A stretch of DNA of 64,000 nt from Octopus vulgaris (Eukaryota): positions 51,398,001-51,462,000 of the forward strand of contig OX597828.1 in assembly GCA_951406725.2 (NCBI GenBank). The letters run 5' to 3'. The position numbers were made by a program, and so were the translations under genes. This document shows, one piece after another, positions 1 through 64,000 of this stretch. Below the pieces are notes generated by a model. That model was not told the DNA's origin. It searched no databases and saw only the letters and a list, made by a program, of their open reading frames with translations. Within the stretch, counting starts at the first letter, position 1. Each line of letters starts with the position of its first letter.

Positions 1-1089
1 TTAATTTCATTCCGAAACGAAGTTACTCGTGGACCTCGGAATTAATATGATATTAGAGATAGTGTAGACATTTTGATTTAGAAGTTTGTCAGATGGAGCG
101 AACAGCGCAAATCATCTTTGGAGGCATTTCTATAATTGAGAGATTGTTTGGGTTGATTAATATCTAGTTTAAAGATCTGTATGGCGATGTTTCTGAAAAA
201 AAAAAAAAAAACTAAATGGCTAAACAAGAAAATAAAGTGAGGAGCTTCAGAGCTGCAGATGTCACAGCAATGTGAAGATAATTTTAACGACTCTCAAAAA
301 TCTCTGCCAACTGAACAAGTCAGACTCTGTTTGATATATGTCGCTTCCATAAACTGCAAGCAACGCATTCGAAACTAACTCATATTTATAAAACAATCTT
401 ATATACACAGATGTATTGCTATGTAGATTGTATCACTGTAATGTGATGGATTGTCAATGGTATTATCCCCCTTGCCTCACTTCATCAACCCGCCTATGCT
501 TAATCAATCAAACACTTAATAATAACAGGTGACAACGATATCAACTATTTCATTTATGTCTCTAAGCACCTCCGTCTCTCTCTTTCTCTCTCTCTGCTTC
601 AATTTCTCTTCCGAGATATCATCAGTAGAGTATCTGTAATATTAGATTTATAGTTGCAGCCTTCTTCTTGTTGTATGGAGGTATAAAATGGCTCTTTTGT
701 ATGAAATATAATGTCTCTTGGCTGGTGCTGCATCATCGTCACCGGTTTCTCTTATATATTTCTCTACGTCAATTAAACGGATGGTCCTAATTAATTTTTA
801 CAACCTACTTCATCTACACTCATAGTTTGGATGTGAAATATCTTATCACATTGTTGTCCATCACATTTTTTTCCGAGACACACTTCAGCTCCCATAACTT
901 CAGTTACACACTTTTCTTATATTCGGCTGTATAGGTATACCTGCCTGTCTATTTTCAGATCGGAATATCAGAAAAATCAATGAAACTGGTAAAGCCTTTA
1001 AATATAAACCATCTAATAGCCACCCAGGGGAATTTCAATTTTTTTCTGTATTTCTACAGGTGTGGAATCAAATAAGTATGTTTGATATT

Positions 1090-2386
1090 TACGAGGTGAT
1101 ATCAAAAGGTTCCTGGACTAGACATGCAGCACGCCAGCAGGTGGCAGCACGCGGTTACATACGCAGTGAGGGCTAGCAGTGAACTTCATGAAGCAGTGTG
1201 CCAAGTGACATAACTGTGTTTACATCGCAACTTTCAAACTTTTGTTTTGTGATCACATGTATGCTGTAGTCTGAAATTTTCTCATGGACAGGAAGTTGGA
1301 ACAAAGACCTAACGTGGAATCTTGAGTTAAACTCGAGACGTCTACTACAGAGATTTTGGGAATGCTTCGGCAAGTTTACAGTGACGATGCAACGGGTGGC
1401 ACGCAATGTTTTGAGTGGGACGGACGTTTGAAAAGCGAAAGAACATACCTGGACGACGATGAACAATCTAGAATATCTGCCATGAGCGCCACTCCTGGAA
1501 ATCTGGAGAAAACTCGTCATCAGAGGATCATTGTCAAAGAATCAACAACATTGTTGATCTTGTTGGTCCGTGCAGGCAATCCTAACGTCTGAATTGAACA
1601 TGCAGCGTGCCTCTGCGAAGTTTATCCCCCGCTTACTGACCACTGAGCAGAAAGAATGTTGCATCGAAATCTGTGAGGTTCAGCATCGGCCTGCCACTCA
1701 TCCTTCCTGTCGCGGATCATCAGCGGTGAAAAGAGTTGGGTGTAGGAGTAGGATCCTGAGACAAATTATCAGTGGTCACTATGGCAGAGGCCATCATCTT
1801 CAAGACCGAAGCAGGCAAGACAGAACCACAGCTTCACCAAGAATGTACTTATATTTATCTTGGAAACTGTGGTACTCGGCATCGAAAATTCACTCACCCC
1901 CACCAAGGCCAGACCGTCAGTCGTGAGTTCTGAAACATTTGAGGGAAGTGGTTCTGTGAAAACGACCGGATCTGCAGATCGCAAAGAATTGCTTTCTTCA
2001 CGACGACAATGCACTCTGTCACCGAGCTCTCCTCATTCCTGAGTTTCTCGCCCAAAACAAGAGGGCATTGCTTCCGCGCCCACTCTATTCGCCAGATTTA
2101 GGACCGGCAGACTTCCATCTCTTCACTAAAATAAAAACGCAGTTCAAAGTTCACCATCTTAACACCGTTGTCGAGATCAAGAGCGAATCGCAGAAGGTCC
2201 TCGACTCGCTTACGGAAAACGACTTTTATTCTGGATTCCAAATGTGGCTGGAATGCTGGGATCGGTGTACTGCAGCACAAAGTGTCTATTTCGAAGGAGA
2301 TGATGTTAAAACTTAAGTAAATAAGTAATTTTGTATTAAAGATAACTAGTACAACTAGTCCGGAAATATTTTGGCACCGTCTCGCA
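1090..2386 (+). mobile_element. Degenerate full-length mariner transposon (frameshifted transposase pseudogene)
   Basis: Imperfect TIRs TACGAGGTGATATCAAAAGGTTCCTGGACTAG (1090-1121) and CTAGTCCGGAAATATTTTGGCACCGTCTCGCA (2355-2386). ORF fragments carry mariner motifs: MLRQVYSDD (HTH region), AKFIPRLLT (WVPHEL-like), LYSPDLGPADFHLF (YSPDLAP-D) and WDRCTAAQSVYFEGD. Confidence 0.9.
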
Positions 2387-3598
2387 TATATGATATTCAT
2401 CTCTCATAGTCAAGAAAGACGGCTCTGCACTTTCTTCCTAAACATTCTACACAAATACTTCGTTTATGGGGATGAATCTTTTATGCCGTACATTACTTCA
2501 CTCTCTCCGTCAAAGCTGCATTGTCTGAACAGGTGTATCATGTACGACAGTTTAGGCGTCAATGTGATCGCAGATCAGACTGAAATTGTACGTATTGCTC
2601 AAGAACACAACAAATTCCATTCCTCGTTCCAGGACAGCTAACCCGGACTCTCTTCACTATTATTTTCAATCCTTCTTCTTCAGAATATCAGTACCCTAGA
2701 GGTAACACTAACAACATCACGCTCACCAGTATCGAAGTGTCAGAAAGGGTCATTTGTTATGTACTTCCTCCTTCTTCAGCAAACAAAAATACAGACGTTA
2801 TTTTCAATAATTTTTGTTGATAGTAACTTCGATGTTTGTAGTCGACCCTATCCGTGAAACGAGGTGAAACTTTGAACTCATCATCTAAAAGTTTTGAGAA
2901 ACACAATCCATAATTTATTTTGGTTTGGTGATTTACACTACGAACTTCTTTCTCTCTGAAACATGGAATTGTGCAACCATTTATTCGCGGGGGGTCCTAT
3001 AGTGTTATTCGTTAGAATCCATGTGCTGTGACAGAGAGTACACTGACGAAGGAACTATTCGATTTTTACGAGTAAAGGATGTATAAAGACTCAGATATTT
3101 ACCAATCTAATGAGACAGAAAATAAATTGTACAAAAAACAAAATACAAAGATGCACTCATTCAATTACGCTCACATGACTTACATATATTCTCTCTGTTC
3201 GCATCTCTCTGTCGCTCTTTCTAACACACACAAACTTACATACAGATTCACAGACAGAAACCGTTTACTGAATCCTAATTGCTTTGGCTTTCGTTGTTTT
3301 CATATACAGAACTGCCAATAGAGAGAAATGTCATAAAGATTCATATTATTCTCATTTGTAGAATCTTGTAATTAATAAGGTTTATTCAGTCAAATAACAT
3401 TTGCTTTATGGAAAATATCAAATATTTTAGTAGGACCAGCTCCTTCATAGACTTCGTAATTATTTACTAATAGAGAAGAGGTTATTAGATTCGTGGTATA
3501 CTACTATTTATATGCAATTCATCTTACTCTCTACCTCTGTCTATTTTCCTTTTCCTCGTAATTCGTATTTTTTTTTCGTGACGTCCATGTGCCCCCCC

Positions 3599-3651
<53 letters not shown>

Positions 3652-3655
<4 letters not shown>

Positions 3656-3920
3656 AAAACGGTAAGATAACAAAAGAAAGAAAGAGACCTCAATATTATG
3701 TAAATAGAGGAAATTTATCTATACAATATGTTACATTACTCGGTAGTCAAGATAAAACTCTGAGTTTCAGATGCCGAAGTGGAAATCCACAACACCATCT
3801 CATCGGTTATCTGGCTATTTGGTTTTCAAATAGCCAGATAACCGATGAGATGGTGTTGTGGATTTCCACTTCGGCATCTGAAACTCAGAGTTTTATCTTG
3901 ACTACCGAGTAATGTAACAT

Positions 3921-3927
<7 letters not shown>
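3652..3927 (-). mobile_element. TA-embedded insert with perfect ~100-bp fold-back and HHR-like motif (Penelope-like pseudo-LTR fragment)
   Basis: Flanked by (TA)n on both sides. 3721-3821 is the reverse complement of 3827-3927. Each arm holds CCGATGA-stem-GAAA-CTC...GAG-TA. Confidence 0.65.
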
Positions 3928-3961
<34 letters not shown>

Positions 3962-4033
3962 GTATACATGTAAGTATGTATTTATACGTATGCATAAATG
4001 CATATAATATTTATTAGTATATATTATGTTATG

Positions 4034-4066
<33 letters not shown>

Positions 4067-4069
4067 CAC

Positions 4070-4111
<42 letters not shown>

Positions 4112-4180
4112 CGTATACATGTAAGTATGTATTTATACGTATGCATATATGCATATATTATTTATAAGTATATATTATGT

Positions 4181-4217
<37 letters not shown>

Positions 4218-4223
<6 letters not shown>

Positions 4224-4655
4224 AAAGGGCTTAGTAAAATAAATTACTTTGCCACTTGCTAGTTTAGCCCACGTGGGTGGAAAGGGAGAACAAGAATTCT
4301 TCGCTTGCATATTTTGAATTTGTTGGCACTGTCAGTTTGAACGGGTCGTCTGAGGTGTTAAGTCGCCAAAAGGGTATGTTCCTACTTTCAGTGTTTCCAA
4401 ATCCAAATTAAGAAATTTTGGGCTGACGAAAGAAATGTCGAATTTTATTTGGCTGATCTAGAAACGTAACGTTCTCAAATAATCTTTGCACTTGTGATTT
4501 TTTAATGTTTTTTACCCCCATACCTTCGTGGGTTATTCTGAGTAAACACTATCTGAGAGAAATTTTCTTTAAGTATTAGAAATAGCTAAAAAACTTTTTT
4601 GGCTGCTATGAAATTGATTAATAACTAATTAATTTTACCCTCAATTGTTGAAATT
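4218..4655 (+). mobile_element. TA-embedded non-coding insert carrying an HHR
   Basis: ~440 bp of non-microsatellite sequence between two (TA)n tracts, containing the HHR fold at 4417-4479. Confidence 0.6.
4417..4479 (+). ncRNA. Type I hammerhead ribozyme candidate
   Basis: Stem I TTTGGG/CTCAAA; core CTGACGA (4423-4429); stem II AGA/TCT plus GTCGAA/TTTGGC; GAAA (4461-4464); stem III ACG-TAA-CGT; GUU triplet ending at 4473. Confidence 0.65.
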
Positions 4656-4765
4656 ATATATATATATATATATGTATATATACGTATACATGTAAGTATG
4701 TATTTATACGTATGCATATATGCATATATTATTTATAAGTATATATTATGTTATGTATATATTTA

Positions 4766-4806
<41 letters not shown>

Positions 4807-5466
4807 TATATTATATATATATATGCAAAAATAAGAAAGAAAGAGAGAGAGAGAGAGAGAGGGGGACACACATGCATATATATACATTCCAAAATGTAAC
4901 CACATCTGAATCGTTGGCGGTTTTTTGCTCCGTCATCCTTTTCTATTGGACTTACCTCCGATTCTGAAATAAAGCATTGCTCGAAACGTAAAACCGCATT
5001 TCTTTCCTTCTTTGAGCGCCTGCAAATACTTTACATGTACCGAGTCCTCTTGTTGTTGTTTTTGCGTTTGATCTTAGAGGAGATAGTGTTTCAAATAAAC
5101 AAATAAAGCTGCTCAGTTTAGATATGCAAATAATACATATATGTACTGATGTACGTAGTGAGAAAAGAAAAAAGAAGTTTTTCAGACTGAATATTCAGGT
5201 TTAAATATACAAATATGTATGTATTAACAGAGTAATCTTACACAGAAAATTAGACAGGAGAGTGTAAGGTACTATACTTAAACCAAGCAGTTTCACCTGT
5301 TTATTTACATCATTAGCTCCATTTCTGAGATCGGGGATTTCGCTTATAGACAGTTTTCACCGCGATGTCTTGGTTCTCGCTATACACTTAAGTGTGAGTG
5401 AAAGTCCAAACCATTTAAGCGCTACTGCTTTCTATACTGAGCATCTCTAGATATCTGTTATATATG

Positions 5467-5503
<37 letters not shown>

Positions 5504-5534
5504 ATTTGTGTGTGTGTGTGTATTTATATATTTC

Positions 5535-5739
5535 AAAATGTGACCTCGTGTGTACCGTTCGCGATTTTTTCCTCTGTCTTCCCTTCTCTGGATCTTTCCT
5601 TCTCCTATGTTTCCGACGAAGAGCTCCGCTCGAAACGTTAAACCCTCCTTCTTTCCTTCTTTCCTGAGCGTCCAATAATACTATATTTGTTTCACGTCCT
5701 CGCGTTGTTGTGTTTTTTTGTGCTTTCTTGTTTGGATTA

Positions 5740-5743
<4 letters not shown>
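5535..5743 (+). mobile_element. Repeat family ending in (TA)n with a variant HHR-like core
   Basis: Close reverse-complement copy at 63011-63200. Contains CCGACGA-A-GAGC-TCC-GCTC-GAAACGTT...AGCGTC. 3' end TTGGATTAACT abuts (TA)n. Confidence 0.7.
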
Positions 5744-5790
<47 letters not shown>

Positions 5791-5816
5791 ATTTTATCCA
5801 GTCTCTTCCCTTGATA

Positions 5817-5913
<97 letters not shown>

Positions 5914-6322
5914 AGGGAACAGACTGGAATTTAATTATTTAATAACAACCAAACATGATTCATTGCTGAAAGAGGTTGCACCACTGCACGGAGTAGAGAC
6001 ATGTAAGGCATCTTCTTTCAGAAATTCTTCAAACTGAGAATAAAAAAAAACATTATTTAAACTGAGAATCAAGTAATTGATTCTCTGGCAGAAGAACTTC
6101 ATATAGAAGATATCTAACATTATTCACCTCCACGTAAAATTTCGTAACACCCTTCAGCAATATTTGCAGAAATCTTAGTTCCTGAAACGTAACTCACACC
6201 AGTAAAACAAGGACAACAATAAAATATTTACTTATAATGAGGGGAAGATGTAGATTTACTTCTAGAGGACACAGCTTGGACTTTTTCTTACCTACGTAAT
6301 GTATGCATATTCATACATACAT

Positions 6323-6398
<76 letters not shown>

Positions 6399-6511
6399 AT
6401 ATACATATAAATATATACATATATACATACAGAAACACATATATATATATATGTGTGTCTGTGTGTGTATATTTATATCGATCGATTATATATAATTGTA
6501 TGTATATATAT

Positions 6512-6825
6512 TACTCTTTTACTTGTTTCAGTTATTTGATTGCGGCCATGCTGGAGCACCACCTTTAGTCGTGCAAGCAAATAGACCCCAGTGCTTATTC
6601 TTTGTAAGCCTAGTACTTATTCTATCGGGTTCTTTTGACGAACCGCTAAGTTACGGGGACGTAAAGAGGCCAGTATCGGTTGTCAAGCGATGGTGGAGGG
6701 ACAAACACAGACACACAAAGATATACACACATACATATATACATATATACGACGGGCTTCTTTCAGTTTCCGTCTATCAAATCTGCCCACAAGTCATTGG
6801 TCGGCACGAGCCTATTGTAGAAGAC
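6512..6825 (-). mobile_element. tRNA-derived SINE family C, 5'-truncated
   Basis: Shares TTGTTTCAGT..TTGA.TGCGGCCATGCTGGAGCACC and GACGGGCTTCTTTCAGTTTCCGTCTA with the copies at 19075 and 50637. Confidence 0.85.
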
Positions 6826-7371
6826 AAAACAATTAAAACGTGTGGCTTATTAGGAATTAGAACTTAAATCCGAAATAAATAGAAGTCGCAAAAGTGATAA
6901 AAGGTACTGACTAGCACCTCTTTTGTTAAAAATATAAGTTAAAACAATAGAAGAGGCACAAAATTAATGACTGACAAAGGGAGTTAAGTCTGCAGCGTAC
7001 ATAGTCGGATTATGGATTTTTTAAGTTGACCATCTTACTCCTCATGAGCGATTCTTAACACCTAGCATTAAATTCATCTACCTCTGCCAGTCTTATAACA
7101 AAAGCCTTTTGAAACGTGTTGATTTTCTAAACGGTAAAAGTGTAAACAGCAAATTTAAAACGGTCGCTTCTCGGAATTTTCTTGCTGCAAACCGTGTAGA
7201 GCGTCTACATGCATTTGAACATACACAGTACGGAATCACAGTTAAAGCCTTTGAATCGTTAACTGAGGGGTCCCAAGTCGTGAGGCTGGTGGGTGCTTGT
7301 CAAAATAGGCCAAAAGAAATATAGTGAAAACCGAATGCTTTCCATTATTCCAGATGTGACAAAAGCAAAAT

Positions 7372-7372
7372 G

Positions 7373-7438
<66 letters not shown>
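7372..7438. repeat. (AAT)n microsatellite
   Basis: Pure trinucleotide array. Confidence 0.95.
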
Positions 7439-7816
7439 GTCGCACATGGACACAGGATCAAAAGAGAGGTATAATTCAAGTTATTAAGAAAAGGGCATGA
7501 AAAATGAGGTATGAGGTATGGAAACAGAGTTAGTTATATTTTTGTAAAGCATGAAATACTGATCAGTCTCTAGCCAATTTTCTCTCAACATTAGATTCGA
7601 ACTGTTGCCGTGTCCCTTTACTGGTAAAGCTTCCAAAAGGAATAGAATTTAGTACAGGAAAAATACTTCACTTCTGGAAATGTGTTTTGCAACTCGAAAT
7701 GATTTTGAGAACGTTGTGCAAACTATGGCGGTAACGAAATCGTATGAAATGTTATTGGAGGTCAATATTTTTGTTTCCAGAAATGAATTTTGCTGTGTGT
7801 GTGAGTGTATCTGCGT

Positions 7817-7871
<55 letters not shown>

Positions 7872-8027
7872 TGTGTGTTCATGTGTTTCCGTGTACATAT
7901 ACACTTGCACCATTCACTACGTGTCATTGCAGAAGTTTGCTGATACATACATACAGAGACACATGCATACCTATAAAATATATAATTTCATAATATTCAC
8001 TATATAATGTATATGCAAATATGCATG

Positions 8028-8064
<37 letters not shown>

Positions 8065-8521
8065 CAAATATATATATATATATATAAGTATATACATATA
8101 TGCATATATATATATATATATGTATACATACATATACATAAGTATATACAGACATACACACTTACATATGTATGTTTGTATGTGTACCGGTGTTTATGCT
8201 CGTGTGCGCGTGTGCATGAGTGCGTATGTGCATGTATGTGTGTCTGTGTTTGTATGTCTGTGTGTGTGTATCATCGGATATAATACAAAAACTCGTTATT
8301 CATGCTATCACGCATGAAAAATCCATTTCCCCATCCTGAATGCGAATGTTACTCGACATATATAAAGTAAATAATCCCGGTAGAAAGTGATAAATCGAGT
8401 CCAATTGAAAGACAGTAAAACAACATTGCAACTGCAGATTTCTGCTAAATCGATTCATTGTTTATGCATATATTTATATGAATATACAAAGCACACTCGC
8501 ATGCACATGCATACAAATATA

Positions 8522-8560
<39 letters not shown>

Positions 8561-8580
8561 GAAATATATATAAGTATATT

Positions 8581-8800
8581 TCTATTATATAAAATCCGTT
8601 CTGTGAGTGTGTGTGCGTGTGTGTCTTCGAGGATCTCGGGCATCCTCCATCCGATTGCGCTCAAATTTGATATGTACATAACGACGATATCAGGGCGTGT
8701 ATAAATCTTGAGAAAATTACAAAAATCGATTCCAGGTGAGAATGCGATCGATAAAGCCGTGGTAAAGTGCATTTGTACGCGCAAGTACATCAGCTGTTGC
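8581..8800 (+). mobile_element. Non-autonomous Helitron-like element, 5' part
   Basis: Starts TCTATTATATAAAAT, followed by a TG microsatellite and CCGATTGCGCTCAAATTTG, a layout typical of invertebrate non-autonomous Helitron/Helentron families. Right boundary uncertain. Confidence 0.5.
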
Positions 8801-9218
8801 GATGTACTTACTGGTACTTTAAACTCTTCGGTTGCATATTTGTGTGAAAATCGTTTTTCTTTGGAACAGAAAAAAAGTATATCTTTTTTCTTCTTCTGCT
8901 GGTGTCTCAAATTTAGATTAAATCAGTGTTTCTCAAAGAGGAGGCCTATGGGACGGTCGGAGAAGTTGTTTTCAGAAAATTTGGTTTAAATATTTGACAA
9001 CTCAGCACCGTCCATTGGACGGGGGTCGTTTTTCACGTATATATATGTATATATATATACACATTAATATAGGTGTGCATGCATTTGTGTATATATGATG
9101 TATATACATATATGCATACATATATATGTGCATATATATATATGCATATGTATATGTATATATATATGATATATATATCTATATGTATGTATGGATGTGT
9201 GTGTGTATCTATGTATGA

Positions 9219-9283
<65 letters not shown>

Positions 9284-9289
9284 CTAGTC

Positions 9290-10350
9290 CTTATGCAATG
9301 TTTGACCACCTCCTGTACCTACACCTTAGCAACATCATGGCATCTGATATAGTCTTTTAAACCAGACAATGTTCTGAAAAGACACCCATACAGATTGCAC
9401 ATCCGATTTGGGCCACCAAGAGCTGCAGATAAGTTCTGATCTTTGTTGATCTTAACATGTCTTTGGAGGCCTCCGTTGGATTTGAAAACCTCTACACTTT
9501 AGTTCGCCTTTCTACTCGATCCGAAGCAAGTGTTCCTATGTCTTCTGGATCCAATCCAAATGACTTCATTGTAGTCCGTATGCCGTCCTTAAACTTTATT
9601 TTAGGTTTACGCCGATAGCATTTCCCCTCTGCAAGCTCACTATAAAATAACTGTTTCGGCATGCGTTCATCCGCCATTCAAACCATATGGACACATCACC
9701 TCATTTGGTTCCTCAAAATCATAACTTTAACTGGCGTGGTGCTTGCAGATGCAAGGAGATCTGTGTCTGGAGTAAAAGAACTCCATCTAATGTTTAAAAT
9801 GCGATGAAGGCATTTTTGGTGGAATTGTTATAATAAACAAAAATGCCTTTCATAACAAGTCCATGTTTCACAAGAGAACAACAGTGATGGTAAGACAAAT
9901 GATTTATAAAGAGCCAGCTTTGTATTATTATTTATATGTCGCTGGCACCAAACGTGTGACTCCAAGCGAACAAATGCTTTTATTGCACTTTGACTTCGCT
10001 GATGTATTTCTATATCATTTTGTACAAAGCTTCCAAGGTAGATGGACGAATCGACAACCTCAAGTAACTTACCCTTATCAAAAATTTTAACGAGGTTACA
10101 AACAGCACTACATGCAGGTTGATGCATTACAACTGTTTTTTTTTTCAAGTTGATGGTCAAGCCAAAATCATCACAAGCTGAGTCAAATGCAAATACAAGA
10201 TATTGCAGACCTGTTTCAGAATGACTGACATGATTGCAATCGTCAGCGTATAAAATGTCCCTGATGAGTAAAGCACGAAACCTTCGGTCTCAACTTCAGT
10301 CTTGTCAGATTAAAAACATTCCCTGTTGTTCGATATTTGTAAGGAATACT
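9290..10350 (-). mobile_element. RTE-clade LINE reverse transcriptase 3' fragment (pseudogene)
   Basis: Minus strand reads LIRDILYADDC (~10235-10268, RT YADD motif), LTINLKKTVVMHQP, VLPSLLFSCETWT and MADERMPKQLFYSEL, with stops and frameshifts. Confidence 0.9.
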
Positions 10351-11276
10351 CACTTTTCTCATTGGGTTGCTTTCTATTCTGTTTTTCATAAGACAAATAT
10401 TAGTTGATAACTACGTGTCACATTACATAATGTTTCTGCCGAATCACATGGTGGCCTCTCTTTGTATTTTTTGTGCCACATTAATATTATTTATATTTCA
10501 TAGCAGAATTGCTATTAATTAGTGTCAAGTAGAAATGGAAATAAAAATATTTAAATAGTGTAAGAGTGTTTTATGACAGAAGGAAAAATAGATTTAACTA
10601 CAACTGTTTGCCATAATATAATTATATTGCATAATGTTAATATACATTTTCTATCTGGCGGAAATATAGAAGAAATGCTGGTTATTCAATACTATGCATC
10701 ACTGACATAATATTCTTTATCCGGCTTTTGATCTTTGCCTTAAAATGTTTGAATTAACTTTTAATGTTTTCGTATTAGTCGGGCAAATGAGATCATCCAG
10801 ATAATCTGTTGATCGTGTGGCAGCTATTTTAGATTTGTCTCTAAAACGATTCTATCAGACTTGACTCAATTAAGTCATTACAACTTCTTTTCGAGATACA
10901 TCATACAATATCTTGCCTCCGAAAACATTCACACAAATGGATGAAAACAAAAAATGCAAAAATAGGTATCTAGCGAAAGAATTTTAAGCTTCTTATCAGA
11001 ATATCTTTGCTTGTTTCCTTAAAGTTATAAGCCTCCTCAGGGAATAAATTGGAGATTGAAGGCATTGAGTGCATAACGAAATGTTATATATATGAATTGG
11101 TTACAGGGCATAGTTAAATATATATATGTGTGTGTGTGCGTGTGTGTGTGATTGGTTGCGAGTGTGTGTGTATGTAAATGCATATATACATCGAGGTAGC
11201 GAGAGAGTGAGAAAGACGTATATGAGTGTGCTTATAATAGTATATCTATATATGTTTTCATATGTATGGATATGCA

Positions 11277-11307
<31 letters not shown>

Positions 11308-11352
11308 TTAACTACTCCTCCATATATATATTTGCGAGTGTGTGTGTGTAAC

Positions 11353-11403
<51 letters not shown>

Positions 11404-11414
11404 ATGCATGTATG

Positions 11415-11460
<46 letters not shown>

Positions 11461-11634
11461 TATACAACTTCTATTTTAGGCCGCCGGAATTGTAATGCGA
11501 CTGAAGGACTGCTTGGATACTCTTACGCTTTAAATTATCTGGTAACACCTGCGATTTGAAATATGCACACGCACATATGCATACGCATATATACATATAA
11601 ATATATATATATATATATATAAATATATATGTAT

Positions 11635-11687
<53 letters not shown>

Positions 11688-12194
11688 TATTCATATATAT
11701 AGAAATCCACACTTAAATAACGTATGCGCGTTAATACATATTTGCATACAAACGTTTTGCGTACAAAATCCGTGGAAATGCAAAGAGTAGTGAATTGATA
11801 ATATTGTGAATTCGGGAGAGAAAGGCAAAGATAGAGATGCAATCATCCCACATCCTTTTAAGACGTTTCACTCGTATATCTTCCTTGTCTTTTCCTCACT
11901 ATCTATCCTAATCTACATATCTCTCTTCAGTTCTTTTTTACCTTTTTCTCTATCGTTTTTGTCTTTTTCTACCTCCCCCCCCTGTCTTTATCTTCTCCAT
12001 ACATATTCATACTTGAAAGTTAATAACCGAATTACTGCTCTGACAATATCTTTTGAAGTATTTCCATCAAATGCTCCGTATTTTGAAATGTTTTAACCGA
12101 GGAAGGTCTTACGTAAAGTACGAATTTTCTATTATTTCTATTATATATTACGCAAATCTGAATTTCCAAATATCCCGTTGACTTCCTTATTACA

Positions 12195-12722
<528 letters not shown>

Positions 12723-12737
12723 GGAACTAGTAATATA

Positions 12738-12862
12738 CAGAGTGTCCACGAAGTCTGGGTACATGGAGTAAATAAAATCATAACCATAAGCAATTAAATA
12801 TAAGAAATAATAATTTCTTGAAGTATGTGTTAATCCCCATGTACCCAGACTTTGTGGACACC

Positions 12863-12865
<3 letters not shown>
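12738..12865. mobile_element. Tc1/mariner-type MITE (128 bp)
   Basis: ~29-bp TIRs CAGAGTGTCCACGAAGTCTGGGTACATGG / CCATGTACCCAGACTTTGTGGACACCCTG, flanked by TA on both sides. Confidence 0.9.
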
Positions 12866-12919
<54 letters not shown>

Positions 12920-13562
12920 AAAACACACATATGTGTATATATATATATATATATCAACAGAGGCACAAACACACACAACACACACACATATATAAATGTA
13001 CTGGTTTTCTCTATTTCGAAGTGGAAATTGATATGTTTGACGGGTTGGCGAGTATTTGAAGCTAGTTCTAGGGATCACGTTTTACGAATGGGCCGAGTCA
13101 AGGACAATGGCCATGCTGTTTTCGTGATAGCGAATGTATACAAAAGGGAGTTTCTAGGCAGCTTAAGGTTAATAGATTTGCCAATAGTGTGCTTTTTAGA
13201 GGTTGATGCACCCGAGATAGAAAGGTTTAAGCGGTCTTCTCCGAGGGTACCGATAATAGAACCATCATAGTTGCACGTTAAACAAAATAATTCTCCAATG
13301 TTATTGGGGAGTTTGGGGTGGGTGAGCAAGGAACCTATAGGATCAGCTGCTGTTTGGGAAGTAAAAGAACTTTAGCAAAGAGTGATGCACGAAAACATCG
13401 AACACTGTCTGGATAGTGGACAAGCAAAATTTACAGCTCTAAACGACCGTCTCTCACTTTCCTGGGTGCGTTTAATTTCTTACGCTGCAGAAATGTTAAA
13501 CATTTGGAATTGCTAATCCACGATCACACCAGTGAGCACGTATTCTACTAGTTCGTTTTACG

Positions 13563-13610
<48 letters not shown>

Positions 13611-13620
13611 CATACTCCTA

Positions 13621-14149
<529 letters not shown>

Positions 14150-14267
14150 CCTTGCTTTACTCAAGTTGTCTCGGCAGAAGAGTTGAGGCCTCTCTACGTA
14201 ATGATCTGCAAGAGCCTTGTCCCCGTCTGACGTAAGAATCCCTCGACCCACGTCACACAATAGCGCT

Positions 14268-14474
14268 TGTACTGGTGCAAGGTTAACACCACCCAGAACG
14301 CTCTAAAAATGTGGTTGGTATCAGGAAGGGTATCCGACCTTAGAAACCAAGCCACATCCATAATAAAAACCTCGTGCAACTCTTCTGCTTGCCGGCTTTG
14401 GACAAAACGTCCGACCCCATACCGGCATAGAAATCAGACGCAAAAGCATGATGATAAAGATGATCATGATGATA
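14268..14474 (+). mobile_element. Degenerate SINE/RTE-related 3' tail
   Basis: GGTATCAGGAAGGGTATCCGACC motif (resembles the GGAAGGGCATCC box of RTE-associated SINEs) and a (GAT)n-like tail. Confidence 0.5.
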
Positions 14475-15761
14475 CGTATATATAAAATCAGTACCTATGT
14501 GTATGGGTGTGTGATGATTTATATATAATTTATATACTGTAGCCTTTTAGCCAGAAATCAGTCAATAACACGTAAATTTGTTCTATTGATTCATGCACCA
14601 AATGCTTTTAGCTAGATGTTTTTTTCTTTTTTTTTTCAGAACAAAAGTTCTGATTATTGTCAGCTCAATCCCTGCTACTCGATAAAGATAAAAAAGAACA
14701 ACAACAACAAAAACTGTTCATTTCGATGTATGGATGTAGATCAGTAATGTATTTTAGAAACTATTTTTGCATCTTACATTTTATGTTTTCAGACTTTTAA
14801 TCGATTTTTTTTCTTTCTCTTTTTTAATTGCCCGTCCCCTAATATTGTAAAAATGTAACTTTTAACAGTAAAACTTCAGCGATTAAAAATTAAAGAAACC
14901 TGTTAGAAAACAAATCACATTTCGATGTAATATGAAAACGCTTATAAATAAAACATTCCAAAATGGCCTTAACTGAATAAAACAAAAATGATTTCTGAAA
15001 TTTCTCTATGCCATTTACTTAAAAATACGTAATGAAAATGTATATACGACAGAAAATAATCAATAAATTCGGTCTTGATAAATTTTTTTATGTAATTTCA
15101 TTTTTACTCAGCTTCTGGCATCTCTGGAATGTTTTCATTGGTTAAATTTAACGAATATTTTGAATAAATTTTCTTTGTTAGATATAACATCATCCATATG
15201 TATTTGTTGCATGACTTTCCCATGGCATTCCTAAATTATATTAAAATTTGTATATGTATATATATATATATATACATATATAAAAAGTGAATACATTTAT
15301 TTTATCAAATTCTAAAAAATAAAATATGTTTCTGTTGAGAACTGTAGGAAAGAATATTGGTTGTGAGGATAAAGGTGATTGTGATAATGTCGCTAAGAAT
15401 GATGATGACGACGACGACGACGACGACAGCGATGCTAACGACGACGCGGACGACGACGTCGATGATGGTGATGATGACATTGATGATGATTATGCTAATT
15501 TTCCCAGTAATCACAAGTTTACGAACAAATTCGTAAAACATTAACCGTTAAACAGGGTGCTTACTAAGGTGAGCAAATTGGATAAAGTTGTTCCATATGT
15601 AAGAGAGGTGTACTGAGAATCTTATATAATAGTGGGGTTAAAATTCATACATAAAAATACATAGAATAAGAAAATTGTTTGAAAAATAGAAATTCACTAA
15701 AAAAAAGATAAAATAACTAATACTGAAAAATATCCACTTATATTGAGATGTCACAGTACCT

Positions 15762-15981
15762 ATTTCTTTACTACCCACAAGGGACTAAACACAGAGAGGA
15801 CAAACAAGGACAGACAAACGGATTAAGTCAATTACATCGACCCCCAGTACGTAACTGGTACTCAATTTATTGACCCCGAAAGGATGAAAGGCAAAATCGA
15901 CCTCGGCGGAATTTGAACGGCAGACAAAATACGGCTACGCATTTTGCCCGGCGTGCTAACGATTCTGCCAGCTCGCCGCCT
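15762..15981 (-). mobile_element. tRNA-derived SINE family B (Meta-domain-like core)
   Basis: Reverse complement of GGCGGCGAGCTGGCAGAATCGTTAGCACGCCGGGC...TTGCCTTTCATCCTTTCGGGGTC...AAAGAAATA. TSD TCACAGTACCT at 15751 and 15982. Confidence 0.9.
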
Positions 15982-17598
15982 TCACAGTACCTCACAGTAC
16001 CTCAACTCTCTCATCATCTTCACTCTTTTGATACCTTCTGTCATGGTAGTGCGGCGTTAACCCCATGCGGCTCAGTCCAACGATCGTTATTGTTCTAATA
16101 TAGTATGCCACAAATGTGAACACTTAATCTGACATCTTTTTTTGTCTTGTCTATTCCATCTAGTTTTCACTAAACTATTAGCAATCCATCATCAATTGTG
16201 TTTCCGCATTCCTGTAATCATTTAGGTCAGTCATTGAAACTACATTTCTTTGTGAAGCGGTGTGAAATATAGAATTGGATTTTGATGGTATGCAACTCAG
16301 ATATTTTAATAGCCTTCAGCTTTCATCGATTTCCTTCTAACTTCGAGTTAATTTTTCTGTTAATGTGTTCTCTAGCACTGCACAATTCTTCTTCCTCCAT
16401 GCACTCAGCTATTCACAAGGTAATGATGTATCACTGCTGGGAAGGTGAGCATCTCCTTTCTGGTTGCTTGCTTCTTGTTTATCGTCTTATATAACTGAAG
16501 CCAGGGCGTATATTTTGACCATCGAAGTGATGTAATACTATCTGTGTGGTGTGTTAGTGTTGAATCTTTTAACAGGTGAAACAATGGAATGTTCCTGCTG
16601 GCTTTCAACATTACAAATAGACAGAAAAAGTCAGGTTAGCAAGTCTTTAACAAATTCACCCACTTTACCTACAAGAAAGAAGGAAAACATTTGCAGCTTT
16701 TTGAGTGGTATCTGCAAAAGGTCATAGTTTTCAAAATTCTCTCTTTGAAGACAATCCGCAAGCATTTCGTTAGCCAATAAAGAATAAAATAGAAATAGAT
16801 AAGATAGATAACCTATAATCTAAAGAAAATTTATGAACTTTTGGAAACTGAATTTGAAAAGAAAAATTAAAGTCGACTAGAGAAATAATTGCTCGTTAGA
16901 AACCTAAAACTTAAAAAAATAACTCCTCAAATATGGTAGTATATTAAACGAGACTGGAGGAAAAAGATTCTTAAGCTGAAAATACTAGGATTCACAAATC
17001 ACGACATATTAGCGGGTGGTGGTAGTCATTTATATTTTACTTGCTTCGGTTAATATACTGCGACCATGCTGTAGCATCCCTAAGTGCTTATTATTATTAT
17101 TTTTTTTTGCAAGCCCCGGTACTTATTCTTATCGATCTATTTTTGCTAAACCTTAAACATACAGGAACGTAAACACATTACCAGAAAATGTGTCGAGAGA
17201 CACTTTCTTTCGTTCATTCCCTTTCTCTCTCTATTTCTCTATTTCTCTCTCTCTCTCTCTTCTTCTCTCTCTCTCTCTATCTGTCGCATAACCCTGTATT
17301 CAAATATGATTAGAAGTAGCGCTGGTGTTGTATACTTTATCGAACACACATACTCAATGTATGTGCTTTGTTTGAGTATGTGTTCTATAATGCATATAAC
17401 ATACACGTATGCCGTTGGCGATTCCTTTTCCATCTTTGGACATTACCCTTGAACTCTTCTGGCTAAGAGGTATGCACAAAACATCAGACTCTCTCCTTTC
17501 ACGGAGCGTCAAGATAATATATTTCCTGCGTACGACCTCCCGCTGGTATTTTTCGTTTTATTTTTGTTTATTTGAATTGACTATAAATATATATATGT

Positions 17599-17904
17599 GG
17601 AGGCGCAATGGCCTAGTGGTTAGGGCAGCGGACTCGCGATCGTAGGATCGCGGTTTCGATTCCCAGACCGGGCGTTGTGAGTGTTTATTGAGCGAAAACA
17701 CCTAAAGCTCCACGAGGCTCCGGCAGGGGATGGTGGCGATCCCTGCTGTACTCTTTCGCCACAACTTTCTCTCACTCTTTCTTCTATTGGCCTGCTCGCT
17801 TACCCAGCGGGGTGGCGTCATTCGAAGGCTAAAACAATGCGAAACGCATTGTGACCAGCCATGTGTAACAACATCTGATGGCCTGGTCGGTCACGGTGAT
17901 CACG

Positions 17905-17909
<5 letters not shown>
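17599..17909 (+). mobile_element. tRNA-derived SINE family A, tail subtype 1
   Basis: Pol III A/B boxes TGGCCTAGTGG / GGTTTCGATTCC; tail ending (CACGGTGAT)2. Same subtype on the minus strand at 36655 and 51507. Confidence 0.9.
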
Positions 17910-17997
<88 letters not shown>

Positions 17998-18343
17998 GTA
18001 TCATTATTATTAGAATTATTAGGGAATATTACTTCCAAGTACACAGGAAAAAGACATTCAGATTAGATGTACTAAAATGATCATCTCTCAATGTTTAATT
18101 CGTATATGTAAAAGTAATTTTAGAGACAGAACCACCTTCAAGTAGTTTTGGCATTTATACATTTAGGCAGGTTTAAAGGGGTGGTGGTGGGGGACTTTTT
18201 TGGGGTAGACATGGCGCAAACTATCATTCTTAGGGGAGTGGTCAAAGGAATCGGTGTTAAAGTAGATAAAAGAATAAATAAAAGAATAAAAGAATAAATA
18301 GAAAAATAGAGTTTTAGGTAAATAAGGAGACTCTCACTTATAC

Positions 18344-18430
<87 letters not shown>

Positions 18431-18661
18431 CACCCATATACACATGTACATATGTACCCATATACATGTATCTACGTACACGCCCATACCCATACTCATA
18501 CATACACTTATATATGTCTACACACATATATATATATAAAAGGGGATATACACCCCCATACACACACGCTCCCATATCCATATATATATATATACATACA
18601 CATATATATACACACACCCATATACACATATATATACATACATACACATACATACCTATAC

Positions 18662-18696
<35 letters not shown>

Positions 18697-18796
18697 CACA
18701 CACACAATTATATATACACACACACATACATATGCATATACATGCGTGCATGTATATGCATATGTATGTGTGTGTGTATATATAATTGTGTGTGTG

Positions 18797-18827
<31 letters not shown>

Positions 18828-19074
18828 GTATAGGTATGTATGTGTATGTATGTATATATATGTGCATATGGGTGTGTGTATATATATGTGTATGTATATA
18901 TATATATATGGATATGGGAGCGTGTGTGTATGGGGGTGTATATCCCCTTTATATATATATATATGTTTGTAGACATATATAAGTGTATGTATGAGTATGG
19001 GTATGGGCGTGTACGTAGATACATGTATATGGGTACATATGTACATGTGTATATGGGTGTATGTGTGTATGTAT

Positions 19075-19483
19075 ACTCTTTTTACTCTTTTACTCTTTTA
19101 CTTGTTTCAGTCATTTGACTGCGGCCATGCTGGAGCACCACCTTTAATCGAGCAAATCGACACCGGGACTTATTCTTTTGTAAGCCCAGTACTTATTCTA
19201 TCGGTCTCTTTTGCCGAACCGCTAAGTAACAGGGAGATAAACACGCCAGCATCGGTTGTCAAGCAATGCTAGGGGGACAAACACAGACATACAAACACAC
19301 ACACGCATATATATACATATATACGACGGGCTTCTTTCAGTTTCCGTCTACCAAATCCACTCACAAGGCTTTGGTCAGCCCGAGGCTATAGTAGAAGACA
19401 TTTGCCCAAGGTGCCACGCAGTGGACTGAACCCGGAACCATGTGGTTGGTAAACAAGCTACTTACCACACAGCCACTCCTGCG

Positions 19484-19486
<3 letters not shown>
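19075..19486 (-). mobile_element. Full-length SINE family C
   Basis: Head AGGCGCAGGAGTGGCTGTGTGGTAAG...GGTTCAGTCC; tail (AGAGTAAA)n. Confidence 0.9.
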
Positions 19487-19564
<78 letters not shown>

Positions 19565-19776
19565 GTATAAGTGAGAGTCTCCTTATTTACCTAAAACTCT
19601 TTTTTTCTATTTATTCTTTTATTCTTTTATTTATTCTTTTATCTACTTTACCACCGATTCCTTTGACCACTCCCCTAAGAATGATAGTTTGCGCCATGCC
19701 TACCCCAAAAAGTCCCCCACCACTACCCCTTTAAACCTGCCTAAATGTATAAGTGCCAAAACTACTCTTGTCACCT

Positions 19777-19827
19777 AGCTTCCTGATGATTTCTTTTGAA
19801 TGAAACAGTTCTAGTCCTGTAGAAGCT
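19777..19827 (+). ncRNA. Type I hammerhead ribozyme (best candidate)
   Basis: Stem I AGCTTC/GAAGCT (6 perfect bp); core CTGATGA (19783-19789); stem II TTC-TTTT-GAA; GAAA (19802-19805); stem III ACAG/CTGT; GUA triplet, predicted cut after 19821. Confidence 0.8.
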
Positions 19828-20261
19828 CCTTCTATAAAATAAATTAATTTACTCTGCTATGTATTGAGTACCTTATTTACTGTGGTTAACCCCGACTCAA
19901 CCCGGGACCTACATATATTTATATACCCACATATATATGCATATAGGTATTCATACATTATTCCTACTATATGTGTATGTGCGTATCTGCGTAAGGCTGT
20001 GACCATATATATATACAAACGCATGCACCGACACACGCACATACTCACACGCGCTCACGCACGCACACTCACGGTCATGTGATGGTGTCATTGTGCGTAA
20101 AAATACTTTCGATGAAAATCCTTCCAAAACCAGACGTCTGGGATATCTTCTAAGAATTAAATGTCAGCTTCTATTTGCCATGACAATGCTTATCGTTATA
20201 GCAAACCAAGTGATAATGATCACAATATTAATTGGAAGGAATGTATTTTATTAACGTTAGC

Positions 20262-20510
20262 TTATTTACATTATTTACATTTGACGGTTATTTCTCCTCA
20301 TCATCTTTCTTGTTAACACAACGTTTCAGCTGATATACCCTCCACTTCAATTTCCTGATTAGGGAAATTTCGAACCCGTGTTCTCATTCCTTAGGTATTT
20401 TCCCCTGTTATTATCATTATCATTATTATTAATGTTCAGGTCACTGCTTGGAATCGAACTCGGAATCTTGGAGTTAGTAGCCCGCGCTCTTAACCACTAC
20501 GCCATATGCC
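20262..20510 (-). mobile_element. tRNA-headed SINE-like element with possible degenerate HHR 3' half
   Basis: Minus strand GGCATATGGCGTAGTGGTTAAGAGCGCGGGCTACTAACTCCAAGATTCCGAGTTCGATTCC (A/B boxes); later CAGCTGAAACGTTGTG; tail (ATGTAAATA)2. Confidence 0.6.
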
Positions 20511-20529
20511 GGTGGAGTGAATCAAAAAC

Positions 20530-21150
20530 TTTTCTATCTTTCATTAATACCGGTTTCCATATGCTGCTCATATCTGCACTCGGTTTGTTTAGGAGGTTGT
20601 TGTGTCCTAGTATATGTGCTGCTTCTTTTAGTTTTCGTATTTGCCGAATGTCTTCGCACAAATACTTCAAATACTTCGCTGCATATTTCTCGATTTACGG
20701 CCTGTTTCCTGGGCGACAAATTTTCGATGCACATCACCACATTTCCGAGTGTGACGCTCGTAGTACGGCTTCCATATTGCTCTTCACGTTCCAGCGACGT
20801 ACTTTAACTTTTGAAGCACTCGTGCCACAAACATTGTGCACGACCCATTGCTCCGTCTCCATAAGCTTGCTGAACCGCACTCAATGCTCTTGAAGCAGAG
20901 TTCCCATGTTTAACGCTAAGTTTCACGTTAAGCTATTTGTTCCAACTACGTGTCGATAATAAAATCGCACACAACAGCATAAATGCGATCACAAAAACTC
21001 ACATTTCGCAAGTTGCGTAGTAAATAGAGCGATGATGACAGTCGATAGACTGCTTCATGAACGTCACTGCTAGATCTTATTGCGCTCGCAGCCGTGTGCA
21101 ACTATCTGTTGGCGCGTTACGAAATTAGTCCGGGAACGTTTTGACTCGTC
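20530..21150 (-). mobile_element. Degenerate mariner fragment, same family as 1090-2386
   Basis: Reverse complement of 21050-21145 (CAAAACGTTCCCGGACTA...CTAGCAGTGACGTTCATGAAGCAGT) matches the TIR and 5' region at 1103-1197. Confidence 0.7.
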
Positions 21151-21832
21151 GGTTCCAAACAGTGCCAAATGCATTTCCATTTCTCTATTTACCCTATGAT
21201 AAATATTAATTTCTACTCAACGCACAAGGCCCGACATTTCGCCCGGCGTGCCAGCTCGGTGCCTTTCTATGGTAAATATTAAGATAGGTTTCCTTTTGTT
21301 CAACCACATTGAGAAACAAATTACAAGCTTGGTTGAACATCTGGTACTGTATATCTAAATATATCTGCATGTAAGTTATAACATATACTTTCTTGCAAGG
21401 AATCACAGGCAGACTCATATACATAAAACATACAAATGCTTGCATACACACAAACACATATGCATCTATACAGAATTATATTTTCGCACATATATTTATA
21501 AACATATATGCACACACATAAATATCTCTCACTATCTCTCGGGTGTATAAATGTATGTATGTGTATATATATATCCATGCATGTACGTATATATGTATAT
21601 GTATCATTGTATATAGGTAAGTGTGTATACATCTGACTTTTCCAAACCATTTATTTACTCCTACAATAATTCACAGTGTAAATTTCAAATCCAAAGGGAC
21701 TTTAAAAAAACGTTTCAAAGGATATATATATATATATGTGTGTGTGTGTGTATGGATATATACATATATGTGTGTATATATATATATATAAATATATATA
21801 TATATATGTATGTATATATATTTATATATATG

Positions 21833-21885
<53 letters not shown>

Positions 21886-21962
21886 ATATATGTATATATG
21901 TATATATATATGTATATATACATATATATATATGTATATATATGTATATATATATGTATATA

Positions 21963-22041
<79 letters not shown>

Positions 22042-22220
22042 GGAAAGGTTTTTTTAAAGTCTCTTTGAATTTGAAATTTACGGTGTGAATTATTGTAGGA
22101 GTAAATAAGAGGTTTGGAAAAGTCAGAAGTATACACACTTCTATATACACATATAATATACATATACTTACATATATACATATGTATATATAATATATAC
22201 ATATATATATATACATGCAT

Positions 22221-22272
<52 letters not shown>

Positions 22273-22286
22273 ATTATATATATATA

Positions 22287-22371
<85 letters not shown>

Positions 22372-22385
22372 TAGTAATATTTATA

Positions 22386-22478
<93 letters not shown>

Positions 22479-22639
22479 TATATATATATATATATATATA
22501 TTATATACCTTTGCAAACATTGCATGTCATATCGAATGCATTCGTGTGTGCACATTCAATTGGGATAGATGTTGCGTAGCTTATATGCAAGTGTATATAT
22601 ATATGTATATATACATATATATATATACATATATGTTAT

Positions 22640-22957
22640 ATTAAATTAGAGATAAAACCACTATTAGGCAAATCATACAATGAAAAACTTAAGCCAATAC
22701 ATAAGATTATTTAATTTATATTATTTAAATATATAACAAAATTATTAAAACAATATAATTAATATATCACTGCGATCGTTTCATGGCTGTTACTTTCTTT
22801 AAATTTTCGAGTTACAGTCAGTCATCAGGTGGTTTAAATATTTATCTTGGCGAGGTTTAATTTAATATAATATAATATAATATTTTACTATAAAATTGGA
22901 TTCAATCCTAAATCTGATTTTTCCCTGTAAGTTTGGATTTATTCCCTAATACTTATT

Positions 22958-22960
<3 letters not shown>
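22640..22960 (-). mobile_element. TA-embedded insert carrying an HHR
   Basis: Lies between TA-rich tracts. Ends resemble 41727-41815, 59346-59390 and 18005-18065. Confidence 0.6.
22767..22832 (-). ncRNA. Minimal type I HHR candidate, cleavage site mutated
   Basis: Minus strand CCAC-CTGATGA-C-TGACTGTAACT..AGTAACAGCCA-T-GAAA-CGATCG-CA-GTGA. Palindromic stem III; U16.1 replaced by C. Confidence 0.55.
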
Positions 22961-23022
<62 letters not shown>

Positions 23023-23210
23023 TTTGAAACGTTTTTTTAAAGTCCCTTTGAATTTGAAATTTACACTGTGAATTATTGTATCAAAGTATCAAAGTAAATA
23101 AAAGGTTTGGAAAAGTCAGAAGTATACACACTTACCTATATACAATGATACATATACATGTGTACGTACATGCATAGATATGTATATATACATATATATA
23201 TATATACGTA

Positions 23211-23289
<79 letters not shown>

Positions 23290-23290
23290 G

Positions 23291-23356
<66 letters not shown>

Positions 23357-23678
23357 CCTTTGCAAACGTTGCATGTCATATCGAATGCATTCGTGTGTGC
23401 ACATTGTATTGGGATAGATATTGCGTAGCTTATATGCAAGTGTACACTTACACAATGCAAATACATATATGCATGCATGTATATTTGTGCGTGGTGAGGA
23501 GCGTGTGGGCGCATGCATGTCTGTCTGCGAATATATATATATTTAATGTACCTTACAAGCCTTAAGCTCTCAGTAGCTAATTCCGTATGCGCAATAAATT
23601 GATATACATAGATACATACTTACATACACACATATGTATATACATGTGAATGTATATATTTATATATATATATGTATA

Positions 23679-23729
<51 letters not shown>

Positions 23730-24125
23730 GTAAGTATATATACATATATATATATATACACATGCACACACATATATTTATATGTATATATATATGTGTG
23801 TGTGTGTATGTAAATGTATACACAATATACAATTAACTTGCGGTTAAAATCCCATCATGAACTGTATCCTTCCAAAAGTAAGACATAAAAGAAATACAGA
23901 TGATAAGAAGCAAGCATATGTATATGTGCGCATAGGTGTGTGTGTATAAGCGTGAGCGTGGGTGTTTGTTAAAACTGTTTCGCCTGTAAGCACTTATAAT
24001 AGAGTGCTTGTGCATTGCCTTATAACAATGCCAACAATGGGACTTATGTTGGTATGTCTTCGCGAAATATTAGTACATATATGAGTTTGTGTGCACGTGC
24101 ATGCGTCTATATATATATATGTATG

Positions 24126-24157
<32 letters not shown>

Positions 24158-24324
24158 TTCATGTATGTATTTGTATATATATATGTGTGTATATACATAC
24201 ACACATACACATATATATATATATATATGCATTTATATTTGTGTATGTGTGTGTGTGGAGAGAGAGCGAAGCTATTATGCAGATAAACAGTATACATAAA
24301 CAAGTAAAGATTGATTGCCATCAT

Positions 24325-24656
24325 AACATAGCGGTCCTTGTTTATGACGAATGTTGCTGTAATTTAGCCCCAGGAGACATCGTCTCCAGCTGGCTATACG
24401 ACACGATCTGTGGCCTTATATTTTCGAACAAGGGAATCTAGCATCCCCACTCAGCTCAAAACTTTGTCTGTATATCGCGCTTTCCGGGTTAGTTACGTTA
24501 TCGCGATACACATATATTGTTTGTGCTGAGTGGGGGTGCTAGATTCCCTTGTTCGAAAATATAAGGGCAACAGATCGTGACGTATAGCCAGCTGGAGACG
24601 ATGTCTCCTGGGACCAAATTACAGCACCATTCGTCTTAAACAAGGACCGACATGTT
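24325..24656. mobile_element. Long-TIR MITE/foldback element
   Basis: CGGTCCTTGTTTA...CCCCACTCAGC (24332-24455) is near-perfectly complementary to GCTGAGTGGGGG...TAAACAAGGACCG (24525-24649). Confidence 0.7.
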
Positions 24657-24691
24657 GTGTTGGCACTCCATATATATACATATATATATAC

Positions 24692-24747
<56 letters not shown>

Positions 24748-25326
24748 AGTATATACACAAGTATATACTACAGCATGCGGTCTACGGTTCACTCTGGGTT
24801 CGGGATCCAACACAGTGAAGGTCCTGAGTGTGAAGTTATATAAAAAAATATACAAAAACGGGCTGAGATTCACCACACCTATTTCAGGCGTTTATTTTTT
24901 TTTCTGTTCATGAACAAAATAATTATTGGGTTGGTGCATAATTGTTGCGGCACTTTTTTCAACAAATTTTATTCAGCAAAAACAATAACAATATTTAACA
25001 ATACATAAGAGCTGTAACAGATTATCAGGGTTCCAAGATTATTGCCGAGACCGTAGTTACGGAGCCATTGCCGGTTTCCGACATAGCGTATTTATGACTG
25101 TTAACGGAGACAACAAACGTTAAGGCAAGGCAAACAACTCAAGGCATATACTTTATTATTGGAAACATTCAAAGTCTTACAGCTGTTTCTGCGATATCCC
25201 AGAAACACCTGTAAGACTTAGAAAATTTCAAAAAATAACAACGTAATGCGTTCCCTAAATGAAATGTTTTTATCGTTCGTGTGTATACTTATATTATTAT
25301 CGTTAGTGTGTATACTTATATTTTGT

Positions 25327-25710
25327 GGAGGCGCAATGGCCCAGTGGTTAGGGCAGCGGACTCGCGGTCGTAGGATTGCGGTTTCGATTCCCAGACCGGA
25401 CGTTGTGAGTGTTTATTGAGCGAAAACACCTAAAAGCTCCACGTGTCTCCGTCAGGGGATGGTGGTGATCCCTGCTGTACTCTTTCACCACAACTTTCTC
25501 TCACTCTTACTTCCTGTTTCTGTTGTACCTGTATTTCAAAGGGCCGGTCTTGTCACTCTCTGTGTCACGCTGAATCTCCCTGAGAACTACGTTAAGGGTA
25601 CACGTGTCTGTGGAGTGCTCAGCCACTTGCACGTTAATTTCACGAGCAAGCTGTTCCGTTGATTCGGATCAACCGGAACCCTCGTCGTCGTAACCGACGG
25701 AGTGCTTCCC
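25327..25710 (+). mobile_element. tRNA-derived SINE family A, tail subtype 2
   Basis: Same head as 17599 but a different 3' half (CTCTGTGTCACGCTGAAT...CGTAACCGACGGAGTGC). Highly similar to 54006-54387. Confidence 0.9.
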
Positions 25711-27612
25711 CATTCAGTGCTGCAATATATTTTCTTTATATGCTGTGTTGGAATAACCTCGAGGTCAGGCATCATTTAGCATTGTATAAGATAAATATTG
25801 AAATCAATAGTATTCACAGACAAATTTTCTGTCCTTGTCCCTAAACCGCAAACAATTGTTTTTATAGCTGTTTCTTTTTACAGAATTATAAATAATATCA
25901 TAAATTTTTCCGTTTTATCATGCCAACTAATGCCTTTTTTAGTGTATAAAACATAATTTTATTGTGGCACCTGTTGTGGGAAATGCGATATTTATTGTTT
26001 AGACTAATGGTCGTTTAGAAATTTCAATTTTTGTTATAAATTTCTAAAATACGTTAGCTATTAGAATTTTATGTGGCAACTTTCAGAGGTTTTTCCATTT
26101 TTAATTTCATATTTATAGTATATTCGTGGTGACATTTAATTTTTTTTTATGTATTTTGTATTTTGTAGCATAGAATTAATAACTGAGGAATTTTTGCAAT
26201 GATATATAATCATATTTTCAATAACCTGCTTAATTTTAGCTTATATAGTACTATCCATAATGTGTGGTTCGCGTTATTTACAGTCGTGACCGATGGAAAT
26301 AAATATTTTTAGACAGATTATCTGCATATAAAATTAGACTTCCTATAATAGTTACAAAGATTTAAATAAAATCTTCAACTCATTTTCAGTATTATATTGT
26401 CGTAACAGTCTCCATAAATTGAGAATATATGGTTATCTTTTAAAATTATTTGTAAAATATAAAAGTTTGTACAACTTGTTGAGCTTGGTAACCGAATCAG
26501 ATACAAAAATACTATGTGTCACCAGCAGTATATTTGGACAATGGTGCCTGAAGATCATATATAGAATGGTTAACATGTAACAAAATATAAGTAGTATTTC
26601 TGGAAAAATCTATTTTAGGTTATTTTAAAATCAAAATGCATAGAACTGTAAATGTTGATAAGAAAACACAAACACACGTCCACAATGTCATATGCACATT
26701 TACACCCCCCTCTCACACACTTGTACAACTGTGTGTGCATGAATATATATATATATCGTTGATATTATGCAAAATTGTCGTAAGTCCAAAACTTTGCTTT
26801 TTCACAAAGCGAAAAAATAGTTTCACTTTTCCATTTCTCTTTACATTAGCAATACTTTCAGCTTAAAAATAATACTTTGTAACTACATGCATGTTTGATA
26901 TTTGCACTCAGAAATATTTTTGCAAATCTGTCGTAAGTGGGACTTTTGGAAAATGCTTAAACGTTGGACTACACTTTGACAGTTTTCATATTTTGGCATC
27001 TGAAATAGCTGGAGATACGATAGTTTTACCAAAAGAACTGGCTATTATAAGCAAAATTAAATATTGAGAAAACCGCATTTGACCAAATTTGGACATACGA
27101 CAGCTGAACATTATAGCAACGATATATATATTCTTATGCATGTAAGTGTATGTAAATTTGTGTGTTTGTGTGTGTGCGTGTGTGTGTGTGTGTGCGTGCT
27201 TGTATACTTATTCATAGTCATACGCATACGTCTTATGGTGTCATTCAGGCATTCGATCAATTTAACAGCAGGAGTACAGGCCACAAAAGCACAGTGGTTT
27301 AGTTTAAATTACTTGCTCTTTGCAAGCAAGCAGGTGCACACACACACACACACACATACACATACACAAAGACACATGCACAATCATACGTATAAAGAAT
27401 CTCAATTTTTGTGGAAGGCACTGAATTTTATTCCTGAAATTTATTAGACATAGGTTAATAGACTTACTTTTCTCTCATGTAAACACATGTATCAATAGTG
27501 AGCGGGGGGAGAGTTGAGGATTAAGTGAACTGTTGACATATATAAAACAACAGAAGCCAAAGAAATTACTTGAGAATAAGAATTTGAAATATAAAAGTTT
27601 GGAGTTGTTTAC

Positions 27613-28347
27613 CTTTCTTTTCGAGGCTGCCATTCTTTCATCCCGATTCCTTACTGCTTCTCCAGGAGGGCTTTTGATCCAAACAATATATCCAATCCGA
27701 GCGTATGTGAAAATAAGTACTATAAGTGGTATAAAATACTGCAGAAACATGATGACCATACTGTAGCTCTGGCGTTGGTAATCATGCTCCCAGATTTCTT
27801 GGCACAGACCATTGAAGGCGTCTGATTCATTCCCATCTGAGTTTTCGTTTAGAACACGTGATACAATTGCCGTAGGTAAGGGAGCAGCCATCGCTAAAAC
27901 CCATGTGACGGCTATGATTTTCACCGCTTGTGTATTGGTCAGCTTCGGTCGAAGAGGATGGAGGACAGCTACATAACGGTCCATGCTCATTGCCACTAGA
28001 GTGAATGCACTGAGAAACACTGATACAGCCTGGATATAAGTGACAACTGGACACATGACGTTTCCAAAAGGCCAATAGTTGAGCATGACAGTAGAAACAA
28101 AAGTGAGAGGGATGCAAAGTATCGCCATGAGAATGTCACTGATCGCCAAATTTAGTAGAAAAAGGTTCGTCGCAGTCCTCATCCGTTGGCATATCAGAAT
28201 AATGTGACAGACCAGCACGTTACCTCCAACGGCAACCAACACCACCAACCCATAGACTAATACAAATATCATTTGCACGTACATTGGTGGTGGTTTGTAT
28301 TCGAGTTCAGTAATGTTGGAGTTGCTGAAGTTGAATTGTTCATCCAT
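27613..28347 (-). CDS. First coding exon of a class A neuropeptide GPCR (RYamide/luqin receptor-like; tachykinin/NPY receptor group), TM1-TM5
   Basis: GNVLV (TM1), TNLFLLNLAISD (TM2), WPFG..C, SMDRY (TM3), W..A.P (TM4), QYFIPLIVLIFTY (TM5) and N-terminal N-glycosylation sites. 245 codons end at SKRK followed by a GT donor (AAG|GTAAAC, phase 0); the ORF tail beyond it is intron read-through. Confidence 0.9.
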
Positions 28348-29302
28348 TTTAAGAAATTTTCTTAAATAAATATTTACAATATTTTAATAGAAATTGATGC
28401 TGCCTATTGTCTTCTACGCCGAATATTCTGCTGTTCTCTGTTTCCAAAATCTTCACTCTTCAAATATTATTTCACATATTACTACTCCAAATGCCTATCA
28501 TAAATGAATATAATTAGCACTTATTTTTGCTTCTTCTTTAATATCGCTTCATCTACCGTCATCTTCCATATCATTCTCCTACTCGTCATCATCTTTATTA
28601 CTTGTGGTCTTATACTCTCTGTCAATTCAGTATCCCTGACGACTATGTTTAATTCAGATGTCCAATAAGAATTCAATCTCGAAATGTTGTAAGATTTATA
28701 ATGAAGGTGACTAGAAGCATACTTGAATATCAAAATATGTGTGCTGGGAAAATGGAGGAATATCTTCCAGATGAAATATCTGAAATGAAATGGAGAACGT
28801 ATTATGGCAAAATATAAGAACAATTATTTTGTGGTCTAATGTGTATTAAAAGTATATTAACGATAGACCGACATACTTCACAGACGAATAAGTAAACAAT
28901 TATGAGGATTAACAGAAGTATGCCTATGTTATGATAAAAAATAAAAAGTGGAAACAAATAAAAGACAACTTTTAAAAAAATCATTGCAAAAGCAATGCAA
29001 AGTATGATGGATGTTACTTTAAGAGATGTGCAGCAGCGTCAGTGTAGCAATGGAAGGCGTTTCAGAGGCTGATCTTTCCACACTTTATTCCTTGCATTGC
29101 CTTAATATTTCCTTATCCATACTTCTCTATGTATCTCATTCTATATCACAGAAAAATAGATCACTCATACATCAAATTATAGGGATGAACGTTTGCAGAA
29201 ACATCTAATCGATAGATTCATAAATTCATATTAAGATGTCAACAGTGACTCTAATAAGAACTGTCATCTTTTTACACTGCATATACGAACATTGGGTAAG
29301 TG

Positions 29303-29339
<37 letters not shown>

Positions 29340-29352
29340 GGGCATACATATA

Positions 29353-29428
<76 letters not shown>

Positions 29429-29484
29429 CATATACATATATTCATATATATATATGTGTATGTGTATATATAAATGTGTATATA

Positions 29485-29545
<61 letters not shown>

Positions 29546-29843
29546 TCATATATTTGATACTTTATATGTATGTATGTGTACATGTAGAGGCGCGTGGTAC
29601 TTTTGGCGTTTTGCACTTACGATTGGAAGGTTGTAGTTTCGATTCCTGCGACGAGTGATAAGTTTCCTTCTTGAACAAGAACTTTCATTTCGTACTCGTT
29701 ACTCCAGAACACTCAGTGGGCGGGAGTAGGTAATCCTGCTTGAACCGGCGTCCCTTCTAAGGGAGGTTGGGGAATATATATGCCCCAGAATAGGGAAACT
29801 AGTCTTAAAAGCCCAAGGTGCGAAAAAGAACTGTAAATTCTTT

Positions 29844-29914
<71 letters not shown>

Positions 29915-29918
29915 AGCA

Positions 29919-30110
29919 TACAGGATCTTGCAGATAAACTGAGACAATATTTACGATGCATAAAACTGGTTATAAATACTGAAATAATGTTAGCAGACAG
30001 ATATAATTTTAACGTAACATTAATTACAACAAAATATATGGCCGCCCATTTCAGCCATTACTGCCTCCACACAAGATACTCAGTCTTCCAAAAATTGACC
30101 AAATTGTTGA
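29919..30110 (-). mobile_element. Tc1/mariner 3' end fragment
   Basis: TA-CAGGATCTTGCAGATAAACTGAGAC TIR-like end; the minus strand encodes a ...EAVMAEMGGHI C-terminal transposase-like segment. Confidence 0.45.
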
Positions 30111-30119
30111 TATGAATGG

Positions 30120-30544
30120 TGTGTTCTGGAACTCGCACCAACGAATTTCGAGCGACGAATTGTGAAAGGATACGGTTACAGCAATGTTTGTGTCTCGCTT
30201 GCTTACGGAAGGTCAAAAGCAGTCATGGCTGAATGCGTACCGTGAATTTCAAGGACAGTTGGAATTTGATCCAGAACTCTTTTCGAAGTAGGTCATCACT
30301 GGTGACGAAAAGTGGTGCTATGGTATTTGCAGATGTGGAAGCGGGGAAGAAGAAAAATGATAGAGGCATTAAAAGCATCACTTTGCAAGAGTTCCAGCAC
30401 TGTTTCGAATATGGGAAAGCGCGCATAAACCTATGTATTATTTCAAATGGATAATAGTCTGAAGGTGACAAAGCGTAAACATGTAAAACTAATTGAATAA
30501 AATAATATTGCAAAAGTCAGTGTTCTTGTGGGAACCCCTTCGTA
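30120..30544 (+). mobile_element. Internally deleted mariner fragment
   Basis: VITGDEKWCY (first catalytic D) at ~30290-30320, then a C-terminal ITLQEFQHCFE...CIISNG segment and a TIR-like end GAACCCCTTCGTA. Confidence 0.65.
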
Positions 30545-33500
30545 TATACAATAGGTGTGAATTTTCTATGAGAAATCCTTCATAATGAATCCCTGAAAGG
30601 GACGAAAACGTTAAATAAATTGCTTTTCTCCAAATTCTGACTATCTTTTTTAAATATATAAATTCTATATACAACTTCAAATAATCTATACATATCTATA
30701 TACGTACACATAAACACACATACACACCCAGATACACAAACACACATATATGTATGTGTGTTTGATACAACATGGACTGTGAGCACCTAAGAACGTCTGC
30801 TGTTTTAAGAAATTATAGATAATTAGATTATAGCTTCTAATTCAAGAAATTGATGTCGTTTTTCTTTACGTATTCGTAATTGTAGAAAAATACACAATGG
30901 ATTATGTTGAATTGTAAAATTTAATAACGATGCATGAACGAGGGGATATCGAATGATTTTCTATTTCTGTAATGGACGGTGTTTGTGACCTTAATGTCCT
31001 GCGTCTTTTTCCTTTATGTACAAGAAACAGTCCGTGGCAATCGGTTAGCATATATATAAGGAAAATAATTCTTTCGGATATTATCTTTTCTTTTCTTCTT
31101 TTGTTTTATTTTTGCAAGTTATTCGTATCTCTAGAAATCGACGTAGGCCAAGGAAATTAAACTTCTTCCGGATTTCAGTTAGGACACAATGAGAGTCTTT
31201 AGGCGAGATTCTTATAATAATTCTGCTAGTTACTGCGTTCCTTAACCCGTCGGTAACGCTTTCACGGGATTGCAAAAAGTGAGGGAGAAAGAAAACAGGA
31301 AGAGAGAAAAAGATGGAGGGAGAAGTAGAGGGAGAGAGAAGTATGAATGACATGAGTTAGAGGGAATGTAATTGTAGCGCTTTTACACGATTAGTTGAAG
31401 GGAAAGAAAGGCGAAAGGAAAAGGAGAAAAAGAGGATAAGACGAAGAGTGAGACAGAAAGAGGGAGAAAGAAAAGAGAAAGAGAGAAGCGTCTATGACGT
31501 GAGATAGGGGAAACGTTAGTTGAATGTACTGATATAGAGAGACTTAGAAATATGATTTTAGCAGAGGGGTGAAATTCCATTGGTGAGGTTAAAGAAAGGT
31601 AGAGAAAGGGGAAAGAAAGGGAGAGAGGGGAGAGACAGGAGGGACAGAGAGGGGGAATGGAGAGAGTGGGAGACAGAGGAGGGAGAGTGAGAGGGAGATG
31701 ATGGCGGTAGTGATTGCATAGGAAAACGTTTATATGTTTAAACTTGAACTAGATATTTTTATATCACCTACAACTAAACGTATGCGCATAAGTACAATTC
31801 CTTGAAATATTCAGAATTATTTAGGTGGCAGATATATGCCATTTAACTAAAGGCTATATCATGTACACGGGATATTTTTTTCTTTATGGGAAAAATGGTA
31901 AAATATGAGTCAATATTTATTCTATGTGTGCCGTAGGTAAGTGTAAAAATTGTGCTTAAAATATATAAACTGTATATACAAAGTGCATTAAGTAATCATC
32001 GTATTCCAATTTCTTTCACTTTTCAATGAGTTGAGATGAGCGATTATCTTTCCATACATACATAACACGGGTTATGTTGTCAAGTTTTGGCATGAAGTTT
32101 CAGAAATAACTTAGTATATTTACTCTTAATTCCGTGAAATATTCACGGGTCTCGTTAGTGTACTATCGTTTTGTGTTCCAGAGTCATTTTCATACAACTA
32201 AACAAAAGTTACCTTTAAGCCGTACTATAGAGCACATGTAACAGCGAAACGCTATTTTTCTTAGAATTTGATCAAGTGAGTAGCATATTTAGTCAGTTGG
32301 TCTGAAATCGAATCATCTTGTTTCAGTACATTTTCGATATAGACGAAGGTGACAAATAAATGAAGAAGAAACTTTCTGACATAGGTAATATGCATTTTAG
32401 CACATTTATGTATGTATCACAGATGTAATTTGCAAGAGGATAACTAAATAGCAATTTGCAGATCAATTCCTAAATTTCCCTCGATATTCAAAGCATCACA
32501 TAGATGAACACATTTATCGATTCTTAGCTTATACTTATTTATTTTCATGTCATTTGGGAGTAAGACGTTCTCACTTGCGCGTAGCATAAATATCCCCCAA
32601 TGAAATGATGGAGATATAATGAAGTGGATTGTTTCATCCTATCAATAACATATAATACTAAAAATTGTTTTTAAATACTTTCTTCCCCTCAAACTTTGGA
32701 CCCTAATGATGACTTTTCCAAGACAAAGTTCCTATGAACGATTTCTTTCTGGAAATTCCACGGGGGTTTGGTCAAATTTTTGCAGAATTTATGTTTATTA
32801 TATAATGTATCCTTGTCACACAAAAAAATAGAATTATTACCCAATCGGAAATAAATGTATTTAAACGAAGTTTATGATTTATGGAGGTAATTTTATTTGC
32901 ATGAACGGTAACCTGCATTTGATTCAAAATATACGTAATTTTAAATCGCATTATATAATCTTTATTTTCAAGTAACACACACTGAATATCGAAAACTTTT
33001 CTCACAGGTAATTGTGACAGCGTTGCCTTGTATATGATCCTTGATGATAATTTCTAGAAATTGACATCCGCAACATTTGGTAGTGAACGACATATCCCAT
33101 CTCTGCTGTAAATAACATGATACATTTTAATATAGACATCAATCTGGCTTTATACGACCCTTCAGATCCAAACGAAGTCATTCAAAGTCAATATTTGTTT
33201 TCTCGGGGGGGGGGGGGGTCATGTGATTTTGCTCTACTTCCTTTTTAGCAATTTCTTCACATGATTCTCGAGACATTGCTATGTGTCGTAGCACTTTTCC
33301 ATTTGAGAAAGGCATACCTAGATCTTATTCCCAGCTTTAATTCCATAAGTACAGAAGCAATGGACATTTCGCAAACCAAAACAACTGAATTACACTCATT
33401 ATACAACTTTTTTTATATCTGTAAATTTTGATCTTTTTTCTTTACGTAACAACTCTCCCTCTATTTTTGACGTTTATATGTGTCTGGATTCTTGATGACA

Positions 33501-34049
33501 CTTCTCTCTCCCTTCACTTTAATTTGGTTTTGATCGTTGTATTTGGTTTCTGGATGTCTGGTAAAAAAAAAATCGATATTTTCCTCTCTTTCGTTGCGCT
33601 TTCTACTTCGATATCTTGTTAACATCTATTCAAGAAGCTTTTCTTTGGAGTACAGTTTCAGTTTGTCTACAAGTAACATACCTGCTAGAACCATTTATTC
33701 TTTCATTTTCACATCGTTTATCTTGTTTCTGGATTCAATGTACTTATCGATTGAAAAATTTTATCCTTTGGTATTCGCTCCCATTTCATCTTGTTGGAGG
33801 TCATGTCTTCATCGATTCACATCGATTTTCCTTGGCCTTCTATCAACCGATTAATTTGCTGAAGCCATTGTGTTTCTTTTGCTATTTATTGCCAGACATT
33901 TCAAGTGATGTTAAACTCGGAAATCTTAGAAATGTTTATCACTAAATCCTTTAAAGAAGACAGATTATAGAACATATTGGAAATATTTTCTTCTCTTCTC
34001 TTCTATGATGTGACCATTATATATATATACATACATACATACATGCATT

Positions 34050-34102
<53 letters not shown>

Positions 34103-34294
34103 TTATATATGTGTATACGTACATACTTATATGTATTCATATTGTTGAAAGTCACAGAAAAACAAAAGACAAATACAGGTATATAAACAACAAGCAGGTG
34201 TATTAGCATGACGTTCCGGAAGGTGGGACTATCTTTTACGTTTCAAGCCTACGCTCTTCTACAGAAAGGAATACAAGCAAATATTCATATACAT

Positions 34295-34350
<56 letters not shown>

Positions 34351-34418
34351 TCATATATACACACATATATATATATGCATAAAAACATAGATATATATAT
34401 ATATACATGCATGCATAC

Positions 34419-34449
<31 letters not shown>

Positions 34450-34512
34450 TACATATACATATTTACACAATATATATATATACATACAAACATATATATA
34501 TACATATATATT

Positions 34513-34543
<31 letters not shown>

Positions 34544-34599
34544 ATATATATACATACATATATATATATTCATCTGCACGTAGTCAATGTGAATTTTTT

Positions 34600-36420
34600 C
34601 CTTTTTGGGTTGCTTCTTCATGAAATAAGTGGACCGAATTCCTTCTCCTCCTCAACAACAATTGAAGATCAATTTGTTCGTATTCATGAAGAATCTTGTT
34701 TTACTTTAAATTTGTTAGAAGATTACAATCATTGGGACAGAACAACGTCTGAGGCTTCAGTGTCACGCACACCTGTTTCTTTGACATATTCGTTTTACAA
34801 TTCTTCTCCTGAATTGTGAAGCAAGTAATCCATTAGCGTTGTGGCACAAATATAAGAATGATTTTTCAGAAGACTACAAATATCAAGCACAGTTAAGATT
34901 CCCTTAAAGGGAAATAGTATTCAACTATGACATATAAAATTCTGCATTGGCTGGTATTGAAAGTCGCGTTGTCTCATTGGGAGGGGAGGAGCTTTGCAAG
35001 TTTTGTTTCCCTGAAGCTCATCGAAATGAAGTGGATAATATGATACGTCATATGATATTGATTCATTAAGATTCCTTGAATAAATCTACCGAAACTTTTG
35101 CCAGTCCAACAACTTGCATATACAACAATCATTGATCAAGTGACACTTAAGAGAGGAGGATTATATTTTTTAGACACTCCAGGAGGAACTGGAAGGACTT
35201 TTGTTACAAATTTAGTGCTAGCCAATGTCCGGCAGAAAAAAGGGAATATCTTTAGCTGTAGAGAGCACTGGAATTGCAGCGATCACTCTCAGGTGGTCGA
35301 ACAGCTCATGCAACATTCAATCTGCTATTCAATCTAATTTCAAATGATGAACCTCTCAGCAATATTAGTAAAAGTACTTCTTTAGCTCAAGTTCTCAAGA
35401 AATGTTGTCTGATCATATGGCACGAGGCTATAATGTTCCATAAAACAAAATCAGTACAAACTGTTAACAGAATGCTGCAGGATTTGCACAATTCCAATTG
35501 TCTGATGCAATGTATGACAGTAGTACTTACAGGTGATTCCAGAAAATCTTTGCCTGTGATTCCCAGGGGAACAAAGGCGGATGAATTGAAAACATGCTTT
35601 AAATATTCTGTTTTATGGAAATATATCAAAGTGTTAATACGAGGCCACATTTGCATGGGGATCATCTGTCGGAACAATTTGCCCATACTATTTGGCAATT
35701 TGGAGAAGAAAGGCTGGATATCAATCATGGAGGTGACTTGAATCCATCAAATATCTTCACCTTGGTCCGCTCGTTCGAAGAACATATTGAAAAAGCTTTT
35801 CCAAGTATAATTCCCAATTACGAAAATGCTGCTGGTGTGCGAAAAGCAATCATGGCACCAAAGACCGTTACTGTGTATAATTTAAATGAAAGACAGAAAA
35901 AATATTTTGCCAGGAAACGAATATAAATACAAAACTATAGACTCTGTTGTGGACGAATCGGAAATAGTCAATTACCCTCTTGAGTTCTTAAACTCACTGC
36001 AGTCCCCAAGACTTCTTTGCCTTCCATTGAAAATAGGCGCTCCAGTCATGCTTCTGCACAAAGTTTCTCAACCAAAACTATGCAATGGCACAAGACTTGT
36101 GTCGAGAAATTAATGAAAGATGTCTCACAGGCCACAATAATTTCTGACTGTGAAAAGAATTGAACATATTTTATTCCTCTCTTGCTGTAAGTAACTTCCA
36201 ATATTCCCTTCGAGTTCAAACGACTTCAATTTTCAATACGTCTATCTTTTGCGATGCTCATTAATAAGTCCAAAGATCAGACATGGAAAGTTGGTCGTTT
36301 GCAATCAGAAGATCACTGTTTGTCGCACGGTCAGTTATATTTTGGGACATCCAGAGTGGGGAGTAAAAACAATGTTTTCATTTTTGCCAGTAATTACAGC
36401 TTGAATTCCACGAGGTATGG
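34600..36420 (+). pseudogene. Helitron Rep/Hel PIF1-type helicase remnant
   Basis: GLYFLDTPGGTGRTF (Walker A), [56 protein letters not shown] and INKSKDQT..SHGQLYFGTSRV, spread over shifted frames. Confidence 0.9.
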
Positions 36421-36560
36421 AATCGTAAAAGTTTGAATTCTTTCCAAAGTAATTTTGGTCCATTCTTCAGCTAAAACAGTCTCCAGCTCTTCTAGTGATC
36501 ATGGTGGATGATATCCATTCCTTACATGCACCATAAATGTTCAATAATATTGAGACCTGT
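36420..36560 (-). mobile_element. Tc1-like transposase C-terminal fragment
   Basis: Minus strand reads LNIIEHLW...SLEELETVLAEEWTKITLE (PDLNPIENLW-like). Confidence 0.6.
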
Positions 36561-36654
36561 ATGTATGTATATATATGTAAATATATACATATATATATAT
36601 ATATGTGTGTGTGTGTCTGTGTGTGTGTATATACATATATGTAGGTATATATAT

Positions 36655-36963
36655 ATCACGTGATCAGGTGACCGACCAGGCCATCAGATGTTGCTAGACA
36701 TCACTGGTCACAATACTCTTCGCATTGTTTTAGCCTTCAATGACGCCACCCGGCTTGCTAGGTGAGCAAGCCAATGGAAGAAAGAGTGAGAGAAAGTTGT
36801 GGTGAAAGAGTCCAGCAGGGATCACCACCACTCCCTGCCGGAGCCTTGTGGAGTTTTAAGTGTTTTCGCTCAACAAATACTCATGACGCCTGGTCTGGGA
36901 ATCGAAACCGCGATCCTACGACCGCGAATCTGCTGCCCTAATCACTGGGCTATTGCGCTCCAC
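36655..36963 (-). mobile_element. SINE family A, subtype 1
   Basis: Reverse-complement match to 17599-17909. Confidence 0.85.
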
Positions 36964-37082
36964 ATACACACACACACACACACACACATACATGTATATA
37001 TACATATATAATACACACTCACGCACGCACACCCAAACACACACTCACACACACACGTACGTACACACACACACACAAACAC

Positions 37083-37378
37083 TATAGCGTCAGGCCCACG
37101 TTGTGACTAGATTTCGTATACGGAAACTGAAAGTAGGCTGTCCTATATATGTGTATATTTTTTGTGTGTGCGCGTATGTGTATGCGTGTTTGTGTGTCTT
37201 TTTTTGTACCCCCACCATCGCTTGACAACCGATGTTGCTGTGTTTTCGGACTCGTAACTTGGTTGTTTGGCAAAACACACTGATGGAATAAGTCCAAGAT
37301 CTGGGGTCGAATTTTTCGATTAAATGCGGTGCTGTAGCATAACAGCAGTCACATCACCAAAACAAGTAAAACAATAAA
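37083..37378 (+). mobile_element. Diverged SINE family C, 5'-truncated
   Basis: CGGAAACTGAAAG, CGCTTGACAACCGATG and AAACAAGTAAAA motifs. Confidence 0.7.
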
Positions 37379-37395
37379 AATCTATGCCATTTTAA

Positions 37396-37423
37396 TCACG
37401 AGCAACGCTGGGTATCTCGGCTA

Positions 37424-37424
<1 letters not shown>
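37396..37424 (+). mobile_element. Helitron 3' terminus
   Basis: Subterminal hairpin-like CGAGCAACGCTGGGTA followed by CTAG|T. Similar sequence at 62657-62685. Confidence 0.6.
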
Positions 37425-37455
<31 letters not shown>

Positions 37456-37657
37456 CATAGGACTAAAGCCATCTGAATATATTTGCAGGCGATACCAGAA
37501 AGGCTCGACACCGGTGTCGAGCCTTTCTGGTGACGTCGATGATCGCCTGGGGCTAAATGCAACAGAACACCCCACCACCCTAGCCATATTCAGATGGCTT
37601 TAGTCCCTATGTTATCGAGCAGTTACTGTCTATATCCCTTTTAGAGAATTATTATTG

Positions 37658-37690
<33 letters not shown>

Positions 37691-38256
37691 TATTCATACA
37701 TACATCCGCAGACAGATTGCTTAACTTCGACAATCCTTTTTGCTCAATGGTTTATCATATGTAGCAATACGCGTGGTATTTTCTTGTTATCGATTTGATA
37801 TATTAGCTAAAAACTTATATTCTGCTGTCTAGGTCGGAGTCTTTATAATAAAATCGGAGTTCTTAATTGCAATTGAACCATATTTAACGCTTAACCTTGT
37901 CGCTTATTAATAATTGCAAAATCTATTATTCACATTTAAAAATATTTGTTCAGAAAATTAATCTTCTTTCATATGAAAACCATGTATGTCATTTGGATAA
38001 CAACATCATTCTCTTATTAAGCATACATTTATCATTTTTAATAAATTGAAGATTTTATAATTAAAGAAATACATTATAAGTTTTAGAACCTCATATATAA
38101 TTGTCATAGGATATGAGATTCGTTTCGAAATCATTTATAATCTGTTCAGACTTTCAGTAACTTAGATTTAATACTGTGATTCGGAAGGTTCAATGTCCAT
38201 ACAAGCAGTCCCCTTATACATACATGCATACATACATACATACATACATATATATA

Positions 38257-38362
<106 letters not shown>

Positions 38363-40257
38363 TATATATATATATATATATGCATCCATATGCATACAGA
38401 TACATGCATATATACATATATGCAAACATCAATATATATGTATATATATATAGACATACACACACACAAACACATATATATATATATATATATATCTGTG
38501 TATGTGTATGCCTTAGTTACGTGGTCGCATATACACTGGTGTTCATATCACTGAATAAATACTTGAACGTTTCGTCCCAGCGTGATCAATGTGCAATCGT
38601 TGAAATCAGTTATATTATAAAAAATTACGCACGCGATATCTCTTTTAATTGCATCTCCTTCTATGACCCCATCGTAATCAGGAATAATATTTCATGAATC
38701 AGTGATTATTTCCATTGTTAATTGCAACAGATAAAGTGAAATTGACGTTATAGAATATTGAAGATATAAGTTATCGAGAGAACGTTGGAACCGCTGTACG
38801 CAGAGAGGTTTTTACATACAGACTAACTTACAAGCACATACAGTGTCACCAGTGCACGCACACACACAAACACGCACACACACACAAACACGCACACACA
38901 CTTAATCCTCAGTCTCCTTCTCTCTTTCTCTCTCCTTTCTTGTCTCGTTCTTTCTCTCTCCCTCCTTTTCTCTCTCCCCTTTCTATCTCTCCCTCTTTCT
39001 CTCTCTCCCTCTTTCGCGCTCCCTCTCTCTCCCTCCTTCTTCATAACTCAAACACAGACACACGTATTCGCACAAAAATATTATTTCTTAGGCGTAATAT
39101 CAAATCACCCAAAAATGCTAATTTTTTTCTTTGGAAATAATTTTAATTTCCATCTTTTCTATGGAGTGTATTGATTTAAACGTCGTATCCGATAATATGT
39201 ATCTTCTAGTCAAGACTAATCTTCAATGGTATGTTAATCTTCTTGAATATGGGAAAGTGTTGATGATTGTATTTCTCTGTTGTTGAAGTCAATCAAGAGA
39301 ATTATCTGCTCCAGAATTAGCATATAACTGGCAGATTCTGAGAAAGGCTCAACCTAAGAAAATTAGTGAATTAAAGGTATGACCATTTGATGGACTTCTA
39401 CACGATCGTCACCAACCTCCATCTTGCTCACACGGTATTGTTCGTCCCCAGGTTATAGAAAATTACTCCTGTCTAAAGACGCTACTCACTGAGATTGCAC
39501 TGAGGACCCATTGTTGTGAAGCAAACAACTTTAATATAATGGCAGATTGTCCCTTTACTATAATGGCAGTTTTCCTTAGTCAAAATACATCTTCCCTGCT
39601 TTGAATTCTTCATTCAGACTTTAATCAAATTCCCTTTGTTACAACACTTCGGGCCACCTATTTCACTTGAGGAAAACATCCTTCTTGTCGCTACTCTTGC
39701 ACCACCTCACGAAGTAGAAATAAAATTCCCTCTATCATATACTCTTAAGTGAAGAACAAACGTAAACTATTTTAGTAAATTATCAAAACGGATATATAAT
39801 TTTAATCAAATTATTTCAAAGTTTTAAATTATTAGTGATGTTGTCGGTAATAGGACAGTGAGCTATTTATTCGTTGCCTAAATTATTATCAAACAAGTAT
39901 CGCACAAATATTTAAGAAGAAAAATGAAAGCCGAATATGCTTAAATAGTTTTATATTTTATGACGATATAAACAACCGTTGGATGGTACAATTTAGCCGG
40001 AAGTTCACTATCAGATACACTGTTTGTCAGTTCTTACAATTCTAGCTTCACAATAGTCTCAACTATAACATTTGACACGTTGTCATTCTGTCACGGCCCA
40101 CGCCACATGTCCAATAAATATGTTTTAACATTTTTGTATCTGTATAATTGTCCTTCAATGCTCTCTATAACTAGCCTTTCGAAGAAATTCGGAAGCAGTC
40201 CCTGACGGCCTCACGCTCATAGAAAAATGTTTTGCATGACACATAGCTGTGAATATA

Positions 40258-40350
<93 letters not shown>

Positions 40351-40634
40351 TGTATATATATTTATGTCTATCTATGTATTTACTATCTATCTTTCTAGAA
40401 AAAGAATCACTTCACTGGTAGTTCAAATTTCTTCTTTAAAAATTACTTTAATAACGTAACTTTTCGTCTTTGGTTCGTAGATCTATATCTTATATTTGTG
40501 TCTGGGCTGATGGTGTTACTGGGGTATGAGTTATGTGGCTTGTGATTAAAATGTCTGTTGATATAATTGTTTTTTATATATTGGTTTAGGAAGGACATCA
40601 TGGTAGCTCACATATTTACTTCCCTACATAAAAT

Positions 40635-40945
40635 AAACAGAAAGTATAGATACTGTGATAGCCTGGGCTTCAGAGGTCCACAGCTCTTCAATATCCTTCC
40701 GAAGGACATGAGAGACTTGCATGGGGTGGATGCAGATGTTTTAAAATAAAACTGGATCTCTTCCTGTCAGGTGTCCCAGATGAACCAACTTCACGGCAGG
40801 AGTTGCAGATGAGGGCAGCTGCATCAAACTCTCTCGTGCACCAAATGCCAATTGCTAAAAAGCATTCGTGAAGTAAAATCATGTAGCAACACCGAACGGC
40901 GGTGCCCCGGCATGGCCACAGCTCGTGAGCTGAAACTAGATAAAG
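40635..40945 (+). mobile_element. CR1-group LINE 3' end fragment
   Basis: SLGFRGPQLFNILPKDMRDL...KLDLFLSGVPDEP...RAAASNSL, typical of the ORF2 C-terminus of CR1-group LINEs. Confidence 0.7.
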
Positions 40946-40968
40946 TAAAAAATATAATAAAAAATACA

Positions 40969-41054
<86 letters not shown>

Positions 41055-41393
41055 CGTATGTGCGTGACACACACACACACATATAAATACACATGTATCC
41101 ATTATATATATATGTAAATTAACAAGGATTTTAAAAAAATATCCCCACCCAAATTAACAAAGAACTTACTAGATCTAAGAACTAAAGTGTAAAATTTATA
41201 TTATTAAGAAACTAAAAAAATTACAAGATAAACTGATTAGAATTACCAGTGAAATCATTGTTATTTTTTCTAATATACCTAACTATACCAAGAATCTCAA
41301 ATATTTTCCAATATATGTACACATATATATAGAAACATACATACATAATATATATATATTATACATACATACATTTATATATATATATATATG

Positions 41394-41484
<91 letters not shown>

Positions 41485-41676
41485 TTGCGGGTATTACCAA
41501 TGGGAAAAAGTAAGTCCTATCGTTAAAAGTGTGACACTGAACAGTACCAATTTGTCGATGACTGATGACGAATTACGAACTTTTTGGCTGCTTCCCGTTC
41601 ATTTCTACATTCACTATACGTTACGTCATTTGTTTATACATCGTCAATTTATATACATACGTACATTCATATATAT

Positions 41677-41731
<55 letters not shown>

Positions 41732-41812
41732 GAAAAAAAACACCTTTTATCAATTCAAAATGAATTCTTTTTCCTTGTAAGTTTGGATTTTATTCGCTAA
41801 AATATTGATTAT

Positions 41813-41866
<54 letters not shown>

Positions 41867-42417
41867 ATGTATATGTATATGTATATATATATATGTATAT
41901 TTATACGTATATATATATGATACCCTTTAGTGAGCATATACTGAAATGCGCAAAACAACTGGTACCACAATTTGTTCCTTTCCATTCTATCAATGTGCCA
42001 TTGGAAGACAAACAGAAGTTAGATTAAATAAGGAAACTCACCTCGTTAAAAAAATATAAAGCAAAGCCGAACCACTTGTAACATTCTATTCCTTCTAAAA
42101 TAAATTATGTTAAAGTAATCAAGCCTAGTCATTCACAACACTTTTGGTTATCTCCCTTATCCGGAAAAAATCCTTGATTAGCTTCCTCTGTCTGGAACTC
42201 CATATTTCACAACATAGCGAAGACATGACACGATATAGGTAAAGAAATTTGAGACAGTTGAAAAGAAAATACGAAACCGGTTATTTCTCCATAGAATATG
42301 TTACTATACGCAAAATTTAATAACATTTTTCTAAAATAACGATTTAAATATATTCATTAAACATATAACACAATACTTTTGCAGTTTTTTCACTCTTTTT
42401 TTGTATTTTATATATAC

Positions 42418-42476
<59 letters not shown>

Positions 42477-43851
42477 TATATGTATATATGTGTGTATATA
42501 TATACACATATTTATATATATACACACACATATATATGTATATATGTGTATATATATATATATACACACATATATTTCTTAATGAAATCAATTATCTACC
42601 ACTTTATATCCGCAATATCAAAATTATTTTCTACTCTAGGCACAAGGCTAGCAATTTTGTGGTAAGTGGCCAGTCGATTAGATTGACCCCAGTACACAAC
42701 TGGTACTTAATTTAGTCACGCCGATATAAATGTATATATGTTTGCATTCATAATTTAATACTTTTGCTTTAAAATAATTGAAAATTTACTTCAGATTCAC
42801 GGTATGCAAAAATATAGCAACTTTGTTTTGTTTTTTTTTCGAGAATAGGAAGAGATATTCGGTCAAGCAATATCCATGTGTGATCACGGTGTTTGGAATC
42901 GAACAACATATTTCTTGAAACCCATTTATATTATAGAGAAAAAGTAAGTGAATAAAGACACCACAACATCAGAAACGCTTCAAGGTATTCTTTTACTTCC
43001 ATGCGTATAGAATTTCGCATGTAAATATTTAGTTAATGTTTTAACCTCAAACCATCAATAAGAACTTTTTAGTATAGTAAACAGCAGAATGAATTGAGTA
43101 ATTACTCATTTCATTCATCGGGTTGTTTTTTCGCTCAAGCGTCGATATTATACTGTCCATTACTGACCTGCTAGCATTAAGCGACTGACAAATTACGTTA
43201 ACGAGATTATAGAGGGCTGTAAAAGGAAAATGGAATAGAAAACATTTATAACATCAAATTTTAGGAAGATTGCCTGGAAAGAATTCTGTTTCCTGTTGAA
43301 ATGTTTGGATTTCTGGCCTAACGATTGACCATTGTGAATTAGAGGAGTAAATATATATATATATAACTTACAAAATAGGGTCAAAAGAAAAATTCTATTG
43401 CCAAATATGCCGAAAAAAAGACAAAATTGTCAATAAGCATTATAATTTATGTGTCTCGAAACAAGCCGACAGAAATTTCTAAAAAAATCCGTTATTACCG
43501 TATTGGTCCCAATTTCGGGGTTAATTCATAAGAATTTTCCCCTTCGTTGGACGGGTTTTTGGAGTCCAATAACACCCTGCACGCCTATTTGATTATGAAG
43601 ATTTACAAACATACTTTCCCACTGATACTCATTTTACCTACCATTATAAATAATACCAAATGTTCTTTCTCAAACCTTTCACAATGTGATACACGTCTTT
43701 GGTGTAGCAATTGCATGCGGCTGAAGAGGGCTTTTAAAATATCTGTTAAGTCGATTATACATTGATGTAAGAATAAGTTGTTTTATAAAGCTCGAAACAT
43801 GTGTACCGCGACATCCTTTGTGTCCTGTTTTTTAATTTATTTCATTTGATT

Positions 43852-43897
<46 letters not shown>

Positions 43898-44125
43898 GAA
43901 GGTTGACAAGGAACACACGAGTTGATCCATATGGAAAATTGTGAAGGTAGAAAATGATAAAATAATTTTATAAAAAACATTTCAGAATTTTTCAACTGTA
44001 AGTATAGAAAATAATTAAATTTCAGAAAATTAGAAGAAATTTAAAAAAAAATAATATTTGTATAGTATTCAAATACAAGGGGAAGTTTCCTTCTTTCTGT
44101 CTTGTTTCTACCTTGACTTTTTTCC

Positions 44126-44194
<69 letters not shown>

Positions 44195-44255
44195 GTATAC
44201 ATGTATGTATGTATGCATGTGTGTATTTATGTATATGTATATATGTAAGTATATG

Positions 44256-44286
<31 letters not shown>

Positions 44287-44357
44287 GCATACATATACGT
44301 ATGTATATATGTGCGTGTGTGTGTGCATATATATGTACGTATATGTGTGTGTGTGAA

Positions 44358-44672
44358 GGGGCTTGGCTTAGTGACTAGAACATTCGGCTCACGATAGTAA
44401 AGTTGTGAGTTCAATTTCCGTCGAGGTGTTGTGACCTTGAGCAAGTTACTTCATTTTCAAGCCTCTCCAGTCCACTAAGTTGAAATGCAGTAGTACCTGT
44501 ATTCCAAAAGGCCAGCCTTATCCCACTCTGTGTCACGCTGAATCTCCCTGAGAACCACTTTAAGGGTACAGGTGTCTGTGGAGTACTCATTCACTTACAT
44601 GTTAATTTCATGAGCAATGTGTTCTGTTGATGGTGTCAACCGGGACCCACGTCGTCATAACCGACAGATGCT
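44358..44672 (+). mobile_element. Old SINE related to family A subtype 2
   Basis: Degenerate tRNA head plus CACTCTGTGTCACGCTGAATCTCCCTGAGAAC...CGTCATAACCGAC. Confidence 0.75.
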
Positions 44673-44675
44673 CCT

Positions 44676-44727
<52 letters not shown>

Positions 44728-44730
44728 CAG

Positions 44731-44825
<95 letters not shown>

Positions 44826-44983
44826 AGACAGATATAGAGGAGGAAGTGTGGTGTGGAGTGGGAGCGAAGGCAATGGGGGAAAAGACTATGCAAGTACAAG
44901 TTGAATTTTGTTTCATCTAGCAGCGTTTTTTTACCCGTTAATGTTTTTAAGATATCTCACTCAATTTTTGATATTGTGGATAA

Positions 44984-45169
44984 GGTGGTGAGCTGGGAGT
45001 TAGCACGCCGGGCGAAATGCTTAGCGGTATTTCGTCTGCCGTTACGTTCTGAGTCGCCGAAGTCGACTTTGCCTTTCATCCTTTCGGCGTCAATAAATTA
45101 AGTACTAGTTGTGTACTGGGGTCCATCTAATCGACTGGCCCCCTCCCACAAAATGTCTGGCATTGTGCC
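44984..45169 (+). mobile_element. SINE family B
   Basis: Family B core; TSD TGATATTGTGGATA at 44969 and 45170. Confidence 0.85.
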
Positions 45170-45844
45170 TGATATTGTGGATATAAGGTGGCAGATAATT
45201 GATTTCATTAAGAAATACTTATGTATTTACCTAGGAATTATAAATTACCTGTTACAACAGGGAATACATTCAGAGGCATCGATTTGAGGTTGAGAATAAA
45301 CCGGCTTATGTATGCTAATCCCTTTAGAAAACGGTGGTTGGTGAAGTTTTCCCGATTCACGACTGTATTTCCGAGGATATAAGACAGGTACTTCAGGCGT
45401 TCACGACAGTTTGTTTGACTACAGAAGCGAAATAAAAGAAAGAATCTTGAGTATGGGTATTACCCGTACGACTACGGTTTAAGTGACCCTCTTGCGTAAA
45501 GGAATAGCGGATGAAAGGCTCCTGCAGTTTCCAGCTGCAGTTCAATTGCTGGTGAGTTTGCAGGAATGAGAAGTTCGATAACTTTTGTTCCACCTTGTTT
45601 TGGCATCATTTTTGTGTTTGAATTTAAACAGCGCAGTAACACTATATAATCAGAATGAAGAGATGAATCCCAGTTCAAATGTGCAGACCATTTCGTAGTC
45701 TCTAGTCAACATATATAAAAATCAAGGATGTGTATAACATTTGTAATGTAAAACAAAGCCAGCTATATTTTGTCTCTGATAATTTGTTTCTTAGGAGACT
45801 TTGTGCGTTAAAACCGTTCTGCTTGCTCAGAACGAGGTCAATAA

Positions 45845-45893
45845 ATTGTCAGATACCGATGTTTCGTCTTAATTTGGACTCATCAGGGACAAT
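45845..45893 (-). ncRNA. Minimal type I HHR candidate
   Basis: Minus strand ATTGTC-C-CTGATGA-GTC-CAAATTAA-GAC-GAAAC-ATCG-GTA-TCT-GACAAT: canonical core, G-C-closed stem II, 2-bp stem III, GUA, and a 6-bp stem I offset by a small internal loop. Confidence 0.6.
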
Positions 45894-48800
45894 CACCTGA
45901 TATTCTGAACAAAGTCGAATCTTTCCTTCCAATATAGGAAGTAGAAAGAGAAAAACGAAAACAAAACAAAACGATTACTGTGAAAAGTGGCCGAGGCTAA
46001 AGTTTAATCAATATATCCACTTGAAGCGGCATTACATCAGAATAACGATGTCTTTAAACATCGTTATCCTGATTTAATTCTGTGTTTAGAGACGTAGAAA
46101 GACACTTGCTGTTATGCTTTACCTCTAACGAACTTTTCTTAAGAGGTCTCGGAGATTGTCGTCAGCAGGAGCTCTCCTGTGATATAAAGATTTTTTTATA
46201 TTTTTTCACTAAATAGTTATTTTAGTTTTGTATAATTAATCTATGCTTTGCATGCAACATGAACGTGATAACTATCAGATCATTCTATAAAACATCGTTG
46301 TATATTCTACTTCCAAGTAATTCCATTCTTTATTATTATTCCAATGTACTCCCCTACTCTCCTATCACTAGCAATGCCAATGCTACTGATAATAGTATTA
46401 AAGCAGACCTGTCTAAATCATTACGAATATAAAGTACCTAATAACAATGATAAACCTCATGACATATAGATTTAGACAAGAGAGTTTTTAATGTCTCATT
46501 TTCAATGCTGTTTTTAAGTGCAACCCCACGTCATAGCTGAATTCGTCGTACCATTGATATATAGTTATGAAGTCATTCATGTAAAAAGTTTGTTTTTTTC
46601 TTTTCTGAGTTTATGGAAATTGTTTTGAAGTCAGTTATTTTTCTTATTTGTTTCGGAAGAAGGAGATGATAAAGTAATAAAATGAGAAAGATTAAGACAA
46701 AATTGAAGATAAAGCTGTAAAGAAAATGTTTAATTGTTCACCATAAAATGCAAATTAAGTTGATTAGACGTTCGTACAAATTATATGAGAATTGTGATAA
46801 TAAGGTGAAGGATGATATAGGTGAAAGGTTTGGTATAGTTTTCGTATCATTGTCCACATATAACCATCAATCTGATTACATTAGCGAAGAAGAAGCGCTA
46901 CTATAAGTCTTATGATGGACAAAATGATTACATCAGTGGAAAGTTTGAGAAGTTGAAGGAGATTAGAATAGACACAAATATATTTACAGTATGTGATAAA
47001 ATGGGGAATAACTTGTGAAGTTAGAATATCCATCAACTTAAAGCTAAGAAAATGTCTTATGTATGAAAACAGAAGAGCCTGTAGTAATTAAGACATTAAT
47101 CAACGTCATAGATTATTAACTCGGGACAATCCGTTAATTTAAGCCATTAATGCTTTTGAGAAAACGAAACGCTATAGACCGTGCCTCTTCGCATACTACA
47201 AGTACCAGGACTATGAAAATATAATTTGTATTTCTTAGTAGTACGAGTAAGCAAAATGTGAGGCAAAATATTTTGTAGAACTACAACGACAATTAAACAC
47301 CAGTGAAGCATCGTCATGGCAACAAATGACCAGAGAAAGAGAACGAGAGAGGTAGAGAAAGAGAGAAAGAGAAAGTACATGTTTAAAATCTGTTTTTCGT
47401 GATTTAAAATTTCTCCCAAATTACTTTCCTTGTATGAAAAGCAGACATATTCAAAATGCATGCACTCCCCATTGTTTTTCAATCCGTTCCTCTTCACTCT
47501 CTCTTCCATTCTCTTCTTATTTCTTTGTGTATTAAGATGTCAAAGTTGACGAATGTCTTCAAAGTTTTATGTCAAGACTTCTCAAAGTCATATGGCGTGA
47601 ATTTCCCGTATATTTCCTCTCTAGTAGTCATGGTTCTTTGTAGTAAAATATATAATGCTTCCTTTAATAACCCTTCAGAACAACGAAAGAAAATTGTTTT
47701 GATGTCGAATTATAAACAACGAAGTCACTTTGAAATAATCAGCTTCAATTTCACATGTACACACCCACTAACACACACCAACATAAAATAGACAGATACA
47801 CATGCCAGCACATTCACACACATATATATATGAAAAGAACTGATATGAATACATACACAAGCACATACATAAAAAAAAAACGCCTGATATAATTCTAAGC
47901 AATTCATTTCCTTTGTTTTCGTATCATTATAGACAATACACAAATACATTAGTTCTATTTTTTCACTACGTCGAACTATCTATTACAAAGATGTTCTAAA
48001 AAGCTTTTCCGTTGAAAATTGCATCTATTTTTTTATTGAAGATATACAAACATCAATGAGTTCTTACTTCACCATTTGGAAACTATTTTGATCCTACAGC
48101 CGACATACATCTATATAATTTTAACTTATTTCGTTCTACAAAATCTGTGTAAGGTTCTAGAATTTTAGTATTATACTACGAATTTTGACATTAATTTATG
48201 ACGACAAAGGCGTTTCTAGATTTTATCATCAGGTATATATTTCCCTATAAATTGATACTCTGTATACAATAAGGAATTGTTTCTGAAATTTAAACATTTA
48301 TGCAGTCGTTTAACTCATAAAAGGTTGGCAAATAATTGTTTCGTTCTAAGACAATTTACTGAAGTATTAAACTATATTGATTTCATTTAAAGAAAAAACA
48401 GGTGAAAATGACACGAATTCAAATTAAGATTTTTATGTATTCGAAAGTAAATAATTATAGCTCTTGCTAATGTTTCTTTCATATTCGTATTTGTGATGAA
48501 TAATTTTTCAAGTCAACATAAATAGCCAACGTATGAAACACGAGCTTTTCAAAAGCAAGAAAATCATATTCTTTATTATTTTCATACGAGCACTTCACAA
48601 CATATGAAACCCTCAATCTAAATGCTGGTTGCCACGTGGCCATCAGTATAATACTTTTCTTCTTCACCTATTAATTTTTAATTGAATATTAACAAGAGCA
48701 ATGCACTTCGTTATTCACTATCTTAATTGGTTCCATTGATATATTTCCTGCAGTCAAATCAAACTAAACATCGTTCAGTTATAATATTTTTATTATTAAT

Positions 48801-49222
48801 TATATGTTGGCTTCCAGCATTTAAAAATTATGATGAATATAATACGAAGATTATCTATTGATTGAATAAAAAGAAAGGTGCTGCGTCATTATATGCTATG
48901 TGTACATTGGGCTATGGTTAAGCTTGTCATATATTAATACGGTAAAAAGAAACGGTAAAAAGAAACGTGAGTCATGTGAGAGATTTACTATGAAAGTAAT
49001 AGAATGCTATTAGGCGAAAAATAAACTGAAACACACGTATTTCTTATAAGTGTGGTGAATATTTTTTGCAAGGAATTCTCATAGAAACTACTTGTGAATA
49101 GAACAAAACAAAATGCCAAGATTATGCTGACTTTGGATTGTCTATTAAAAACTTATGGTAAAGATGCTTGCTTAGAGACCAACCAAACCTAAACGTGCAC
49201 AGATAAAACCAAAGGCTACGTG

Positions 49223-49223
49223 C

Positions 49224-49261
<38 letters not shown>

Positions 49262-49262
49262 G

Positions 49263-49313
<51 letters not shown>

Positions 49314-49322
49314 TTATCTATG

Positions 49323-49387
<65 letters not shown>

Positions 49388-49400
49388 ATCTATATATCTG

Positions 49401-49483
<83 letters not shown>

Positions 49484-49595
49484 GTCTGTCTGTCTGTCTG
49501 CCTGCTTGTCTATCTGTCTGTATGTATGTATGTATGTCTGCCTGTTTGTCTGCCTGACTGTCTGTATGTATGTATATATGTATGTATGTGTGTGT
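49223..49595. repeat. (ATCT)n grading into (GTCT)n/(GTAT)n
   Basis: Direct inspection. Confidence 0.95.
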
Positions 49596-49822
49596 ATGAC
49601 CGAAAAGACTTTGCGTTTTCAACTCTTGTATTATTTAGTAGTAGCGGTAAAAAGAGTACAGTTTGCTGAGCGATAGGAAAACATCCAGCTTTTCCTACAT
49701 GATGGGAGTTAATGAAAAAGATCGACATGACGGAAACTAATGAGAAACAGCATAGTTTTTCATCCTACATTGTAATATATGCAAAACTTAAAGCGGCAAA
49801 CTGGCAGAAGCTTCACTGCTCC

Positions 49823-50237
49823 GGCGGCGAGCTGGCAGAAACGTTAGCACACCGGGCGAAATGCGTAGCCGTATTTCGTCTGCCGCTACGTTCTGATTTC
49901 AAATTCCGCCGAGGTCGACTTTGCCTTTCATCCTTTCGGGGTCAATAAATTAAGTACCAGCTACGCACTGGGTCGATGTAATCGACTTAATACCTATGTC
50001 TGTCCTTGTTTGTCCCCTCTGTGTTTAGCTCCTTCTGGGTAGTAAAGAAACAGGTATTTCGTCTGCCGCTACGTTCTGATTTCAAATTACGCCGAGGTCG
50101 ACTTTGCCTTTCATCCTTTCGGGGTCGATAAATTAAGTACCAGTTATGCATTGGGGTTGATGTAATCGACTTAATGCCTTTGTCTATCCTTGTTTGTCCC
50201 CTCTGCGTTTAGCCCCTTGTGGGCAATAAAGAAATAA
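49823..50237 (+). mobile_element. SINE family B with internal tandem duplication of the body
   Basis: 49871-50053 is repeated at 50054-50237. Imperfect TSD GAAGCTTCACTGCTCCGG / GAAGTCTCACTCTTCCGG. Confidence 0.85.
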
Positions 50238-50636
50238 GAAGTCTCACTCTTCCGGGCAAAATGCTTAGCAGCATCTCATCTGTCTTGATGCTCTGAGTTC
50301 AAATTCGACTTTACTTTTTTTCATTTCGTAGTCGATAAAATAAGTACCATTGTAGTACTAGGACCGATATAATCAGCCAGCTTAACTGCTCCCCTGACAT
50401 TACTGGTCTCGTGCCAAAATTTGATATTCGTTTAGGTAAGTAAATCTTGTGATATTCTTAGTAGCATACTAGAACGTATGAGTGGTGTATCATATTCAAA
50501 CTCGGTGTCACGTCACGAAGATATACACATGTATAGAAAGAGAGAGAGAAAGAAACGTAGGAAAGTGGGAACTAGAAAGTATGTGAGAAATAGGAAGAAA
50601 GCAGAAATACGGAAACGCATTAAATTTCTTTTTTTT

Positions 50637-51030
50637 TTACTTGTTTCAGTCATTTGACTGCGGCCATGCTGGAGCACCGCCTTTAGTCGAGTAAATCGAC
50701 CCCATGACTTATTCTTTGTAAGCCGAGTACTTATTCTGTCGGTCACTTTTGCCGAATCGCTAGGTTATGGGGACGTAAACACACCAGCATCGGTTGTCAA
50801 GCGATGTTGGGGGGGGGGAACACAGACACACAAACACACACACAAATATATATATACATATATATATATATATACGACGGGCTTCTTTCAGTTTCTGTCT
50901 AATAAATCCACTCACAGGGCTTTAGTTGGCCCGAGGCTGTAGTAGAAGACACTTGCCCAAGGTGTCACGCAGTGGGACTGAACCCGGAACCATGTTGTTG
51001 GTATGCCAGCTAATTACCACACAGCCACTC
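50637..51030 (-). mobile_element. Full-length SINE family C
   Basis: High similarity to 19075-19486. Confidence 0.9.
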
Positions 51031-51506
51031 GTTTCATCGTAATGATGAAAAGTAAAGTCGATCTCAGCGCAATTTGAAATATAGTTGTAAATAATGAAAG
51101 CAAATGAAAGTTATGGTGGAGTTTTGTCTGTACGGACTTAAATTGTAAATAATGAGAACACATTTCTATATTTTAAATTTTTTTATCGTAAATAATGAAA
51201 ATAAATTGACTTTATTGTAGGATTTTTATCTGTGGATAGTTTGCTTTTGTGTGCGTGACATTATTGTCTTTCTATCTTTTGGCTTTCCGGTTCGCCTGGT
51301 TATTTGTCTGAATGTTGCCGTCTTCTTATTATTGAAGTCTGTTGGTGTTGCTTCTGTTCTCATTACTGAACACCCATGCGTAGTTTTCTACGGGAGATCT
51401 CATCACACGCATACATGCGCATTCGCGCATACACACATGTACACATACACAAACACATACACACACACACACACTCACGCGCACACACGCAAACATATAT
51501 ATATAT

Positions 51507-51691
51507 CACGTGAGCACGTGACCGACCAGACCATCAGATGTAGTTACACATCGCTGGTCACAATGCGTTCGCATTGTTTTAGCCTTCGAATGACGCCACC
51601 CCGCTGGCTAAGCGAGCAGGCCGACAGAAGAAAGAGTGGGAGAAAGTTGTGGTGAAAGAGTACAGCAGGGATCACTCCCCCTGCCGGAGCC
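51507..51691 (-). mobile_element. SINE family A subtype 1, 3' half
   Basis: Matches 36655-36845. Confidence 0.8.
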
Positions 51692-51717
51692 TTTTCTTAT
51701 ATATATTATTATATATT

Positions 51718-51777
<60 letters not shown>

Positions 51778-51825
51778 TTATATATTGAATTCAATTCGTC
51801 CCTAGTCGAAAAACGCCTGTTGTTA

Positions 51826-52056
51826 GGCGGTGAGCTGGCTGAAAAGTTACCACGCCGGGAGAAATGCTTAGCAGTATTTCGTCTGCCGCTACGTTCTGAG
51901 TTCAAATTCCGCCGAGGTCGACTTTGCCTTTCATCCTTTCGGGGTCGATAAATTAAGTACCAGTGAAACACTGGTGTAGATATAATTGACTTAATCCCTT
52001 TGTCTCTCCTTGTTTGCCCCCTCTGTGTTTAGCCCCTTGTGAGTAGTAAAGAAATA
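51826..52056 (+). mobile_element. SINE family B
   Basis: Full family B match, ending AAAGAAATA. Confidence 0.9.
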
Positions 52057-52181
52057 TAATTATTATTATTTTTATTATTGTTGTTGTTGTTGTTGTTGTT
52101 GTTGTTCTTCTTCTTCTTCTTCTTCTTCTTCTTCTTCTTCTTCTTCTTCTTCTTCTTCTTCTTCTTCTTCTTCTTCTTCTT

Positions 52182-52256
<75 letters not shown>

Positions 52257-52272
52257 GTTATTATTATTATTA
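52057..52272. repeat. Compound microsatellite (TTA)n-(TTG)n-(TTC)n-(TTA)n
   Basis: In-phase switch of the third base, directly 3' of a SINE tail. Confidence 0.95.
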
Positions 52273-52355
52273 ATGTATTATTATTGTATTTTTGTATTTA
52301 TATTCGTGTAACATCGCCTGTAGAATGTAACTATCTTGATAATATGCACATGGAA

Positions 52356-52586
52356 GGCGGCGAGCTGGCAGAATCGTTAGCTCGCCAGGCGAAATGCTTA
52401 GCAATATTTCTTCGGCCAATACGTTCTGAGTTCAAATTCCGCTGAGGTCGACTTTGCCTTTCATCCTTTCGGGGTCGATTAAATAATTACCAGTTGCGCA
52501 ATAGGGTCCATGTAATTGACTTAATCCGTTTGTTTGTCCTTGCTTGTCCCCTCTGTGTTTGACCCCTTGTGGGCATTAAAGAAATA
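52356..52586 (+). mobile_element. SINE family B
   Basis: 15-bp TSD AATATGCACATGGAA at 52341 and 52587. Confidence 0.92.
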
Positions 52587-52794
52587 AATATGCACATGGA
52601 ATGTTGTATCATTAATCATATGAAACCCCAGGTGACACACCAGTTTTAATTTTAGGATTGCACTACCCCCTGATCCTATGTATTCCGATTGTAGTCTGTT
52701 TTGTGGCCGATAGTGGTGTGCTTGAAAATGAGCATGTTATTTTCATCAACACTTTTGTATGTATATCGTGTTTGTGTGTGTCTGTTTGTTTGTT

Positions 52795-52888
<94 letters not shown>

Positions 52889-54005
52889 AGATTAAAATCA
52901 GATTGAATCTTGCTTGCAATGTTACTCAGCCAAACTGGCGCTTAATAGGGAAAATAGCATGAATTAATTTTACATTGAAATGTTAATACGAACAGAATGT
53001 ACCAAGTTTCACGTAAATCGGTAAAGTGCTTTCGAGATTATAGAGGTTCTTGGGGCGTAAATGTCTAAAACGGTGCATAATGGAAAAATCTTCCGAATGG
53101 AATCTTCATCATGAAAGGGAAGAAATTATTTTCTTTCTATCAGACACAGTGGGGTAACAACGAAAAAATACGAGTTGTTTTTACAGTAAATGTTTCTGTC
53201 TTTCGCTTTTATTAAATACAATATTTTAATCTTTTAGAAATATTTTAAGTGAATGTGATATCAAAAATGTAATTTGGTTGTACAGTAAGTATTTACATTT
53301 TAGCTTTTTTAAGCAGAAAATATTTCAATGTTTTTTCTATAAATTATTTTCAAGTGAATATCATTGTAAAATATTTTTCGCATATTTAAAAAATATTCCA
53401 AAGCGAAAATACTATAAAAATACGGTAAATATTTCGTAAAAGACCCCTTTGTAACCTCAGTGTGAAATAGTTTTTTACATAGGGTTTTATCGAGTGCATT
53501 CAACGTATTTTAACTCCAAAATTTGGCTGGTATTTCTAACGCGCCCTGCTACCTCGTAACAGTATCTGTTAACTGATAAAAGGGCGTGCAAGCAATAGCA
53601 GCCAAATCGTTCTTTTCCTAGGAAAAGAACCGATGTCACATTCATTCAAAGCATGCGGAATAACCTGGAAAAGGAAAAATAACCTCACGAAACAAAAATC
53701 CGTTGCTGGTAAACTCAGAGTTTCCGGTGGCACAACGGGTCAGGGGTATACTGTTCTATATCTTTAATAACCTAAGAGATTAGTGAGTCAAACTCATACA
53801 AACTCATGCCAGTGTACTCACTAATCACGGAGTCTAATTTAAATTTCGAATCTATATTTCAAAGAATTGGACTTGCTAGACATATTTCCTTAACTGCCAT
53901 TGCGCCCATGATATTAAGGCAGCAAAACGTCTCATTGTTGAACAGTATATTTTAAAACAAATAACTGAGTCAATTCTTGTCTTGTCGTGCTAATACATTT
54001 TGCTT

Positions 54006-54387
54006 GGAGGCGCAATGGCCCAGTGGTTAGGGCAGCGGACTCGCGATCGTAGGATCGCGGTTTCGATTCCCAGACCGGGCGTTGTGAGTGTTTATTGAGC
54101 GAAAACACCTAAAGCTCCACGAGGTTCCGGCAGTGATGGTGGTGATCCCTGCTGTACTCTTTCGCCACAACTTTCTTTCACTCTTACTTCCTGTTTCTGT
54201 TGTACCTGTATTTCAAAGGGCCGGCCTTGTCACTCTCTGTGTCACGCTGAATATCCCCGAGAACTACGTTAAGGGTACACGTATCTGTGGAGTGCTCAGC
54301 CACTTACACGTTAATTTCACGAGCAGGCTGTTCCGTTGATCGGATCAACCGGAACCCTCGTCGTCGTAACCGACGGAGTGCTTCCAC
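54006..54387 (+). mobile_element. SINE family A, subtype 2
   Basis: TSD AATACATTTTGC at 53992 and 54388; highly similar to 25327-25710. Confidence 0.92.
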
Positions 54388-54964
54388 AATACATTTTGCA
54401 TCCAGTCGACAATCTTAGATCTATGGTTCATTACTGAGCCGGCAAATTTAATTTTTACAATGTGCTTATTTTTTTATCTATTTATCTCCCATTAAATCTG
54501 CTCATAATGCTTATATGTACGTTTCTTACTGGTTTCTTCATTGCTGTTAACTGCTCTCTGCCTGAATCACATATCACTATTGATCTTGCTGTTTCATGTA
54601 ATCCATTCATCACCTTTTCTTTTCTCTATCAGCATATCACGTGTTTGAACGAACATTCTTGCTTCCAAGTTTAGGTCACCGCATTATTTTAACTGATTTA
54701 ATACCAATTCATCTTCTATGTTCAAGTATTATCTGTAGCTAAGTTTCTTGTTGATCATCTGCAACGTACATTATGAGATCTTTCAGACAAAGTATGGTTG
54801 ATTTTCCTACAATCGTATCTTCTATAATATTATTGAATCTTGTTTTATTGCTTTTATGTCAAAGATCTTGGGTTGGAAAGAAGGAACCGCATTAAAATAT
54901 TCTTAGTGTATTCCTCTTAAATTAGATATACAAGAAATCTATATAATTTTTTTTTTGGGGGGGG

Positions 54965-55567
<603 letters not shown>

Positions 55568-56859
55568 ATCCTTTTACGCACACATAGATTACCATTTAAT
55601 TATGGTGTATACATATTGGTGCTACAGTGTCATTTTAGTTATTTCTAATATTTAGAGGAACCACATACACAGACCATTGTCAAAAATCCTGCAGTCACTT
55701 AGACATACACCCATACGAGCTTTGGCTGTCTTCCTTACTGCTCTTCTGGATGGACTTAATTTTTCCAGAGCTTTATGTATTGGTCCCCATATCAGTGTAT
55801 TTGAAGCTTTGTAAACTGTAAGAAGTTAAATTTCGGCTTTCTAGCTCTCACTTTTTCATGGAGCCTTCAGTCTTGGGATTAATATAAGTTTCCCCTCAGT
55901 GTCCATCACATATTATTTTTGTTTCTCTCCTCTATCTTCGCTTCATATATGTTCCAGTCTATTATTTTCACTGAGTGTTTCCGTTTCTATCAATTCGTGT
56001 CATCTAGTCGTGTACTTGTTTTCAACTACTTCACCTGAGATGTCATCGATATTTGCGCAGATATTGCGTTTATTGTATTCAACAATCATAACCATGGGGA
56101 TTCCGGAATTCTCAGATATATGATGCTGGCACAAAATTGATTTCTATTATATTTTAACTCAGTTCTTGATAAAATAATCTTGCACTGGTTTGGAATAGTT
56201 TGGTTTGTTGAAAGGAATTTTGTCGATTTTCCTGCCGCTAGATATTTTCATTTGAGCAATGATCGGTTTCTAAGGCGCTCTTTGATGTCAGAGGCTCTCT
56301 TTCCTCACATTATCTTTCCTCTTTTATACCTTTGTGATTGATTTCATAATCGACTGTGGAATATTTTGTTCTATTTTCGACTTCTTCGAGTTTTGCTTCT
56401 GGTTTTCTTTAAATGCTGTTCTCAATATCGTTTTCTTGGAATCCTGTTATTCCCAAATAAAATGTTCTGTTCATTCCTAATAATTACATTTCTATAATGT
56501 TATTTGAAACCCATCCTTTCTCAGCAACAACGAAACTGTGTGTCTTCCTTGCAATGATTTGCTCTTCAAAATGTTTACCCACTCGCTTTATAACTGTTCA
56601 TTACAATCTTTGACTTTATTTTTCTTGTTCGTTCATTTCTTGTTTATACTTCTCGTAAGTATGATGTTTTTTTGTATTTATTTTCATTATCTCACCTTGC
56701 TACGCATGTTTTAGTCATAGGTTTTTGCCTGCTCCCTTTTAAAAATACGTTCTATGTTCCCTTTTAAATACGTTCTATGTTTCCTTTTAAGAATACGTTC
56801 CATGTAACAAATTCTAAAAAACCATTTCTATTTTAGCCTGAGTCTAAATATGATGTTGT

Positions 56860-57600
56860 AGGTATTGGTGTTGGAAGTTAACATAATCCGCATAGTATTG
56901 ATATGAACTGTGTTTCGTCATTTTACACGCGGTAGCTATCAGGCATCAAGTAAGGGCATTTATTAAACATTCATTAGACGAAGTAATCATTAACAATTTT
57001 TTAAAGTTTGTCAGAATGTGACATAATTATGTAGTATTTTCGTAGTTTCCCTTCGTTAGTATTTAATCAATATATAAGGATAGTTTTCGCTAAATCGAGA
57101 GGCTATCCACTTTATCGTGTTAAACATTTCATGACGTCTCGTTTTGATAAGCGTATTTCTGTGCTCTGATTTAATTCCATTCTTTTTAACACTCATTCAT
57201 AGTTGTATGGATCTTAGGGATATCTCAAGTTTGGTTTTCTTATATTGTCTGATGTATTGACGATGCTTTTATTGTCTGCCGAGCCATCACTTAATAGGAG
57301 AGGATCCCGTTTTAGCAGTCTATTTTTTATGAGGATGGTGGCACTAATATCGCATAACGTTTGCTGTTCTTATAATTGGTCAGGCGTTTTTATACTGAGG
57401 GTTTGATAAGGATTCCTGTCATAAAATATGACAGATTTGGCTGTTTTGATATCTTGGATTAATTATTTTCTGTTAGATTTCCGTTTAGATATTTCGTTGC
57501 TCAGTGGTGCTCATATATTTAGGAAATATATAAACACCATTACTGTTTTAATATATTCATCTGTTTTACGGATTATAGGATCTTATTCTGTTGTCTATAT
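56860..57600 (-). pseudogene. Highly decayed non-LTR reverse transcriptase
   Basis: Minus strand LDLAKTI (~57079-57099, LD..KAF-like) and QYYADYV (~56880-56900, YADD-like) in the expected order. Confidence 0.4.
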
Positions 57601-57639
57601 TGATAATGCATGATGCAATCGATTTCGACTAGTAGCAAT

Positions 57640-58006
57640 AAATCCGAGCACATTTTCAAACTACACCTGTCTAACACCCGTGGACATGTTTACAAAGTCA
57701 GAAAACAGCACAGCTCCCATGACTTTCGGAAACATTTTTTCACGCTAAGAGTTGCTGAAACATGGAACAAACTGCCGGCATCAGTTGTTAGTTGTCGGAG
57801 CACTGCATCCTTCAAAACTTCCATGCTTCCTGAGATTCGCCAACACTACACCTAATTTTCTCCCCTCCATACACACGCAAGCATGTATCTGACTCATACG
57901 CTGTTCACTTCCCAGACATTTTTACATTACTGAATATGCTTTATACGCACTTTTGACAAGTTGTGGTGCACCTGAGCACTGTATAAAATAATTTCATCAT
58001 TATTAT
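57640..58006 (+). mobile_element. CR1 LINE 3' end, 5'-truncated
   Basis: NTRGHVYKV...RKHFFTLRVAETWNKLPASVV...SFK, then a short 3' UTR and an (ATT)-like tail. Confidence 0.85.
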
Positions 58007-58936
58007 TTTTCATTATAATATAAATTTTATCATACCCTTGTATGCTAACCCTAATTTCCGAGTATTTACAGCTGCTTTTATAGACAGTTTTCTGTTAGAT
58101 TACTGCTTCACATTTGACTTTTATAATTTTAGTCATTCAGTGTAAATCATTTCAGTACCGAATATTTAATCTTTTCTGGAGGATATCCAAGCTTTTATTT
58201 ATGAATTATTTTGCGAAGAATATCTTCGGTAAAAGAAAAAGAAAATCATAAAAAATTTTTAGAGTTTATATGTATCCTGCCAACATATATATCTGATAGG
58301 TGTAATCAATATTCCCATTATCACTCCCTCACACGCTCTGTCAGATATTCTTCTATCTGACTGAATAAGTACGGCGTAGCTGTCTACTTTGAAGATGCTA
58401 TTGAAAATATCTATTATGTACAACTTGACACTCTTCACCGATAGTCTAATGTAAATCAGTTCGTCTGTATGATAAATCAACATAAATAGCACCCAGCATA
58501 TCTTCTCAAATAATAGTTATGCATGGTATTTCATATTCATAATATACCGAGCATATTGATGCCGTAGTCCCTACAGAAAACATCTGCATAATAAATATAT
58601 GAAAAAGCTATCCATGAAGTTAAGAATCATGTGATTTTGACAGATCCCATAGAAGCTGTCAAAGTTTTGCAGAGTAAAACCGATGAGAAATCAAAGGACA
58701 TCTACTGTATTATATATGTGTTTTGACAAATACCAAAGGAGGACATATAGGCGTTACGTTGGCAGTAATTCAAAACAAATTTGTATTGGCTTCAGATTTT
58801 TTAAATTTGCAAAATATATTTTTGAAGTAACTAAAAGTGTTCAGTTTTGTGTCCATCTTAAAAGGAAATTGACATCGACTATTATGTTTATATGGCGGCA
58901 AATTCGTTAGCACAAAACTGCTGGCCTTGTGCCCAA

Positions 58937-58960
58937 ATTATTATTATTATTATTATTATT

Positions 58961-58993
<33 letters not shown>

Positions 58994-58997
58994 ATTC

Positions 58998-59074
<77 letters not shown>

Positions 59075-59087
59075 ATTATTATTATTA
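58937..59087. repeat. Alternating (TTA)n/(TTG)n microsatellite
   Basis: Direct inspection. Confidence 0.95.
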
Positions 59088-59459
59088 TCCTTTTGTCAAC
59101 CCACCGCTCATATTGACAAAAGTGCTCGACTGGCTCTTGATTTATCGATCCTGAAAGGACGAAAATTAAAGTCCACCTCGGCGAAATTTGGACTCAAAAC
59201 GTAAAGATGAACGAAGTGTATACACACACTTACAGTACCTTGGGCAAATGTTTTCTACTATAGCGTCGGGTGGACCAAACCCTTGTGAGGAAATTTGGTA
59301 GACGGAAACCGAAAGAAGCTCGTCGCATATATATATATATATATAAATTAGAAAGAAAACACATTTTATCAATTCAATAATGAAAAATTAGATTATACCA
59401 TTTAGAAAATTACATCTTTTAGAAAGATTAAATATAAGATAAAACATATAACATTGATT

Positions 59460-60089
59460 AAGTAATGTGCAAAGCGCTTTGAGCAAAGATACCGTATCAA
59501 ATTCTACTCAAAACTTGGAGATACGCCAGCCCAGATTATCGAGAATTTGCAGAAGGCTTTGGAGATGATGCTATGGGAAAAGCTCAAATAAAGGTTTGGT
59601 ACAACCGGTTTAAAGATTGCCGCACCTCAGTAGAATATGAACCACGCCGTAGCCGACCATTGACTGGCAGAAACGATGAAATGATTGTAAAGGTTCGAAG
59701 AATAGTCAAGGAAGATCGTCGTGTGACTACTGCGGAGATTGTTGCTGAAGTTGGAATCAGCCATGGGGCAGTTCAGTTCAGTCATTTCAATCTGCCCTGG
59801 TCGTCCAAGCATTTCTCTTCTGGCAAAACTCACTACTGGTTCTTCAGGCTTCCTACTCACCAGACTTGGCGCCATGTGACATTTGGCTTTTCCCAAAGCT
59901 AAAAAAAGGCATTCAAAGGGAGAACATTTGAGTCAACAGGGAACATAAAGCAGAATTCGACAGCACAGCTCTACATCACCCTGGTAGAAGTGTGTAGACT
60001 CCCAAGGCGAATACTTTGGAGACTAAATCAAAATGAATTTTAAAATATTTTTTGGCCAAAGGTCGGATACTTTTTAACTATACCTCGTA
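59460..60089 (+). mobile_element. Internally deleted mariner remnant
   Basis: EQRYRIKF and MGKAQIKVWYNRFKDCRTSVE...RRIVKEDRRVT HTH region; SPDLAPCDIWLFPKLK; TIR-like end GGATACTTTTTAACTATACCTCG-TA. Confidence 0.85.
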
Positions 60090-60762
60090 CATGTGTATGT
60101 AACTTTACTCAGTGTATTTCGAAAGATTGCACGTACATGTCAACGGATACGGTGTGTAAGTATCAATTAAAATTGTTCATCTACTCCGTGGAAATACGTT
60201 GATGAACATATAATCATAGAAAAACGCCTATAATCTCCGCTGTAAAGGCCAACAAATAACGTGGCAAAAGAGGAATTGTGTCGTGGAACTGCATACTAAA
60301 AGCATCTTTTATTTTTACTACAGGAATATTTCGAAAATTTGAGTCGTAAAGAGGAAATGGTGGTTATTCAAATATATTTAATCTGTAGTTTTGTGTGCGA
60401 ATATAGGGGAATTTAGGGATTTCGTGAATATCTTTTAATGATAGCATGGTGTGAGTGATAATTGATAATTGATCTTTATTTTATTATTCCACCGTAGTAA
60501 AACAAAGTGCAGGCCATGCAAATGAATGGATTAGAAGTTCTAATGTAAAGATTGATATGACATACAGAATCAATTAATGATATTGACAGAATTTGGCAAA
60601 TGTAATGAAAGCGGAATTTAGGATTGAGATTGGAAGGGAAGGTACGATGGATGTGAATAACATTAAATAACAAAATGTAAACACAATATACATATATATC
60701 GACAGACACACACATACACACACACACGCACACATACACATGTATAAATGCATATATATATA

Positions 60763-60832
<70 letters not shown>

Positions 60833-60885
60833 TGTGTGTGTGTGAGTGTGTATATTTATATATTCTCTGTGTAATAACGATGATC

Positions 60886-60929
<44 letters not shown>

Positions 60930-61203
60930 TTTAAAGCGTATAAATGATCACTCTGATTGCGGGGCATATAAGCCTTTGACAGACACAACTTGGTGTTAGT
61001 ACCCTTGAGAGAGGGTATGTGAATATTCGCTTATAGCGAATATAAGATGTGTGGGTTCGTTTCCCACTTTATTGAGCCGAGGTTTTATATTCCCTATTCC
61101 CTAAGTTTTGTGGGTAAGGCTAGAACAATGCGAAGTAAATGCAAGGCAAATCACAAGACAGAAAGCTGGGGTTAGTTTTTTTCAGATTACACTTATTCTG
61201 AAC

Positions 61204-61282
61204 GATCGTACTGACGAGGCGACGGATATTTGAATTATATAAGTAATCCTTTTGTTAAAGGCTGAAACCGAGGTATGCGATT
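61204..61282 (+). ncRNA. Minimal type I HHR candidate
   Basis: Stem I GATCGTA/TGCGATT (7 bp including GU); core CTGACGA (61211-61217); stem II GGC/GCT with a long insert; GAAA (61264-61267); stem III ACC-GA-GGT; GUA ending at 61275. Confidence 0.65.
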
Positions 61283-61543
61283 AATTCGGTTTTTATATAA
61301 ATTTTCATCTGTCCTGCCCGCCAAATTTGGTTCTGGTGTTCGCTAAATTTTCCTCTAGAGAATATTCTTTGTAGTTCGATCGTTGGTGATCTATTTCTAG
61401 CATGTGGCCGACTACCTAGCAGTCTTGCCTTGTCAATATACACATGTATTAGAATATTTCTCTGATTTTTCAGAGTTTTGTATGCTAGACTACTGGTTTT
61501 AAATTGAAATTAAAATTAATATTAATTTATCTCCCTCATTATT

Positions 61544-61631
<88 letters not shown>

Positions 61632-61713
61632 CGTTAGCGTGCTTCAGTTTATAGTAAAAAATATTTCGCTGAAAAACAATGTTGCCTACACACAAAATAT
61701 GCTTTCTGTATGC

Positions 61714-61748
<35 letters not shown>

Positions 61749-62656
61749 AAGGCCGCAAATTACTCACACGCTGCAACTTTCAGAGATCGTCGCTAATTTA
61801 GTTCTTAACCAAACTGAAGAATGTTAACATTTGTGAAGAGGACTCGTCCCTAGCTACACTTTGGCATAAAATGTTGAGATTTGATCTAGTCTCAAAATTT
61901 GTCTCAAAATGTTGTGAGGTAAAATATCATGACAAAAAAAAAAAAGGCAAAAAATTAGATTTTTTCCCAAAACTCGATAATGCTCAGTTGGCATCGATTT
62001 TTGTGAGCTCAATCGGGAGTTTGAAATAAAATTCCCATAACGATGTCATTTTGTCTGAAACTTCTGCATTTTTATCTGATTTTGATGAAAATCGATAAGT
62101 GGCCGAGGCTCAAGGCAGTGAGTTGATGTCAGTGTATGGCGTTGACAAAAGAATCGATAATTGCGCCTGAGAAGTGCTTTATAAAACTAATAGGTTTCGT
62201 GCGAGCAAATACTCATAGGGATTTTATTTTTGGCCGTATCTTTTATACTTTTCATCCAATTTTAATGAAATTTGAGATTTAGATAAATTTTGTGGTAGGG
62301 GAGACGCTCAAGGTCTTGATTTAATTCCAGAGGAATCAGAATGGCACAGGAGCATATCAGCTTTTTTCAGAGACTATTTTATCGATTTTTAAGATATGTT
62401 ACACGTGATTACAGTTCATGTCCATACGTTGAATGCGGCATGTAAAGTTGACAAAAATCGATGATTGTGCGTCAGCAAGGGAATATATCATAAAATATAT
62501 AATAGACATGTTGCATGCAACTGAATTACACTACAATCAACCCGGGAATTTTGGGGTACCTCTGCTAAAGTACCTCGAACATGACGTCATCCGTAACAAG
62601 AAATTTCATCAAGCAACAGTTACAACGGCATAGGCTTATCCTTAACACAAAAAAAA

Positions 62657-62683
62657 CCCGAGCAACCCTGGGTACATTAGCTA

Positions 62684-62685
<2 letters not shown>
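62657..62685 (+). mobile_element. Helitron 3' terminus
   Basis: ACCCGAGCAACCCTGGGT hairpin followed by CTAG|T. Confidence 0.6.
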
Positions 62686-62736
<51 letters not shown>

Positions 62737-62770
62737 CATGTATGTAGATATATATATACATACATATATA

Positions 62771-62962
62771 TATATGTAGGTCCCGGGTTGAGTCGGGGTT
62801 AACCACAGTAAATAAGGTACTCAATACATGGCAGAGTAAATTAATTTATTTTATAGAAGGAGCTTCTACAGGACTAGAACTGTTTCATTCAAATGAAATC
62901 ATCAGATGATTTCATTTGAATGAAACAGTTCTAGTCCTGTAGAAGCTCCTTCTATAAAATAA

Positions 62963-62964
<2 letters not shown>
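62771..62964 (-). mobile_element. 5'-truncated copy of the 19777 HHR element with a perfect 60-bp fold-back
   Basis: 62771-62905 is the reverse complement of 19783-19915. 62844-62903 pairs perfectly with 62905-62964. (TA)n on both sides. Confidence 0.8.
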
Positions 62965-63010
<46 letters not shown>

Positions 63011-63015
<5 letters not shown>

Positions 63016-63200
63016 ATCCAAACAAGAAAACACAGAAAAAAAGAAAAAAAGAGAGAAAAAACACAGCAACGCAGGACGTGGAACAATTAAAGTATTATTG
63101 ACGCTCAGGAAAGAAGGGAAGGAAGGTTTAACGTTTCGAGCGGAGCTCTTCGTCGGAAACAAGGAGAAGGAAAGATCCCAAGGAGGGAAGACAGAGGAGA
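63011..63200 (-). mobile_element. Second copy of the 5535-5743 family
   Basis: AGTTAATCCAAACAAG...AACGTTTCGAGCGGAGCTCTTCGTCGGAAAC; abuts (TA)n. Confidence 0.75.
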
Positions 63201-64000
63201 CAATATTTGAGCTGGTGGTGCTTAAGAGATCACATGTTGAAAAGAACAGAATTTGGAGGTAGTTGAAAAATGGTTTTATAATGCAAGAGAGTTCCCAAAA
63301 AAGGGAATGCCTGTGTGTGTGTGTGTGTGTGTGTGCAAGATGACAAGTGTGTTTGTGCGTGCGTGTGTGTGCGTGTGTGTATTTTTGGTGAATAGAGGTA
63401 ATGACAAAGCCAGCTGTGGTGATGACTACTACCTGTTTGTGTCAAGCTAGGTCAAAGACAGGTAAAAAAACATCATATGTGTGTGTTGTTTGTAGTGTGT
63501 GTGTGTGTGTGCATGTATGTGTTCGTGTGTGTATGCGTAGAGTGTGGGTGTGTGGCGTAACCCTAGTACATGTGTGCTTGTACGTGCGTGTGTGTGTGTG
63601 TAGGGGGATGTATATGTGGGTTCATTTGTGTGAGAGTGCGTGTATGTGTGCGTTTGTATGTGTTTGTGTGTATGTGTGCGTGCGCGGATAGGTGTATATT
63701 GTGTATGTATATCTGTCGGTGTGTATGTGAGTTTGTGTGTGTTTGTACGCGTGTATGTGTGTGTGAGTGTATAGTATATATATATATGTAAATGTGTGTG
63801 TGTGTGCGTGTGTGTGTACGTGCGTGCGAGTGAATGTATGTATATATGTGTGCGTGTGTGTACAATGTAGGGGCTTATATGTGTGTTTATATGTGTGTGT
63901 GTATGTATGTGTGTATGTGTATGTATGTATATATATGCGTGTGTGTATGTATGTATGTATGTGTGTAGTGTCTGTGTGTTTGTGTACGTTTGTATATGTG

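Follow-up and report, generated by a model that had tools for sequence, protein, structure and literature searches.

The 64,000-nt stretch of Octopus vulgaris DNA that was analysed here (assembly GCA_951406725.2, contig OX597828.1, positions 51,398,001 to 51,462,000; hereafter 'the window') contains a 51-nt type I hammerhead ribozyme that sits in the pseudo-LTR (pLTR) of a Hydra-clade Penelope-like element (PLE), and the 5' ends of copies of that element are piled up at the first base of the ribozyme. Our preferred reading, which we regard as probable, is that this hammerhead makes up the initial 51 nt of a capped transcript starting 29 nt after a TATA box, that it is a predicted weak cutter whose best activity would come from dimers formed through stem III, and that the uncut RNA is the likely template for insertion. 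The kind of ribozyme and its U·U closing pair were already known; what is new is the accumulation of copy starts at the first base of the hammerhead, which likely marks the start of the transcript. Thousands of young copies constitute a genomic record in which the insertion templates retain the ribozyme in full, stop at its first base and, in a sample of 100 copies, never stop at the cut.

Structure and detection of the hammerhead

Base-by-base reading of the hammerhead (19777..19827, plus strand; hereafter 'copy 1') places a 6-bp stem I at 19777-82/19822-27, the core at 19783-89, a 3-bp stem II flanked by U10.1 (19790) and U11.1 (19801), G12-A14 at 19802-04, and a 4-bp stem III at 19805-08/19817-20 with an 8-nt near-palindromic loop; the GUA site predicts a cut after A19821. 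C3-A9, G12-A14, A15.1-U16.1, H17 and an open stem I are all present, while the usual (but not obligatory) G10.1-C11.1 pair is replaced by U·U. The first-pass annotation had described a 51-nt type I hammerhead with perfect stems I and III, an intact core and a GUA site, and this description was confirmed base for base, as was the closure of stem II by U-U at 19790/19801. The letters themselves, the comparison of a descriptor with shuffled sequence, and per-position conservation across 72 of 100 sampled copies all identify copy 1 as a type I hammerhead with an intact core, for which cleavage is predicted.

A strict type I descriptor matched once in the window; of 100 shuffles, 3 held one match, an average of 0.03 per shuffle. 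Single-strand folding of 19777-19827 was no better than that of shuffles (z = 0.04): the hammerhead fold lies 0.3 kcal/mol above the minimum, with a probability of 0.04, and the folding program prefers a competing register in which stem II is paired with G12-A14, a consequence of the U-U closure. An Rfam search returned no hammerhead among 9 matches at E<=10, and a search with the whole window returned none among the matches listed (150 of 325); in both searches the listed matches were microsatellite-driven miRNA ones only.

The host element

The 356 nt around the hammerhead returned 1,084 candidates in the 2.8-Gb genome, and the 40 that were scored displayed 95-100% identity. Exact matches genome-wide numbered 7,735 for the core, a count that includes both arms of palindromes, and 3,900 for the tail, with none for the reversed controls. 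An upstream walk over 18 loci led to a near-full copy (L033) in which hammerheads at 5408 and 9748, 4,340 nt apart, surround RT/EN frames and a microsatellite-rich 3' UTR. A further full copy (L083) carries an open 713-aa ORF that starts 183 nt after stem I, and in both copies the ORF follows directly after the tail. The 713-aa protein displays RWR, DKT, YRDD, CxCx5C and GIY-YIG-type motifs, as judged by eye, and has 1,116 homologues at E<=1e-20, mostly at ~40% identity. Pfam and PDB searches yielded no RT or EN match for this protein (Pfam gave just one sub-threshold match, VtrA_C, and PDB none); PF00078 and PF01541 are present on a few of its homologues.

The element shares with the Hydra clade a single-ORF RT with a C-terminal GIY-YIG-type EN (motifs again assigned by eye), DKT in place of DKG, the CxCx5C linker, insertion at (TA)n, a hammerhead in the pLTR, and an inverted arm with a one-sided tail. 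The position of RWK is occupied by RWR in this protein and by RWK in 20 of 22 aligned homologues; no CxxC lies between the two EN motifs, a reading made without a reference alignment for the CCHH motif, which the Hydra EN lacks. The unit length of ~4.3 kb (4,340 nt in L033) exceeds the length of generally <3 kb seen in Hydra elements, a tendency that is not diagnostic, and is attributable here to the microsatellite-rich 3' UTR. DKT, CxCx5C, RWR and (TA)n insertion together indicate, on the basis of motifs, that the element fits the Hydra clade. Assignment to the non-LTR retrozymes, which the accessible text of a 2026 preprint defines as tandem head-to-tail non-coding units each with a hammerhead, was rejected: the copies described here are dispersed, and stand head-to-head or flank an ORF.

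Within the window, copy 1 lies in a 5'-truncated sense arm (18747..19915, plus strand), delineated by BLAST against L033 and consisting of the microsatellite-rich 3' UTR and the pLTR, with a SINE-like insert inside. An inverted arm of the same insertion (18141..18745, minus strand) stands head-to-head with it and, by sequence comparison, ends 11 nt short of the hammerhead. The secondary insertion (19077..19485, minus strand) is repeated at 6511-6826 and 50627-51030 and is missing from the matching part of other copies; it is a putative tRNA-like SINE, both the label and the strand being provisional. Downstream of the hammerhead, a one-sided tail of ~70 nt with the 3' end of the element (19845..19915, plus strand) runs into (TA)n; 55 of the 63 inverted arms stop at 19841-19848, leaving the tail on one side only, and (TA)n follows in 30 loci.

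A pile-up of copy starts at the first base of stem I

The 5' ends of copies were mapped at the first 100 loci of a single contig (C1) that match a 3' anchor exactly. Twenty-five of them begin with the first base of stem I (19777), as compared to 2 in the 12 nt upstream (19765-76); a further 26 start at or upstream of 19764, a class that includes alignment breaks in low-complexity DNA. Within the hammerhead, 18 start at 19778-83, 16 at 19784-800 and 5 at 19801-19, and none start at the cut site (19820-24); the remaining 8 start at 19825-67, one of them at 19826. An adjacent inverted arm accompanies 63 of the 100 copies; in 17 cases this arm begins at 19777, and in 4 cases further upstream.

A subfamily mark is common to both arms in 32 of 33 palindromes, and the wall at 19777 is seen again in separate subfamilies, which together argue that the pile-up does not descend from one amplified stub. 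At roughly half of the 25 junctions at 19777, microhomology makes the true start ambiguous over as many as 4 nt. Genome-wide, the number of matches drops across the wall from 5,683 to 1,522, a ratio that overstates the wall because some subfamilies carry other bases upstream; the 100-copy sample was relied upon for that reason.

A second Hydra-type family in the same genome displays no wall at its hammerhead, where 1 of 30 copies starts. In that family (L121, L311-L340, for example C1:22954484), which has an ORF of ~840 aa and 1,780 pattern matches, the long stem II of the hammerhead is closed by A·C or carries a bulged A. The 5' ends of its copies are scattered, and several of them lie past a TATA-like stretch and ~130-150 nt ahead of stem I.

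Copy 2 and palindromic stubs

The first-pass annotation had also reported a second copy of the hammerhead at 62860-62905 (minus strand). The variant stem II loop that it quoted is present there, but the copy is not a complete hammerhead. Sequence comparison resolves it into a long arm (62772..62905, minus strand) that extends from core to tail and lacks the 5' strand of stem I, and an inverted short arm (62905..62964, plus strand) equivalent to 19785-19844. Together these arms create a 121-nt palindrome (62844-62964) between (TA)n runs, with a predicted 60-bp hairpin of -92.4 kcal/mol (z -22.4). The element's own inverted copy stands where the 5' strand of stem I should be, and copy 2 is thus unable to form the ribozyme in cis. 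Near-perfect hairpins of 60-70 bp like this one are found at many places in the genome, and might yield double-stranded RNA if transcribed.

A likely transcription start at the hammerhead

The position of a TATA box (19748..19753, plus strand) lies at -29 from A19777; the family sequence is TATAAA, and the copy in the window has G as its last base. TATAAA is found at -29 in 72 of 80 run-through arms, a figure that is partly circular (the filter for such arms held the motif, though not its spacing, and the sets of loci overlap). At position 19753 nearly all of the contig depth from four other runs is A, so the promoter of this particular copy may be weakened by its G. The putative +1 is A19777 itself, the first base of stem I, with a pyrimidine before it. 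Among 14 junctions whose preceding base has no template in the other arm, classed by hand after four rows were dropped (both arms of L147, L185, and L310, a duplicate), 10 have a G before A19777 (P=3e-4 at 25% G), although some of the extra G's may stem from scrambled pieces of the element; extra G's at junctions have been attributed to the cap (PMC3287187). The pile-up of starts at 19777, the TATA box at -29 and the extra G combine to suggest that the ribozyme likely corresponds to the first 51 nt of a capped transcript.

The pile-up might also arise by self-priming or fold-back at a short palindrome that the 5' strand of stem I contains, with the hammerhead lying inside the transcript. This explanation, which we consider unlikely, draws on approximately 10 of the 25 junctions that are centred exactly on that 4-nt palindrome, and on the account of Arkhipova (2013; PMC3846280, accessible text), in which junction palindromes result from self-priming, possibly on an antisense template. 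The same 4-nt palindrome, however, is found in the 3' strand of stem I, where none of 100 copies starts (19820-24) and where hybrid junctions number just 29 genome-wide; copies that lack an adjacent inverted arm (L227, L230, L280 and one L170 arm) start at 19777 as well, and the TATA spacing and the extra G would be left unexplained. Those 29 hybrid matches, which lie at the cut site, were considered separately as a sign of in vivo cleavage and are not supportive of it.

Two further explanations involve cleavage or splicing of the RNA. Efficient cleavage, by the monomer or by a stem II dimer, would generate the 5' end (or the circle) that is retrotransposed; it would be aided by a 4-bp stem III, longer than in most animal PLE hammerheads, and by a U-U pair that is the best-tolerated mismatch (PMC3088659, accessible text), and the cDNAs of cleaved RNA, while short, would still be caught by the 3' anchor. 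We judge it quite improbable, given that no copy in the sample of 100 starts at the cut site and one starts at 19826, that pairing through stem II gives duplexes which are either weak or tie up the core, and that the anole PLE used mainly uncleaved RNA as template (PMC11167929, accessible text). Splicing, with AG at 19777-78 as a 3' splice site and the wall marking spliced RNA, appears more improbable again. A pyrimidine-rich stretch ending in YAG precedes the site in nearly all upstream variants, and there is a precedent in the Penelope element of D. virilis, whose intron ends at helix I (Cervera 2014; PMC4209133, accessible text), yet the junctions share no exon sequence upstream, the starts include A19777 itself, and no GT-AG joint was found in the contigs of four runs, which by their nature cannot show absence.

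If transcription does start at A19777, as we prefer, Pol II would place the hammerhead at the head of the transcript, and the element's enzyme would open (TA)n and prime reverse transcription from both strands, with synthesis starting internally at two sites, ~19915 and ~19844. Each cDNA would then run off the capped 5' end of the RNA, and two short cDNAs would be joined head to head, often via the 4-nt palindrome with which stem I begins. Copy 2 would represent such a stub, clipped by a few bases, and copy 1 would derive from a longer cDNA that crossed the promoter. Uncut RNA would likely be the template for insertions, including the abundant head-to-head stubs. Cleavage would remove a capped piece of 45 nt, and we propose for that reason that it acts on translation or stability rather than on the making of insertion templates. 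Viral 5' UTRs offer a lead, though no more than that: type I hammerheads located there can bring about cap-independent translation (PMC13725137, accessible text).

A more far-reaching version can be offered tentatively, as a possibility against which we would on balance wager: that the capped mRNA of this PLE family opens directly with the 51-nt hammerhead; that most genomic copies are twin run-off (strong-stop-like) cDNAs which record the cap; that the ribozyme is a weak, dimer-gated decapping switch, with uncut RNA being copied and cut RNA passing to decay or to cap-independent translation; and that the U·U pair, together with a slip-prone stem II, tunes it down across the Hydra clade. The genomic record makes two propositions directly testable: an origin of head-to-head PLE stubs as paired run-off cDNAs made on capped sense RNA, and an effect of cleavage on the cap.

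Predicted dimer pairing

The near-palindromic stem II of the second copy had been proposed to favour dimers through stem II rather than stem III. Self-duplex energies disfavour this for both copies, with -12.8 kcal/mol for stem III against -2.0 and -6.7 kcal/mol for stem II of copies 1 and 2, respectively. The best cofold of copy 1 is an intermolecular stem III (-25.2 kcal/mol, versus -7.3 per monomer), so that its predicted dimers pair through stem III and not stem II, in agreement with the published stem III dimer model for PLE hammerheads (PMC4209133, PMC6765202; accessible text). In that predicted dimer stem II is slipped onto G12-A14, an inactive register. A natural variant, found in 7 arms, extends the loop III palindrome and strengthens the self-duplex to -15.2 kcal/mol. 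The proposal holds in one respect: for a full hammerhead of the subfamily of copy 2 (L192), the best predicted dimer does form through the stem II region, but it buries G12-A14 and would be inactive.

The U·U closing pair

The U·U closure, called unusual in the first-pass annotation, proved to be ordinary for the clade. U10.1·U11.1 is fixed in this PLE family (seen in all 98 arms that were readable among the 100 sampled copies), and in the contigs of four runs filed under organism codes other than this one neither position has a variant at the listing threshold of >=5%. By our own count of the accessible File S2 of Craig 2021 (PMC8557442), the pair is displayed by 14 of 25 Hydra-clade families, or 13 of 24 distinct rows once a duplicate is removed, and the natural U10.1-U11.1 variant was reported by Perreault 2011 (PMC3088659, accessible text) as the best-tolerated mispair; the U-U pair can therefore be considered already published. 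The ribozyme as a whole, its closing pair counted in, is likewise unremarkable within the clade. Across 72 copies, subfamilies differ within the hammerhead only at N7 and in loop II, which points to selection on the ribozyme; the spacer upstream of it varies freely between subfamilies.

Comparison with known systems

The elements of the Hydra clade described by Craig 2021 (PMC8557442) share with the octopus element a C-terminal EN, DKT, CxCx5C, (TA)n insertion, a canonical 3' hammerhead and, in 14 of 25 listed families, U10.1·U11.1. The octopus element differs from them in its ~4.3-kb unit, in RWR for RWK, in a loop III of 8 nt (1-3 nt in their table), and in a hammerhead distinct from that of the listed Hydra-1_oBim; the accessible text of that study contained no comment on the U-U pair or on a start site at stem I. 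The dimeric hammerheads of Cervera and de la Peña 2014 (PMC4209133, accessible text) are likewise type I, located in pLTRs, palindromic in the stem III region and of predicted low activity, but three of their features are missing here: a highly conserved G10.1-C11.1, a base that bulges out after A9, and a long helix II. Perreault 2011 (PMC3088659) described the same U10.1-U11.1 mismatch, and no link to PLEs was found in the accessible part of that paper.

A mechanistic parallel is the anole PAc Poseidon element (Frangieh 2024; PMC11167929), for which two internal RT start sites that define a tail, extension of both strands and the use of uncleaved RNA were demonstrated in vitro. That element has a tail not exceeding a few tens of nt and an ORF that begins within the hammerhead, and the accessible text, which describes the role of hammerheads in PLEs as unclear, does not describe run-off at a start site. 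The Penelope elements of Adineta vaga (PMC3846280) display head-to-head arms, junction palindromes, a one-sided tail and a putative TATA and Inr in the pLTR, and the proposed cause was self-priming with antisense RNA as template; neither a cap signature nor a constant position of the junction was found in the accessible text. The Penelope element of D. virilis, with its TATA-less promoter and an intron before the hammerhead, counts against the arrangement proposed here. The literature covered, from which subscription journals fall outside, yielded no report of a PLE start site at stem I of a hammerhead.

Other repeats and hammerhead-like cores

The window contains additional sequences of related appearance. 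Two copies of another repeat (5564-5797, plus strand, and 62954-63204, minus strand) have a minimal hammerhead-like core with U4C, and one of them abuts copy 2 across a (TA)n run; a similar repeat elsewhere (L014) has a canonical core. Hammerhead cores with G10.1-C11.1 and a short stem III are found at 10254-10300 (plus strand) and 45850-45893 (minus strand), where stem I is mismatched beside the core, and these may represent decayed hammerheads or ones with a different wiring. Long inverted repeats occur as well, in some cases with (TA)n flanks, at 3601-4052, 13671-13878, 24310-24671 and 25153-25238, and are possibly head-to-head stubs of other element families; Rfam miRNA matches at 3781-3866, below the gathering score, fall within the first of them. 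Elsewhere in the genome, a very abundant young PLE-like family (L051-L080; G000:C8:16631009-16633199) returned 11,337 candidates at 96-99% identity.
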